DNA of 64,000 nt from assembly GCA_963834385.1 (NCBI GenBank), contig CAWIBO010000002.1, positions 64,001 through 128,000 of the forward strand, in the 5' to 3' direction. The position numbers and the translations under genes are program-made. Source of the DNA: an uncultured Verrucomicrobiae bacterium (GTDB lineage Bacteria > Verrucomicrobiota > Verrucomicrobiia > Chthoniobacterales > UBA10450). The notes under the pieces were generated by a model. That model searched no databases. It worked only from the letters and a program-made list of their open reading frames with translations, and was not told the origin of the DNA. Of the stretch, positions 1 to 64,000 are shown piece by piece; positions within the stretch are counted from its first letter, which is position 1; every line of letters starts with the position of its first letter.

Positions 1-469
1 CGAGATCGATCTCCTCGCCCCGACTGAAGAGCATGCGCAGACCGGTCAGGAGCAGGAAGGCGCCAAAGATGTAGAGAATCCAGTGGAACCGGTTCACCAG
101 GGCCACGCCGAGACCGATCATGGTGCCGCGCATGACCAGGGCGCCGAGGATGCCCCAGACCAGGACGCGGTGCTGGTAGCGCCGCCGCACCTGGAAATAG
201 GTGAAGATCATCACGAAAACGAAGATGTTATCGACGCTGAGCGAGTACTCGATGATGTAGCCGGTGAGGAACTCGAGGGCGGCCTTGGAGCCGTACTGGT
301 ACCAGACCAGGCCGTTGAACCCGAGGGAGAGGGTGACCCAGACGCCGGTCCAGATGGCGGCCTCGCGGGCTCCCACCACATGCGCCTTGCGGTTGAACCC
401 AAAGAGGTCAATGGCGAGCACGGTGAAGACACCGACATGGAAAAAGACCCAGAACCAGATGCTCGTCAC
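1..469 (-). CDS. TerC/Alx family integral membrane protein (3' end runs off the window)
   Basis: Manual translation from GTG at 469: MTSIWFWVFFHVGVFTVLAIDL...EFLTGYIIEYSLSVDNIFVF...YQHRVLVWGILGALVMRG, containing the TerC signature LSVDN. Not in the ORF track because it lacks a stop in the window. Confidence 0.9.
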   Translation of the reverse strand, partial: MTSIWFWVFFHVGVFTVLAIDLFGFNRKAHVVGAREAAIWTGVWVTLSLGFNGLVWYQYGSKAALEFLTGYIIEYSLSVDNIFVFVMIFTYFQVRRRYQHRVLVWGILGALVMRGTMIGLGVALVNRFHWILYIFGAFLLLTGLRMLFSRGEEIDL

Positions 470-567
470 GGGCCGTAGCGTTCCACGACGGACACCGCCG
501 CGCAAAAGATTAACGCGCGACTTTTTCCCTCGCCATCGGCCCGCTTCAACGTAGCTTTCCGGCTCGC

Positions 568-2457
568 ATGGATTCTGAACTCGCCAAGCTGGTGGAAGCG
601 GCCAAACTCACGGAGAAGGCGGCCCAGAGGATCGAGCAGCTCAAGCCGGGCTCATTCTGCCTCCACAAAAGCTGGGGCTTTGGCCGGGTGGCTGATTGGA
701 ACCTTCTCCTGAACCAGCTCGTGATCGATTTTCAGTCCAAGAAGGCGCACCCCATGCAGCTGGCCTACGCGGCCGAGCATGTCACCCCCATTCCCCCCGG
801 GCATTTCCTCGCGCGCAAGGCGGACGATCTCGCGGCCATCAAGGCCGAGGTGAAAAGCGATCCTGCCGGCGTCGTCCGCAACATCCTGGAAGGCATGGGC
901 GGCCGGGCCACCGTGACCCAGATCAGCGAGGTCCTGGTCGGCGATGTCTTTACCGAGCCGGAATGGAAACGGTGGTGGGACTCGACCAAAAAACAGCTTA
1001 AGAGCACCGGTCTTTTCACCGTGCCGACGAAAAAGACCGAGCCGGTCCAGCTCCGGGGCGAAGCGGTCGCCCACGCGGACGAGCTGATCCAGGCGTTCAC
1101 CGAGGCGCGCCAGCCGAAAGACCAGGCCACCGCCCTCGACCAGATCATCAAATTTCACCACGATTTCAAGGAACCGGAAGCGCAGTTGCAGCCCCTGATC
1201 GGGATGCTGGAAGAGTCGGCGGCCAAAAACCAGAAACTGCACCCGGCCCTTTCCTTCGAGCTGATCATCGGGCGGGACGATCTCCTGGCGCGCGCGTCGA
1301 AGCTGCGCCCGACCCGGCCGGAACTCACCCTGGCCAGACTGATCCTGGAGGAGGAGCCGCGGCTCGCCCTGATTTTGCCCAAGATGCCGGCCGGCAAGGA
1401 ACGCCGCGTCATCCAGGCTTTTCCCGCCGCCCTGGGCGACCGCTGGAAAGAGCGCGCGCTCAAGCTCATGCACGAGAACCAGCCGCGCCTGGTCTCGGCG
1501 GTGACCAGAGTGTTTGCCGAGACCGGTTGCCTGGCTGATTTGCATACCGCCTTCGAACGCAGCCTCCGGGAACGCTCGGCCACGAGCGAGATGCTGGCCT
1601 GGCTGATCAAGGAACGGGACGAAAAAGTGGTGAACCTGATCAATCCCGAGCTGCTCGTGGCCATCCTCGCGGCCATCGAACGCGACCAGCACAACGAAAG
1701 CCGGGGCAACCGCCTGCGCGATCTCCTGCTCGACGACAAACAGCTCGTGCCCGACATGTTTCGCGACGTGGAGCCGGAAGCCGCGCGGGATTCCATGCGG
1801 CGCCTGCAGCTCACCCCGGTCTTTGACGATCTGACCAAGCGTTCGCTCATGGCCCGGATCATCAAACTGTATCCGGAGATGGAGAGCCTGGTCTCGGGCG
1901 ACACACGGGAAGAGAAGGTCGAGGCGCTGATCGTATCCTGGAGCAGCCTGGACAAGCGCAAGACCGAGTACGAGGACCTGGTAAACAAGAAGATCCCGGA
2001 GAACACCAAGGAGATCGCCCTCGCCCGGTCGTATGGGGATCTGCGCGAGAATTTCGAGTTCAAGGCCGCCAAGGAAATGCAGGCCGTCCTGATGCGGCGC
2101 AAGACCGAGCTGGAGCAGATGCTGCACAGCGCCCGCGGCACCGGTTTTGAAAACCCCGATACCTCGCAGGTTTCCATCGGCACGATCGTGAGCCTGCGCG
2201 AGGAAAAATCGGGGCAGGAAGAAACCTACACAGTCCTGGGCGCCTGGGATGGCGACCCGGACCGTCATATTATTTCCTACAAGACGGTGATCGGGCAGGC
2301 GTTGCTGGGCCATCGTGCCGGGGAAGTGGTCGAGTTGAACACCGACCATGGCACCGGCCGCTTCACCATCCGCTCAATCGAGGCGGCGCCGCCCGACGAG
2401 GCACCGGCGGCGGAGATGGAATCAGTGGCTCTCGGCGAAGCCGCGGCCACGCGTTGA
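568..2457 (+). CDS. greA: GreA/GreB transcription elongation factor with long N-terminal extension
   Basis: C-terminal [22 protein letters not shown] coiled-coil motif, VSIGTIV and [13 protein letters not shown]; about 450 aa N-terminal extension. Confidence 0.9.
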
Positions 2458-2546
2458 CGGACGGAGCCCGGCGAAATGGGCTTGCGGGCGGGGAGCGTCC
2501 CCCCGGATACTGGCCCGGCGGACAAGCGTGCCGCATTCCTCCCTTT

Positions 2547-4055
2547 ATGACCGACCCCATCCAACTGGCGCACGCTGATCATCCTCTTTTTCTGCTTCCC
2601 GGAATGGCCAACCGCCACGGCCTCGTCGCCGGGGCCACCGGCACGGGCAAGACGGTCACGCTGCAAACCATGGCCGAAGGTTTCAGTGAGCGAGGCATCC
2701 CGGTTTTCATGGCCGATGTCAAAGGCGATCTCGCTGGGATGAGCCGGCCCGGGGGGACGCACCCGAAGCTGGTGGAGCGCGCCAAGGAACTGGGCCTGAA
2801 GAACTATGCGGGGACGGCGTTCCCGGTCGTTTTTTGGGACATCTTCGGCGAACAGGGGCATCCGGTGCGCGCGACCGTTTCCGAGATGGGGCCGCTCCTG
2901 CTCGGGCGCCTGCTCGACCTGAACGAAACGCAGTCCGGGGTCCTGCATATCGTTTTCAAGGTGGCGGACGACAACGGGCTGCTCCTGCTCGATTTGAAAG
3001 ACCTGCGCTCCATGCTCCAGCATGTGGCGGAGAACGCCGGGGAGTTCAAAACCGAGTACGGGAATGTCTCGGCCGCCAGCGCGGGCGCCATCCAGCGCAG
3101 CCTGCTCGCCCTCGAGTCGCAGGGGGCGGAAAAGTTTTTTGGCGAGCCGGCCTTGAACCTTGATGACCTGATCCAGACGGCGGAGGGCGGCCGCGGGGTG
3201 ATCAATATCCTGGCGGCGGACAGGCTGATGCAGCAGTCGCCCAAGGTCTACTCGACTTTTCTTCTCTGGCTGCTTTCCGAGTTGTTCGAGAATCTCCCGG
3301 AAGTGGGCGACCCGGAGAAGCCCAGGCTCGTGTTCTTTTTCGACGAGGCCCACCTCCTTTTTTCCGACATCGAAGGGCATGTGCGCGAGAAGGTGGAACA
3401 GATGGTCCGGCTCATTCGATCGAAAGGGGTTGGCGTTTATTTCGTGAGCCAGAATCCGCTCGATATCCCGGATGTCGTCCTCGGGCAGCTTGGGAACAGG
3501 GTGCAGCACGCGCTGCGCGCCTTTACTCCGCGCGACCAGAAGGCGGTCAAGGCGGCTGCGGAAACGTTTCGCCAGAATGAGAAACTCGATGTCACGGCCG
3601 TCCTGACCGAATTGAAGGTGGGCGAGGCGCTTGTCTCGCTGCTCGACGAACAGGGGGCGCCGCGGGTGGTTGAGCGTGCCAAAATCCTCCCGCCGCGGAG
3701 CCAGCTTGGCGCGATTACTCCGGAACAGCGGCAGCAGACCATGCAATCCTCCGTTTTACAGGGGCACTACGAGAAATCCGTCGACCGCGAGTCCGCCTAC
3801 GAAAAGCTGAAGGCCAGCGCGGAAGCGAAGACCGCGGCCGCGGGCGAGAGTGCCGCGGCGCCGCCGCAAGGCGGAGGCGGGTCCACCCTTGGGAAACTTT
3901 TCGCACCGGAGATCGGGCCGCGCGGCGGACGTCGCGACAGCATGGCCACGAGCATCGTCAAAAGCGTGGTCCGTTCCACCGGGACCCAGATTGGTCGCGA
4001 GATTATGCGCGGTCTGATGGGCGGCCTGCTCGGTCGCGGTTCCCGCCGCCGGTAG
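2547..4055 (+). CDS. HerA-like P-loop ATPase (DUF853/YjgR family)
   Basis: [15 protein letters not shown]alker [11 protein letters not shown]alker [13 protein letters not shown]; start moved to the ATG at 2547. Confidence 0.9.
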
Positions 4056-4058
4056 CAA

Positions 4059-4088
4059 CGGTAGGGCGAGACTCCGTCGAGCCTGGGA
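4059..4088 (+). repeat. GTAG-tagged REP-like palindrome (single copy here)
   Basis: CGGTAGGGCGAGACTCCGTCGAGCCTGG, identical to the copies at 60072, 60267 and 60476. Confidence 0.85.
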
Positions 4089-4118
4089 GCAGGGGTGGTC
4101 TCGCCGCACGTTTTTCGC

Positions 4119-4353
4119 GAGGTCCCTCGCTGGCGCTCGGGATGACGGGAGGCTTGCAGGAAACGCAGTTAAGTGCGCGACGCGAAATCCCGTGTCATCC
4201 CGAGCCGCGCAGACGGCGAGGGACCCCACATAGAAAGGACAGGCTTCGCTCCCGCGGGAGAGGTCGCCCGCGTGTTTCCCCCATGTTTTGACGCTTCGAG
4301 AGTAGCCTCGCCGCACGTTGTTCGCGAGGTCCCTCGCTGGCGCTCGGGATGAC
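4119..4353. repeat. (C/T)GTC-tagged REP cluster: one solo reverse unit plus a 160-bp inverted pair
   Basis: Reverse unit 4119-4146, forward unit GTCATCCCGAGCCGCGCAGACGGCGAGGGACCCCAC at 4194, reverse unit 4326-4353. Confidence 0.9.
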
Positions 4354-4373
4354 GGAGCGCGCGGAATCGTCCT

Positions 4374-4559
4374 CTACGGCACGATCGGACCGGTGAACAG
4401 CGCCACCATCGTCCAGCCCACATAGAGCACGATGGCAGCCGCAACCACGGTCAAAACCAGACGAAGGAAAACCGGCATCTGTTTGCGCCGTCGCACCACC
4501 ACGAGGAAGGCGAGAGCGGTCAGTCCGGCAAGAAACCAAAAGATCAGGGCGGTGGTCAT
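4374..4559 (-). CDS. small hypothetical membrane protein (two predicted TM segments)
   Basis: 61 aa with two hydrophobic stretches separated by RRRKQ; fills the gap between the repeats and ferritin. Confidence 0.55.
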   Translation of the reverse strand: MTTALIFWFLAGLTALAFLVVVRRRKQMPVFLRLVLTVVAAAIVLYVGWTMVALFTGPIVP

Positions 4560-4651
4560 GGGATATCAGGGAGGCGCCATTCTACACCGGGCCGGGAAAC
4601 TGTCGCCTGCGAAACGGGCGGAGCCGGGGTGGGCGGCGGCAACGGTGCCCG

Positions 4652-5164
4652 CTAATCGGAGGCCGGGGCGGGCACGGTCCGGATCCCGACGCGGCCGACA
4701 TAGTCGTCGGCCTGGAGAAGGTCGTTCCCGGCACGCTGCACGATCTTGAGCAGGGTATCCATGGAGGAGACTTCCTCGAGTTGCTCGGCCAGGAACCACT
4801 GCAGAAAATTGATGGTGATGTAGTCGTCCTCCTTGCGAGCCAGCGCGACGAGGGCGTTGATCTGATGGGTGACCTTGACCTCCTGGTCGAGCGAGAGCTG
4901 GATGGCGGCCTCGGGATCCTTGAATTTCGACTTGGGGGCCTCGAGAGCGGGGATGGATACGCGTCCGCCGGCATCCACGACATATTTCATGAAGCGCAGG
5001 GCGTGGTCCTTTTCCTCCTCGGCCTGCTTGAAGAAATGGGCGGAGAGCTGGGGGAGAGCCTCGGCCGCGAAATGGGCGGCGATGGCATAATACTGGAGGG
5101 AGGCGCTGAACTCGTAACCGATCTGTTCGTTGATGGCGTTGACGACCTTTTTTCCGATGAGCAT
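4652..5164 (-). CDS. ftnA: non-heme ferritin
   Basis: INEQIGYEFSASLQY, QAEEEKDHA, FLQWFLAEQLEE ferroxidase motifs; start at ATG 5164 (the ORF-track extension overlaps the 5S rRNA). Confidence 0.9.
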   Translation of the reverse strand: MLIGKKVVNAINEQIGYEFSASLQYYAIAAHFAAEALPQLSAHFFKQAEEEKDHALRFMKYVVDAGGRVSIPALEAPKSKFKDPEAAIQLSLDQEVKVTHQINALVALARKEDDYITINFLQWFLAEQLEEVSSMDTLLKIVQRAGNDLLQADDYVGRVGIRTVPAPASD

Positions 5165-5243
5165 GGGGTGGGGATCCTTTCCCCGGGTACTTACGGCAGG
5201 GCGGGGAGGGGATAAAGGCGAAAGTGCCGTTGGGGGGTGAAGG

Positions 5244-5279
5244 CAAAAGGCCCGGTGAGAAATCTCACCGGGCCTTTTG
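5244..5279 (-). terminator. intrinsic terminator of the rRNA operon (symmetric, could act bidirectionally)
   Basis: CAAAAGGCCCGGTGAG-AAAT-CTCACCGGGCCTTTTG perfect hairpin directly after the 5S gene. Confidence 0.85.
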
Positions 5280-5280
5280 T

Positions 5281-5395
5281 TCTGGCGACGTCCTACTCTC
5301 GCACAACCTATCGTCGCACTACCATCGGGGCTGCAGCGTTTCACTTCCGTGTTCGGAATGGGAACGGGTGGGGCCACTGCGCTATGGTCACCAGA
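5281..5395 (-). rRNA. rrf: 5S rRNA
   Basis: Reverse complement TCTGGTGACCATAGC...CCCATTCCGAACACGGAAGTGAAAC...GATGGTAGT...GAGAGTAGG...CGCCAGA with paired termini. Confidence 0.97.
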
Positions 5396-5582
5396 GGGCG
5401 GAGCCGCGCGGGGGCGCGAGGCCGAATCTCTGGCGACCGACTGAGAAAGAACCTGACTGGTTCTCTGATATCTACATACAGGAAGTGTTCCGCACAATTG
5501 GAAGGCTTCGTTTTATTTTCAAGTCATTCCCCTCTGTTGGCCGCTGCATCCTTGCGGACGCAGCGGGTTAACAGAAAAGTAA

Positions 5583-8444
<2,862 letters not shown>

Positions 8445-8575
8445 ATCTGTTCCGGTCCCGGCTTTCGCCAGAACCAGAGATTTTTTATGATAACTGAAAC
8501 TCTCACGGGCCAGGGATCTTACCCCCCGGCCGTTTATTTCAGACTCAGCTCTTCAAAGTTGTACTTACTTACTAC

Positions 8576-8600
8576 CCTGTATGTAGATATCAAAGAACCA
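8576..8600 (-). promoter_or_regulatory. 5' arm of the 23S precursor processing stem, with boxA-like sequence
   Basis: Transcript-strand TGGTTCTTTGATATCTACATACAGG is complementary (one G-U) to the 23S-5S spacer segment at about 5458-5482. Confidence 0.75.
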
Positions 8601-8940
8601 GCGGTCCCAGCACCATTTCAGCCCACAAAAAAACCCAACCCTGTCTTCCGACTCAAAAACGTTTCCGTTCAACAGCCGGGACAAAATTGAGTTCCAATTT
8701 GCAGTCCCAAAATGTGCAAGAACCACCCCGGCTTTGCCGAGGCCCGCTTTCGGCGGGACGAAGAAAATAACCCGCCCCGCCTTTCCGTCAACGCCGGAAA
8801 TGAAGATTTTTCGAAAAATCTCTCCCGGCCGAAGCCTCCGGGAGGAAGCACTTTAGGTTGCCCCCCTCCCCGAACAAGCCCGGCCACCCCAAAAAAAGTT
8901 AAGAGGACTGCCCAGGCCGCCGGCGCCGTATTCCCTCTGT

Positions 8941-9801
8941 ATGGGACGGAAGAAAAAGCAGCGCCCCCGCCAGGAGCAATCGCAGCAGCCCGGTCGCGAA
9001 CACCTCATGAAGCCTCGGCCCAGGGCCGATGACCCCGGCTATCGCGGCAGCGGCAAGTTAAAGGACAAGGTCGCGCTGATCACCGGCGGCGACAGCGGCA
9101 TCGGCCGCGCCGTGGCCCTCTTTTTCGCCCGGGAAGGGGCCGACATCTCCATCGTCTACCTGGAGGAGAAAAAGGACGCGAAGGAGACCCGGCGCCTGGT
9201 GGAAAAGGAGGGACGCCGCTGCCTCCTCCTCGCCGGCGACATCGGCAGCGAAAAGTTCTGCCGGCGAGCGGTCGAGCGGACGGTTTCCCGGCTGGGCGGA
9301 CTCAATATCCTGGTGAACAACGCCGCCGAGCAGCACCCGAAGGAGAGCATCGAGGAAATCAGCGCCAAACAGCTCGAGCGAACCTTTCGCACCAACCTCT
9401 TTTCCTTCTTTTACCTGACCAAGGCGGCCCTGCCGCACCTCGGGAAAGGCGACTCGGTGATCAACACCACCTCGGTCACGGCCTACAAAGGGAGCGACCA
9501 TCTGCTCGATTATTCCTCGACCAAGGGCGCCATCGTCGCCTTCACCCGCTCCTTCTCCCAGGCCGTGGTCGACCGCGGCATCCGGGTCAACGGGGTGGCC
9601 CCGGGCCCGATCTGGACCCCGCTCATCCCCTCCACCTTCCCGGGCGAACGCGTGGAGACATTCGGCTCCGACGTGCCGATGAAGCGGGCCGGGCAGCCCG
9701 AGGAGATTGCGCCCTGCTACGTTTTCCTGGCCTCGGACGACAGTTCCTACATGACCGGGCAGATTCTTCATCCGAACGGCGGCACGATCGTGAACGGCTG
9801 A
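8941..9801 (+). CDS. SDR family oxidoreductase (YhxC/YghA general stress type)
   Basis: ITGGDSGIGRA, NNAAEQ, YSSTKGA catalytic YxxxK, NGVAPGPIWTP. Confidence 0.92.
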   Translation: MGRKKKQRPRQEQSQQPGREHLMKPRPRADDPGYRGSGKLKDKVALITGGDSGIGRAVALFFAREGADISIVYLEEKKDAKETRRLVEKEGRRCLLLAGDIGSEKFCRRAVERTVSRLGGLNILVNNAAEQHPKESIEEISAKQLERTFRTNLFSFFYLTKAALPHLGKGDSVINTTSVTAYKGSDHLLDYSSTKGAIVAFTRSFSQAVVDRGIRVNGVAPGPIWTPLIPSTFPGERVETFGSDVPMKRAGQPEEIAPCYVFLASDDSSYMTGQILHPNGGTIVNG

Positions 9802-9835
9802 CCCGGCGGACCGGAACCGCGGAAACAGGCAGGTC

Positions 9836-11785
9836 TCAGCCGAGGGGCAGACCGTCGCGGATGACGGCCGGTTTCTGACCGTTCAGCGAGAGATAGGTGT
9901 AACCCTGCAGGCCGCGCTCGTAATCGGCCAGGAGTTTCATGGCCTCGTTCGGTTTCATGCGGTCGCTCTTGATGGCCGCATCCACCTGCGCCTTGACCAG
10001 GCGGAGCAGTTCCACCTTGTCCCACTGGGTCAGGGCAAGGACATCGCCGATGGTGCTGCCCTCGATCACCTCCTCGATGTACCAGCCCGATTCCTCGTCC
10101 TCATCGAGAAAGACGTGCACCTCGTTGACGCGGCCGAAGAGGTTGTGCAGGTCGCCCATGATGTCCTGGTAGGCGCCGATCAGGAAGACGCCGAGGTAGT
10201 ACGGCTCGCCCGGGGCGATGGCGTGCAGCGGAAGCGTTTCCTTCACGTCCTGCAGGTCGATGAACTTCGAGATCTTGCCGTCGGAATCGCAGGTGATGTC
10301 GACGATGGTGGCGTTGCGGCTGGGGGGCTCGGTCAGCCGATGAATGGGCATGATCGGAAAGAGCTGTCCGAGGGCCCAGTGGTCGAGGAGCGACTGGAAG
10401 ACGGAGAAATTGCAGATGTACTGGTCCCCGAGGGCGGTCTCCAGTTCCTTCACTTCGTCCGGGACATAACGCAGTCCCTTGTGCATCCCGACGATCTGCT
10501 CCGCCAGCTGCCAGTAAACGCGGTCGATCTTGGCCTTGCTCTCCAGCTCGAGCAGGCCGAGCTCGAACATCTGTTGTGATTCCTCCCGGATTTGCTGCGC
10601 GTCGTGCAGCATTTCGCGGCGGTTATTGCGCCGCAGCTTGGCCTGCACCTCCATGATGTCGCCTACGAGTTTGTGGTCGGCCTCGGCCGGCTCCACTTTA
10701 TCCTTGAGCACTTTCTCGATGGAGCCAAAGGCCTCGACCACCAGCACCGAGTGGTGGGCCACGATGGCGCGTCCGCTTTCGCTGATGATGACGGGGTGGG
10801 GCACCTTCTCGGAGTCGCAGACGTCGGCAATGTTCCAGACGACGTCGCTGGCGTATTCCTGGAGGGAGTAGTTGGTGGAGCAGTCGAAGGTGGTGCGCGA
10901 ACCGTCGTAATCGACCCCGAGACCGCCGCCGACGTCGAGATAACCGAGCTCGTGTCCCATCTTCACCAGCTTGGCGTAGTAACGGGCGGCCTCGCGCACG
11001 GCGCGCTTGATCGTGGAAATGTCGGGCACCTGCGAGCCGACGTGGAAGTGGACCAGCTTGAGACAATGGGCGTAGCCCTCGCGCTTGAGCATCTCGCTCG
11101 CGGCCACCAGGCTGGCGGTGTCGAGGCCGAACTTCGCGTTCTCGCCGCCGCTGAGCGACCATTTCCCGTCGCCCTTGGTTTGCAGACGGACGCGGATGCC
11201 GATGTAGGGCTCGACTCCGGTTTCGCGGCCGATGCGGATGCACTGCTCAAGTTCCTCGAGCTTTTCCACCACGATGATGACCGACTTGCCGAGGCGACGG
11301 CCGAGGAGCGCGCTGCGGATGAAGGCGCCGTCCTTGTAGCCGTTGCAGACGATGAGGCTTTCCGGGTCGCGATGCATGGCGAGGGCGGCGATGAGCTCCG
11401 GTTTGCTCCCGACCTCGAGGCCGAAATGGAATTCCAGGCCGGCATCGACGATTTCCTCCACGACTTCGCGGAGCTGGTTGACCTTGATCGGGAAGACCCC
11501 GCGGTAATGGCTGCGGTACTTGAACTCGGCGATGGCCGCCTGGAAGGCCTTGTTGACCGACTGGACCCGGTGGCGGAGCAGATCCTGGAAACGGACAACG
11601 AGCGGAAAGCCGAGGCCGCGTTCGCGGGCTTCCTGCACGACCTCGAGGAGATCGATGGAACCGCCGGCCTGCTGGAGCGGACGCGCGATGACGTTGCCCT
11701 TGCGGTTGATGCTGAAGTACTCGCCACCCCAGCCTTCCACGTTGTAGGCGGCGGACGCGGCCTCAACGTCCCATTCGTTCTTCAT
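9836..11785 (-). CDS. speA: biosynthetic arginine decarboxylase
   Basis: VFPIKVNQ PLP lysine, HFHVGSQ, DVGGGLGVDYDG, ESGRA, DITCDSDG, GAYQDIMGDLHNLFG; start at ATG 11785 (or upstream at 11845). Confidence 0.95.
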   Translation of the reverse strand: MKNEWDVEAASAAYNVEGWGGEYFSINRKGNVIARPLQQAGGSIDLLEVVQEARERGLGFPLVVRFQDLLRHRVQSVNKAFQAAIAEFKYRSHYRGVFPIKVNQLREVVEEIVDAGLEFHFGLEVGSKPELIAALAMHRDPESLIVCNGYKDGAFIRSALLGRRLGKSVIIVVEKLEELEQCIRIGRETGVEPYIGIRVRLQTKGDGKWSLSGGENAKFGLDTASLVAASEMLKREGYAHCLKLVHFHVGSQVPDISTIKRAVREAARYYAKLVKMGHELGYLDVGGGLGVDYDGSRTTFDCSTNYSLQEYASDVVWNIADVCDSEKVPHPVIISESGRAIVAHHSVLVVEAFGSIEKVLKDKVEPAEADHKLVGDIMEVQAKLRRNNRREMLHDAQQIREESQQMFELGLLELESKAKIDRVYWQLAEQIVGMHKGLRYVPDEVKELETALGDQYICNFSVFQSLLDHWALGQLFPIMPIHRLTEPPSRNATIVDITCDSDGKISKFIDLQDVKETLPLHAIAPGEPYYLGVFLIGAYQDIMGDLHNLFGRVNEVHVFLDEDEESGWYIEEVIEGSTIGDVLALTQWDKVELLRLVKAQVDAAIKSDRMKPNEAMKLLADYERGLQGYTYLSLNGQKPAVIRDGLPLG

Positions 11786-11941
11786 TTCTTCGGGTGCGTG
11801 GGGTTCCAGGGTCGATGGCGCATAATCAGGCAGCGTCGCCAACATTCAAGCAGGCCTTTGCAAAAAAATCCGGGCGAGGGAGCGCGTGGGCGCGGTGGCG
11901 CCTGCTTGTGTTTCGAAATCGGGCGGGTACCGTTGCCGCGG

Positions 11942-12424
11942 ATGAACAAGACCGTGATCGAGGTTCAAGTTCGCGGAGTGCTGCCGACGACCGGCGGCTG
12001 CGCGGTCTTTATCGGCAACGCGGACAAGGTTTTTGTGATCTACGTCGACCAGACGGTCGGCGGCGCCATCACCATGTTCATGCGGGAGGTGGCCAAGGAA
12101 CGGCCGTTGACGCACGATCTCATGGCGCATCTCATGACCGCGGTGGGGGCGCACGTGGAGCGCGTCATCATCAACGATCTCAAGAACGCGACCTATTATG
12201 CGCGCATGATCATTGCCGCGGAAAACGAACTGCAGCAAAGGAAGATCATCGAGCTGGATGCGCGCCCGAGCGATTGCATCGCCATCGCGGTGCAGCAAAA
12301 GGCGCCGATCTACGTGAGCCAGGAAGTCTGGGACGAAGTGGAGGACATGAGCGACGTCCTGCGCAAGATGGAGGAGGAAGGCCTCAAGCCCGACCCGGAA
12401 GGGAGCGAGGAAGAGGAGGAGTAG
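11942..12424 (+). CDS. bifunctional nuclease family protein (DUF151)
   Basis: RPLTHDLM, YYARMII, ELDARPSDCIAIA, APIYV motifs; ATG at 11942. Confidence 0.9.
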   Translation: MNKTVIEVQVRGVLPTTGGCAVFIGNADKVFVIYVDQTVGGAITMFMREVAKERPLTHDLMAHLMTAVGAHVERVIINDLKNATYYARMIIAAENELQQRKIIELDARPSDCIAIAVQQKAPIYVSQEVWDEVEDMSDVLRKMEEEGLKPDPEGSEEEEE

Positions 12425-12436
12425 TTTCGTCTCCGC

Positions 12437-14206
12437 TCAGGAGGCGAAGTTGAGCAGTTCGGGATAGTTTTTCTGCGCCACCTCGTGGCAACGCTGCTGG
12501 ATTTCTCCCGGCGTCTCCATCTCCATCACCTCCTCGGCGAGGGCCCGGCAGACATCCATCTCGAGGCATTGCACCGCCCGCTTCACCTGCGGGACCAGGG
12601 CCGCGCTCACGCTCAATTCGTCCATCTCCAGGCCGAGCAGAAGCGGAATCAGGGCCACGTCGCCCGCCATCTCCCCGCAGACCCCGACCCAGATTTTCTG
12701 CGCGTGCGCGGCGTCGGCCACCATTTTCAGGAGGCGGAGCACAGCCGGATGAGTGGGTTCGTAAAGCGCGGCGATCTGCTCGTTGGTCCGGTCGACCGCG
12801 AGGGCGTACTGGATGAGGTCGTTCGTGCCGATGCTGAAGAAATCGACTTCGCGCGCCAGGACGCGTGCGGAAATGGCCGCGCTCGGCACCTCGATCATGG
12901 CGCCCACCTCGGTGGCCACGCTGTAGGGCTGGTTGCGTTCGCGCAATTCGGCCCGGCATTCCTCGAGCAGGACCAGCGCCCGGCGCAGCTCGGCCAGGCC
13001 GGAGATCATCGGGAACATGATCTTGAGGTTGCCGACGGCGCTGGCCCGGAGCATGGCGCGCAACTGCGTCTTGAAGATCTCCGGTTTCTCCAGGGAGAAG
13101 CGAATGGCGCGGCAGCCGAGGAACGGGTTGAGTTCGTCGGCGTGGTCGACCGAGCCGGCGAGCTTGTCGCCTCCGAGGTCGAAGGTCCGGATGATGAGCG
13201 GATGGGGCAGAACCCGCTGCGCCACTTCGCGGTAGGTTTCGAACTGCTCCTCTTCCGTCGGCAAAGTGGACCGGTTCAGGTAAAGGAATTCCGTGCGGTA
13301 GAGGCCGACGCCTTCGGCGCCGTTCTCGCGCACCGCCTCCACTTCGTCCGGCAACTCGATGTTGGCCGAGAGAACGATGTGGCGGCCGTCCCGGGTGGTC
13401 GAGGTGGTTTCGCGCAGGCCGTGCAGTTCCTGCGCCACCTGCGACTTCTTCGATTCCAGCTCGCCGTAATGGCGCAGCGTCTCCTCGTTCGGGTTGATGA
13501 TGAGGACGCCGTTGTAGCCATCGACCAGCGCCTCCTGCCCGGTTTCCAGTCGCTCCGTGACATCGTGCAGGCCGACTGCGGCCGGAATCCCGAGCGAGCG
13601 GGCCATGATGGCCGTGTGGGAGGTGCGGCTGCCGAGGTCGGTTGCGAGACCCAGGATGAGCGCGCGGTCCATCGAAGCGGTGTCGGAGGGGGTGATATTG
13701 TGCGCCACCAGGATCTGCGGCTCGGTGATGCCGTGGAAAGATTTCGGGGCCCGGCCCTGAAGATTATGGATGACGCGGCGGGCCACGTCCTGGATGTCCA
13801 GGGCCCGCTCCCGCAGGTAGGGATCATCAATTTTGCTCAGGGTGTCGGCATAGCGCGCGGCCACCTCCTGGAAGGCGTAGTCGACGTTGCAAAGCTCGGC
13901 CTCGAGCATGCGCAGGACCTCGTCGATCAGGGTGCGGTCCTCCACCACGAGGAGATGGGCGTCGAAGATGGCCGCGTCCTTGGCCCCGATGGCCTCGGCG
14001 ATCTTCTGCTGCGTTTCGAGGATCTGGGCGCGGGTCTGGATGAGGGCGGTCTCGAAGCGGCCGATCTCGCCGGCGATGTCGCCGCGCTCGATCGCATAAC
14101 GGGGAACCTCGGCATGATCGTCGCGCACGACCTGAATGGTGCCGCGGGCGATCCCGGGGGAGACGCCCGCCCCGTGAAACCGCATTTCGTTTCCGTCCCC
14201 GCTCAT
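12437..14206 (-). CDS. ptsI: PEP-protein phosphotransferase (PTS enzyme I)
   Basis: GSRTSHTAIMAR phospho-His motif, GVGLYRTEFL, IRTFDLGGDK, FSIGTNDLIQY, GVCGEMAG. Confidence 0.96.
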   Translation of the reverse strand: MSGDGNEMRFHGAGVSPGIARGTIQVVRDDHAEVPRYAIERGDIAGEIGRFETALIQTRAQILETQQKIAEAIGAKDAAIFDAHLLVVEDRTLIDEVLRMLEAELCNVDYAFQEVAARYADTLSKIDDPYLRERALDIQDVARRVIHNLQGRAPKSFHGITEPQILVAHNITPSDTASMDRALILGLATDLGSRTSHTAIMARSLGIPAAVGLHDVTERLETGQEALVDGYNGVLIINPNEETLRHYGELESKKSQVAQELHGLRETTSTTRDGRHIVLSANIELPDEVEAVRENGAEGVGLYRTEFLYLNRSTLPTEEEQFETYREVAQRVLPHPLIIRTFDLGGDKLAGSVDHADELNPFLGCRAIRFSLEKPEIFKTQLRAMLRASAVGNLKIMFPMISGLAELRRALVLLEECRAELRERNQPYSVATEVGAMIEVPSAAISARVLAREVDFFSIGTNDLIQYALAVDRTNEQIAALYEPTHPAVLRLLKMVADAAHAQKIWVGVCGEMAGDVALIPLLLGLEMDELSVSAALVPQVKRAVQCLEMDVCRALAEEVMEMETPGEIQQRCHEVAQKNYPELLNFAS

Positions 14207-14247
14207 CTGGCGAGGAGGATAGCCTGTCTGTCAAACGGCGAAAGCCG

Positions 14248-14559
14248 TCAATCCTCGTTGAAGCGCGCCTGGATCAGGTCGCCGATCTCACGCAGGGCCC
14301 GGTCGGCATCCGGTCCGTCGCATTCGATCCTGAGTTTCGAGCCCTGCCCGGCGGCCAGCATCATCAGGCCCATGATGCTTTTGCCGTTGACCTTTTCGCC
14401 TTCCTTTTCCACCCAGACCTCGCAGCGATAGCGGCTGGCAATGCGCACGAACATGGCCGCGGGCCGGGCATGCAGCCCGAGGCGGTTCACGATCGTCATC
14501 TCCTTCTCCAGTTTGCTCCCGGGAGGGTTGTGCGCGGATTTACGGTTCAAGAGTCCCAT
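14248..14559 (-). CDS. ptsH: phosphocarrier protein HPr
   Basis: GLHARPAA (His15) and NGKSIMGLMML (Ser46). Confidence 0.95.
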   Translation of the reverse strand: MGLLNRKSAHNPPGSKLEKEMTIVNRLGLHARPAAMFVRIASRYRCEVWVEKEGEKVNGKSIMGLMMLAAGQGSKLRIECDGPDADRALREIGDLIQARFNED

Positions 14560-15544
14560 CTTTTGCTCCCATCAAGTTGAGCAACTTTGCGTTAAATTCC
14601 AGCGCGCTGTTCTTTCCCATGCTTTTCAGCTTCTGGTCCATCGCCGCCACCTCGACCAGGCGGGCCACGTCGCGCCCCGGCCGGATGGGAATGGTCACAT
14701 GCGGCACCCGCATCTTCAGGATCTCATAATATTCCCGTTCGATCCCGATGCGGTCGATCTCCTCGATCTCGGTCCAGTCTTTCAGGGTCACCACCAGATC
14801 GAGCCGTTTCTCCACCCGGATGGCGCCGATGCCGAAGACGGAGACCACGTTGATGATGCCGATCCCGCGCACCTCCATGTGGTAGCGGGTCAGCTCGGGC
14901 GAGGTGGCCATGAGTTCCCGGCCCTCCAGCGAGGTGATGCGGGTGGCGTCATCGGCCACCAGGCTGTAGCCCCGCTCAATCAGGCCAAGGACGCATTCGC
15001 TTTTGCCCACGCCACTCGACCCCCGGATGAGGACGCCAATGCCAAGGATGTCGACCATGCTCCCGAATTCCGTCGCCGTCGGGGAGAAGGCCATCTCCAG
15101 CGCGATGGTGGCGGCATTGATAAACTTCATCGTGATCGCCGGGGTGCGAAAAACCGCGATCTCCATTTCCTCCGCCACTTCCTGCAGCTCCGGGGCGAGG
15201 TGAAACCCGCGGGAAACGACCAGGCAGGGAATTTTTTGCTCGCAGAGCGCGCGGAAACGCTTGATCCGCACCGCGGGCGAGAGGCTTTTCAGGTAGGAGT
15301 TCTCGGCGGCGCCCAGGACCTGCACCCGTTTGTCGGCGAAATAATTATAGAAGCCGGAGAGGGCCAGACCGGGACGGTTGATGGTGGGCTCGCGAATTTT
15401 CCGGTGGAAGCCGACCTGTTTGCCTTCCAGCCGGAGCTGGAGCCGGTTGGCGTGATCGCGGAAAAAGCTTTCCACCGTGACCACCGGGACGTTGCGCCGA
15501 ACTGCGCTCTCGGAGGTGATGGTCTGGGCGGCGCGCTCCGGCAT
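14540..15544 (-). CDS. hprK: HPr kinase/phosphorylase
   Basis: INRPGLALSG, GSSGVGKSE Walker A, LVADD, MEVRGIGII signature. Confidence 0.95.
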   Translation of the reverse strand: MPERAAQTITSESAVRRNVPVVTVESFFRDHANRLQLRLEGKQVGFHRKIREPTINRPGLALSGFYNYFADKRVQVLGAAENSYLKSLSPAVRIKRFRALCEQKIPCLVVSRGFHLAPELQEVAEEMEIAVFRTPAITMKFINAATIALEMAFSPTATEFGSMVDILGIGVLIRGSSGVGKSECVLGLIERGYSLVADDATRITSLEGRELMATSPELTRYHMEVRGIGIINVVSVFGIGAIRVEKRLDLVVTLKDWTEIEEIDRIGIEREYYEILKMRVPHVTIPIRPGRDVARLVEVAAMDQKLKSMGKNSALEFNAKLLNLMGAKDGTLEP

Positions 15545-15637
15545 GTTATCCTAGCTGTATCGCGGGAAGAGGAGGATTGCCACCATTACCCGTCTCCGCG
15601 CGGGGAGGAGCGGAGGAGCCGCCGCCCCTTTTGCGGA

Positions 15638-15666
15638 TTGACGCCCGCCGGCCAGCCTCCTATACC
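15638..15666 (+). promoter_or_regulatory. sigma70-like promoter for the 15704 gene
   Basis: TTGACG-N17-TATACC, followed by a GGAGA ribosome-binding site and ATG at 15704. Confidence 0.55.
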
Positions 15667-15703
15667 GGACGGCGACCGCCATAACCTTCAACCGGAGAAT
15701 ATT

Positions 15704-16657
15704 ATGCGTCTTATCTGCGTTGGTATCCTGCTGATGGTCAGTTTTTCCCCTGCCTTCGCGCGTTCACCGCGGCAGGTTGAAGTTCCGGCCACGATCCTCA
15801 CGGTTTCGCAGGAGGATCTTCGGGACATAGGGGTGAGCCTCGACCTTTCCGGGGCCACGGGCCTGGCCTTGAATCCCACGGCGCAGGTTCCCGCGCCGGG
15901 AGCGATCATCGCCCAGGCGAGCTATTTTGGCCTGAACGGCTTCGAGGTGGGCAACACCGACTTCCACTTTTATGGGTTCAACGCCGCGGTCCGCCCGGGA
16001 CGCTGGCCCGTGGAGTTCAGTGTGGGGATCAACCATCTGCTGGTGGAGAGCGAAATACGCGGGATCGAGGAGCAGATCGAGGACGTTTCCGGCTCGGCGG
16101 GCGTGAAGATCCTGCTTCGGCCAAGCATCAGCCGAAACGACGCCGGGTTTGACCTCCGAAGCATCATCGACGGCACTTCGCTCGCCGTCGGCGGCGGCAT
16201 CAACGACACCTTCTTTGGCAACGCCCGCGGGTACGCCGCGGCCACCACGCATTGGCCGGCCGGGATCCGGACCCATCTCGGTTTTCGCTTTGATCACCTC
16301 GAGATCGACGACGGAAAATCCCGGCGGGAGTCGGACCAGCCTTCCGTTTACGGCGGGCTGGAGATCCCGTTGATCAAGACGACCGTGGCCATCCCCGACA
16401 ACCGCACGATGGTGCTCGGCGGCCTGACGCTTTTCGGCGAAATGGGCTCGAAGAGCATCGACAGCGCGCGGGCGGAGATTCCCTTTGCCACCGGGGTGAG
16501 GGTCAATTCGCGCGGCATCCCTTTCCTGAGCGATGTGCCCCTGCTGGGGCGCTTGTTCTTCACCGCGGGCGCGCAGCGCACGGGCCTGGGGGATAACGTG
16601 AACCTGATCATCATGATCACCCCACATCTCGCGGGCGACTCCGGGACCGATTATTAG
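15704..16657 (+). CDS. exported hypothetical protein with secretin C-domain motifs and YjbH-like beta-barrel motifs
   Basis: Signal peptide MRLICVGILLMVSFSPAFA; motifs QVEVPATILTV, TTVAIPDNRTMVLGGL, GIPFLSDVPLLGRLF, LIIMITPH; also GATGLALNPTA. Confidence 0.7.
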   Translation: MRLICVGILLMVSFSPAFARSPRQVEVPATILTVSQEDLRDIGVSLDLSGATGLALNPTAQVPAPGAIIAQASYFGLNGFEVGNTDFHFYGFNAAVRPGRWPVEFSVGINHLLVESEIRGIEEQIEDVSGSAGVKILLRPSISRNDAGFDLRSIIDGTSLAVGGGINDTFFGNARGYAAATTHWPAGIRTHLGFRFDHLEIDDGKSRRESDQPSVYGGLEIPLIKTTVAIPDNRTMVLGGLTLFGEMGSKSIDSARAEIPFATGVRVNSRGIPFLSDVPLLGRLFFTAGAQRTGLGDNVNLIIMITPHLAGDSGTDY

Positions 16658-16666
16658 GCGGCGCGC

Positions 16667-17251
16667 CTATTTCGAGGCCGGATCGATCAGGCCGAATTCG
16701 CCGCTTTTGCGACGGTAAAGGACATTGACCATGGAAGTGCGCGCGTTCATGAAAACGAGGAAGTGGCGGTGCGACATCTCGAGCTGGAGCACGGCTTCGT
16801 CCACGAACATCGGTTTGAGCGGGACCGATTCCTTGCGCACGACCGGGTGATGGGATCCCTCTTCCTCCTCGGCTGATTCGACCGGTTCCGGCTCGAGGAC
16901 ATGTTCCTCGAGGTGGTGCACGATGTCGTGCCGCGGCCGGTGCTTGCGCATCAGCCGCGTCTTGTACTTGCGCATCTGGCGGGCGACCTTGTCGGTCACG
17001 GCGTCGATGGCGGCGTACATGTCGTCCGTTTCCTCAGTGGCCTCGATGGTGATGTGATTGGAACAGACGAGCACGACCTCGGCGCTGTGCCGGTATTTCA
17101 CGACCTCGAGGATGACGTGGGCCTCGATGATTCGGGGATAATCCAGGTGCAGACCCTCGATCTTCTTCGTGACGTAATCGTTGATCGCGGGGGTGATCTG
17201 GAGATGGCGCCCGGTGATTTTGACGGGCGGATGAGCGTTGGCTGTTTGCAT
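16667..17251 (-). CDS. hpf: ribosome hibernation promoting factor (long HPF)
   Basis: ITGRHLQITPAI, DMYAAID, C-terminal KPMFVDEAVLQL...NVLYRRKSGEFGLI. Confidence 0.93.
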   Translation of the reverse strand: MQTANAHPPVKITGRHLQITPAINDYVTKKIEGLHLDYPRIIEAHVILEVVKYRHSAEVVLVCSNHITIEATEETDDMYAAIDAVTDKVARQMRKYKTRLMRKHRPRHDIVHHLEEHVLEPEPVESAEEEEGSHHPVVRKESVPLKPMFVDEAVLQLEMSHRHFLVFMNARTSMVNVLYRRKSGEFGLIDPASK

Positions 17252-17260
17252 AGGCGTGTC

Positions 17261-18040
17261 TTACATCTTGAACCGTTCGCCGAGGTAGAGCTGGCGGCTG
17301 ATGGGATCGTTGATCAGGAAGTCCTTTGAACCCTCGCTCTCGACCCGCCCTTCGTAAATAAGATAGGCACGATCAACGATGGAGAGCGTTTCCCGCACGT
17401 TATGGTCGGTGATGAGGATGGCGAGGCCGGCCTGGCGAAGATTGGTCACGATCTGCTGGACATCGTAGACCGCGATCGGGTCGACCCCGCTAAACGGCTC
17501 GTCCAGCATGAGCAGGGTCGGGTTCGTGACCAGGGAGCGGGCGATGGTGAGCCGGCGTTTTTCGCCGCCGCTCAAGGTGAGGGCGATGTTCCGGGCGATC
17601 TTCTCGATGCCGAACTGGTGCAGAAGCTCGGCGCAACGCTCGCGGCGCTGTTTCCGGCTGAGCGGGAGGGTCTCGAGGATGGCGAGGATGTTCTGTTCCA
17701 CCGTCATCTTCCGGAAGATCGACTCTTCCTGCGGGAGGTAGCCCATTCCCAGCCGGGCCCGACGGTGCATCGGGAAGGTGGTGACGTCCTTGCCCTTGAA
17801 AAGGACATGCCCCCCATCGGGCCGGATCAGGCCCACGATCATGTAAAAGCTCGTTGTTTTTCCGGCGCCGTTCGGGCCGAGCAGACCCACGATCTCGCCC
17901 GCCCGGACGTTGATGTCGATGCCGTTCACCACGGCCCGCCCGCCGTAGATCTTGACCAGTTGCTCGGTCTCGAGGACCGGGGCGGCCGGGGAGACCGCCG
18001 GTCCCGGCGCGGTCGCGGCTGGCAGGGTCCCTGTTTTCAT
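17261..18040 (-). CDS. lptB: LPS export ABC transporter ATP-binding protein
   Basis: GPNGAGKTT, GYLPQEESIFR, LSGGEKRR, LDEPFSGVDP, ITDHNVRETL. Confidence 0.96.
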   Translation of the reverse strand: MKTGTLPAATAPGPAVSPAAPVLETEQLVKIYGGRAVVNGIDINVRAGEIVGLLGPNGAGKTTSFYMIVGLIRPDGGHVLFKGKDVTTFPMHRRARLGMGYLPQEESIFRKMTVEQNILAILETLPLSRKQRRERCAELLHQFGIEKIARNIALTLSGGEKRRLTIARSLVTNPTLLMLDEPFSGVDPIAVYDVQQIVTNLRQAGLAILITDHNVRETLSIVDRAYLIYEGRVESEGSKDFLINDPISRQLYLGERFKM

Positions 18041-18645
18041 GGCGTGGGCGAGGGCGCGGGGCTGGCTTCGGCCTCCTTCTTTTTCTCCTGGTGCAGCTCC
18101 GTCCGGCTCGGTCCGCGCGTCTCCAACTGGCCTTTGGCGTTCAGGACCATGACCGTCTCGGGACTGATGGCGACGTGCATGTTCATTCCCTGCTGCACCC
18201 GGGGCGTTCCGCTCAGGACCACGTTGCCGTCGCCGGCCGTGTAGACCGCGCTTTCGGCCCGGCCGATGGAGCGTTCCGCGACGCCGTCTTTCGGCGCGGG
18301 CCGTTCCCGCACCACGCCCACGTTGCCTTCGGCGACCGCCCGTTCCAGGCCCTGCTTCTGGTCCTTGTTGATATAAACGGTCAGTTTGTCCGACTGCATG
18401 CTGAAGCGCGGGTCCGTCACTTTCACGTTCCCGGTGAAGGTCCCCACATTATTTTGCGCATCGAAAAATGCCTGGTCGGCGAAAATCTCCGTCTTGATCG
18501 GCTCTTTCGGGTTTCCCTTTTCCTTCGCCGTCATGCCCGAAATCATGTTCTCCAAAGTGGGCGCGGGATCTTTTTTCTCCTGGGCGAACCCGGCGATCGG
18601 CGCCACCAGCAGGGCGAGCATGAGCAGGAACAGCCTCCTGTTCAT
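18037..18645 (-). CDS. lptA: LptA/OstA family LPS transport protein
   Basis: Signal peptide, FTGNVKV and AEGNV beta-jellyroll motifs, position between lptC and lptB. Confidence 0.8.
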   Translation of the reverse strand: MNRRLFLLMLALLVAPIAGFAQEKKDPAPTLENMISGMTAKEKGNPKEPIKTEIFADQAFFDAQNNVGTFTGNVKVTDPRFSMQSDKLTVYINKDQKQGLERAVAEGNVGVVRERPAPKDGVAERSIGRAESAVYTAGDGNVVLSGTPRVQQGMNMHVAISPETVMVLNAKGQLETRGPSRTELHQEKKKEAEASPAPSPTP

Positions 18646-19166
18646 TTGGGCGTTTCCGGCATCAGATTCGAACTGGCGACGATGACCATCTGCACGTTCC
18701 CCTTCATCTGTCCCTGCCGCGCCCGAGTGTCGAACTCGAGGGTGTCGCCCGCAATTTGAAAATCGCTGCGACTCACGGTCGTGCGCCGGCCGGAGGTAAG
18801 AACGCGCGTGCGGAGGTTAAGGGTGCCTTCCGGCATGACGATCTCAAGCTCAGGGGCGTCTTCCGCCGTGAACGTCACCATCTTCAAGTCGCGCAGGAGG
18901 ACATCGCTCTCGCTCAACCGTTTGGCGGTGCCGGCCTCGAAACGGGCCCGGAGCTGCCCTTGCTCGTCGTAATCGGGCAAAATGATCCCTTTGGCTTCGT
19001 GGCCGACGGGCAGCGGGAGATCGGTCAGTTGCCGGCTGGCCACGCGGCGTTCCCGCCGTTCCTTTTTGCGCTCCTCCGTGCTTTGTCCAAGGACCAGCCC
19101 GGCCACGAGCAGGAAAACGAGAAGGAAAAAAACGCCGGCGCGGCGAGGGCTACGTGGCGGCGGCAT
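18642..19166 (-). CDS. lptC: LPS export periplasmic protein LptC
   Basis: N-terminal TM segment, jellyroll-like C-terminus (GQMKGNVQM), kdsA-lptC-lptA-lptB synteny. Confidence 0.7.
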   Translation of the reverse strand: MPPPRSPRRAGVFFLLVFLLVAGLVLGQSTEERKKERRERRVASRQLTDLPLPVGHEAKGIILPDYDEQGQLRARFEAGTAKRLSESDVLLRDLKMVTFTAEDAPELEIVMPEGTLNLRTRVLTSGRRTTVSRSDFQIAGDTLEFDTRARQGQMKGNVQMVIVASSNLMPETPK

Positions 19167-19962
19167 GAATAGCCTTTAACACGCGAAGGTGCTTCGGCAA
19201 CTGCCGGAGCGGGATCTGATTCGGGCCGTCGCTCAAAGCCCGGGCCGGATTTTCATGCACCTCCATGAAGAGCCCGTCGCAACCCGCGGCCACGGCGGCA
19301 CGCGCCAGCACGGGCGCCAATTCCCCGTCGCCCGAGGTCGCATCACCGGCGCCGCCGGGGCGTTGCACCGCATGGGTGGCATCGAAAACCACCCGGTAGC
19401 CATCCTGTCGCATCCAGTAAAGCGAGCGCATGTCCGCGACCAGATTGTTGTAGCCAAAGGTGGTGCCGCGCTCGGTGAAAAAATAGCGGGTGCCGCCAAA
19501 GGCCTCCAGTTTCCCGGCAATATGGCGCACGTCCCACGGCGCCAGGAACTGGCCTTTCTTGACGTTCACCGCCCGTCCGGTGGCGGCCGCGGCGCGCAGC
19601 AGGTCCGTCTGGCGGCAAAGAAAGGCGGGAATCTGCAGCACGTCGATCCATTCTCCCGCAGCCTCGGCTTCGCCCGGGGAATGCACATCGGTCGTCACCG
19701 GCATGGCGTGTTCCCGCCCGAGATCGGCCAGGAGGGCGCAACCTTCCTTCAGCCCGAGCCCGCGAAAGGAACGGACCGAGGTCCGGTTGGCTTTGTCGTA
19801 GGAAGCCTTGAAAATGAAGGGCACTTCCGCTTCGCCGCAGATCTCCGCGATCCGCCGGGCCATCCGGCGCACGAACTTCTCCGATTCGATCACGCACGGT
19901 CCCAGGATGAAGCAAAGCCGGGAACCCCCAATGGTGACCGGACCGATTTTCAGGGGTTTCAT
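19150..19962 (-). CDS. kdsA: KDO-8-phosphate synthase
   Basis: GPCVIES, KASYDKANRTS, QIPAFLCRQTDL, NVKKGQF, ERGTTFGY, FDATHAVQ. Confidence 0.97.
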   Translation of the reverse strand: MKPLKIGPVTIGGSRLCFILGPCVIESEKFVRRMARRIAEICGEAEVPFIFKASYDKANRTSVRSFRGLGLKEGCALLADLGREHAMPVTTDVHSPGEAEAAGEWIDVLQIPAFLCRQTDLLRAAAATGRAVNVKKGQFLAPWDVRHIAGKLEAFGGTRYFFTERGTTFGYNNLVADMRSLYWMRQDGYRVVFDATHAVQRPGGAGDATSGDGELAPVLARAAVAAGCDGLFMEVHENPARALSDGPNQIPLRQLPKHLRVLKAIHAAAT

Positions 19963-20022
19963 CGCGGCATGATGCTTCAGGAAAGGCCGGCAGACAACGC
20001 GGCAAGTTCGCCCGGCCGCAGA

Positions 20023-20739
20023 TCAGGAGGGAGTGCCGCGACGCCGGCGGACGAGGTCGTAGAGGCCAAAGGGAGCGTAAAGGAGGAAAAAGAAGAGAAA
20101 CGCGAGGAGATGCATCTGGAAAAGGTAGATGGGCCTTTCATCGGAGAGATAGCTCAGGAGGGAGAACGCCTCCGGTTTGTGCAGCAGGAACCCGTAATTG
20201 ACGCCGGTCAGCAGGTCGACCGTGAAGGTGACGACAAAATAAAGCTCGGTCCAGGCGAAGACGCGAAAGATGGACCGGAATTCCGGCCGATAGCCGCGCA
20301 TGACCATAAGGAAAACGATGCCCGCGACGATGGCGCCGTGCCCCACGAAGAAGCTGAGGAAACGGATGTCCGGGAAGCCATGGCGGAGATTGGGGGTGAT
20401 GATGGCCTGGACCGTCCCGCCCAAGCCCCAGAAATAGGCCACCTCGAGCCAGCGCACCCGGCCGGTCAGAAGGGCGACGATGATGGCGACCATGGCCCAG
20501 TCGCAAAGCTGGAAGGGGAGCGCGTTCTCCCAGTAGAGCGTGCTCGTTTTCCAGACGTAGGCGGCGTAGGCGATGTAGTTCAGCCCAAGCACCCCGGCGA
20601 AAGCATGCGCCACCACACGTTCGCCCCGGGGCCATTGCGCCTTGCGCACGACGGAAGCCAGGAAAAAGGGCAATGCCCCCGTGGCCATGATCACGGTCAG
20701 ATGGGCCACGCCGAACGGCTGGAAGACGGGCGGTTCCAT
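20023..20739 (-). CDS. YwaF/TIGR02206 family membrane protein
   Basis: LPFQLCD, YFWGLGG..QAIITP, FFVGH, NYGFL..KP motifs. Confidence 0.85.
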   Translation of the reverse strand: MEPPVFQPFGVAHLTVIMATGALPFFLASVVRKAQWPRGERVVAHAFAGVLGLNYIAYAAYVWKTSTLYWENALPFQLCDWAMVAIIVALLTGRVRWLEVAYFWGLGGTVQAIITPNLRHGFPDIRFLSFFVGHGAIVAGIVFLMVMRGYRPEFRSIFRVFAWTELYFVVTFTVDLLTGVNYGFLLHKPEAFSLLSYLSDERPIYLFQMHLLAFLFFFLLYAPFGLYDLVRRRRGTPS

Positions 20740-20745
20740 GTGCGG

Positions 20746-21555
20746 CTACCGGATGACCCAGAGGTTGCAGGGGATAACGTCCGTGATCCACGCGATCCGC
20801 GGCGACAACTCCCCGCTCGCGGAGGCGACCGGCACCATGAGAAGATCGGCCTCCACCGCCTGGACAAATTCCGAGGCGGCCCAGCCGGTGTTCCCCTGGA
20901 GGCAGCGCGCCTCAATCGGGACTTCCGTGGGTCCCGCGGCCAGGATGAATTTTTCCAGGGCCATTTCCTCATCCTCCAGGGTAAAGGTCCGATCCTCGCC
21001 CTCGCCAGCGAGGGTGGCCCGTGCCTGGTCAAACGCGGTATAGACCCGGACCACGTAAAGCCGTTCCGTGCGCTCGGCGGAAGCAAGGGCGAGGGCCTGC
21101 CGGAAAGCCCGGGCGCTGTGCTCGGAATGATCGGCCAGGAAAACCATGCGGCGCAGCGGGCGCGGCTCCAGCTCGGGGCGGGTGAAAAGCGCGACGGAGC
21201 AATGCGATTCACGCACGAGGCGCCGCGCGACATCACCGAGGAACGGGCGCAGCACCACTTCCTTCTCCAGGGCGCCGGCCACGATCAGGTCGACCCCGTG
21301 GTCGCGGCAGGCGGTCAGGATGGCGGTGGCCGGATCCCCCGTCTGGTAGAGCACGGGCGCATCCGCCGGCAGGCCGAGCTGGGCCCGGATGCCGTGGAAT
21401 TTCTGCTCGGTCTCTGCGGTCCGTTCGCCCACGTAGACCAGGCTGAGCCGGGCGCCAAAGCGCTCCGCCATGCGCCGGCCTTCCGCGAGGACCTGGGCGA
21501 ACCGGGGCGAGAAAGCCGCGGCCACCGCGACCGATTTGTAGGGGGCTTCTGGCAT
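20746..21555 (-). CDS. universal stress protein (tandem UspA domains)
   Basis: GDPATAIL...DLIVAG...FLGDVARRLVRESHCSV plus a second Usp-like domain. Confidence 0.8.
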   Translation of the reverse strand: MPEAPYKSVAVAAAFSPRFAQVLAEGRRMAERFGARLSLVYVGERTAETEQKFHGIRAQLGLPADAPVLYQTGDPATAILTACRDHGVDLIVAGALEKEVVLRPFLGDVARRLVRESHCSVALFTRPELEPRPLRRMVFLADHSEHSARAFRQALALASAERTERLYVVRVYTAFDQARATLAGEGEDRTFTLEDEEMALEKFILAAGPTEVPIEARCLQGNTGWAASEFVQAVEADLLMVPVASASGELSPRIAWITDVIPCNLWVIR

Positions 21556-21659
21556 GGGCAGCGCCTAACCTTGCTGCTTCGCCGGACCGGGGCAACCCGC
21601 CTCTCGCTTTTGTAGATTGCGCCTTTTCATCCACGGTCTGCTCTGCGAATTTGCCGCCC

Positions 21660-22139
21660 ATGCGGCGCGCGATTTATCCCGGCAGCTTCGACCCCGTCAC
21701 CAATGGTCACCTTGATGTGATCGAGCGGGCCTGCAAACTCTTTGATGAGGTGGTTGTCGCGGTGGCGCAGAACGACCAGAAAAAGCCGCTTTTCTCGCTG
21801 GAGGACCGGCTCCGTTTCCTGCGCGAGACGGTGGGGGGCAATCCAGCGGTGGTGATTGCCCGGTTCGACGGGCTTCTGGTCGAGTTCGCCCTGGCCCGCG
21901 AGGCCATCGCGGTGGTGCGCGGCCTGCGCGCCGTTTCCGATTTCGAGTTCGAATTTCAGATGGCCCTGATGAACCGAAAGCTGGAGCCGCAGGTAGAAAC
22001 GATTTTCCTCATGCCCAAGGAGGATTACACTTACCTGAGTTCACGCATCGTGAAGGAGATTGCCCGCCTGGGCGGCGACACGACGAAGTTTGTGCCCCCG
22101 CCCGTGGCGGCCGCGCTCCGCCAGAAATTCGCCTCATGA
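21660..22139 (+). CDS. coaD: pantetheine-phosphate adenylyltransferase
   Basis: AIYPGSFDPVTNGHLD, VRGLRAVSDFEFE, LSSRIVKE. Confidence 0.97.
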   Translation: MRRAIYPGSFDPVTNGHLDVIERACKLFDEVVVAVAQNDQKKPLFSLEDRLRFLRETVGGNPAVVIARFDGLLVEFALAREAIAVVRGLRAVSDFEFEFQMALMNRKLEPQVETIFLMPKEDYTYLSSRIVKEIARLGGDTTKFVPPPVAAALRQKFAS

Positions 22140-22606
22140 AAATTCATCTGCGACAGATTCCCTCCGAGGGCACACGGCTGGAAGGCGAGGAAAACTGCGC
22201 CTTCCCGGAGCTGGAAAGCGAGGGGATCCAGTGCGCCGGGCCGCTGCGCTACGCGCTCGACGTCGGCCTCACCGGGGTTGATCTCTGGGCCAACGGCAGC
22301 CTGGCCCAGCCGGTCGACCTGACCTGCGTTTCCTGTCTGGACCGGTTTGTCCATACCATCGAGGTGCCCCAGTTCGCCACCCTCGTCGAAGCCCCCGGGG
22401 CCGAGCTCGTCGACCTCACCCCGGCGGCGCGCGAGGATATTCTGCTTAACCTGCCGGCGCACCCGCGCTGCGACATTCACGGGGGGAGGGAATGCCGGGC
22501 CGCCCGCGCGCCCGCGGCCGAACCGGGGCAGGTGGAGCAGGCCAGCGCAGAAAAGCGGGAGCACGACTGGGGCGCGCTCGACAAGCTGCGCTTGAAAAAG
22601 AAGTAG
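22136..22606 (+). CDS. yceD: YceD/DUF177 family protein
   Basis: CVSCL, VDLTPAAREDILLNLPAHPRC, WGALDKL; directly upstream of rpmF. Confidence 0.88.
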   Translation: MKIHLRQIPSEGTRLEGEENCAFPELESEGIQCAGPLRYALDVGLTGVDLWANGSLAQPVDLTCVSCLDRFVHTIEVPQFATLVEAPGAELVDLTPAAREDILLNLPAHPRCDIHGGRECRAARAPAAEPGQVEQASAEKREHDWGALDKLRLKKK

Positions 22607-22681
22607 CCGGGCGGGGGGCAGGAGCGCCCCCGAAAGAGGCGGTTGTCATCCCGGAATTATCTGCTTACTTACGCCGCTTCT

Positions 22682-22861
22682 ATGGGAGTCCCAAAACGCA
22701 AAACCTCCAAGATGCGACTGCGCACCCGCCGGGCCGCCAATCGCTGGCACGCCCCGCAGCTGAACAAGTGCGCCCAGTGCGGCACCGCCATCCCGTCCCA
22801 CACCGCCTGTCCTTCCTGCGGATATTACAAGGGACGCCAGGTTCTCACGGTCGAGGCCTGA
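22682..22861 (+). CDS. rpmF: 50S ribosomal protein L32 (zinc-ribbon type)
   Basis: MGVPKRKTSK...CAQCG...HTACPSCGYYKGRQV. Confidence 0.97.
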   Translation: MGVPKRKTSKMRLRTRRAANRWHAPQLNKCAQCGTAIPSHTACPSCGYYKGRQVLTVEA

Positions 22862-22916
22862 GCCGGGCGCCCGGGCCTTTTGGATTGCGTGGGCGAAGTG
22901 TTCCCGTAATCCTGCA

Positions 22917-24182
22917 GTGAGGGAACGGGGCACCCCTGGCTCCTCCCGGCGCATGCTCTCGTCTCATCCGATTTCGGCCCCCTCTCCGGGAACGAGTGCG
23001 CCGCGGCGCTGTTCGGTCATTATCCCCGTGCACGACGGAGGCGCCGTTTTTCAACGCTGCCTCGCTTCCGTCACGGCGGCGCTTGGCCCAGCCGACGAGC
23101 TCATCGTGGTGGCCGACGGCGAAAGCGACGGCGCCTGGCGGGCAGCCCACGATTTCCCCTGTCGCGTTCTCCGGGTTCCCCGCCACTGCGGCCCGGCCGG
23201 GGCGCGCAACCAGGGGGTCGCGGAGGCGGAGGGCGAGTTCATCGTCTTCATCGACGCCGACGTCACGGTGGCGCCGGATTGTCTTGATCGAATGGTGCAA
23301 CGCTTCGCGGACGAGCCGGGCCTCGTGGCCTTGATCGGTTCCTATGATGACGCGCCCGGTGATCCCGGGTTTGTCTCGCAATACCGGAACCTCCTTCACC
23401 ATTACGTGCACCAGCGCGGCGCCACCGAGGCTTCCACCTTCTGGGGCGCCTGCGGCGCGATCCGGCGCGACATTTTCCTGGCTGCGGGCGGGTTCGACGA
23501 AAACTACGCCCGTTCCTCCATCGAGGACATCGAACTCGGATACCGTCTGCGCGCGGCCTCGCATCGCCTTCGTCTGGCCCGGGAAATTCAGGTGAAACAT
23601 TGGAAGAAATGGACTGCGTGGATGCTTTGGCGCAGCGACACCCTGGACCGTGCCATGCCCTGGACGGAACTGATCCTCGAGCAGTATACCCGGGGCCGCC
23701 GCCTGGTGGTCGCGCGCGATCTCAACCTGGGTCTCTCCTACCAGGTCAGCCTGCTCGTATCCTGGAGTTTTCTCGGTGCCCTGGCAGCCTCGCCATTCCT
23801 GCCCGCGGCCGGCTGGGCGGTGGCGCTGCTCGGCGCCCTCTTTCTCCTGCTGCACCTGCCGCTCCTTCTTTTCTTTCAACGGCGGCGCGGGATGGTCTTC
23901 GCCATCCGGGCGCTGCCGTGGCGTTTCCTTTACGACCTTTGCAGCGGTCTTGGCTTCATTTTCGGCCTGGCCCGGTTTTGCGGGAGATCCTGGAACTCGG
24001 CCCCGGTTGCCTCCGGTTCATCCGCGCCCACTGCCGGCGGTGAAGCGTTCCGCCAGATAACCGAGAGTGTTGGCGGTTTGCCAGACACCGAGCAGGAAAG
24101 CCATCCGGAGGGCGCGCGTCCGGGGCTTTTGCGCGAGCGCGCGGCGGAAACATCCGGCGTGGAACTTCCAGTCCGGCTTTAA
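22917..24182 (+). CDS. glycosyltransferase family 2 with C-terminal TM segments (start uncertain)
   Basis: SVIIPVHD, GPAGARNQG, FIDAD, GGFDE, IEDIELGYRL. Confidence 0.88.
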   Translation: MRERGTPGSSRRMLSSHPISAPSPGTSAPRRCSVIIPVHDGGAVFQRCLASVTAALGPADELIVVADGESDGAWRAAHDFPCRVLRVPRHCGPAGARNQGVAEAEGEFIVFIDADVTVAPDCLDRMVQRFADEPGLVALIGSYDDAPGDPGFVSQYRNLLHHYVHQRGATEASTFWGACGAIRRDIFLAAGGFDENYARSSIEDIELGYRLRAASHRLRLAREIQVKHWKKWTAWMLWRSDTLDRAMPWTELILEQYTRGRRLVVARDLNLGLSYQVSLLVSWSFLGALAASPFLPAAGWAVALLGALFLLLHLPLLLFFQRRRGMVFAIRALPWRFLYDLCSGLGFIFGLARFCGRSWNSAPVASGSSAPTAGGEAFRQITESVGGLPDTEQESHPEGARPGLLRERAAETSGVELPVRL

Positions 24183-24911
24183 AGCTGCCGGCTGGCCGAT
24201 CCGGCCCCGGCCTTCGTGATAATCGTAGGCGCCCTGGCCGTAGGTGAAATGCAGGCGACAGAAAGACGCGAAATTTAGATCGTGGTAATGGCGCACCACG
24301 GCCTCGGGAGCATAGGCGATCTCGCGGCCGCCGTTCAGCCACCGCCGGCAGAGCTCCCGGTCCTCCGCGGCGGCCCGGGGCCAATGCAGGGAAAATCCCC
24401 CGGCTTCCCGCAACTCCGCCGCCGCGACTGCCATGTTGCTGCTCGGGTAGAAATGCGCCCGGCCCTGGGCCGGATCGTAATAGGCGCAGACCGAGTCCAG
24501 GATGAGGTGACAGGTCGCCGCATAGGGGTTCTCCTCCAGGCCATTGATGGTTCGGCCGCCAAAAAGCGTGTGCGGACGGTCGGCCAGGCGGCTTTCCAGT
24601 CGGCGCAGCCAGTCGGTCGCCGGACGGCAATCATCGTCGGTGAAGGCAAGATACTCCCCCCGGGCCCGCGCAATCCCGAGATTGCGCGCCGCCGCCGGCC
24701 CGGACGGCGACTGGCGCAGGAGCGAGAGATCAAGCTGCGCCCGAAAAGGATTCGTCACCGCGTCGAGCGCATGCGCACTGCCATCGTCGACCACCAGCAC
24801 TTCGAAGCGGTCGCGCGGGTAATCCAAAGCGGCGATCGCCTGGAGACAGGCCCCCAGCGCGACCGGCCGGTTGCGGGTTGGAATAATGACGGAGAATTGC
24901 AGCGGGGACAC
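24018..24911 (-). CDS. glycosyltransferase family 2
   Basis: SVIIPTRNR, VVDDGS, GPAAARNLG, FTDDDC, AEDRELC. Confidence 0.9.
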   Translation of the reverse strand: MSPLQFSVIIPTRNRPVALGACLQAIAALDYPRDRFEVLVVDDGSAHALDAVTNPFRAQLDLSLLRQSPSGPAAARNLGIARARGEYLAFTDDDCRPATDWLRRLESRLADRPHTLFGGRTINGLEENPYAATCHLILDSVCAYYDPAQGRAHFYPSSNMAVAAAELREAGGFSLHWPRAAAEDRELCRRWLNGGREIAYAPEAVVRHYHDLNFASFCRLHFTYGQGAYDYHEGRGRIGQPAALKPDWKFHAGCFRRALAQKPRTRALRMAFLLGVWQTANTLGYLAERFTAGSGRG

Positions 24912-24973
24912 GCGGATGTTGTTCGGTCGTTGCTTCTCTTCACTTTGGCCGTTAGGAGAGTCAACCAGAAGTC

Positions 24974-26029
24974 ATGAGCGCGATTGCCTTGGGAATTATC
25001 GGGTGCGGCCGGGCCGCGCGGGAACTGCACCTGCCGGCGCTGCGAACATTGCCCGAGGATTGGAAGGTGGCGGCCCTGGCCGATCTGGAGGCGCCGAGCC
25101 TTGACGCGCTGGGGAAGACCTGTCCGGGGGCCCGCCGCTACCGGCAGCCGGAGGAACTCCTGGCCGACCCGGCGGTGACGGCGGCCCTCATCTGCACGCC
25201 GGCGGCCACGCATGCCGCCCTCGCCCTGGCCGCGCTCGCCGCGGGCAAGCATGTCCTCGTGGAAAAGCCGCTCGCGCCTTCACTGGCAGAGGGCGAAGAG
25301 ATGGCCGCTGCCGCCGCTTCGTCTTCACGACTGGTCACCGCGGCCGGATTCAACCAGCGCTGTCACCGCCTGGTGCGGCGGGCGCGCCCGCTCGTCGCCT
25401 CGGGGGCGCTCGGCGAGATCCATCATCTGAATTTTCTATGGAGTTCGCCGATGCAACACGCCCCCAATTTCCCGGCCTGGCGGCACCGGGCGGCCACGGG
25501 CGGTGGTGCGCTGCTCGAGATTGGTTCGCACCAGCTCGATCTTGCCCGTTTCCTCCTCGAGGACGAGTTCAGCGAAATCCAGATGCTGGAACGTTCCGGC
25601 CGATATGAGCAGGAGAGTGTCGGCCTCCTTGGACGCAGCCGGAAAGGCGTTCTCGTCTCGTGCACGCTCACCCAGACGAGCGCGTTCGCCAATGAAGTGC
25701 GAATCCTGGGCGATCGCGCGTCCGTTTCCTTCTCGCTTTTCCGCGCGGAGAGTTTTCGTTTCGCGCCGGTGAGCCTTCATCCGGGCGGCTGGCGCTCGCG
25801 CCTGCCGTCACGGTCGTTTCTGCGCGAGCTGCCGGAGCTGGTTCGCATCGCCCGGGCGGGCGGCGATTTCTTCCTTTCCTATCGCGCGCAATGGCAGGCC
25901 TTCGCCGGGGCCATCCGGTCCGGGACGCCTCCGGCGGCCTCGTGGACGGACGGTCTGGCCGCGCTCCGGGCGGCTGATGCCGCCCTCAACTCGGCGGGCA
26001 CCGGCGCCTCTGTTCGAGTCAGCAACTGA
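24974..26029 (+). CDS. Gfo/Idh/MocA family NAD(P)-dependent oxidoreductase
   Basis: GIIGCG, GKHVLVEKPLA, GGGALLEIGSHQLD. Confidence 0.92.
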   Translation: MSAIALGIIGCGRAARELHLPALRTLPEDWKVAALADLEAPSLDALGKTCPGARRYRQPEELLADPAVTAALICTPAATHAALALAALAAGKHVLVEKPLAPSLAEGEEMAAAAASSSRLVTAAGFNQRCHRLVRRARPLVASGALGEIHHLNFLWSSPMQHAPNFPAWRHRAATGGGALLEIGSHQLDLARFLLEDEFSEIQMLERSGRYEQESVGLLGRSRKGVLVSCTLTQTSAFANEVRILGDRASVSFSLFRAESFRFAPVSLHPGGWRSRLPSRSFLRELPELVRIARAGGDFFLSYRAQWQAFAGAIRSGTPPAASWTDGLAALRAADAALNSAGTGASVRVSN

Positions 26030-26033
26030 CCGG

Positions 26034-27008
26034 ATGAACGAGGTGAATGACGGGCCGGCTTTGTCGGTCATCCTGGCCACCTCCGGCCGCTTCGCGAACA
26101 TCGCCGCGACAGTTCATCACCTGGCCCGGCAAACGGTGGCCGCGCGAATCGAATTGGTTGTGCTCGCCCCCGATGTCTCGGATTTCGGGCTGCCGCCCGA
26201 AGTGCGAGCGGCGTTTCACGGTGCGCAGTTGCTTGGTCTTGGGCGGCTCACCAACGTGGCACACGCCAACGCCGCCGGGGTGCGCCACGCAACCGCGCCG
26301 GTGGTCGTCTTTGCGGAGGATCACGCTTATCCCGAGCCGGAGTGGGCGGAGGCTTTGCTCGCGCGACACGACGAAGGATGGGCCGTGGTCGGGCCGGTGG
26401 TGCGAAACGGCAACCCCGGGACGACGGCCAGCTGGGCGGATTATATCCCCGGCTATGGTCTCTGGCCTTTCGGTTGCCGCGGCGGCCCCGTCTCCCTGTT
26501 GCCGGGTCATAACAGCAGCTACAAACGCGTTCTTCTTTTGGCCGAAGGAGAGAAGCTCGAGGAGAAGCTGGAGGCCGAGGCGGCTTTCCACGAGGAACTG
26601 GCCGCGCGCGGGGAGGGACTTTTTCTTGAAGATCGCGCGGTCATTTCGCATCTGAGTTTTGCCAGTTGGCGCCCCCTGCTCACCGCTCAGTTCCATCATG
26701 CCCGCCTCTACGCGGCCCGTCGCCGCGAACGCTGGAACGCGTGGCGGGCCCGCGGCTATGCGCTCGGTTCGTTTATCCTTCCGTTCCTCCGGCTGGCGCG
26801 ACTCCTCAGAAAAAATGTTTCCTTCCCCGCGCGACCGTCGCGCACGCGCATCATCGCCGGAATTTTTCTTACTCTGACGGTGGACGCGGCCGGTCAGGCA
26901 GTCGGTTATCTCACCGGGCCGGGACACGCCGTCGAACACCTGACCGGTTACGAGTATGATCGGGGACGCTACGACGAAGGGACGGGCCGGCCGGCGGCCT
27001 TTTCCTGA
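26034..27008 (+). CDS. GT2-like glycosyltransferase (EDH in place of DxD)
   Basis: LSVILAT, ANAAGVRHATAPVVVFAEDHA, GHNSSYKR. Confidence 0.8.
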   Translation: MNEVNDGPALSVILATSGRFANIAATVHHLARQTVAARIELVVLAPDVSDFGLPPEVRAAFHGAQLLGLGRLTNVAHANAAGVRHATAPVVVFAEDHAYPEPEWAEALLARHDEGWAVVGPVVRNGNPGTTASWADYIPGYGLWPFGCRGGPVSLLPGHNSSYKRVLLLAEGEKLEEKLEAEAAFHEELAARGEGLFLEDRAVISHLSFASWRPLLTAQFHHARLYAARRRERWNAWRARGYALGSFILPFLRLARLLRKNVSFPARPSRTRIIAGIFLTLTVDAAGQAVGYLTGPGHAVEHLTGYEYDRGRYDEGTGRPAAFS

Positions 27009-28183
27009 ACAGCGGCGGCCAGGTGGCGCCGCATGGCGTCGGCGTGGTTTTCTGCGCTGAACCGGGCCTTGGCGCGTTCGATGGATTCGGGGGGCAGGCT
27101 GCCGTTGGGGAAAAGTCCGCCCGCAGCGACGGTGCGCAATTTTTCCCAGAGCGCGTGCTCCTCGTTGGGTGGAACGAGCAGACCGTTCACGCCTTCCTCG
27201 ATGATTTCCGGCAGACCGCCGGCGGCGCTGGCGATTACCGGCACGCCATGCACGATGGCTTCGGCGGCGACGAGGCCGAAGGGCTCGGGCCAGAGTGAGG
27301 GAACGACGGAAGCCCAGGCCGTTTCCAGTTCCCTCGCCACGGCGTCGGGTTCGAGCCAGCCGCAAAAATGCGCCGCCTCCGCCAGGCCGAGCCGGCTCGC
27401 CTCCGCCTCCAGCGCCGGACGAAGGGGTCCGCGCCCGACCAGACGGAGGGTGGCGGCGGGAAACTGGTGGCGCAATCTCGCGAAGGCACGCAAAAGGAGT
27501 CCGGCGCCCTTCTCGCGATCAAAGCGGCCGCAGAAGAGAAATTGGGGCGTGGCGCTGGGGCGCCGGCGGAAGCCCGGCCCGGGAGAACGCACCGGGAGAA
27601 GGATTGTCTCCGCGTGCAGGTCGTGCCGGGCCAGTTCCTGCCGGACCCAATCGCTGCAGGCCACGATGCGGGTCACACTCTTGATTGCCCGCCGAATCAG
27701 CGCGTAGCGCGGCTGCTCCCGCAGCCAGTGCGGCGCGCTGAGGCATCCGGTGCGCCAGCAGACCAGCCCGGGCGGCGTCCGGCAATGGCCGTTATCCGGA
27801 AGCAGCTTGGTCCCCAGCGGACAGATGCACTTGTAATCGGAGACGAGCAGGACCGTGGGGAGATGGGCCAGGCCGCGCACGATGGCGGGCGAAAGATGGT
27901 GCGCGAACATGTTGATAAGAGCGGCGTCGGGCTGGAAGTCGGCGAGCGCCCTCCGGAGCGTCGTTGCGGCAAATGGATTGTGAACTTGAAGAACCGTTTG
28001 CGCGGCGAGCAGGCTGGTTCCGAAAGCCTGATACTCGGCCGTGCCATCACCAGCGGTGCCGGCGGTGCTCGTCAGCAGCCGAACGTCCTCCCCCCGCGCG
28101 CGCAGGGTGTCGCGCAGGAGCGCCAGGTAGTTCTCGGCCCCTCCCTGCCCGCGGTTCCAGTCGGTCACGAGGAGAATTTTCAT
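26969..28183 (-). CDS. glycosyltransferase family 4
   Basis: GGAE, GRFDREKG, PSLWPEPFGLVAAEA, GGLPEII. Confidence 0.92.
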   Translation of the reverse strand: MKILLVTDWNRGQGGAENYLALLRDTLRARGEDVRLLTSTAGTAGDGTAEYQAFGTSLLAAQTVLQVHNPFAATTLRRALADFQPDAALINMFAHHLSPAIVRGLAHLPTVLLVSDYKCICPLGTKLLPDNGHCRTPPGLVCWRTGCLSAPHWLREQPRYALIRRAIKSVTRIVACSDWVRQELARHDLHAETILLPVRSPGPGFRRRPSATPQFLFCGRFDREKGAGLLLRAFARLRHQFPAATLRLVGRGPLRPALEAEASRLGLAEAAHFCGWLEPDAVARELETAWASVVPSLWPEPFGLVAAEAIVHGVPVIASAAGGLPEIIEEGVNGLLVPPNEEHALWEKLRTVAAGGLFPNGSLPPESIERAKARFSAENHADAMRRHLAAAVQEKAAGRPVPSS

Positions 28184-28211
28184 CGTGCGCCCTCGCGCCA
28201 GGAGACCGGGC

Positions 28212-29165
28212 TCATTTTATGAAGTCGACTTTGCGCAGTTCGTAGTGGTCCAGCATCTCTCCCTCACGCCGGCCGGAGAGGCCGAGCAGCCCAACGAATT
28301 CGCCCGCGCCTTTCGCCGTGAGCAGGGCGACCACCATCGGAAGCGCCAGTGGGTTGATTCGGTGTTTTCGCATAAATTTCCACGCGGTCGGCAGGACACG
28401 CCGGCCGAGGACAACGGGAATGAGGGGGGCGCCGCCGGCGTAAAGCAGGCGCCGCCAGGCCGGCCACCGGCTCGCTCGCTGGCTTCCGATCTGTGTGCCC
28501 GCGAGGTAGCTCTCGAGGAGACTGTGTGGCGGGCGGCTGATGTTCAGGTGAGCGATGCGCGCTTCCGGGACGAAGAGCGCGCGCGCGCCTTTTTGCTGCA
28601 GAGCAATCCGGAGTTCGTCTCCATGGGAAAAAAGGCGGGCGAGATCGCCGGGCAGGGCGAGGAGAACATCCCGGCGGTAGAGCGCGTTATAAAGCGGGGT
28701 ATCCGCGATCTCCCGGCCCGGTTCGTCGGCGTTCCACCGCGCGTAATCGGCCAGAAATCCGGCCCAACTGGCGGCGCGGCCCGGGTTCGCGTTGGCAAAG
28801 CCCGGCACGACCGCGGTCCACGGTCCGGAGCGCACCGCGGCCAGCATGATGGCCACGGCTTCCGGTTCCAGGAAACTGTGGGTTTCACCAATGAAAATGC
28901 AGGGGGCGCTTGCGGCCCGGACCCCGGCGGCGCGCGCCGCCCCGAGAGGCGAAAGCGAAGGCACCTCCAGCGTCCGCCACGCGGCGAAAGCGTCCCGCAC
29001 CCGGGCCGCGGGAGAGAAATCGGCATCGGGGGGATGGACCAGGAGAACTTCGAGACGGCGCGCCATGGTCTGCCGCCGCAGGCGCTCCACCACCGGCTGA
29101 ATCGTTTCCCACGTGTCGGTGGGCAGAATGATGGAGAGTTCCGGGCCCTGGGTCTCGTCAGACAT
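28212..29165 (-). CDS. GT2-like glycosyltransferase (ETH in place of DxD)
   Basis: LSIILPTD, ARAAGVRAASAPCIFIGETHS; paralogous to the neighbouring gene; alternative start at 29207. Confidence 0.8.
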   Translation of the reverse strand: MSDETQGPELSIILPTDTWETIQPVVERLRRQTMARRLEVLLVHPPDADFSPAARVRDAFAAWRTLEVPSLSPLGAARAAGVRAASAPCIFIGETHSFLEPEAVAIMLAAVRSGPWTAVVPGFANANPGRAASWAGFLADYARWNADEPGREIADTPLYNALYRRDVLLALPGDLARLFSHGDELRIALQQKGARALFVPEARIAHLNISRPPHSLLESYLAGTQIGSQRASRWPAWRRLLYAGGAPLIPVVLGRRVLPTAWKFMRKHRINPLALPMVVALLTAKGAGEFVGLLGLSGRREGEMLDHYELRKVDFIK

Positions 29166-30108
29166 AATCGGTGCGGCGAATCTCGTAACGGGAGAGACGG
29201 TGTTCATGGCCGGCGGCGCTCAGGCCCAGGTAACCGAGGAGTTCTCCAAAGGCTCGGATGAGAAAGACGAGGAAGACGAACAACGTGACCCCCGCCGGCA
29301 TTCTTTCTTTTCGCCCCGTGCTCCGTAAACCCCGCCAGGCGCGGGCGGTGAGCAGGAACGGGATCAGCGGGCTGGCCGCGACAAGAAAGAGACGCCGGCC
29401 GACGCTCCACCGGCGCGCCCGTCGCCAGCCAATGGTAAACCCGAGCAGGAAATGCTCGTCAATCCATGCGCCCGGCGCCTGGATATTAAGGTGGTCGATG
29501 CCGGCGCGCGGTTCGAAAAAGATTCGGTGTCCGTTGCGCCGGATTGTCTCCCGCAGCACTTCGCCCTCGCTTAACGCGTTCTCGAGCTCCGGGCCCAGCT
29601 CCGCGAAGACCTCCCGCCGATACACGACGTCATAGACCGGCGCCCCCGCGATCTCGCCGGCTGGCAGGACCCGGCTCCATCCGCCGTAGGCGGCCAGGAA
29701 GGCGGACCAGCTCAGAATCGTTCCCGGATTAGCGTTTTCGAAGCCGGGGGTCGCCATTGACCACGGACCTTCCTTCACTTTCGCGACAAGAATTTCGGCC
29801 GCGTCTGCGTGCAGGAAACTGTGGGTTTCCCCGAGGAAAATAAACGGCGCGCGCGCCGCTTGAATCCCCGCGGCTCGCGCATGGGCGAGGGGAACAAGTG
29901 TGGTGACCTCAACCACCCGGAGGTCGCCAAATTTGTCGCGAAAGGAAAGCGCGCCTTCAGTCGCCGCCCGGTCGGGGGTGGTGACGATCACTTCAATCTC
30001 ACCGGCCATGGTCTGTTCCGTCAGCCGGGAGAGGACCGGCGCAATGGTCTCAAAGTCATCGGTCGGCAGGACGACAGAGAGGGTGGGACTGAAAGGATCT
30101 GAGTTCAT
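29158..30108 (-). CDS. GT2-like glycosyltransferase (ETH in place of DxD)
   Basis: LSVVLPTD, ARAAGIQAARAPFIFLGETHS; ATG 30108 overlaps the upstream stop (ATGA). Confidence 0.8.
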   Translation of the reverse strand: MNSDPFSPTLSVVLPTDDFETIAPVLSRLTEQTMAGEIEVIVTTPDRAATEGALSFRDKFGDLRVVEVTTLVPLAHARAAGIQAARAPFIFLGETHSFLHADAAEILVAKVKEGPWSMATPGFENANPGTILSWSAFLAAYGGWSRVLPAGEIAGAPVYDVVYRREVFAELGPELENALSEGEVLRETIRRNGHRIFFEPRAGIDHLNIQAPGAWIDEHFLLGFTIGWRRARRWSVGRRLFLVAASPLIPFLLTARAWRGLRSTGRKERMPAGVTLFVFLVFLIRAFGELLGYLGLSAAGHEHRLSRYEIRRTDYV

Positions 30109-31040
30109 CTCCGCGGCGTCCGGCGTGACCACCATCGCACAAATCGGAGGTGGAGCCGTTCCAGCGGGGCCAGGTAGCGCCGGAAACGCCATGATTCGTA
30201 GAAGGCCAGCGCCCGGTGCCGCAGCGTCCCGGGCGGCCGCGTCCCGCGCCAGGCTGTCTGGTCCAGCCAGTCCCGGTATTCCTCCTGGTATCGTCCCGGC
30301 CCACCATATAACCACGGCTTGAGCGCCCCGGTGAAATGGACCACCGCCGGCGCGAACTTCTCATCCGCGCCCGCTTGTCGTTCTGCCGCCGGGGTCCAGT
30401 TCCAGCGCGACTCCATGCGTTTCCAGCGGCCGCAAAGAACCGCGTTCAGCGCTTCCTGGTCCCAAAAATAAACTCGTTGCGAAAAACGTTCGAGATAGGC
30501 GAGGGCACGCTGCTCGACTTCTTCGCGGCGCCACAAGGGAAGATCGATCAGCATAAGGCCGGCGTTGAAATACGGCCGTTGTGCAGGCAGCCCGAGCTCC
30601 CGGAAACCGGCCACGCCGAAGGGCGACCCGACAGAGGGGACCAGAAAATCCTGCGCCGCGCAGAGGACGTGCTGCGCGAGATCAACCTGCCAGAGCGGTT
30701 CCAGGTCGGCCCGCACGAGCATGTCGCCATCGAGCCAGAGAACGCGCTCCACCGGCGGGGGCAGCCACCGTGCCAGGGTCAGCTTGTGGTAGGTGGTTGT
30801 GCTCATCCGGCCCCAGTGCGGCAGGCGCTTGAACTCGTCCCGCGGACGCGTGATCCAATTCACCGAAACAGGGAGCGACGCCGCAATCTTGCTCCTCGTG
30901 GCCGGGTCAATTTCATCGTCCACCACGTGGAGCTCCGCCTTCGTTCCGGGAGCGAGATGACCAAGAGCGCTCCGGAGCATCACCGCCAGAGGCAGCGCGT
31001 AATTTTCGTCGGCCGCGGCCGCAATCGTAATCGTGCTCAT
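30105..31040 (-). CDS. glycosyltransferase family 8
   Basis: ADENYA, RVLWLDGD, YFNAGLMLIDL, DQEALN, VVHFTGALKPW. Confidence 0.93.
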   Translation of the reverse strand: MSTITIAAAADENYALPLAVMLRSALGHLAPGTKAELHVVDDEIDPATRSKIAASLPVSVNWITRPRDEFKRLPHWGRMSTTTYHKLTLARWLPPPVERVLWLDGDMLVRADLEPLWQVDLAQHVLCAAQDFLVPSVGSPFGVAGFRELGLPAQRPYFNAGLMLIDLPLWRREEVEQRALAYLERFSQRVYFWDQEALNAVLCGRWKRMESRWNWTPAAERQAGADEKFAPAVVHFTGALKPWLYGGPGRYQEEYRDWLDQTAWRGTRPPGTLRHRALAFYESWRFRRYLAPLERLHLRFVRWWSRRTPRR

Positions 31041-32560
31041 TGGCGGCCGGTGCTCTTTTCAGGTCGCGGGGCGAAGGCCAAACCGCGGGCAAGGGTAAAG
31101 CCAAGGCGGCGCAGCCGCGCCGGACCTCCCGGCCAGACCAGCCAGCCCCCGAGGTAGACGGCGAGGAAAATAAGCGCCGCCCGGAGAAGGAGGAGAGGAT
31201 TTGGCAGGGCCGTGCCGGCGGCGCGTTCGAACAACCAGAGAGCCAGGAACGCCGCAATCGCAAAAAGCACAGGGCGCTGCATCGCTTTTAAAAAGGAGAA
31301 AAGAGGGAAGGCCGAGGAGCGCAGCGCATAGATAATTGAACAGGGAGCGAGCAGCCACGAGACCAGCGCCAGACCGGTGGCGACCCCGATTGGACCCGCC
31401 ACGACCGCGCCGCCCGTCAGGGCCAGAAGCATTATGATCGATTGGGCCGTGTTCCAGCGCCGTTGCCGATCGGCCCGGCCTTCCGCCAGGAGGAACCATG
31501 AGCCGAGTCGGCCGACGGACTGCGCCAGGGCGGCGATTGTCAGGAGACGCGCGAACGGGATGACCGGTTCCCACCGGGGCCCGAGGATCAGCAGGATCAG
31601 GGGCTCCATTACGGCAATGGCGAAAAGGAGGCTGGGCAAAATCAGAGCCAGGACAAGTTCCACCGCCCGTCCGGCGGCGAGCCGGTGCCGGTCCGGTTCG
31701 CCGTGCGTCCGGCTGAGGCCGGCCACCGCCACATCGAGCAAGGGGGCGTAAAGGTTTTCCAGGATGAGGAAGGCGAAACGCCGGGCATTTTCGTAAAAGC
31801 CGAGGACGACAGGTCCGGCCAGCCATCCCACAAGGAGACGGTCCACCGATGAGGAAGTGGCGAGCATGACGCGCCCCACGGTGAACTCCCGGGCATAACG
31901 GCGGAGCCGTGAGGGAATCCCGGGGTCCGCTCCCGGATCAAGAGTGACCGGGCGCCAGCCGGATATCGTCCACAGCAGGACGCCGCGGCTGAGCAACATC
32001 ACGCCGGTCTGGGCCGCCAGCGCCCAGTAGCCGGCGCCGGCAAAGGCGAGGAGAATGGCTGCGGTCGAGCCCCCGGCAGCGGCCGCGAGGTTGATGGAGG
32101 AGACGGCGCGAAAACGAAGGTCGCGTTTCATGACCGCCTCCGGGATGGTCGCGGTGCTCAGGACAAAGAAGGCACCGGTCAGGCCCAGGCCGACGGGAAT
32201 GACGCGCGCCTCCCCAAAAAACCAGGCAAGCCCGAACGCGCCCGGAATCAACCCGAGCACAAGCAGCAGATTCAGGAGAAAGGCCCGGCGGAAAAGACGT
32301 GTCCCCACGCTGGCGTCAAGGGCCGGGTCCTGCATGGCGGCGAAGTCGAGTCCGAACCCGCGCAAGGCCATCCCGAGCGCCACCAGGGGAATGGCCATGG
32401 CCACGAGGCCGAAGTCGGCCGGCGTAAGCAGGCGCGCCAGCACCACCACGGTCAACGCCGAGACGAGGGCCGTGGCGGCCTGACTGGAAACCACGGCGAC
32501 ACCGGAGCCAAAGGCCCGGCGTTCCAGGGAGAACCGCGAATGCTCAGGAGGGTGGGGCAT
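31037..32560 (-). CDS. polysaccharide flippase (Wzx/WzxC-like, MOP superfamily)
   Basis: VLARLLTPADFGLVAM, GAGYWAL, LGFYE, ILGPRWEP; many TM segments. Confidence 0.88.
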   Translation of the reverse strand: MPHPPEHSRFSLERRAFGSGVAVVSSQAATALVSALTVVVLARLLTPADFGLVAMAIPLVALGMALRGFGLDFAAMQDPALDASVGTRLFRRAFLLNLLLVLGLIPGAFGLAWFFGEARVIPVGLGLTGAFFVLSTATIPEAVMKRDLRFRAVSSINLAAAAGGSTAAILLAFAGAGYWALAAQTGVMLLSRGVLLWTISGWRPVTLDPGADPGIPSRLRRYAREFTVGRVMLATSSSVDRLLVGWLAGPVVLGFYENARRFAFLILENLYAPLLDVAVAGLSRTHGEPDRHRLAAGRAVELVLALILPSLLFAIAVMEPLILLILGPRWEPVIPFARLLTIAALAQSVGRLGSWFLLAEGRADRQRRWNTAQSIIMLLALTGGAVVAGPIGVATGLALVSWLLAPCSIIYALRSSAFPLFSFLKAMQRPVLFAIAAFLALWLFERAAGTALPNPLLLLRAALIFLAVYLGGWLVWPGGPARLRRLGFTLARGLAFAPRPEKSTGRQ

Positions 32561-32714
32561 GGGGAGGAATACGCCCGCCCATGCTTGGGCGGAAGACCGC
32601 GCCCGGCAAACAGGAATTCAAAGATGTTCGCCGTCCGCACCGGCGGACTGGTTTCCGGGGTCGTTTTTTTCCTTTTGCATTCGCGCGCGTATTCCCGCAA
32701 GACTTCCCGCACGG

Positions 32715-33746
32715 ATGAAAATCGCCCTTGATGCGATGGGAGGAGATTTCGGCCCGCCCAATCTGGTGGCGGGGGCCGTCATGGCGCTGCAAACCCATCC
32801 CCAGATTAGCCGGCTCTTCCTCGTCGGGGACACCCCGAGCATCGAGGCGGAGCTGAAGAAGCACGGTTGCAACGACCGCCGGATCGAGATCACCCACAGC
32901 ACCCAGGTGGTGGAAATGTCCGACCGGGCCGTCGAATCCGTCCGCCGCAAGAAGGACTCTTCCGTCAGCCGGGCCGTTGACCTGGTCAAGAAAGGGGAGG
33001 CCGACGCGATTGTCAGCGCGGGGCACACCGGGGCGGCCGTGGCTGCGACCACGATCAAGCTGCGCACCCTCCCGGGGATCGAACGTCCCGGCATCGCCTC
33101 GCTCATCCCGACGGAGCATAACGTTTTTGTCTTGATCGATGCCGGGGCCAACGTCGATGCGCGCCCGATTCATCTCCTGCAGTACGCCATCATGGGCTCG
33201 GTCTATTCCAAGCACGTGCTCGGTTACGCCAACCCGGCCATCGGGTTGATGTCGATCGGCGATGAGGACGTGAAAGGAACAGACTTCACCAAGGAGGTCT
33301 TCAAGATGCTCAAGCAGAGCAATCTCAATTTCCGCGGCAACATCGAGGGGCACGACCTTTTCGAGGACCCGGTCGAGGTGGTCCTCTGCGACGGTTTTGT
33401 CGGGAACGTGGTCCTGAAAACCTGCGAGTCGATCGCGCACGCCATCTTTCGCTGGCTCAAGCATGAGCTGAAGAAGAACCCGATGCGGCTGACCGGGGCG
33501 ATGATGGCCAAGGGGGCGTTCATGGCCATCCACAAGAAAACGAATTACGAGGAGTACGGCGGCAGCCCTTTGCTGGGGGTGAATGGCATTTGCATCATCG
33601 CGCACGGCTCCAGTACGCCGCTCGCGATCAAGAACGCCCTGCGCGTGGCGGCGGAGTCGATTGAACACCAGGTGAACCCGCATATCGTCGAGGAAGTCAC
33701 GCGCTATCATGAAAAGACAGCCCCGCTCGAGCCCGCGCTCGGTTAA
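32715..33746 (+). CDS. plsX: phosphate acyltransferase
   Basis: MKIALDAMGGDFGP, VSAGHTGA, DAGAN, CDGFVGN, GGSPLLGV, IAHGSS. Confidence 0.97.
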   Translation: MKIALDAMGGDFGPPNLVAGAVMALQTHPQISRLFLVGDTPSIEAELKKHGCNDRRIEITHSTQVVEMSDRAVESVRRKKDSSVSRAVDLVKKGEADAIVSAGHTGAAVAATTIKLRTLPGIERPGIASLIPTEHNVFVLIDAGANVDARPIHLLQYAIMGSVYSKHVLGYANPAIGLMSIGDEDVKGTDFTKEVFKMLKQSNLNFRGNIEGHDLFEDPVEVVLCDGFVGNVVLKTCESIAHAIFRWLKHELKKNPMRLTGAMMAKGAFMAIHKKTNYEEYGGSPLLGVNGICIIAHGSSTPLAIKNALRVAAESIEHQVNPHIVEEVTRYHEKTAPLEPALG

Positions 33747-34734
33747 GCCTCGCCGGACCGTCTCCATCGTTGGCACCGGCAGTTATGTGCCGGCCAGAAT
33801 CCTCTCGAACGAGGAGCTCTCCAAAATCGTCGAGACAACGGACGAATGGATCACCACTCGCACCGGGATCCGGGAACGCCGCATCGCCGCCGCCGGCGAG
33901 CACACCAGCGACATGGGAGCGAAGGCCGCCCAGGCCGCCATGGAACAGGCCGGTATCGACGCCGGGGAAATCGATCTCATCCTCGTGGCGACGGCCACGC
34001 CCGACATGGTTTTCCCCGCCACGGCCTGTTTCGTGCAAAAGAAGATCGGCGCCGTCAACGCCGCCTGCCTCGATGTTTCCGCCGCCTGTGCCGGTTTTCT
34101 ATTCGCGCTCGAGATCGCGCAGCAGTTCATCACCTCCCACACCTACGAGACCGTCCTCGTCATCGGCGCGGAGAAACTCAGCTCGATCACGAACTGGACC
34201 GATCGCAATACCTGCGTCCTCTTCGGGGACGGCGCCGGTGCCGCCCTTCTCAAACACCGCGGCCCCGGGACGCACGGCGTCATCAGCACCTACATCGGGA
34301 GCGACGGCCAGTATTCCGACATCCTCTTCATGCCGGGCGGCGGCTCGAGCTGCCCGATCACGCGGGAGAACGTCGACATGAACCTGCAAACGATCCACAT
34401 GAGCGGGAAGGACGTCTACAAGCAGGCGGTCACAGCGATGCTGAGCGCGTCCAAGAAGGCGCTCGACGATGCCGGCCTGACCATCGACGACATTGCCTGC
34501 ATTATCCCGCACCAGGCCAACCTGCGAATCATCGACGCCATCGCCGAGCGCCTCGGCATCGCGCGCGAGAAGGTGTTCGTGAACCTCGACCGTTACGGCA
34601 ACACCTCGGCGGCGGCGGTGGCGATTGCGCTGGACGAAGCCCACCGCGCGGGCCGGTTCAAGCCGGGCGACTACATCCTCATGGTGGTCTTCGGCGGCGG
34701 CCTCACCTGGGCCAGCACGGTGATTGAGTGGTAG
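33709..34734 (+). CDS. fabH: beta-ketoacyl-ACP synthase III
   Basis: WITTRTGIRERR, DVSAACAGF, FGDGAGA, PHQANLRI, YGNTSAA, FGGGLTW. Confidence 0.97.
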   Translation: MKRQPRSSPRSVKPRRTVSIVGTGSYVPARILSNEELSKIVETTDEWITTRTGIRERRIAAAGEHTSDMGAKAAQAAMEQAGIDAGEIDLILVATATPDMVFPATACFVQKKIGAVNAACLDVSAACAGFLFALEIAQQFITSHTYETVLVIGAEKLSSITNWTDRNTCVLFGDGAGAALLKHRGPGTHGVISTYIGSDGQYSDILFMPGGGSSCPITRENVDMNLQTIHMSGKDVYKQAVTAMLSASKKALDDAGLTIDDIACIIPHQANLRIIDAIAERLGIAREKVFVNLDRYGNTSAAAVAIALDEAHRAGRFKPGDYILMVVFGGGLTWASTVIEW

Positions 34735-34843
34735 GGCCAACCCCCCGCGGGAGCGGAAAAATTCCTGACCCGCATTTTCCTCGTCTGCCGCGATAACAGG
34801 GTGGGAGGGCGATCCGTCCCACCCAGGCAACGGAGGAAACTGC

Positions 34844-35389
34844 ATGAATCCACTGAGACAGAATTCGTGGTCCCCCTACGTCGTTGGGGTTGCCATTGGC
34901 GTGCTGAGCTGGCTGGTCTTCCTCACCGCGGACCACCCTCTCGGGGTCTCAACCTCCTACGAGAACACGGCTGCCCTTTTGGATCAGGCGGTCGACCCCG
35001 CCGCGACTGCGAGCAATCCATACTTCCAGAAGAGACAGAGCGAAGGAAAGCCGCCCAGGATTGATTGGGAATGGATGCTGGTTGTCGGAATTTTCCTCGG
35101 CGCTTACGTCAGCGCCCGGCTCGGAAACGACCGGACGGAACAAAGTGTGCCGCCCCTTTGGCGCTGGCGTTTCGGTCCCGGCGTGGCCATGCGCTTCGCC
35201 GGGGCCTTCGCCGGCGGGGCCCTCATGATGTTTGGCGCGCGGCTGGCCCAGGGTTGCACCAGCGGACATGGGATCAGCGGGGCGCTTCAGCTGGCGCTCT
35301 CGAGCTGGATCTTCGTCGTTTTTCTCTTTCTCGGGGGGATATTCGGCGCCTTTGCGCTCTACGGGAAGGAGGGCCGGCATCATGTTTGA
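34844..35389 (+). CDS. YeeE/YedE sulfur-compound transporter, subunit A
   Basis: WSPY, GARLAQGCTSGHGISG. Confidence 0.9.
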   Translation: MNPLRQNSWSPYVVGVAIGVLSWLVFLTADHPLGVSTSYENTAALLDQAVDPAATASNPYFQKRQSEGKPPRIDWEWMLVVGIFLGAYVSARLGNDRTEQSVPPLWRWRFGPGVAMRFAGAFAGGALMMFGARLAQGCTSGHGISGALQLALSSWIFVVFLFLGGIFGAFALYGKEGRHHV

Positions 35390-35933
35390 TTCCCCGCAAA
35401 AACTTCTCCTCGGTCTGCTCTCCGGGGTTCTCTTCGGCATTTTGCTGCAAAAGGGCCGGGTCGCAAAATTTCGGGTGATCATTGGCCAGTTTCTGCTCAA
35501 AGACTGGACCGTCGCCAAAGTGATGCTGACGGCGGTGGCGGTCGGCGCCGCGGGAGTCTGGGCCATGTTCGCGCTTGGGTGGGTCACGCTCCACCTGAAA
35601 CCAGCTGCCTTCGGCGGTGTCGTTATCGGCGGCCTGCTTTTCGGCACCGGCATGGCTCTCTACGGCTACTGCCCGGGCACCGGGGTGGCTGCCTGCGGCG
35701 AAGGTCGGCGTGATGCCATGGTGGGGGTTGCCGGCATGCTCGTGGGTGCGCTCGTTTATGTCCTCGCCTATCCGGCTCTTCAGGGGCTGATCACCGGCTT
35801 TGGAGATTGGGGCAAGGTGACCGTTGCCGAGGTGACCGGGCTTTCCCCCTGGCTTTTCGTCAGTCTCATCGGCCTTGTCGCCGTCCTTGTCCGTCTTTTT
35901 TCCGGAAGGGGACCGACGTCCTCCCCTTCTTGA
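35382..35933 (+). CDS. YeeE/YedE sulfur-compound transporter, subunit B
   Basis: FGILLQKG, GGLLFGTGMALYGYCPGT; ATG at 35382. Confidence 0.9.
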   Translation: MFDSPQKLLLGLLSGVLFGILLQKGRVAKFRVIIGQFLLKDWTVAKVMLTAVAVGAAGVWAMFALGWVTLHLKPAAFGGVVIGGLLFGTGMALYGYCPGTGVAACGEGRRDAMVGVAGMLVGALVYVLAYPALQGLITGFGDWGKVTVAEVTGLSPWLFVSLIGLVAVLVRLFSGRGPTSSPS

Positions 35934-35946
35934 CGATTCTGAGGTT

Positions 35947-36321
35947 TTAGGGCGCGGCTTCCCGTCGGCGTGCGCGCTCGGGCCGCCGGAAATGGGATGA
36001 GCGCTCCGCCAGGTCCTTCGTCAGGCGGGAGCACATCAGGTCGCAGAGTTCGAGGATCTTTGGGTCAGATATGAAGTAAAACGCCTGCACCCCATGTTTG
36101 CGGCGCGCGATCATGCCGGCCTCCATCAGGATCCCGAGATGCTTGGAAACGTTGCCCTGGCTCAGTCCGGTCAGGCCGACGAGGGCGGAGACATTCTTCT
36201 CTCCCTGCTCAAGGGCGGCCAGGAGCGAGAGTCGGGCGGGCTGACTGAGGATCTGGAAGCGGCGAGCGACCAGCTGAAGGGCGCGCGGGGAAAGAGGGAG
36301 TTTTTTCTTTTTTGGCGGCAT
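35947..36321 (-). CDS. ArsR/SmtB family regulator (BigR/SqrR-like context)
   Basis: RFQILSQPARL, GEKNVSAL, SQGNVSKHL, C-terminal LCDLMC. Confidence 0.9.
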   Translation of the reverse strand: MPPKKKKLPLSPRALQLVARRFQILSQPARLSLLAALEQGEKNVSALVGLTGLSQGNVSKHLGILMEAGMIARRKHGVQAFYFISDPKILELCDLMCSRLTKDLAERSSHFRRPERARRREAAP

Positions 36322-36363
36322 GACAAATGGAATGACTGTATTATACTACTATATCGTGATATA
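36320..36363 (+). promoter_or_regulatory. putative promoter plus ArsR operator palindrome
   Basis: ATGACA-N16-TATACT (36320-36347) followed by TATATC-GT-GATATA (36350-36363) in an AT-rich divergent intergenic region. Confidence 0.55.
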
Positions 36364-36403
36364 TGGGAAAGCCGTTTCGGTGGACCCCATCTTTTTTTAT
36401 CCC

Positions 36404-36697
36404 ATGAAATTTGTAAATCCTTTCACTCTTTCTCCCCTCTTTTCCGCTCTTTTAATCGGCGCTCTTCTCGGAAGCGCTCTCGGCTATTTCGGCCAGTGCA
36501 CCTCCGGCACCTGCCCGCTCACCTCCACCTGGTGGCGCGGCGCCCTTTACGGCGCCTTTCTCGGTCTCCTCTTTGGACTTAGCTCCCTGCGGGCACGTCC
36601 GGCACCTGAGGGCCAGGGCAATCCAGCAGGGAGGACGGCAGCGCCCGCTCCCGAACATGTTTTTCACACCCGCAAACCCTCGCCCCCCGGCGATTGA
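36404..36697 (+). CDS. small membrane protein with CxSGxCP motif (DUF6132-like)
   Basis: GYFGQCTSGTCPLTS..GALYG between two hydrophobic segments. Confidence 0.7.
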   Translation: MKFVNPFTLSPLFSALLIGALLGSALGYFGQCTSGTCPLTSTWWRGALYGAFLGLLFGLSSLRARPAPEGQGNPAGRTAAPAPEHVFHTRKPSPPGD

Positions 36698-36761
36698 AAA
36701 AGGGGAGCCGGGGAGCCCCGACTGCTGTCGTCTCCCTCCGCAAACGAAAGGAACTGATTAT

Positions 36762-38162
36762 ATGTCACTCATTTTTGAACGTATCCAGACCGACGGCATC
36801 GCCGAACTTTCCTATCTCGTCGGCGACGATAGCGAAGGCGTCGCGGCCGTTTTTGATCCCACCCCGGACGTCGACAAATACCTCGAGCTGGCGCGGGAGA
36901 ACAATCTCTCCATCACGCATGTCTTCGAGACGCATATCCACGCCGATCTCATGAGCGGCGCCCGCGAACTCTGCGCCCGGGTCGACTCCGCAAAGATTTA
37001 CGCCAGCCACGACGGGGGCGCGCGTTACGGGTTCGACACCGAGAAAGTAAAGGACGGCGATACCTTCACCCTCGGCAGCACCGTCATCACCGCCCGGCAC
37101 ACTCCGGGACATACGCCGGAGCACATGAGTTATGAACTGGCGGAGAAGGACCGCCCGAAGAAGCCCTGGGGCGTCCTGACCGGTGATTCCCTTTTCGTCA
37201 GTTCCGCCGGCCGGCCCGACCTGCTCGGGTCGAGCGAGACGGAGAAACTCGCCAAACAACAGTTCCATACCCTGCGCGATTATTTCATGAAGCTCTCGGA
37301 CAGCGTCATGATTCATCCCGCCCACGGGGCTGGTTCTCCTTGCGGCGCCGATATCGGCGACCGTCTCCAGAGCACGATCGGTTACGAGCGGGAAACAAAT
37401 CCCTTCCTGCAGTTTGATGACGTCAAGGAGTTCACCGACTACGCCCTGAGCACCGCCCCGCCGGTCCCGACCTATTATCCGCGGATGAAGAAGATCAACG
37501 CGAAGGGGCCGGAGATCATCGGCAACCTCCCGCGCGTGCCCGGTCTGCCGGCGAAGGCCTTCAAGGAGGCTGTCGGTCAGAAAGGCAACGTCCTCATCGA
37601 TACCCGGCACATGCTGGCGTTTGGCGGCGGCCACATCAAAGGCGCGCTGAACATCGGCGGCTCGCCCATGCTCTCCATCTGGGCGGGTTGGTTTCTCGAT
37701 CCGGACGACGGAATCCTGCTCGTTCTGGAGAAGGACAGCGGGCTCGAGACTATCGTGAAATATTTCATTCGGACCGGTTACACGAAGTTCGCCGGCTATT
37801 TGGTGGGCGGAATGAAATCCTGGGACAACGCCGGGTTCGACATCGAATCCGTTCCGCAGATGAGCGTGCACGAACTCAACTCGGCCGACGGCGAGATGCA
37901 GATCTTCGATGTCCGGACACCCGATGAGTGGAAAGAGGGGCACATTCCCGGGGCGCACCATCTGTTTCTTCCTGAGCTGCGGGAGAAGGCGGCGAAATTC
38001 GACAAGGCGAAGCCGACCGCGGTTTACTGCGCCAGCGGTTATCGCGCCAGTCTCGCCTCCAGCATGCTGAAGCAGGATGGGTTCGCGGAGGTGCGCAACA
38101 TTCCCGGGAGCTGGCAGGCTTGGAAGAAGGCCGGCTTCGAGGTGGAAGGGAAGATCAGCTGA
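36762..38162 (+). CDS. persulfide dioxygenase-rhodanese fusion (CstB-like MBL + pseudo-rhodanese + rhodanese)
   Basis: ETHIHADLMSG, TPGHTPEH, TGDSLFV..AGRPDL, PAHGAGSPCG, C-terminal YCASGYRA; AAAGGA RBS before ATG 36762. Confidence 0.9.
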   Translation: MSLIFERIQTDGIAELSYLVGDDSEGVAAVFDPTPDVDKYLELARENNLSITHVFETHIHADLMSGARELCARVDSAKIYASHDGGARYGFDTEKVKDGDTFTLGSTVITARHTPGHTPEHMSYELAEKDRPKKPWGVLTGDSLFVSSAGRPDLLGSSETEKLAKQQFHTLRDYFMKLSDSVMIHPAHGAGSPCGADIGDRLQSTIGYERETNPFLQFDDVKEFTDYALSTAPPVPTYYPRMKKINAKGPEIIGNLPRVPGLPAKAFKEAVGQKGNVLIDTRHMLAFGGGHIKGALNIGGSPMLSIWAGWFLDPDDGILLVLEKDSGLETIVKYFIRTGYTKFAGYLVGGMKSWDNAGFDIESVPQMSVHELNSADGEMQIFDVRTPDEWKEGHIPGAHHLFLPELREKAAKFDKAKPTAVYCASGYRASLASSMLKQDGFAEVRNIPGSWQAWKKAGFEVEGKIS

Positions 38163-38755
38163 TGAAACGCGTCTTCTTTTTCTTTCTGCTCCTGCTGCCG
38201 GTGGCGGCGCAGGCGCAGGGCGGCGAGCCGAGGGTCAATGCGCTGGAGTTCCCGGGCCCGGCCTGGTCTCCCTATCTGGTGGGGGCCGGGATTGGTGTCC
38301 TGAGCTGGTTCACCTTTTATTTTGCAAACAAACCGATCGGCGCTTCCTCCTTTTACGCCACAGTGGCGGGCGCCCTGGGCCGGCTTTTTGCCCCGCGACA
38401 CACCGATTCGCTCGATTATTACAAGGAGAACCCGCCGAAATTGGGGTGGGAAACCGTTCTGGTTCTCGCCACCATCCTGGGAGCTTTCCTTGCCGCGTCG
38501 ACCGGCGGCGAATTTCATAACCGCTGGCTGCCGCCCTTCTGGACAGCCCGGTTTGGCGAGGATTCCATGCTCCTGCGCGCGTTGGTCGGGTTTGGCGGCG
38601 GTCTCCTGATGGCTTTTGGCGCCCGCTTCGCCGGCGGTTGCACCAGCGGTCATGGAATCAGCGGGACCCTGCAGCTTAACGTCGCTTCCTGGATTGCCGT
38701 CATCTGCTTTTTCGTGGGCGGCATCCTCGTGGCTTATCCCCTCTACCTCCTATGA
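38162..38755 (+). CDS. second YeeE/YedE subunit A with signal-peptide-like N-terminus
   Basis: WSPYLVG, GARFAGGCTSGHGISG. Confidence 0.9.
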   Translation: MKRVFFFFLLLLPVAAQAQGGEPRVNALEFPGPAWSPYLVGAGIGVLSWFTFYFANKPIGASSFYATVAGALGRLFAPRHTDSLDYYKENPPKLGWETVLVLATILGAFLAASTGGEFHNRWLPPFWTARFGEDSMLLRALVGFGGGLLMAFGARFAGGCTSGHGISGTLQLNVASWIAVICFFVGGILVAYPLYLL

Positions 38756-39342
38756 CTGACCCAGGCGCAGCCGTAAAAAAAGGGAGCGACAAGCCGGAAG
38801 CCCCGGTCGCGGCGCCCGGGAAGCTTCTGCTGGCGTTGGTCAGCGGTTTGGTCTTCGGGTTTCTCCTGCAAAAAGGAGGCGCGGCAAAATTCAACATTCT
38901 GGTCGGCCAGCTGCTCCTGCAGGACTGGACGGTGGCGAAGATTATGCTCTCCGCCATTGTCGTCGGGATGCTTGGCATCTACCCGATGCACCGGGCGGCC
39001 AAGGTGAATTTGCACCTGAAACCCACCCAGCTTTTCCCGAACATCGTGGGCGGCCTGGTCTTCGGGGCGGGTTTTGCCTTGATCGGTTATTGTCCTGGGA
39101 CGGCCGCGGCCGCGCTGGGACAGGGTAATTGGGATGTGCTCTTCGGGATGGCCGGTCTGGTGGTTGGGTCCTACTTCTACGCGGAGATGTCAGGCTGGTT
39201 GAAGACGAGCAAGACCTGGGGCGACTTTGGAAAGATCACCCTCGCTGACGTGATCAAGGTTCCGCGGTTGCCCTTTGCGCTTGTTTTTGCGCTCCTCCTC
39301 GCCGCCGGACTTTTCGCCCTCGAGAAGTTGACCGTCCGTTAG
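38752..39342 (+). CDS. second YeeE/YedE subunit B
   Basis: FGFLLQKG, GGLVFGAGFALIGYCPGT. Confidence 0.9.
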   Translation: MTDPGAAVKKGSDKPEAPVAAPGKLLLALVSGLVFGFLLQKGGAAKFNILVGQLLLQDWTVAKIMLSAIVVGMLGIYPMHRAAKVNLHLKPTQLFPNIVGGLVFGAGFALIGYCPGTAAAALGQGNWDVLFGMAGLVVGSYFYAEMSGWLKTSKTWGDFGKITLADVIKVPRLPFALVFALLLAAGLFALEKLTVR

Positions 39343-39349
39343 CGCCGCG

Positions 39350-40105
39350 ATGGCCCTTGCGCTGGCATTGGCGGTCTTGATTGGGCTCTCGCTCGCCTTA
39401 CTTGGTGGCGGCGGGTCGATCATTACCGTGCCCGTTCTGGTTTACGCCGCCGGTTACTCGCCGCGGGAGGCCGTCCCCATGTCGCTCGCCATCGTCGGTG
39501 GAGTGAGCCTGCTGGGGACAATTCAGAAGGCAAGGCGTGGCCTGGTGCACTGGAAAGCCGCTGGAGCCTTTGGGGGCGCGGGCATTCCAGGCGCGCTTCT
39601 TGGCGCGCAGGCGACCGCCTTGGTTTCAGCACGCGCGCTTCTCCTAATCTTCGGTTTTCTCATGCTCGGTGTGGCCCTGCACATGTGGCGCCGACCCCAG
39701 GAACTGACGAGGCGCGATGTCGAATGCCGGATTACGCGTTGCCTGGCGGCCGGTTTCGGGGTCGGCGCCCTGACTGGTTTTCTCGGTGTCGGTGGCGGCT
39801 TCCTGCTCGTGCCTGCGCTGGCTTATTTCGCCCTGCTCCCCACGCCGATGGCGGTGGGAACTTCGCTCGCGATCATTGCGCTTAACGCCCTGGGGGGACT
39901 CGTCGGCCACTGGAACGTCACGGACGGCCAATGGGGCGGCCTTGGCTGGTTCCTCCTTGCGGCCGTCGCGGGCATGCTGGCGGGGCTGCCGCTTACGGCG
40001 CACGTCTCCGCGCGGCAATTAAATCGCGCCTTTGCTCTTTTCGTTGTGCTGGTCGCGTTCTTCGTCATCGGGCACACGTTCCTGCGCCCGGCAGCCGGTA
40101 TCTAA
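39350..40105 (+). CDS. TauE/SafE family sulfite exporter
   Basis: LLGGGGSIITVP and repeated FLGVGGGFLLVPAL, AVGTSL. Confidence 0.92.
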   Translation: MALALALAVLIGLSLALLGGGGSIITVPVLVYAAGYSPREAVPMSLAIVGGVSLLGTIQKARRGLVHWKAAGAFGGAGIPGALLGAQATALVSARALLLIFGFLMLGVALHMWRRPQELTRRDVECRITRCLAAGFGVGALTGFLGVGGGFLLVPALAYFALLPTPMAVGTSLAIIALNALGGLVGHWNVTDGQWGGLGWFLLAAVAGMLAGLPLTAHVSARQLNRAFALFVVLVAFFVIGHTFLRPAAGI

Positions 40106-40124
40106 ACAACCACAAAGGAATCCC

Positions 40125-40568
40125 ATGAATGATCTGATGAAACTAAGTGACCGAATCACCATCGGCGGACAACCGGCCTCGACCGAAATCGAGGAACTGA
40201 AGCGCGAGGGTTTCCGCACGATTGTCAATCTGCGCGCCCCCGGGGAGGACGATCAGCCGATGAGCCCGGAGGAGGAAAGGAAGGCGGTTGAGGCGGCCGG
40301 AATGAACTATCTCCATTTCCCGGTCTCAGGCGCGACCATGGGCCCGGAAACGGTGGACGAGTTTCGGGAGAAACTCCCGGGCCTCGAAGGTCCGGTCCTG
40401 GTGCATTGCCATGCCGGGATGCGCGCGGGCGCCTTGAGCATGATGGCCGCAGCGGTCGAGCAGGGTTGGAGTGGCGAGGAGACGTTGCAAAAGGCCGAGG
40501 CCATGGGCTTCCGCTGCGAGGCGCCGCAGCTCCGGCAATTCGTCCGAAACTACGTCGACAATCATTGA
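40125..40568 (+). CDS. DUF442/Blh-type phosphatase-fold sulfurtransferase
   Basis: IGGQP, GFRTIVNLR, GPVLVHCHAGMRA. Confidence 0.82.
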   Translation: MNDLMKLSDRITIGGQPASTEIEELKREGFRTIVNLRAPGEDDQPMSPEEERKAVEAAGMNYLHFPVSGATMGPETVDEFREKLPGLEGPVLVHCHAGMRAGALSMMAAAVEQGWSGEETLQKAEAMGFRCEAPQLRQFVRNYVDNH

Positions 40569-40581
40569 GCAAAAACGCCCC

Positions 40582-42102
40582 ATGCACTGGTGCCTCGCCT
40601 TTCTCTTCCTTGGCGTGCTCACGATGAGCGCGCGGAGCGAACCGCAGCGCGTTGTCCTGCTGCACACGAACGACATTCACGGGCATGTCACCGCGTGGCA
40701 TGGATGGGAGGGTGATCTGGCGGGCAAATCGGTCGGCGGGTTCGACCGGCTCGCGGCCGCGGTTGCCAAGGAACGCGCGGAAGCCGGTGCCGACGGCGTG
40801 CTCCTGCTCGACGCCGGCGACGCGATTGGGGACACCATGCTGGCCGATCTGACGCAGGGCACGGCGGTACTCGATGGGATGGCGGCGCTGCGTTACGACG
40901 CGATGGCGCTCGGCAACCACGAACCCGACTTTGGGGTGACGAAGCTGCGGCACTACATCGAGGAGGGGAAAGTGCCGTTGCTGGCGGCGAATGTGCGCCG
41001 GAACGGCGAAAGCCTCGCGCCGCCTTTCCGCGTCACGGAGGCCGGCGGGGTGAAAGTGGGCTTGCTCGCGCTCGCTTATCCCAACACCCCGCTGACGACT
41101 GCCTCGAAAAACGTGGAAGGCCTCGCCTGGGAAGAGGATTCGGCCGCAGTCGTCCGGCGGTTTCTGCCGACGATGCGGGCCCAGCACGCCCAGCTCATCG
41201 TCGTGCTGTCTCACCTCGGTCTCGGGGCCGACCAGAAACTTGCTGAAGCCGTCCCGGAGATTGACGTCATCGTTGGTGGCCATAGTCACAACCGGATGAA
41301 GCGCGCTCTCGTCGTCGGCTCGACTCTGATCGTGCAAGCCGGCGCGCACCTTTCCGATCTCGGCGTACTCGAGCTCGAAGTGGAGCAGGGCAAGGTCACG
41401 GCGCACAAGCGTCGGCTGATCCCGCTGACCGGTGCAGCCGACCCGGCGATGACGCGCCGGATCGAGGACATCAGAAAACCATTTGTCGCGCAGCTCGAGG
41501 AAACCCTGGGCGAAGCGACCGGGCCCATCGTGCGGGCACAAACACTGGCCGGTGATGAGGCGCGTAAACGCCACCAGCAGTCGCCAGCCGACTCGCTTTT
41601 TGCCGATATCGTTCGCGAACAAACCGGGAGCGAGATCGCGCTTCTACCCGGAGTCGGATATGGCGTGGCCCTGTCGGCCGGACCGATCACAGCCGAGGCG
41701 CTGCGGAATCTTCTGCCTCATGACGGCAGGATCGTGACCATGACCCTGACGGGGGCGCAGGTGCGCGAAATTCTCCAGCAGGCGGTCGAAAATACCTACA
41801 GCGAGGACCCGGGGCGGAAAGTGGGCGGGATGATCCAGGTGAGCGGTCTTACGTTTTCCCACGACAGCCGGCGGGTCCTGGAAGCGTCGCTGTCCTCCTC
41901 CCAAGTTTATCGCGTGGCCACCAATTCGATGCTCGCTGAAGGCGGCCATCGCTACGCAACTTTCCTTTCCGGAAAGAATGTGCAGAAGCACGGGTCCCAG
42001 TTTGAAATGATCGCCGCCTGGGTAAAAAAACAAAAAAAAGTGAACGCGCCCGGCGATACGCGCATCTCACTTGAATCCGGCCCAACCAAGGCCGCTGAAT
42101 AA
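40582..42102 (+). CDS. exported 5'-nucleotidase/metallophosphoesterase family protein
   Basis: LHTNDIHG, DAGDA, GNHEPD, LSHLG, GGHSH, C-terminal QVSGL and YRVATN; signal peptide. Confidence 0.88.
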   Translation: MHWCLAFLFLGVLTMSARSEPQRVVLLHTNDIHGHVTAWHGWEGDLAGKSVGGFDRLAAAVAKERAEAGADGVLLLDAGDAIGDTMLADLTQGTAVLDGMAALRYDAMALGNHEPDFGVTKLRHYIEEGKVPLLAANVRRNGESLAPPFRVTEAGGVKVGLLALAYPNTPLTTASKNVEGLAWEEDSAAVVRRFLPTMRAQHAQLIVVLSHLGLGADQKLAEAVPEIDVIVGGHSHNRMKRALVVGSTLIVQAGAHLSDLGVLELEVEQGKVTAHKRRLIPLTGAADPAMTRRIEDIRKPFVAQLEETLGEATGPIVRAQTLAGDEARKRHQQSPADSLFADIVREQTGSEIALLPGVGYGVALSAGPITAEALRNLLPHDGRIVTMTLTGAQVREILQQAVENTYSEDPGRKVGGMIQVSGLTFSHDSRRVLEASLSSSQVYRVATNSMLAEGGHRYATFLSGKNVQKHGSQFEMIAAWVKKQKKVNAPGDTRISLESGPTKAAE

Positions 42103-42103
42103 T

Positions 42104-42676
42104 ATGAAAACAAAAAACGCAGGTCTTCTTCTTCTCGTTCTTGTGCTGGGCTTTATCACCTGGCGCTCCTCCAGTTCGGCCGGTGGCGGAAGTTGCCTGG
42201 CCAGCCTTTTCTCCCCTTCCTCAGGAGTGCAGACGGTGGCCAATAACGGAAGCGGGAACGCCCCTGCCTGGGAGTTGAAGGATTTGGAGGGCAAAACCGT
42301 CCGGTCGTCGGACCTTCAGGGGAAAGTGGTGCTGCTGAATTTCTGGGCCACCTGGTGCCCGCCCTGCCGCGAGGAAATCCCCGACCTGGTGGCCCTGCAA
42401 AACCAGTACAAGGAGCAGGGGCTCGTGATTGTCGGCATCTCGCTCGACCAGACGGGGCCGGAAACCGTGAAACGCTTCGCGGACCGGATGAAAATCAATT
42501 ACCCGGTGGTGATGGGAAACCAGGAGGTGGCCGCGGCCTATGGCGGCATCCAGGCCATCCCGACCACCGTCTTCATCAACCGTGACGGGAAGATTGCGGG
42601 GAAATATGAGGGCGGGGTGACGAAGGAAATGCTCGAACCGCCACTCAAACCGCTGTTGCAAAAAACCAACCTGTAG
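42104..42676 (+). CDS. TlpA/ResA-like thiol-disulfide oxidoreductase
   Basis: LLNFWATWCPPCREEIP, IPTTVFI. Confidence 0.93.
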   Translation: MKTKNAGLLLLVLVLGFITWRSSSSAGGGSCLASLFSPSSGVQTVANNGSGNAPAWELKDLEGKTVRSSDLQGKVVLLNFWATWCPPCREEIPDLVALQNQYKEQGLVIVGISLDQTGPETVKRFADRMKINYPVVMGNQEVAAAYGGIQAIPTTVFINRDGKIAGKYEGGVTKEMLEPPLKPLLQKTNL

Positions 42677-42680
42677 ACCC

Positions 42681-43112
42681 ATGACCAGACTTCTCTTCCT
42701 CATCATGACGACTCTCCTCGCTGCTCACCTGTCTGCGGCGGATCCCGGCGCAGCTTCGCCCGCAAAGCATCGCGTTGCCTTTGAGGTGACCATGGAAGGT
42801 GAGGACCAGTGGAACGGCGTCCTCAACAATGTGAAGAATGTTCGCGAAGCGCTCGGGGAACAAACGGAGGTCGTGGTTATTGCGCACAGCCACGGGCTGG
42901 GGCTTCTCCTTGCGAAAGAGGGGCCGATCGCGGAGCGCGTGCAGGAGTTGGCCGGTCAAAAGGTCGTGTTCGCCGCCTGCGAAAACACCATGAAGAAACG
43001 GAACGTGACCCGGCAGGATCTGCACCCGGCCTCCACCACCGTCGATTCCGGGGTGGCGGAGGTGGTGCGGAAACAGGAAGCCGGCTGGAGTTATATTAAA
43101 TCCGGCACGTAG
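42681..43112 (+). CDS. exported DsrE-family protein
   Basis: Signal peptide, VVIAHSHGL, FAACENTM, SGVAEVVRKQEAGWSYIK. Confidence 0.85.
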   Translation: MTRLLFLIMTTLLAAHLSAADPGAASPAKHRVAFEVTMEGEDQWNGVLNNVKNVREALGEQTEVVVIAHSHGLGLLLAKEGPIAERVQELAGQKVVFAACENTMKKRNVTRQDLHPASTTVDSGVAEVVRKQEAGWSYIKSGT

Positions 43113-43138
43113 GGGCGCTGCGAATTCCTGGTAGGGCC

Positions 43139-43588
43139 ATGAGTGTCTCGCTCCCTCCCACCCAGACTCGCGTCGAGAAGAACAGTCCAGAGGACGCAAA
43201 CCGTAAGGTGGCACAGGCGACCCTGGAATCGGTGCGCCGCTACGAAAATCGCCCCGGGCCGGAGATCGCCCGGCGGCTGGAGGAACTCGATCGTGAGTGG
43301 GATATCGAGCGCGCCCTGGAAATGAATGCCGCGGCGCTGGCGCTGGTGGGAGCGGTCCTGGCCCTGGTCCTGCATTCGGCCTTTGCCCTCCTTAGCATCG
43401 TCGTGACCGCGTTTCTGCTGCAACACGCCCTCCAGGGGTGGTGCCCGCCCATCCCCATTTTCCGGCGGCGCGGTTTCCGGACGGCGCGCGAGATTTACCG
43501 GGAGAAAACGGCTTTGCGAATCTTGCGCGGCGATTTCAAGCCCGCCCCGGGGGCGGAGGAGGCGCTGGCGCAGGTGGGAGACAACTAG
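43139..43588 (+). CDS. DUF2892/YgaP-like membrane protein
   Basis: EWDIERAL, FLLQHALQGWCPP. Confidence 0.75.
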   Translation: MSVSLPPTQTRVEKNSPEDANRKVAQATLESVRRYENRPGPEIARRLEELDREWDIERALEMNAAALALVGAVLALVLHSAFALLSIVVTAFLLQHALQGWCPPIPIFRRRGFRTAREIYREKTALRILRGDFKPAPGAEEALAQVGDN

Positions 43589-43746
43589 GCGCGGGCCGGA
43601 GGCAAGCGCCCACCGTCATTTCATGGTGATGCCGGCTTTGCCCACTGTGCCATCGTGGTGGGCTATCGCGGCTGGGTCCGCCGTCGCATCTGGCCGAATA
43701 GAGAAAGCGGGTTCCGGTCCCCGGTCGAAGGATGTATGGTGCCGAG

Positions 43747-44610
43747 ATGCTGATTGAGACGCACGCCCACCTTGATTATCCGGATTTCGCGGCCGACTTC
43801 GACGACGTTTTACGGAGGGCCGGAGAGGCCGGGGTCACCCGGATCATCACCATCGGCACGTCGCTTGAGAGCAGTGCGCGCGCGATCGAGCTGGCCGAGC
43901 GGCACTCCCAGGTTTACGCCGTCATCGGTGTGCACCCGACTTCCGCCGAGGAAGCACCCGATGACGTGATGACGCCGCTGCGCGAGCTGGCCCGGCATCC
44001 AAAAGTGGTCGCGCTCGGGGAGACCGGGCTCGATTACCACCGGCTCCCGAGCGTGGAAGCCGGCAAGGAGAAAACCTTGCAGGTGGTCTCCAAGGTTTTG
44101 CAGAGCACCACGGATGACGAACTGGAGGCGCGCATTCACGATGGCGCCTACAAATCGGCCCAGGCCGCGCTCTTCCAGGAGCAGCTCGACCTCGCCCTGG
44201 AACTCGGCCTGAACGTCGTCATCCATCAACGCGACGCGTGGGAGGACACGCTCGAGCTGCTCCGGCCGTATGAAGGGAAATTGCGCGGCGTTTTTCACTG
44301 CTTCGGCGGCCCGCTTGAGCACGCGGAGGAAGTGATCGCGGCCGGTCATTTGGTTTCGTTTACCGGGATCGTCACCTTCAAGAACGGGGCGGCGGTGCGC
44401 GATGTGGCGGCGCGGGTGCCGCTCGACCAGTTTATGGTCGAGACGGATTGCCCTTACCTTGCTCCGGTGCCGCATCGGGGAAAGCGCTGCGAGCCGGCTT
44501 ATACCCGGCTGGTCGCGGAATCGATCGCGTCGGCACGCGGGATTGGGTTGCAGGAACTGGCGAATGCGACAACTTCAACAGCAGAGAAGTTTTTCCGGTT
44601 CAATCGATGA
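43747..44610 (+). CDS. tatD: TatD family hydrolase
   Basis: ETHAHL, GVHP, GETGLDY, IHQR, GVFHCF, ETDCPYLAP. Confidence 0.95.
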   Translation: MLIETHAHLDYPDFAADFDDVLRRAGEAGVTRIITIGTSLESSARAIELAERHSQVYAVIGVHPTSAEEAPDDVMTPLRELARHPKVVALGETGLDYHRLPSVEAGKEKTLQVVSKVLQSTTDDELEARIHDGAYKSAQAALFQEQLDLALELGLNVVIHQRDAWEDTLELLRPYEGKLRGVFHCFGGPLEHAEEVIAAGHLVSFTGIVTFKNGAAVRDVAARVPLDQFMVETDCPYLAPVPHRGKRCEPAYTRLVAESIASARGIGLQELANATTSTAEKFFRFNR

Positions 44611-45210
44611 AGCGTCTTTTTCCTCCCTGCCCTGGCGGCCGTTTTCCTTTCCTCCTGCGCAGTGAAAGACACCCGGCACACGATCCATATCAGCGTGCCG
44701 GAGCAGCGGCTGGCCCTGCTTGATGAAGGGCGCCTGGTTGCGACCTACCCGGTCTCGACCTCAAAGTTCGGCCTGGGCGATATCCCGGGCAGTAATTTCA
44801 CCCCGCTCGGGACGATGGAAGTGGCCGACAAGGTCGGGGGCGGGGCCCCGCTCGGCGCCGTCTTCAAGGACCGTCGTCGCACCGGTGAGACCATCCCGGT
44901 CGACGCCCCGGGCCGCGACCCGATCGTCACCCGCATTCTCTGGCTGCGCGGGCTGGAGTCGCGCAACGCGCGCGCCTATGGCCGCACCATTTATATCCAC
45001 GGCACGCCGGAAGAGCGGAATATCGGGCGTCCCTCCAGCTACGGGTGCATTCGCATGCGCTCCCGGGACGTTGTCCAGCTTTACGACATCGTGGGCGAAG
45101 GCGCCCGCGTGACCATCGCCGAGGCGCCGCTCCAGGCGATGCTCCCGCCTCCTTCCCCGTCGCCGGAACTGGCGCCGGGCCAGGTCGCCGAGGCGCCCGC
45201 CAACCGCTGA
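44607..45210 (+). CDS. L,D-transpeptidase lipoprotein (apparent frameshift in the signal peptide at 44617-44621)
   Basis: YPVSTS, IYIHGT...SYGCIRM; removing one T from the T5 run gives MKRLFLPALAAVFLSSC-AVKDTR with a lipobox. Confidence 0.85.
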
Positions 45211-45211
45211 T

Positions 45212-45718
45212 CTACTTTCGCGCGAGCGCGAATTTTTCGGCCGGGCCGCCCCGGTAGGAAATGGTCTCCACCCGCGTCATCCCGCATTTTTCCAGGACCC
45301 GGCGCGAGGCGACATTGTCGGGTCGAACGATGCCAATGAGTCGCTCGAGGGCGAGCTCCTTGAAAGAGTAGGCGATGACGGCCTGTGCCGCCTCGGTGGC
45401 AAACCCGTGCCCCCAGCAGGAGCGGAGAAAACGGAACCCAATCTCCGTTTCGCCCACTTCCGGCAGGAACTTCGGGCCGGCGAACCCGATGTGCCGCTCT
45501 GTTTCCCGGAGCAGACAGGCCCAGCGGCCGTAACCGTAGGTGCGGTAATCTGCGATCGGATGCTCCCGCAGCACCGTTCGCGCCTCTTCCGGCGACGTAA
45601 GCGGGATATCGCCGGTGTGGCGGATCACCTCGGGATCGCTGTTCAATCGGAAGAAGTCTTCCGCGTCGGTCTCGGCATACTCGCGCAGAAGCAACCGGCC
45701 GGTCTCGAGAATCATCAT
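45212..45718 (-). CDS. GNAT N-acetyltransferase (RimJ/RimL-like)
   Basis: ETGRLLLRE, EIGFRF...WGHGFATEAA, NVASRRVLEKCGM. Confidence 0.9.
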   Translation of the reverse strand: MMILETGRLLLREYAETDAEDFFRLNSDPEVIRHTGDIPLTSPEEARTVLREHPIADYRTYGYGRWACLLRETERHIGFAGPKFLPEVGETEIGFRFLRSCWGHGFATEAAQAVIAYSFKELALERLIGIVRPDNVASRRVLEKCGMTRVETISYRGGPAEKFALARK

Positions 45719-45747
45719 CTGGCGCCCCTCTTCCCGGGCCGGGGCGG

Positions 45748-46763
<1,016 letters not shown>

Positions 46764-46808
46764 GAAGGCGGTTCGCTTTAATCCATCGGGTCGCTGTCGG
46801 CAATAGCT

Positions 46809-47546
46809 TTAGGCGGCGGTGGCATCCTCCAGCACAGCACGCTGCGCGCCGATCAGCTGGCGAATTGCCTCGCGGCCCATCCCCAGCATCCGGGTCAGCT
46901 CATCTTGTGAGAAAGTGGCCTCCTCACCCGAGCCCTGCATCTCGACGAATTCGCCGGCCTCGGTCGCCACCAGGTTGAAATCGACCGTGACCGCCTTGTC
47001 CTCCTCGTAATCGAGATCAACGATCGGGGCGCCGGCCAGGATGCCGGCGCTGACGGCGGCGATGAGCTGGCGCACGGGAGAGGTTTTCAGTTTGCCGTTG
47101 GTCACCAGTCGCTGGCAGGCCATGGCCACGGCCAGGCTGGCCCCGGTGATGGCGGCGGTGCGCGTGCCTCCGTCGGCCTGCAGGACATCGCAATCAACGA
47201 AGAGCGTGCGTGCGCCCAGTTTCTCGAGGTCGACCACCGCGCGCAGGGAACGCCCGATCAAACGCTGAATCTCCGAGCTGCGCCCGTCGAGGCGGCCCTT
47301 GGAGATGTCGCGCGGTTTCCGGGTCAGCGTCGAGTAGGGGAGCATGGAATACTCCGCCGTCAGCCAGCCCCCGGTGACATTTTGTTCCTTCATCCAGCGC
47401 GGGACGACCTCGTCGATCATGACCGCGCAGATCACGCGGGTGTCGCCCATGGCGACCAGCACGGAGCCGCTCGCATGCGGCGCGATGCCGGTCTCGAAGC
47501 GGACCGGGCGAATCTGTTCAGGGGCACGTCCGTCGGGGCGGGGCAT
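46809..47546 (-). CDS. rph: ribonuclease PH
   Basis: GWLTAEYSMLP, EIQRLIGRSLR, DCDVLQADGGTRTAAITG. Confidence 0.97.
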   Translation of the reverse strand: MPRPDGRAPEQIRPVRFETGIAPHASGSVLVAMGDTRVICAVMIDEVVPRWMKEQNVTGGWLTAEYSMLPYSTLTRKPRDISKGRLDGRSSEIQRLIGRSLRAVVDLEKLGARTLFVDCDVLQADGGTRTAAITGASLAVAMACQRLVTNGKLKTSPVRQLIAAVSAGILAGAPIVDLDYEEDKAVTVDFNLVATEAGEFVEMQGSGEEATFSQDELTRMLGMGREAIRQLIGAQRAVLEDATAA

Positions 47547-47632
47547 GGCGGGAGTCTAGAGAGCGCGCCACCGCTGCCAACTGAAACGTTGTGGTCAGAG
47601 GATGCAGTTGTCGCCCCGCGGGCTTTTTGGGG

Positions 47633-47710
47633 CAGGATTAACAGGATTTTGCAGGATTTTTACGAGGGAATCCCGAGGACCTGCCTTTCAATCCTGTAAA
47701 TCCTGTCTTC
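47633..47710. repeat. CAGGATT-unit inverted repeat
   Basis: CAGGATTAACAGGATTTTGCAGGATT ... AATCCTGTAAATCCTGTCTTC; the same arm recurs at 60123 and 60318. Confidence 0.8.
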
Positions 47711-47714
47711 CTCC

Positions 47715-47742
47715 AACAGAAAGGGCGCGCAAAAGCGCGCCC
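47715..47742 (-). terminator. putative intrinsic terminator of rpsA
   Basis: Minus strand GGGCGCGC-TTTT-GCGCGCCC followed by TTTCTGTT, just after the rpsA stop. Confidence 0.65.
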
Positions 47743-47775
47743 CTCCGGGTAAAACAATCTGCGGGTGGAGAAGAA

Positions 47776-49458
47776 TTACTTCTTCTTGGCTTCGCCGGGG
47801 CGGTAATCCTCCTCGGCGGCGGCAAACGCCTTCTCCAGGCCGACCATGTCTTCGCCGGGGCGAAGGTTGTCGAAGGCCTCGGATTCGCGGCGCAGTTCTT
47901 CCTCGGAATAATTGGCGGCCTTGATCGAGAGACCGATGCGGCGCTCGAGCTTGTCCACCTTGATCACGCGGGCTTCCACTTCCTGCCCAACCTTGAGGAC
48001 GTCCTTGACCTTCGCGACGTGCTCCTCGCTCAGCTGGGAGATGTGGACCAGGCCATCAATGTCGTCCTGCAATTGCACAAAGGCGCCGAAGCTGGCGAGC
48101 TTGGTCACCTTGCCCTGCACGAGATCGCCGATCTTGTACTTCTGGTCGATGTTCTTCCAGGGATCCTCGGCAAGCTGTTTGATTCCGAGGCTGATGCGCT
48201 GGTTGGTCTTGTCGATGTCGATGACTTCCGCCTCGACCTCGTCGTTCTTCTTAAAGACCTCGCTCGGATGGTTGATCTTGCGGGTCCAGCTCAGGTCGGA
48301 GACGTGGATCATGCCGTCAATGCCGTCCTCCAGCTCCACGAAGGCGCCATAGGCGGTCATGTTGCGGATGGTGCCCTTGACCCGGCTGCCAATGGTGAAC
48401 TTCTTCTCGATCTCGTCCCACGGGTTCTGCTCGAGCTGGCGCAGGCCCAGGGAGATTTTCTGTTCCTCCTTGTTGACGCCGAGGACGACCGCTTCGACCT
48501 CCTGGCCCTGGGTCAGGATGTCGGCCGGGCGCATGATGCGCTTGGTCCAGGAAAGCTCGGAAACATGGATGAGACCTTCCACGCCCTCCTCCAGCTCCAC
48601 GAAGGCGCCGTAGGGAACGAGGTTGGTGATCTTGCCTTTGACCTTCTGGCCGGCCGGGAAACGCTCCTCGATCTGGTCCCAGGGATTTTTCTGGGTCTGT
48701 TTCAGGCCAAGGGAGACGCGCTCCTTTTCCTTGTTGATATCGAGCACGAGGACGTCGAGCTGCTGGCCAACCTTGAGCAATTCGCTCGGGTGACCGAGCC
48801 GGCCCCAGGTCATGTCGGTGATATGGAGCAAACCGTCCATGCCGCCGAGGTCGATGAAAGCGCCGAAATCGGTCAGGTTCTTGACGGTGCCGTTGACGCT
48901 GTCGCCCACGTTCACGCCCTCGAGGAACTTCTGGCGTTTCTCGCTCCGCTCCTGCTCGATCAGCTCGCGCCGGCTGAGGACGACGTTCTTGCGGTCGTCG
49001 TTGATCTTAACAATCTTGAAATCGTAGGTGTTGCCGACGAACTGCTGAAGATCCTTCGGCGGGACGATGTCGATCTGGGAGGCCGGAAGAAAGGCTTCCA
49101 CGCCGATGTTCACCATGAGGCCGCCTTTGACGACCGATTTGACCTTGCCCTTGATCAGGCCGTCGCCGGCGAAAACCGCGGCGATCTTGTTCCAGTTCTG
49201 GCGGTAAGCGGCCTTCTCCTTGGAGAGGACCACCATGCCTTCGTCGTTTTCGAGGCGCTCGAGGAGCACTTCCACTTCGTCGCCCACTTCCATTGATTCG
49301 ACGTCGTCGAACTCGGAGGCGGGAATGACGCCTTCCGATTTGTATCCGATGTCCACCAGCACCTCGCGGGGACGTATTTCCAGGATATGGCCTTTTACGA
49401 TACTGCCCTCTTTGAAGTCCTTCATGGACTTCTCGAGTAGATCCTGCATTTGCAACAT
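47776..49458 (-). CDS. rpsA: 30S ribosomal protein S1
   Basis: Repeated S1 domains (FGAFIDLGG, YGAFVEL, GLIHVSEL); AAAGGAGA RBS before ATG 49458. Confidence 0.97.
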   Translation of the reverse strand: MLQMQDLLEKSMKDFKEGSIVKGHILEIRPREVLVDIGYKSEGVIPASEFDDVESMEVGDEVEVLLERLENDEGMVVLSKEKAAYRQNWNKIAAVFAGDGLIKGKVKSVVKGGLMVNIGVEAFLPASQIDIVPPKDLQQFVGNTYDFKIVKINDDRKNVVLSRRELIEQERSEKRQKFLEGVNVGDSVNGTVKNLTDFGAFIDLGGMDGLLHITDMTWGRLGHPSELLKVGQQLDVLVLDINKEKERVSLGLKQTQKNPWDQIEERFPAGQKVKGKITNLVPYGAFVELEEGVEGLIHVSELSWTKRIMRPADILTQGQEVEAVVLGVNKEEQKISLGLRQLEQNPWDEIEKKFTIGSRVKGTIRNMTAYGAFVELEDGIDGMIHVSDLSWTRKINHPSEVFKKNDEVEAEVIDIDKTNQRISLGIKQLAEDPWKNIDQKYKIGDLVQGKVTKLASFGAFVQLQDDIDGLVHISQLSEEHVAKVKDVLKVGQEVEARVIKVDKLERRIGLSIKAANYSEEELRRESEAFDNLRPGEDMVGLEKAFAAAEEDYRPGEAKKK

Positions 49459-49541
49459 ATTGGTAGTGTTCTCCTTTGGCGTAGCGCCGACTAATGCCAG
49501 GCAGGGTTGTGTGCCCGGCGACCCTTGGAAAAGGGGAGGCA

Positions 49542-49570
49542 ATAGTAGGCGTGTTCCCGGGGGAGGTCAA
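49542..49570 (-). promoter_or_regulatory. sigma70 promoter of rpsA
   Basis: Minus strand TTGACC-N17-TACTAT. Confidence 0.7.
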
Positions 49571-49608
49571 CTGGGTGCCCAAGGGGGGTGGGAGGGGTCA
49601 CTGGAGGC

Positions 49609-49773
49609 GTCATCCCGAGCCGCGCAGGCGGCGAGGGACCCCACGATGAAAGGACGGGCTCCGGCCCCTGGTCGGGCGGGGCACAAAGGCGAGAGCGGGG
49701 TGCTGGTCCAGGAGGTTTTGGGGGTGGAACGCCGCACGTTCTTCGCGAGGTCCCTCGCTGCGCTCGGGATGAC
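49609..49773. repeat. 165-bp CGTC-REP inverted pair (REPIN/MITE-like)
   Basis: Termini GTCATCCCGAGC and GCTCGGGATGAC, with internal motifs shared with the units at 4194, 53031 and 53677. Confidence 0.9.
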
Positions 49774-49802
49774 AGCGCCCGTCGGCGGCTCTATCTTCGA
49801 GC

Positions 49803-50306
49803 ATGCGTGGTTTCTTCTGCCTGTTCCTGGTCGCTCTTCTTTCCGTCTCCCAGGCGGGGGCGGCTTCCCCGGCCGAGGAAAAGGTGCTCGAGGCGATCAG
49901 GAAGCCAGAGCTTAGCGTGGTCCATCTGTGGGCGCCGTGGTGCGGGAACTGCAAGGCCGAGCTGAAGAGCGGGGGTTGGACCAGGATCGTGGGGGAGAAC
50001 CCCGGGGTGCAGTTCTATTTCGTCTCCATCTGGAACGAGGGGGGAGATGGTCGCGATCTCCTCGCGAAACATGAGCTGGCCGGCAGGCCGAACGTCACCA
50101 TCCTGGCCGACCCGGGCCCGCGCGGGAGCGGCAAAATCACCCGGTTCGCCGGGCTGCCCGTAAGCTGGATTCCCACCACGTGGATTTTCAAGGGGGGCGA
50201 CCTCCGTTACGCCCTGAATTACGGCGAGGTGCGCTTCCCGATTTTGCAACAGTTTATCGAGGATAGCGGCGACGCCTGGGAGCACGCACCGGAGCCCGCA
50301 AATTGA
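49803..50306 (+). CDS. exported thioredoxin-fold protein
   Basis: Signal peptide, HLWAPWCGNC, WIPTTWIF. Confidence 0.85.
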   Translation: MRGFFCLFLVALLSVSQAGAASPAEEKVLEAIRKPELSVVHLWAPWCGNCKAELKSGGWTRIVGENPGVQFYFVSIWNEGGDGRDLLAKHELAGRPNVTILADPGPRGSGKITRFAGLPVSWIPTTWIFKGGDLRYALNYGEVRFPILQQFIEDSGDAWEHAPEPAN

Positions 50307-50346
50307 GTCGATTTGTGCAGAGGATAAGGTTAGAGAGACCCATTCG

Positions 50347-51786
<1,440 letters not shown>

Positions 51787-51815
51787 AGGCCGGCGCGCGC
51801 GCAACCAGTTCATCC

Positions 51816-53000
51816 ATGCATAAAGAAGCGAAAAAAATCGAGGCGAAGCGACACGATTTCGCCACGCGCACGATTCACGCCGGCCAGGAGCCGGATCCCT
51901 CGACCGGCGCAATCATGACGCCGATTTACCAGACCTCGACTTACGTCCAGGAAAGCCCCGGCCGGCACAAGGGCTTCGACTACGCTCGCTCGATCAACCC
52001 GACCCGGCTGGCTTACGAGAAATGCGTGGCTGACCTCGAGAGCGGCACGCGCGGCTGGGCCTTTGCCTCCGGCCTCGCCGCCATGGCCACCGCCCTCGAT
52101 GCGCTCGACACCGGTTCCCACGTTCTGGTGAGCGACGATCTTTATGGCGGGACCTTCCGGCTTTTCGAGAAGGTCCGGCGCCGCTCCGCCGGTCTCGAGT
52201 TCACTTTCATCGACATGACCGACGCCTCGCAGATCGAGTCGTCCCTAAAACCGAACACGCGCATGCTCTGGGTTGAGACCCCGAGCAATCCGCTCCTGAA
52301 GATCATCGATCTCGAAGCGGTGGCGCAGATTGCGCGGAAACACGGGGCCCTGGCCGTTTCCGACAACACTTTTGCCAGTCCCTGGGCCCAGCGCCCGCTC
52401 GAGCTTGGTTTCGACATGGTCATTCATTCCGCGACCAAATACCTGAACGGGCACTCCGACATGGTCGGGGGCGTGATTGTCGTGGGTGAGAACAAGGAGC
52501 TGGCGGATCAGATTCAGTTCTTGCAGAACGCCGTCGGCGCCGTGGCCGGCCCGTTCGACAGTTTCCTGGCGATGCGCGGCCTGAAAACCCTTTCCATCCG
52601 CATGGAGCGGCATTGCGAGAACGCGGGCGAGATTGCGCGCTGGCTCGAAGGCAACCCGAAACTGGAACGGCTGATTTATCCGGGCCTCGCCGCGCATCCG
52701 CAGCACGCCCTCGCCGGGAAACAGATGCGGGGATTTGGCGGAATGGTCACGCTTGTTCTCAAGACCGACATGGACGGGACCCGCCGTTTTCTCGAGAACA
52801 CCCATCTTTTCTCGCTCGCGGAAAGCCTTGGCGGCGTGGAAAGCCTGGTGAACCACCCGGCCATCATGACCCACGGCGCCGTGCCTCCGGAAACGCGGGC
52901 CAAGCTCGGCATCACCGATTCACTCGTGCGGCTGTCGGTCGGGATCGAGAACGTGGAAGACCTGAAACACGATCTCGAGACGGCGCTCGCGGCCATTTAA
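51816..53000 (+). CDS. cystathionine gamma-lyase/synthase
   Basis: YARSINPT, FASGLAA, ETPSNP, HSATKYLNGHSD, LAESLGGVESL, RLSVGIE. Confidence 0.93.
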   Translation: MHKEAKKIEAKRHDFATRTIHAGQEPDPSTGAIMTPIYQTSTYVQESPGRHKGFDYARSINPTRLAYEKCVADLESGTRGWAFASGLAAMATALDALDTGSHVLVSDDLYGGTFRLFEKVRRRSAGLEFTFIDMTDASQIESSLKPNTRMLWVETPSNPLLKIIDLEAVAQIARKHGALAVSDNTFASPWAQRPLELGFDMVIHSATKYLNGHSDMVGGVIVVGENKELADQIQFLQNAVGAVAGPFDSFLAMRGLKTLSIRMERHCENAGEIARWLEGNPKLERLIYPGLAAHPQHALAGKQMRGFGGMVTLVLKTDMDGTRRFLENTHLFSLAESLGGVESLVNHPAIMTHGAVPPETRAKLGITDSLVRLSVGIENVEDLKHDLETALAAI

Positions 53001-53024
53001 TCCGAGCAACGAGAACGCTCACGC

Positions 53025-53308
53025 GCGCGTGTCATCCCGAGCCGCGCAGACGGCGAGGGACCCCACGAAAAAAGGACGGGTATGGCCTCTGTAGCTACGG
53101 GGCGCCAAGACGAAAGCTCGCTGCCGGTTCCGGGTTTTTAAGGGTGGATCGTCGCAAGCTATTCGTGAGGTCCCTCGCTGTGCTCGGGATGACGGTGGGG
53201 CGCGGGGCGCCAAGACGAAAGCCCGCTGCCGGTTCCGGGTTCTTCGGGCGTGGATCGTCGCAAGCTATTCGTGAGGTCCCTCGCTGCGCTCGGGATGACG
53301 GTGGGGCG
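53025..53308. repeat. left CGTC-REP cassette (forward-reverse-reverse)
   Basis: Forward unit at 53031, reverse units at 53167-53193 and 53273-53299, with a duplicated spacer. Confidence 0.92.
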
Positions 53309-53597
53309 CTTGGAAGAGGTCGACGGAAAGGTCGGTCCACCGGGGGTTTTGTGCGTTGACCAGCGCGTTCTTCTTGCTCCTGCGCCAGCCTTTGATTTCT
53401 TTCTCCCGCGCGATGGCGTCACGCGCTTCGTTAAAGACCTCGAAACAGACGAGGCGGTTGAGTCGATAGCTTTTGGTGAAGCCTCGGACGACACCGTACT
53501 GATGCTCCCACACCCGGCGTTCGAGGTTGTTGGTGATCCCGGTATAAAGGACGACCCGGCTCTTATTCGTCATCAGGTAAACGAAGAAGTTCTTCAC
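53265..53597 (-). CDS. stand-alone GIY-YIG nuclease family protein (YhbQ/UPF0213-like)
   Basis: FFVYLM..LYTGITNNLERRVWEH..GFTKSY..AIAREKEIKGWRR..NPRWTDL; probable GTG start at 53597. Confidence 0.92.
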   Translation of the reverse strand: MKNFFVYLMTNKSRVVLYTGITNNLERRVWEHQYGVVRGFTKSYRLNRLVCFEVFNEARDAIAREKEIKGWRRSKKNALVNAQNPRWTDLSVDLFQAPHRHPERSEGPHE

Positions 53598-53670
53598 CGT
53601 TGAGTGCCCATTTGGCCGCTTCCCAGTCCTATCCGTGACCGGTGTGGCGGAGAAGCGCAATTACGCCCCG

Positions 53671-53943
53671 GCGCGTGTCATCCCGAGCCGCGCAGACGGC
53701 GAGGGACCCCACGAAAAAAGGACGGGTCCGGCCTTTGTAGCCGCGGGGAGCGCGGGAGGAGTCCGTTGCCGTTTCCGGGTTTTTCGGGGATGGACCGCCG
53801 CAAGCTACTCGTGAGGTCCCTCGCTGCGCTCGGGATGACGTGGGCGCGGGCGCCAGAACGAAAGCTCGCTGCCGGTCCCGGGGTGGACCACCGCAAGCTG
53901 TTCGTGAGGTCCCTCGCTGCGCTCGGGATGACGGAGGGGGCGC
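53671..53943. repeat. right CGTC-REP cassette (forward-reverse-reverse)
   Basis: Forward unit at 53677, reverse units at 53813-53839 and 53906-53932; an imperfect direct repeat of the left cassette. Confidence 0.92.
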
Positions 53944-53944
53944 C

Positions 53945-54748
53945 TTACCGGCTTGGAAGTTTCGTCAGCAGTTCGTCGATCTCCTGTTTGAATCCAGGAT
54001 AGGGCCGGGCGCCTTTGATAAACCGAAGCGGCTTGAAAGCACCGTCCGGGGTCGTTGTCCCAAGAAAAAAGGCCGGGGTGCCGGTAACGCCGGCCCGCTT
54101 CCCGTCGGCCAGGTCGCGCCGGACTTTATCGGCATGAGTCCCCTGCGCCAGGCAGCTTTCGAATCGGGCCGAATCCAGCCCAACCGCCGCTGCGTGGGCC
54201 GTCAGGTCGGCCGGAGCGAGGGCCCGCGGATTGGCAAAAAGGGCGTCGTGCATCTCCCAGAATTTTCCCTGGTCCCCGGCGCAGAGCGCGGCTTCGTGCG
54301 CCTTGAACGCCTTTTTGTGGATCGATTCGAGCGGGAAGTTCCGGAAGACATACCGAAGTTTCCCGGTCGCGATGTATTCCGCCTCGAGCTGCGGCAGGGT
54401 CTGTTTCACATGGCGCGCGCAAAAACCGCATTCGTAATCGGTGAACTCCACCAGGGTCAGCGGGGCGGCGGCTTCCCCTTTCGCCGGGGCCCCGGCGAGG
54501 TTCATGGTTACGTCGCGCAACGGGACACCGGCGCGCGGCGGTGCCGGGCGGGGCCTCTCGCGTTCCTGCGCGATCTCGCGGCGCAAAGCGTCCTGCGCCG
54601 TCCGGAATTGTTCGACTTCCTTCCGGAGACGGGCCAGTTCCCGCTGGTTGCCGATCCCGTAGACGGCGGCGACGATGGCTCCCGCCCCCAGCAGAAAGAA
54701 GAGGAAAATCACCCCGACTGGCGAGAGTCCCCGGCTGGCCCTGGCCAT
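53945..54748 (-). CDS. DsbA-like thioredoxin domain protein
   Basis: [37 protein letters not shown]-terminal TM segment plus coiled coil. Confidence 0.9.
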
Positions 54749-54871
54749 GTTTTGCCGTGTCGGTTTTCGCCGGCTGCGCCATCGGCCGGAATATGCGGGA
54801 AGGAGAGGCGCGAGGAAAGCCCGGATAAACGCGCTACAAAAAAGGGCGCGCATGCTCTAGCATGCCGCCGC

Positions 54872-55966
54872 ATGTCCAGTTCGTTCGGCCAGCTCTTCCG
54901 AATCTCCACCTTCGGCGAATCGCACGGGGGCGGGGTCGGCGTGGTCATCGACGGCTGTCCGCCCTGCCTCGCTCTCGACCCCGCGGAGATCCAGCGGGAA
55001 CTGGACCGGCGCCGGCCGGGACAGAGCGCGGTCACGACCCAGCGCCAGGAACCGGATCACTGCGAGATTCTTTCCGGGGTGTTCGAAGGCAAAACCCTGG
55101 GAACGCCCATCGCCCTCCTCGTGCGGAACAAGGATGCGCGGGCGGAAGACTACGAGGCGGTGCGCGACACCTATCGTCCCTCGCACGCCGATTTCACCTA
55201 CCAGGCCAAATACGGGATCCGCAACTGGCAGGGAGGCGGCCGCGCTTCCGCCCGCGAAACCATCGGACGGGTCGCGGCGGGCGCCGTGGCGCGCGTGGTC
55301 CTGCGCGCGTTGTTTCCGGATTTCAGCGTGATCGCGTTCGTGCAACAGGCGGGCGAAATCGTGGCCAGGGTCGAGCATGATTCGCTGCGGGAAGCGGTGG
55401 AGACCAACGTGATGCGTTGTCCGGATGAAAAAGCGGCCCAAGCCATGATCGCGCTCGTTGAGCAGGTCCGGGCCGAGGGCGATTCAATCGGCGGAATCAT
55501 CGAGTGTGTGGTTAGAGGTCTGCCGGCCGGCCTTGGAGAACCGGTCTTCGACAAGCTCGAGGCCGACCTGGCCAAGGCCATGATGAGTCTTCCGGCCACG
55601 AAGGGTTTCGAGATCGGCTCCGGCTTTGCCGCGGCCAGCCAGCGCGGATCGGCGCACAACGATCCTTTCGTCCAGCGTGAGGGACGCATCGGCACGGCCA
55701 CCAATAACTCAGGCGGCGTCCAGGGTGGGATCAGCAATGGCGAACCGATCGTGTTCCGGGTCGCCTTCAAACCGCCGGCCACGACGGCGCGGGAGCAGAA
55801 AACTGTCACGACAACCGGCGAAGAGACCAAGGTGGCCGTGGGTGGCCGGCACGATCCCTGTGTCCTGCCGCGGGCGGTTCCCATCGTGGAAGCCATGGCC
55901 GCGCTGGTCCTGTGCGACCACGCGCTGCGACAACGCGCCCTGTCCGTCGCGGGAGGAACGCCCTGA
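54872..55966 (+). CDS. aroC: chorismate synthase
   Basis: [43 protein letters not shown]. Confidence 0.97.
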
Positions 55967-56886
55967 TGTTCGCGGCCATCGGCGATGCGGGCGGAGTGGT
56001 TGCCGGGTCGTCCCGCTGGCAACTGATCTTTCTCGGGATCGCCCTCCTTATCATTGCGCTCGAGATCGTGCGCGGCTGGCGACTCGGTTTCTTCCGGCAA
56101 CTGGTGCGGATCGGGGCTGTTCTCTGCGCCTATGCCGCGGCCATTTTCCTCGGGCCACTCTTCGTTCCGCTGCTCCGGCCGGTCTTTACTCTGCCCGACA
56201 TCGTCCTTGGCGCCATCGGGGGAAGCATTCTCGCGGTGATTGTCTACGCCCTCGTCGCGGCGCTCGGCAATTTCTTCGTCCGGCGTGCCGGACAGCCGAC
56301 GAACGGCGTTCTTCGGCTGTTCCAGGGCGCGGGCGGCGGTTTCCTCGGGATCGTTTTCGGGTTCTTCATCGTCTGGCTGCTGGTCGTGAGCATTCGCCTG
56401 GTCGGTTCCTTCGCGGAAACGCAGGTCAAGGCTCTTCCGACCGTTCCCGCCGAAGCGGTCACCAGCGGCGGGACACCCGCGCCTTCCACGCGGTCGCGGG
56501 CGGACGTGTCGCTCGCGCTCTCACTCGCACGTCTGAAAAATTCGGTCGAGCTCGGCGCGGTGGGCGAGGTCGTGAAAACGGCCGACGTCGTCCCGGACCG
56601 GACCTACGACACACTGGCGAAGGCGGGCGGGTTGCTCGGCCAGCCCGAACGGGCGCGGCGTTTCCTCGACACGCCCGGCGCGAGGGACCTGTCGGAGCAT
56701 CCCCGGCTGGTGGCTCTGCGCGAGGACCCGGAAATCCAGGAGCTTTTGCTGGAGGGCCGCCTTTTCGAACTGATGCAGCATCCCCGGATCATTGAAGCGG
56801 CCAATGATCCGACGGTGGTGGAACGGGTAAGGCGCTTCGACCTGTTCAAGGCGCTGGAAGAGGCCGATCAACCGTCGGTGAAATAG
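55966..56886 (+). CDS. CvpA family membrane protein
   Basis: IVRGWRLGFFRQL, four TM segments, GGFLGIVFG. Confidence 0.75.
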   Translation: MFAAIGDAGGVVAGSSRWQLIFLGIALLIIALEIVRGWRLGFFRQLVRIGAVLCAYAAAIFLGPLFVPLLRPVFTLPDIVLGAIGGSILAVIVYALVAALGNFFVRRAGQPTNGVLRLFQGAGGGFLGIVFGFFIVWLLVVSIRLVGSFAETQVKALPTVPAEAVTSGGTPAPSTRSRADVSLALSLARLKNSVELGAVGEVVKTADVVPDRTYDTLAKAGGLLGQPERARRFLDTPGARDLSEHPRLVALREDPEIQELLLEGRLFELMQHPRIIEAANDPTVVERVRRFDLFKALEEADQPSVK

Positions 56887-56890
56887 CGTG

Positions 56891-58339
56891 ATGCCATGGC
56901 TCACCACCATCGGGCTGGAGGTGCATGTGCAGCTCAAGACGCAGTCCAAGATGTTTTGCGCCTGCGCCACCGCGTTCGGGTCGCCGCCGAACTCGCAGAC
57001 CTGCCCGACCTGTCTCGGCCTGCCTGGCTCGCTTCCGGTGGTGAACGAGGAGGCTTTGCGCCTGACCGTGAGGGCCGGGCTCATGCTCGGGAGCGAGATT
57101 CCCGCGCTCTCGAGGTTTGACCGGAAAAATTATTTCTATCCGGACATGCCGAAGAACTACCAGATCTCGCAGTACGAATTTCCGCTCTGTCTCGGCGGCC
57201 GGGTTCCGTTGCCTGAGCTGGCCTGGCCCAAAGACGCGCGGGAGGGAGCGGTCGAAAAATCAGTGCCGCTCGTCCGCATCCATCTCGAGGAAGACGTGGC
57301 CAAAAGTTTTCATTTTCCGAACGCCACCGGGGTCGACTTCAACCGGGCCGGCCTGCCGCTGATGGAAATAGTCTCCGCGCCGGAGCTGGAGTCGCCCGAG
57401 GAGGCTTTCGCTTTTCTGACTTCGCTTCGCCAGATTCTCGTTCATGGCGGCATCAGCGATGCCGACATGGAGAAGGGCCAGTTGCGCTGTGATTGCAACG
57501 TCTCGGTGCGTCCCGCGGGGCAGGCCGGGCTGGGGGCGAAGATCGAGATCAAGAACATGAACTCGATCAGCGGGGTGCGCCGCGCGCTCACGTATGAGAT
57601 CGAACGGCAACAGGCCGCCCTGGCGGATGGCGAAACGCTTTCGCAGGAAACACGGGGCTGGGACGATGCCGCCGGCCGAACTTTTCTCATGCGGACAAAG
57701 GAATCGGCGCAGGATTACCATTATTTTCCCGAGCCCGACCTTGTTCCGTTGCAAACGGCGACACTGGTGGAGGCGGCGCGGCGCGATCTGCCGGAGCTGC
57801 CCGCGGCAAAAAGAGAGCGTTTCATCGAGGCCTACGGGATTACGCCTTACGATGCCGGGGTCCTGGCGGACGACCCTGCCCTTGCCTCCTATTTTGAGAA
57901 AGCCGCGTCGGGTGCAGGCAAAGCGAAAACGGTGGCGAATTGGGTCCTGAACGATCTGCAAAGCGCGCTGGCCGCGGCCGGGCAAACGATCACCGACTGT
58001 CCGGTCGCGCCGGAATCGCTGGGCGCGCTGGTGGAATTGGTCGAGAGCGGCCGGATCAGCGGCCGGCAGGGCAAGGAAGTGTTTGCGGAGATGTTCGCTG
58101 GTGGACGTTCCCCGGCCGAGATCGTGGCCGCGAAGGGACTGACGCAGGTGACCGACCGGAACGAACTGGAGGCGCTCTGCGACCAGGTGATCGCGGCCCA
58201 CCCGAAACCGGTCGCCGACTTCCGGGCGGGCAACGTTGCTTCGCTTAACTTTTTGAAAGGCCAGGCGATGAAACTTTCGCAAGGGCGGGCGAATCCGGCG
58301 CTCCTCGGTGACATTCTCCGGGAAAAACTTTCCTCCTGA
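56891..58339 (+). CDS. gatB: Asp/Glu-tRNA amidotransferase subunit B
   Basis: IGLEVHVQL, FDRKNYFYPD, HLEED, DFNRAG, LRCDCNVSVR, EIKNMNS, YFPEPDL. Confidence 0.96.
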   Translation: MPWLTTIGLEVHVQLKTQSKMFCACATAFGSPPNSQTCPTCLGLPGSLPVVNEEALRLTVRAGLMLGSEIPALSRFDRKNYFYPDMPKNYQISQYEFPLCLGGRVPLPELAWPKDAREGAVEKSVPLVRIHLEEDVAKSFHFPNATGVDFNRAGLPLMEIVSAPELESPEEAFAFLTSLRQILVHGGISDADMEKGQLRCDCNVSVRPAGQAGLGAKIEIKNMNSISGVRRALTYEIERQQAALADGETLSQETRGWDDAAGRTFLMRTKESAQDYHYFPEPDLVPLQTATLVEAARRDLPELPAAKRERFIEAYGITPYDAGVLADDPALASYFEKAASGAGKAKTVANWVLNDLQSALAAAGQTITDCPVAPESLGALVELVESGRISGRQGKEVFAEMFAGGRSPAEIVAAKGLTQVTDRNELEALCDQVIAAHPKPVADFRAGNVASLNFLKGQAMKLSQGRANPALLGDILREKLSS

Positions 58340-58354
58340 ACGCGCGGGGCGCCC

Positions 58355-59446
58355 ATGAGAGTCCTGCTCGCGCCCGACAAGTATAAGGGAACGCTTTCGG
58401 CCCGGGCTGTGGCCGAGGCGATGGCGGCGGGGTTACGCGACCTTCTGCCCGGGATTGAACTCGATCTCCAGCCGGTGGCTGACGGGGGCGAAGGGACCGC
58501 GGAGATCCTTTGCGCCGTGTGGGAGGGAGAGTGGAGGTCGGCGCGCGCGCACGATGCCATTGGACATCCGATTGAGGCGCGCTTTGCCTGGCGGAAGGAG
58601 ACTGGGCAGGCCGCGCTGGACATGAGCGAGACGGCCGGAATGGCACGACTGAAATGCCTGGAGCCAGCGCGGGCAGACACTTTTGGCGTGGGCGAGATGA
58701 TGAAGGCCGCGGCCGAACAAGGTGCGAAGGAGATCGTGGTCGGTTTGGGCGGGAGCGCGACCAACGACGGCGGGTGGGGCATGGCCCGCGCGCTCGGTTA
58801 CGAGTTTCTTGGGCGCGACGGCGCCGTGCTGGAGGAAGTCTGCGCCCTGGCCGAACTGGAACGGATCGTGCCGCCGGCGGCGCCCTTCCCTGTGCGCGTG
58901 GTGGCCGCAGCTGACGTCGCCAATCCCCTGCTCGGGGCGCGCGGCGCCACGGCGGTTTTTGGACCGCAAAAAGGAGTGCGGGACCTTGCCCGGTTCGAAG
59001 CGGCCCTGACCCGTCTGGCTGAAGTGGCGGCGAGACAATGGGGGCGTGATGAGTCGGCGCGCGCCGGGGCGGGCGCGGCAGGCGGGTTGGGCTTCGGCCT
59101 GCTCGTTTTCGCCGGCGCGAAGATCGAGCCGGGGTTCGAGGTGGTCTCGCGGGCGCTCTCACTTCCCGAGCGGGTGGCGGCGGCCGATCTCGTCCTGACT
59201 GGCGAAGGCCAGCTCGACGCACAGACCCTGGAAGGCAAGGCGCCCGCCGGGGTGGCACGCCTCGCCCGCGCGGCCGGAAAACGCTGTCTCGCGGTGGTGG
59301 GCCGTTCCCGCCTGTCCGGCGCGGAGAGCCAGCTTTTCGACCGGGTGATTGCGGTGCTCAAGGCAGGCGCGTCGGCCACAGGGATTGATCCGGCTGACGC
59401 CGTTCGCCGCACCGTGCGGGAAGGGTTGCGAGAAGAGATCTGCTAG
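58355..59446 (+). CDS. glycerate kinase
   Basis: APDKYKGTL, PVADGGEGT, GLGGSATNDGG, GAGAAGGLG, TGEG. Confidence 0.93.
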   Translation: MRVLLAPDKYKGTLSARAVAEAMAAGLRDLLPGIELDLQPVADGGEGTAEILCAVWEGEWRSARAHDAIGHPIEARFAWRKETGQAALDMSETAGMARLKCLEPARADTFGVGEMMKAAAEQGAKEIVVGLGGSATNDGGWGMARALGYEFLGRDGAVLEEVCALAELERIVPPAAPFPVRVVAAADVANPLLGARGATAVFGPQKGVRDLARFEAALTRLAEVAARQWGRDESARAGAGAAGGLGFGLLVFAGAKIEPGFEVVSRALSLPERVAAADLVLTGEGQLDAQTLEGKAPAGVARLARAAGKRCLAVVGRSRLSGAESQLFDRVIAVLKAGASATGIDPADAVRRTVREGLREEIC

Positions 59447-60001
59447 GGACCGGTTGCCTGGGCGCGAAAGCGGCGCGCGTTTTCGACGTATTTGCGGGCC
59501 CACCCGGCGATCGATCGTTGGGTCTCGGAATCGAGCGCCCGCACGATTCGCGCCGGTGAACCGTGCACCAGGGAACCCTCGGGGATTTCCATGCCGAGGG
59601 TGACCAGCGCGCCGGCGCCGATGATCGAGCGCGGTCCGATCCGGGCGCCGTCGAGAATAATGGCGCCCATGCCGACCAAGGACCTCATCGCCGACTTCGC
59701 AGGCATGCACGATGGCCCCGTGCCCGACCGTGACCAGTTCGCCGAGCAGGCAGGGATAATCATCAGCCAGGTGGAGCACCGCGTTGTCCTGCACATTGGA
59801 GCGTGGTCCGATGACGATGCGATTGATGTCGCCGCGCGCGACGACGCCATACCAAATGCTGGCTTCTTCGCCGATGGAAACGTCGCCCACCACCGTGGCC
59901 GTGGGCGCGATCCAGGCCGTGGGATGGATTGTCGGGCCGCGCGCCAACCGGTCGGCTACTCCGGCAATGCCGGCAGGCGGGGTGCTGACCGATTGCTCCA
60001 T
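59443..60001 (-). pseudogene. gamma carbonic anhydrase family protein with one frameshift (about 59678); probably a sequencing error
   Basis: GDVSIG, RGDIN, NVQDN.VLH, TVGHGAIVHAC in one frame; LVGMGAIILDGA..GAGALV..GSPAR in another. Confidence 0.88.
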
Positions 60002-60070
60002 GAAGCAGCGTCGCTTTGCGGCATGCCTGATGCAAGGTGGTGATCAGTGCAGGCAAGGTCGCTCCCTCCT

Positions 60071-60579
60071 CCGGTAGGGCGAGACTCCGTCGAGCCTGGG
60101 GGAGCGCCTCGCCTCCGTTGAAGAAGACAGGATTAACAGGATTTTGCAGGATTGTTTTGGGAGCAGGACCACCGCGCACAGCGGTCGCGGCGCATTCTCC
60201 CAGGCTCCGCAGAGCGTCGCCCTACCGGGGAAACTTCAAACGATTCACCATTCACGCCCTCTCTTCCGGTAGGGCGAGACTCCGTCGAGCCTGGAGGAGC
60301 GCCTCGCCTCCGTTGAAGAAGACAGGATTAACAGGATTTTGCAGGATTGTTTTGGGATCAGGACCACCGCGCACAGCGGTCGCGGCGCATTCTCCCAGGC
60401 TCCGCAGAGCGTCGCCCTACCGAAGGAACCCCAACGATTCACTACTCACGATTCACCATTCACGCCCCCTATCCACGGTAGGGCGAGACTCCGTCGAGCC
60501 TGGGGGAGCGCCCCGCCTCGGAGGTCTCGGAGGGACCTGCTTCCGCAGGTCCACGGACGAGCGGAAGCTCGTCCCTCCG
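60071..60579. repeat. composite GTAG-REP array (two ~195-209 bp tandem units plus a partial third and a GGAG-tagged hairpin pair)
   Basis: Forward REPs at 60072, 60267 and 60476; reverse REPs ending at 60225 and 60420; hairpin pair at 60528-60579. Confidence 0.9.
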
Positions 60580-60580
60580 T

Positions 60581-61225
60581 TCAGTCTTTGCGTTGGATCT
60601 TGCCGGCCCCGGCGATCTGCTGCTCCAGGATTTTCGGGTCGCCTTTGTAGGTGACCTTGCCGGCGCCGCTAATGGCGACCTTGAGGGTTTTTTCGACGCT
60701 GATCTCAGCCTTCGAGGCCCCGGTGAGATCGAGGGTCGCGTTCTGGGTCTTGAGTTCCTCCGCGTTCAACCGGCTCGCTCCCGTGTGGCTCGCCGTCAGT
60801 TCGTTTACGTTGCCCTCCAGCGTCACCCGGGAGGCGCCCGTGGTGCGGACGACGAATTTCTCACCGGTCACCCCTTTCCCGGTAAAACGGGAGGCACCGG
60901 TCAGCTCGACTGCGGCGAGGGCCGGGCTGGTCAGCAGAACCTTCACGCTCTCCGTCGGATTGATCCGTTGCCGTGTGCGAATGACGAGTTTGTCGCCGTC
61001 GATCGAGGTTTTCACATATTGATGCAGGTTCTCATCGGTCACCACCTGCAGCGAGACCGGGCCGGGCGACCATTCGACGCGGTAGGCCCCGCTCGTTTCC
61101 AGGGTGGTGAACGGGTCGATCTGTCGCGTCTCGGTCGTGACCCTGCCGTTGCCCTCGATGCCCCGCCAGTCGCAGCCGGCGCCGACGAGAAAGACCAGCG
61201 CGAGCGTAAAAATATATTTTTTCAT
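60581..61225 (-). CDS. DUF2807/GIN-domain lipoprotein
   Basis: Lipobox GAGC, GNGRVTTETR, repeated L.GAS beta-helix turns, ISGAGKVTYKGDP. Confidence 0.88.
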   Translation of the reverse strand: MKKYIFTLALVFLVGAGCDWRGIEGNGRVTTETRQIDPFTTLETSGAYRVEWSPGPVSLQVVTDENLHQYVKTSIDGDKLVIRTRQRINPTESVKVLLTSPALAAVELTGASRFTGKGVTGEKFVVRTTGASRVTLEGNVNELTASHTGASRLNAEELKTQNATLDLTGASKAEISVEKTLKVAISGAGKVTYKGDPKILEQQIAGAGKIQRKD

Positions 61226-61294
61226 TTTTGGTTCACGGATGGGATGCGCCCCGGGGCCGATTTGGATTCAAAAACTTTGCGGGAAAGAGCGTCA

Positions 61295-61774
61295 TCACTC
61301 CTCGCCATCAAAGTAATCAAGCGCTTCACTCCGCAGGAGACGCCGTTCCGGTGAACGCACCAGCCACTTTCCGCTGTCAGGGTAAAAGCAGGATTCACCG
61401 CGCGGGTTGTCAGCCACGACGTAGACCACAAGGTCAACGTCACCGTCGTTGATGATCTGGTGCGGCTCGTCCGGTCCGAAGATGAAAACGTCGCCTTCCT
61501 GCACCGTGGTGGTGCCCTCCTTGTGCCGGACGCTGCCACGGCCGGAAAGAACGTGGTAAAATTCCCACTGCGCGCTGTGTGAATGGTACGGGTAGGGCAC
61601 CTGGCCCGGGGTGAGCCGCATGATCTCGACGTCAAACGGATGCCGGTGGGCGAAGTCGGACGAATTCATGTCGCAGCCAAGCGCCTCGGAAAGGCCGCGG
61701 CCGGCCCCGCCGTATTTGCCCTTGGGCGAAGACCAGGTCTCTTCGGTCAGACCCTTGGCGTTGACCATGCGCAT
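61295..61774 (-). CDS. cupin domain protein
   Basis: PYHSHSAQWEFYHVLSG, PHQIIN, YPDSGK. Confidence 0.88.
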   Translation of the reverse strand: MRMVNAKGLTEETWSSPKGKYGGAGRGLSEALGCDMNSSDFAHRHPFDVEIMRLTPGQVPYPYHSHSAQWEFYHVLSGRGSVRHKEGTTTVQEGDVFIFGPDEPHQIINDGDVDLVVYVVADNPRGESCFYPDSGKWLVRSPERRLLRSEALDYFDGEE

Positions 61775-61828
61775 TCCGCAAGGAGATGGTTTTCCCGCGG
61801 GAAGGTCAACCGCGATCCAGCGCGAGGC

Positions 61829-64000
61829 TCAGAACTTCTTCTCGAGATCGACGAAAATGAAACGCTGCCGGGGATCCTCGAGCTGAACGGGGTAGCCCGC
61901 CGTGTTGTTGGCGAATGGAGGGGGATCGTCGAAGACGTTGCGGACCCCGACACGGATGGCGAAATCATCGAGCCAGGAGATTCCGCTGGCGGAAGGCGCG
62001 GCTGGCGTGACGATTTCCTTCCCGGTCGCCGGCGCTTCTTCCGAAACCCTGTTCTTCCGAAAAGTGTAACCGACCAGGAGATCCACCGTGTTGTTGCTGT
62101 CGACCCGGCGATCGCCGGTCTCGTCCACGTAGGAGTCGGTATAGTTCACCGCGCCACGGGCCTCGAACCCGCGGAAACCCCAGATGATTTCGCCGCGGCC
62201 GCGAATCTTGGGACGCACATACGTGCCGGCCAATTCACGCGGGGCCTCGGCGCTGCTGCCCTGCTGTCGAAAGCTGTCGAGGTACGCGAGGTCGAGCCGG
62301 AGGGCAAAGTTGCCCAGCGGCGTTTCCGGAAAGGCGTATTCCAGGCCGAAGTCGGCTCCCTGAACCTCGACGCGGCCGAGGTTCTGGAAGCTGGTGTTGA
62401 TGGAGAGAACCGGGCCGGGGAGGCCGAGCATCTGGTCGCCGGCGGACGGCGGCGCGCGTTGCACCAGGCCGGGGAAATCGGCTTCGTTATCGAGAATGAA
62501 CTGGGGATCGAGGCTGGCAATGGCTTCTTCCACTTCGATCCGAAAGAAATCCGCGGAGAGGGAGAGGCCGGGGACGAACTGCGGACTCAGGACAAAGCCC
62601 GCCGAATAGTTGCGCGATGTTTCCGGGTCAAGGTTCGGGTTGCCGCCGGCCAGGACCTGGAGCGGACTGCTTTCATCGATGGGATCGCCCGTCACCAGAA
62701 AACGCCGGGTATCCTGCAATTCCTGGGAGAACGTGAGTGAGCCCGCGAAGAGCTGGACCAGCGCGGGCGCGCGGAAGCCGTGGCTGTAGGAGCCGCGCAG
62801 CAAAAGCCAGTCGCCGGCCGGGCGCCAGCCGAGCGCGATCTTCGGGTTCACCGTGGCGCCGAAATCGCTGTAGTGCTCGCCGCGGAGCGCGAGCTGGAGT
62901 TCGAGACTGCTCACGGCCGGAATCTCCATGTCGCGGGCGATCAGGGGCACAAAAAGCTCGCCATAGCCCGAGAGGACATCGCGATCGCCGCCGGCGGAGG
63001 TGGTGTTGACGTCAATCACACCGCCCCGGCGTGAAAGCGGATCGAATTGGTCGGAGAGTTCCTCGAAACGGTATTCGGCGCCGAAAGCGGCGGCGACGTC
63101 GCCGCCCGTGATCTTGAAGAGACTGCCGGTGACGCGTGCGTCCGCCCCGAAAAGACGGGATTCGCCTTCGCGGGTGGTGGTGACGCGCAGGCGGTCGATG
63201 GTGGCGGGGTTGTTCACGTTGTTGCCAGCGCCAAAGACGTTGAATGCCGTGGCCGGGTTGGTGTCGGCCAGGGCGGCCACGACCGCGTGCGCGCGAAAGG
63301 TTGTTCAGGGTGCGGTCTTCCGTGGCGGTCTCGCTATAGAGCAGGGCGGCTTCGCCGAGCCACTCGGAGGGAAGTCGCAGGTTCATCCCAACGAGTGCGC
63401 GGTAGTTGTCGGAGGTAATCCGGTCAATGCGCGGCCCGGCCTCGGTCACCCGGTAACGGAAGACAACCTCGTCGCCGAATGGGTTGAACGGGTTATCCGC
63501 CGGGACCGCAATCCCTTCCACGTCGCCTTCGATCGGGGCCGGCGCGAGTTGCTGCGTGGTCAGGATGCGGCGGTAACCCAGCTCGGCGAAAACGTCGACG
63601 GCCTCGGCCACGCGAAATTTGCCGCGGGTGAAAAAACCGAAACGCTCGGTCTCCGGCACCAGGGGCTGGAACGGCGCCCGGTCAAACCGGTTGCGGCCGG
63701 GCGTGAACTCGGAAATCTCCGGGGTGCCGTCGCTGTCGGCCGGGACGCGCAGCGGATCGCCCGTGACCGGGTCAAAGACCGTGCCCGGGTTCGCGACGGA
63801 ACTGAGGAAGCTGCGGCCGCCCTGGCGGCGCTGGTCGATCGACTCGGAAAAATATCGGTCGGATTGGAAGAGCGCGTTGCGATGGAAATAATCGGCGGCA
63901 AAGACAATGGCATGCCGGTTCTGCGGGTCGGTGTAACCGGTCAGGACGCTGGCCCGGAACTCGCCCGCGTCGGAATCGGTCGTGTTGCCATACCCGGTGC
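61829..64000 (-). CDS. TonB-dependent receptor (5' end outside the window; apparent frameshift at about 63288)
   Basis: Open frame from the window end (GYGNTTDSDAGEFRAS...), YSDFG..NPK, RGSYSHGFRAP, GGNPNLDPETS, GVRNVFD, terminal Phe. Confidence 0.9.

Follow-up and report, generated by a model that had tools for sequence, protein, structure and literature searches.

A probable Ssn-type GIY-YIG nuclease gene and a family of tagged hairpins with a tandem G·A mismatch in a soil lineage of Verrucomicrobiota

Results

The nuclease gene and its flanking repeat blocks

The window, by which we mean the whole 64-kb stretch of DNA analyzed, contains a small gene for a GIY-YIG nuclease lying between two directly repeated ~270-bp blocks of three hairpins each, with convergently transcribed genes on the outer sides. 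The elements listed by a first-pass annotation, namely the gene, the direct repeats, the hairpins, the convergent neighbors, and further copies of the repeats at 4.1-4.35 and 49.6 kb, were all recovered in place, and the features are as follows.

4122..4353, no strand: hairpin cluster without a nuclease gene, with hairpins at 4122-4146 (minus), 4194-4224 (plus) and 4329-4353 (minus)
49609..49773, no strand: inverted hairpin dimer without a nuclease gene, with hairpins at 49609-49639 (plus) and 49750-49773 (minus)
51816..53000, plus strand: left neighbor, a Cys/Met-metabolism PLP enzyme of the cystathionine lyase/synthase type (PF01053, E 3e-148)
53025..53308, no strand: repeat block 3' of the gene (direct-repeat comparison and hairpin search)
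53031-53061, plus strand: long hairpin of the 3' block (pattern search)
53170-53193, minus strand: short hairpin of the 3' block, ACA loop variant (pattern search)
53276-53299, minus strand: short hairpin of the 3' block (pattern search)
53265..53660, minus strand: longest open frame around the nuclease gene, 131 aa
53268..53597, minus strand: ssn-like GIY-YIG nuclease gene, 110 aa, GTG start at 53597, stop codon at 53265-53267
53598..53676, minus strand: 79-bp leader separating the start codon from the upstream hairpin
53671..53941, no strand: repeat block 5' of the gene, directly repeating the 3' block (repeat and hairpin search)
53677-53707, plus strand: long hairpin of the 5' block (pattern search)
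53816-53839, minus strand: short hairpin of the 5' block (pattern search)
53909-53932, minus strand: short hairpin of the 5' block (pattern search)
53945..54853, minus strand: right neighbor, a DsbA-like thioredoxin-fold gene (PF13462, E 1e-26, and PF01323)

The start codon of the nuclease gene was chosen by alignment with 32 homologues, the starts of which match the GTG at 53597, and the final ~10 codons of the gene come from a hairpin repeat. The product matches the Pfam family PF01541 (GIY-YIG) with an E-value of 3.4e-14 and a score of 53.3 bits against a cut-off of 22.6; the match spans residues 25-97 of the 131-aa open frame, which has no second Pfam domain, and no NCBIfam model came close to any cut-off. 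When used as a query, the nuclease was found as a single copy in its own genome.

The two blocks share 93% identity over 81 nt (53025-53105 compared with 53671-53751), and an 89-nt unit is present four times within them (at 53114, 53220, 53760 and 53853) with 69-100% identity. Positions 53031-53193 make up one inverted hairpin dimer with outward-facing tags. The 79-bp leader lacks the canonical hairpin that relatives carry ~15 bp ahead of the start codon, and when compared with a DNA profile built from 33 canonical cassettes the window gene aligned over profile positions 35-324 of 365, the hairpin ends being missing; we infer that the leader is a decayed hairpin.

The hairpins share a tag and a tandem G·A mismatch

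In the 64-kb window, the pattern GTCATCCCGAGC-N(3-16)-GAGGGAC has 11 matches, six flanking the gene and five elsewhere, compared with a chance expectation of 0.00 (mean of 100 dinucleotide-preserving shuffles). All six local hairpins have an unpaired CGTCAT or TGTCAT tag at one end, a stem opening with AT, and a CYCAC tail. The description of the repeats as CGTC-type thus holds for the four short hairpins, which carry CGTCAT, and fails for the two long ones, which carry TGTCAT. The stem consists of 3-4 bp, a tandem G·A/G·A mismatch that is invariant in these hairpins, and a further 2-4 bp, closed by a loop of 3 nt in the short form or 6 nt in the long form.

Pairing was examined by covariation in 52 unique 24-mers picked by their anchors alone, with no demand that they pair. 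Paired bases occupy 241/260 cells, as against 100-104/260 with the partner column slid by one, and the compensating exchanges include C:G/T:A (26/23) and G:C/A:T (38/8). The predicted fold agrees with the proposed hairpin, but predicted DNA folding energies gave no advantage over shuffles (z +0.17 to -1.38) and no strand asymmetry, so that the case for the hairpin is founded on the covariation. A loose regular expression allowing mismatches returned 65 matches, many by chance, and a structure-aware finder was used in its place.

The published SRM motif, HGTCWYN(0-2)YYVSBRHN(0-5)WNVSBRGN(0-2)RNCYNB, has no match in the 64-kb window, although the same script recovered all nine NTS in the Neisseria locus and four in Azospirillum; the motif fails here because the A of the G·A pair breaks its position 'B'. 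An Rfam search over 52900-54050, with E up to 1, identified no family.

Kinship with the Ssn nucleases

Chenal et al. (Nat Commun 2025, PMC11893778) have tied a family of GIY-YIG nucleases, Ssn (cd10448, GIY-YIG_unchar_3), to CGTCAT-tagged hairpins, beside which they bind and cut ssDNA, and report that four homologues cut only ssDNA, strand-specifically and beside the hairpin; the four enzymes tested represent the perfect-stem clade, and none has a G·A-type hairpin. SsnA of Neisseria meningitidis does not act on dsDNA or RNA and does not bind RNA (PMC11893778). The likeness to IS200/RAYT and REP/RAYT systems is also drawn in that paper, and as the hairpin link and the ssDNA cleavage are likewise in print there, the pairing of a GIY-YIG gene with hairpins is not the novelty it first appeared to be. 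The view that CGTC-tagged repeats have no assigned enzyme is similarly outdated, Ssn nucleases being their partner, and a branched-DNA cutter of the Slx1 type, which had been taken as the model, is not the nearest one given the inactivity of SsnA on dsDNA.

The window nuclease aligns with a 94-aa N. gonorrhoeae ORF (L083:1489-1770) that sits amid nine exact NTS repeats in 3.3 kb, with 33% identity over 90 aa, no gaps, and a BLASTP E-value of 2e-20. Chenal et al. define homologues by BLASTP against SsnA with E < 1e-10 over at least 75% of the length (PMC11893778), and the window nuclease falls within these bounds (90 of 94 aa), with the N. gonorrhoeae ORF standing in for the N. meningitidis reference CAX49033.1. 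At 110 aa, the single-domain protein is inside the Ssn size range (~90-150 aa). Placement in cd10448 is favored indirectly by the cd10448-positive score that Chthoniobacter flavus receives in Supplementary Data 4 of PMC11893778. The catalytic residues expected from the first reading of the gene are borne out: Y7, Y18, R28, E65 and N84, together with H32, are invariant among eight sequences ranging from Verrucomicrobiota to Neisseria.

We know of no repeat association for the small UPF0213/SLX1-like GIY-YIG proteins. These share the GIY-YIG fold, the size, and a similarity of E 2.5e-6 with the window nuclease (PDB 1ZG2, BH0048), and UPF0213 is more distant than SsnA (E 2e-11 in a 7.3-Gb tblastn search). 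A PDB sequence search returned only the UPF0213 entries 1ZG2 and 1YWL, and no Ssn structure.

Nucleases and hairpins are associated across genomes

Structure-defined hairpins lie within 300 bp of the gene at 76 of 79 homologous loci, and on both sides of it at 53, so the enrichment that the first-pass annotation had predicted within this distance is present. Hairpin density is ~7 per kb beside the gene versus ~0.03 per kb past 300 bp, a ~200-fold difference, and the commonest layout, seen at 34/79 loci, is hairpin-gene-hairpin with the tags outward.

Repeat sequence also covaries with nuclease phylogeny. There are six well-supported nuclease clades, each with its own hairpin inner part and tail, and one genome (G101) encodes five nuclease paralogues that belong to three clades and are accompanied on their flanks by the hairpin type of the respective clade. 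Of eight loci with proteobacterial homologues (33-46% identity), six have CGTC hairpins with a perfect stem and none has the G·A type, and the Planktothrix homologue (53% identity) has a G·A-type hairpin. The G·A type occurs in Verrucomicrobiota, with single examples in one cyanobacterium and one member of the Bacteroidota.

Repeat number tracks nuclease presence only in part. The gene is present in 17/25 hairpin-rich versus 5/126 hairpin-poor genomes, some genomes carrying 300-456 hairpins, but 8/25 hairpin-rich genomes have no match to the window nuclease; a PF01541 search in five of these eight found two (G109 and G087) with only UvrC-sized GIY-YIG frames. The window genome contains four Y1_Tnp-like (PF01797) matches, from which the nearest hairpin is 66.8 kb away, and the GIY-YIG gene is 152 bp from a hairpin. 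The proposal of a system lacking a RAYT therefore stands for the neighborhood of the hairpins, with no Y1_Tnp-like match within 65 kb of one, and not for the genome as a whole.

Cassettes, bare dimers, and empty sites

The best-sampled site is the junction between an ABC ATPase gene and a permease gene. In 30 related genomes this junction holds six full cassettes and one more whose ATPase side runs off the contig, two half-deleted genes, two bare dimers, one tiny tag-to-tag palindrome, and 15 compact empty sites, that of the window genome (G000) included. At this one orthologous site, at least some gene-less hairpin dimers are shown to be deletion derivatives of cassettes. In three cases with starred support an occupied and an empty taxon are sisters, and five or more changes of state are forced. 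In 37 occupied ABC loci the nuclease distances follow those of the permease (Spearman 0.69) and the ATPase (0.72), with 0/500 permutations as high, a co-divergence that points to long vertical residence as judged from the sequences; the cassette lies inside an operon at 42/45 ABC loci.

Cassettes and dimers have ~40-bp ends in common. The 14 dimers of the window genome are alike in these ends only, their spacers being mutually unrelated, and the cassette profile finds no nuclease remnant in the dimer spacers of that genome, where it matches only at profile positions 1-44 or 304-365; not every dimer is therefore demonstrable as a fossil. Cassette junctions read by eye have inverted ends, with no target-site duplication seen. 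The idea that the nuclease spreads the hairpins is not demonstrated by these data, in that the cassette co-diverges with its flanks at the best-sampled site and the dimer spacers of the window genome lack any detectable nuclease remnant.

At the window site itself the cassette is present in 0/29 relatives. The DsbA-like gene proved a poor marker for empty sites, with full-length matches in just 2/30 relatives, and the PLP-enzyme neighbor was used instead. Of the empty sites anticipated between these two genes, the PLP-enzyme side shows the cassette missing in 29/29, and the DsbA-like side is uninformative, the relatives being too divergent. The PLP-enzyme gene is followed directly by chorismate synthase in 8/9 relatives examined, and only in the window genome are the two parted, by a ~1.86-kb stretch that includes the DsbA-like gene; this gene was not found downstream of the PLP-enzyme gene in the 29 relatives. 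One public soil run contained 0.06 of the query words, in short contigs 85-95% alike, none joining across the element.

Discussion

We consider it reasonably probable, from sequence comparison, that the window system is of the Ssn type, in which the gene for a single-domain GIY-YIG endonuclease is paired with a family of tagged DNA hairpins of its own. It resembles the Ssn and NTS/SRM system (PMC11893778) in its homologous (E 2e-20) single-domain protein of ~100 aa, in the (C/T)GTCAT-tagged hairpins on either side of the gene, and in the dozens of additional hairpins per genome, often in inverted pairs, with hairpin-rich genomes usually gene-positive. Unlike in the published SRM (PMC11893778), a tandem G·A/G·A here replaces two Watson-Crick pairs, with a 3-nt loop and a CTCAC tail, and the host belongs to a soil lineage of Verrucomicrobiota that the main text of Chenal et al. 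does not mention. The system is a variant of the known Ssn/hairpin kind, as that paper presents it, with a hairpin invisible to the published SRM motif.

The hairpins also resemble the CGTC-tagged REPs of Di Nocera, De Gregorio and Rocco (BMC Genomics 2013, PMC3733652) in the CGTC/TGTC tag, the AT stem start, the short tail, the inverted dimers, the intergenic location, and the lack of a dedicated tyrosine transposase; they differ from families CGTC-1 to -4, which have an uninterrupted 8-9-bp stem and a 4-5-nt loop in place of the G·A break and the 3- or 6-nt loop. The abstract and the 'CGTC families' section of that paper make no reference to Verrucomicrobiota. A small gene boxed by genome-scattered hairpins, BIME-like dimers, and putative recognition of a single-stranded hairpin are features shared with RAYT REPtrons and IS200/IS605 elements. 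The enzymes of the latter systems are covalent tyrosine (HUH Y1) transposases; GIY-YIG enzymes are metal-dependent hydrolases. Literature searches joining GIY-YIG with repetitive extragenic palindromic sequences found nothing, and those for GIY-YIG and SsnA found Chenal et al. and an unrelated SLX4 review only. The hairpin 12-mers gave no bacterial-repeat paper by title or abstract among the matches listed, and GIY-YIG with intergenic palindromic hairpin repeats gave mostly mitochondrial genomes and organellar introns, none bacterial, among the matches listed.

On the model of its homologue SsnA, the protein is most likely to bind the hairpin in single-stranded DNA. Recognition would depend on the (C/T)GTCAT tag, the short 3' tail and a stem interrupted by the tandem G·A mismatch, and cleavage would fall on the hairpin strand, a few bases to the 5' side of the tag, sparing dsDNA and the complementary strand. 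The ancestral unit was presumably a ~370-bp cassette of hairpin, 15 bp, gene and hairpin with the tags outward, and the window copy would have lost its own end hairpins and come to lie between two duplicated blocks of hairpin dimers. The enzyme would be a hydrolytic nuclease rather than a transposase, in which case any spread of the repeats must use host repair or recombination. Its cell role may be to restrict or shape incoming or exposed ssDNA, or its persistence may be purely selfish.

The close pairing of gene and hairpins could reflect a mobile cassette in which the nuclease nicks and spreads non-autonomous dimers in trans, as a GIY-YIG counterpart of RAYT/REP systems. The shared ~40-bp ends, the high hairpin loads of some genomes, the recurrent occupied/empty sisters with their forced state changes, and a window copy where no relative has one while the usual ABC site is empty would all fit, and the same idea is raised in the Discussion of Chenal et al. 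(PMC11893778). However, the junctions examined show no target-site duplication, the dimer spacers are mutually unrelated, nuclease distances track those of the flanking ABC genes, and allelic replacement by homologous recombination could explain the scattered empty sites equally well. GIY-YIG enzymes, moreover, hydrolyze DNA, and we know of none that rejoins it; we regard such a cassette as unlikely.

That the hairpins act mainly in RNA, as terminators or mRNA stabilizers like classical REPs, with the nuclease gene a passenger, appears very improbable. The hairpins are intergenic, often past convergent genes, those of the intra-operonic ABC cassettes are likely transcribed, and RNA roles for REPs were proposed by Di Nocera et al. 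(PMC3733652), but both orientations relative to neighboring genes occur, no Rfam family was recognized, SsnA does not bind RNA (PMC11893778), and a general RNA role does not predict variants that switch with nuclease clade within one genome. Hardly credible at all is an accidental association, in which repeats accumulated in permissive intergenic DNA where the gene happened to land: the atypical window layout, with no end hairpins of the gene's own, and a local duplication accounting for the two blocks would suit it, but not the near-universal proximity at homologous loci, or the recurrence of the pairing in other phyla with other hairpin variants. The Ssn-type reading, with nuclease and hairpins as a cognate pair as first proposed, is instead supported by this proximity, the clade tracking, the co-occurrence across genomes, and the gene-less dimers at the cassette site.

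A broader and distinctly more tentative proposal is that G·A-type cassettes constitute a separate Ssn specificity class, that orthogonal pairs coexist within a genome, and that CGTC-type dimers were seeded by cassettes through internal deletion or nuclease-triggered repair copying. If true, an entire superfamily of bacterial REP-like repeats would owe its origin to a hydrolytic GIY-YIG nuclease, and not to a transposase. The ABC site, with its series from cassette to bare dimer to empty site, provides direct evidence on the origin of some REP-like dimers. This goes beyond what Chenal et al. describe (PMC11893778), as do two further points: one entire branch of the family has hairpins with a tandem G·A mismatch, which the published motif misses, and nuclease clades and hairpin variants change jointly, even among paralogues of one genome. 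The clade/hairpin pairs form a natural panel for asking how a protein of ~100 residues recognizes a hairpin in DNA, and a source of orthogonal ssDNA cutters as tools. Hairpins of the G·A type may also account for genomes in PMC11893778 that are homologue-positive without repeat enrichment; Chthoniobacter flavus, for which the order of the window's host is named, is listed in Supplementary Data 4 of that paper as homologue-positive and cd10448-positive with an SRM enrichment of just 0.96.

The nuclease gene and its repeat blocks

The element comprises a small nuclease gene within a longer open frame, two blocks of tagged palindromes (hairpins), and convergent neighbours encoding a Cys/Met-metabolism PLP enzyme and a DsbA-like protein:

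51816-53000, plus strand: PLP-enzyme gene
53025-53308: imperfect direct-repeat block, on one side of the nuclease gene
53265..53660, minus strand: open frame of 131 codons
53268-53597, minus strand: GIY-YIG nuclease gene, 110 aa, GTG start at 53597
53671-53941: imperfect direct-repeat block, on the other side of the nuclease gene
53945-54853, minus strand: DsbA-like gene

We placed the start at this GTG because homologues begin there in a 33-sequence alignment; the sole Pfam match of the protein is GIY-YIG (PF01541, E 3.4e-14). The blocks share 93% identity over one 81-nt segment and contain four copies of an 89-nt unit (69-100% identity), and each block carries a single long plus-strand hairpin and two short minus-strand hairpins. 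The hairpin pattern occurs 11 times in the window and never in 100 shuffles. ORF, Pfam, repeat and pattern searches thus all bear out the first-pass annotation of a GIY-YIG gene between duplicated tagged-hairpin repeats with convergent neighbours.

Read in the direction of the gene, the arrangement is hairpin, dimer (an inverted hairpin pair, tags outward), 79-bp leader, gene, hairpin and dimer, and the hairpin 3' of the gene provides its final ~10 codons; three relatives have a similar dimer-gene-dimer layout. A profile built from 33 canonical cassettes (hairpin-gene-hairpin units) aligns to the window's gene over positions 35-324 only, and both of the canonical unit's end hairpins appear to have been lost from this copy. 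In the window's own genome (G000), no dimers other than those of the two ~270-bp blocks have related spacers. The layout could reflect a local duplication, or the integration of an excised piece through homology of a block it carried to one on the chromosome. G000 has a second GIY-YIG match (C2:704774-705010, locus L082, E 4.7e-9), whose open frame of 233 codons is shorter than UvrC.

Hairpin structure

Each unit reads (C/T)GTCAT, 3-nt outer arm, GA, inner stem, loop, inner stem, GA, outer arm, A(C/T) and a short tail, which is CYCAC in the window's hairpins. The minimum-energy DNA fold reproduces this shape, the GA/GA positions forming a 2x2 internal loop, but fold energies do not improve on those of shuffles (z +0.17 to -1.38), and the structural evidence is covariation rather than fold energy. 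Among 52 distinct 24-mers from G000 and 79 related loci, picked by the tag, both GA dinucleotides and the final A(C/T) with no requirement for pairing, 241/260 cells are paired; sliding the partner column by one reduces this to 100-104/260. Covarying exchanges include C:G/T:A (26 vs 23) and G:C/A:T (38 vs 8). Because the complement of tandem sheared G·A pairs is C·T/T·C, the pair would be stable on one strand only, which would fit strand-specific recognition; the folding tool showed no strand asymmetry of hairpin folding.

The 2.9-Mb G000 genome has 53 hairpins by a structure-aware finder, including 14 inverted dimers with outward tags that share only their ~40-bp ends, their spacers being unrelated; they are more like BIMEs than like one MITE family. 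Rfam has no match over 52900-54050 at E up to 1.

Relationship to the Ssn nucleases

Chenal et al. (2025, PMC11893778) describe small single-domain GIY-YIG proteins (CDD cd10448, 'Ssn') flanked by CGTCAT-tagged hairpins, termed NTS or, more broadly, SRM, with an SRM near 71% of Ssn homologues. As reported there, four homologues, tested as purified proteins, bound the hairpin and cleaved single-stranded DNA immediately upstream; they acted neither on duplex DNA or RNA nor on the strand complementary to the hairpin. The first-pass annotation held that CGTC-tagged REPs have no assigned enzyme; this fits the conclusion of Di Nocera et al. (2013, PMC3733652) that CGTC REPs are without a transposase, and is outdated by the 2025 report.

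Using tblastn we matched a chromosome-sized Neisseria gonorrhoeae record in the plasmid collection (E 2e-11), in which a 94-aa ORF, the length given for SsnA (PMC11893778), lies amid 9 exact NTS copies in 3.3 kb. The window's protein aligns with this ORF gaplessly over 90 residues (pairwise BLASTP E 2e-20, 33% identity), and an alignment spanning Verrucomicrobiota to Neisseria shows Y7, Y18, R28, H32, E65 and N84 as invariant. By the paper's BLAST criterion the protein qualifies as an Ssn, taking as reference the gonococcal protein and not the meningococcal one. The single-domain architecture is likewise shared, but the hairpins do not fit the published motif: the degenerate SRM pattern has no match in the window, because of the A of the G·A pair, whereas the same script recovers every NTS of the Neisseria locus. 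The window's repeat is therefore not an SRM by the published definition.

The main text of PMC11893778 makes no mention of Verrucomicrobiota, Cyanobacteria or Bacteroidota. In its Supplementary Data 4, Chthoniobacter flavus is positive for a homologue and for cd10448 and has 68 SRM matches vs 70.9 in shuffled genomes; Planktothrix paucivesiculata is homologue-positive, with an SRM enrichment of 0.79. The system is a variant of the kind described in 2025; what is new is the G·A hairpin class, missed by the published motif, the correspondence between hairpin variant and nuclease clade inside single genomes, and a series from cassette to dimer to empty at one site.

Association of hairpins with nuclease homologues

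Among 3935 candidates scored, 3931 are relatives of the window's protein at E up to 0.001, the best 120 of which are 63-74% identical over aligned parts; the C-termini of many relatives are translated hairpin. A scan of one genome per species gave 79 homologue loci, nearly all Chthoniobacterales or 'Candidatus Udaeobacter' by title. A hairpin lies within 300 bp of the gene in 76 of the 79, as expected if nuclease and hairpins form the cognate pair proposed at first pass, and on both sides in 53; the structure-aware finder detects none at L002, L030 and L076. In the first 100 bp hairpin density is 7.2 per kb upstream and 6.5 per kb downstream, falling to about 0.03 per kb past 300 bp. The commonest layout (34/79) is a cassette of ~370 bp: hairpin, ~15 bp, gene and hairpin, tags outward. 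Such enrichment contradicts a chance association of nuclease and hairpins, which we regard as scarcely credible.

Six of eight proteobacterial loci (33-46% identical) have SRM-motif hairpins and none of the eight has the G·A type; the homologues of Novosphingobium pNL2 and Rhizobium tumorigenes have no tagged hairpin within 600 bp. Three G·A hairpins accompany a Planktothrix homologue (53% identity), and a Spirosoma homologue (49%) has one with a 1-bp inner stem, as read by eye. The neighbours of the homologue on Planktothrix agardhii plasmid p1 (L084) are an MmeI-type restriction-modification gene and DISARM drmA; on Azospirillum lipoferum plasmid AZO_p3 (L085) they are sufB and sufC, and there hairpin dimers flank the gene at both ends. 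At about 1839-1906 of L084 a complete hairpin is preceded by about three tandem copies of the tag and left arm alone, and so, with the later copies imperfect, is one upstream of the cassette at L185 (genome G084); the period is about 23-25 bp in these two unrelated genomes.

A tree of the window's protein, five named homologues and 20 more copies, drawn from eight genomes in the window's family or order, has six supported clades, each with its own hairpin variant.

Hairpin variants by nuclease clade, matched by eye
Clade A (including the window's protein): inner part GC-NNN-GC or longer GC-rich stem; tail CTCAC/CTCGC
Clade B: inner stem as in A; tail AT-CTCTG
Clade C: 8-nt inner part; tail CTCTA
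Clade D: 8- or 18-nt inner part; tail AT-CC
Clade E: long inner part; tail CTT
Sixth clade (Neisseria, Aeromonas, Azospirillum): perfect stem, without the G·A pair

By this by-eye comparison repeat sequence appears to co-vary with nuclease phylogeny; five paralogues of clades A, B and C in a single genome (G101) each adjoin their own hairpin type. A purely RNA-level role of the hairpins is a poor fit to such clade-specific variants, and we consider it very improbable.

Repeat number mostly goes with nuclease presence. A degenerate hairpin pattern matched 0-456 times per genome in 151 genomes of the order (reversed control, 0 or 1), and in all 16 genomes of the window's family. A nuclease at E 1e-20 or better is present in 17 of the 25 genomes with at least 10 matches vs 5 of the 126 with fewer, these genomes being related to one another and not independent samples. 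The hairpin-rich genomes without a nuclease match are G029, G054, G109, G005, G087, G095, G127 and G143. A PF01541 search of five of these found other small GIY-YIG frames in G029 and G054, frames of 370 and 193 codons in G143, and only UvrC-sized ones in G109 and G087. Eight of the 50 nuclease matches listed contain an internal stop (seven at E 1e-21 or better, one weak at E 8e-7), and broken copies therefore appear fairly frequent. Genomes G101, G117, G014, G093 and G125 have three to five divergent small-nuclease copies each and 23 to 170 hairpins by the degenerate pattern, with no simple scaling between the two.

Cassette sites compared among relatives

Of 9 relatives examined, 8 have chorismate synthase directly after the PLP-enzyme gene; in G000 a stretch of ~1.86 kb (window 53001-54860) with the repeat blocks, nuclease and DsbA-like gene lies between them. 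Among family relatives, the 1.5 kb that follow the PLP-enzyme gene contain the nuclease in 0/29 and hairpins in 2/29. These counts include unpublished G155 and G152, the latter being one of the two hairpin-bearing loci; without unpublished genomes they are 0/26 and 1/26. The best DsbA match among relatives (G170) lies at a different location.

The gene adjoins an HlyD/ABC-ATPase/ABC-2-permease operon at 45 of the 79 loci, in 42 of them between the ATPase and permease genes. The orthologous junction of G000 is empty, stop and start overlapping as TGATG.

State of the ABC ATPase/permease junction in the 30 best-matching family genomes
Compact, empty (gap 0-44 bp): 15 genomes (14/29 without unpublished G161)
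Full cassette: 6 genomes, plus 1 at a contig end
Hairpin(s) with the 5' half only or 3' half only of the gene: 2 genomes
Bare hairpin dimer, 156-165 bp: 2 genomes
66-bp gap, a tag-to-tag palindrome: 1 genome
Other filler: 2 genomes
Unscorable: 1 genome

As this series of deletions shows, cassettes can give rise to dimers that lack the gene. The 66-bp filler (L171, genome G151) is a minimal tag-to-tag palindrome, GTCATCCT + 13-nt loop + AGGATGAC, and a sister genome of G151 retains a half-deleted cassette at this junction; fillers of this type may be a route for the origin of new short palindromic repeats. In the permease tree, whose counts include unpublished genomes, an occupied junction is sister to an empty one in three cases with starred support, and starred branches force at least five changes of the 'empty' state.

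Function and mobility

Our favoured reading is that the protein is probably an Ssn-type enzyme that would recognise its own tagged hairpin in single-stranded DNA and cut beside it, with decay of cassettes yielding at least part of the gene-less dimers. The first-pass model, in which the nuclease nicks and spreads the hairpins as a REPtron-like system without a RAYT, has a counterpart in the likening of the NTS-ssnA-NTS layout to an insertion sequence and a REP/RAYT pair (PMC11893778). We consider it unlikely, there being no sign of joining activity or recent movement. Nuclease distances among 37 occupied loci track those of the permease (Spearman 0.69) and ATPase (0.72), with 0/500 permutations as high and a flank vs flank value of 0.87, which indicates long vertical residence of the cassette at the ABC site; allelic replacement by recombination, rather than excision or re-insertion, may account for the scattered empty sites. 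No target duplication was seen at cassette junctions. As to decay of cassettes, the 33-cassette profile matches G000 dimers in its first 44 or last ~60 positions only, and this DNA profile finds no recognisable gene remnant in their spacers.

G000 has four Y1_Tnp-like matches, all >65 kb from any hairpin. Two of its Y1_Tnp (PF01797)-like domains share a reading frame with sequence resembling aminoacyl-tRNA synthetases: one (C2:733659-733850, L187) follows an N-terminal part like that of LeuRS in an open frame of 712 codons, and the other (C3:125156-125338, L188) is internal to an AlaRS-like open frame of 707 codons, an odd place for transposase-like inserts given that such genes are essential.
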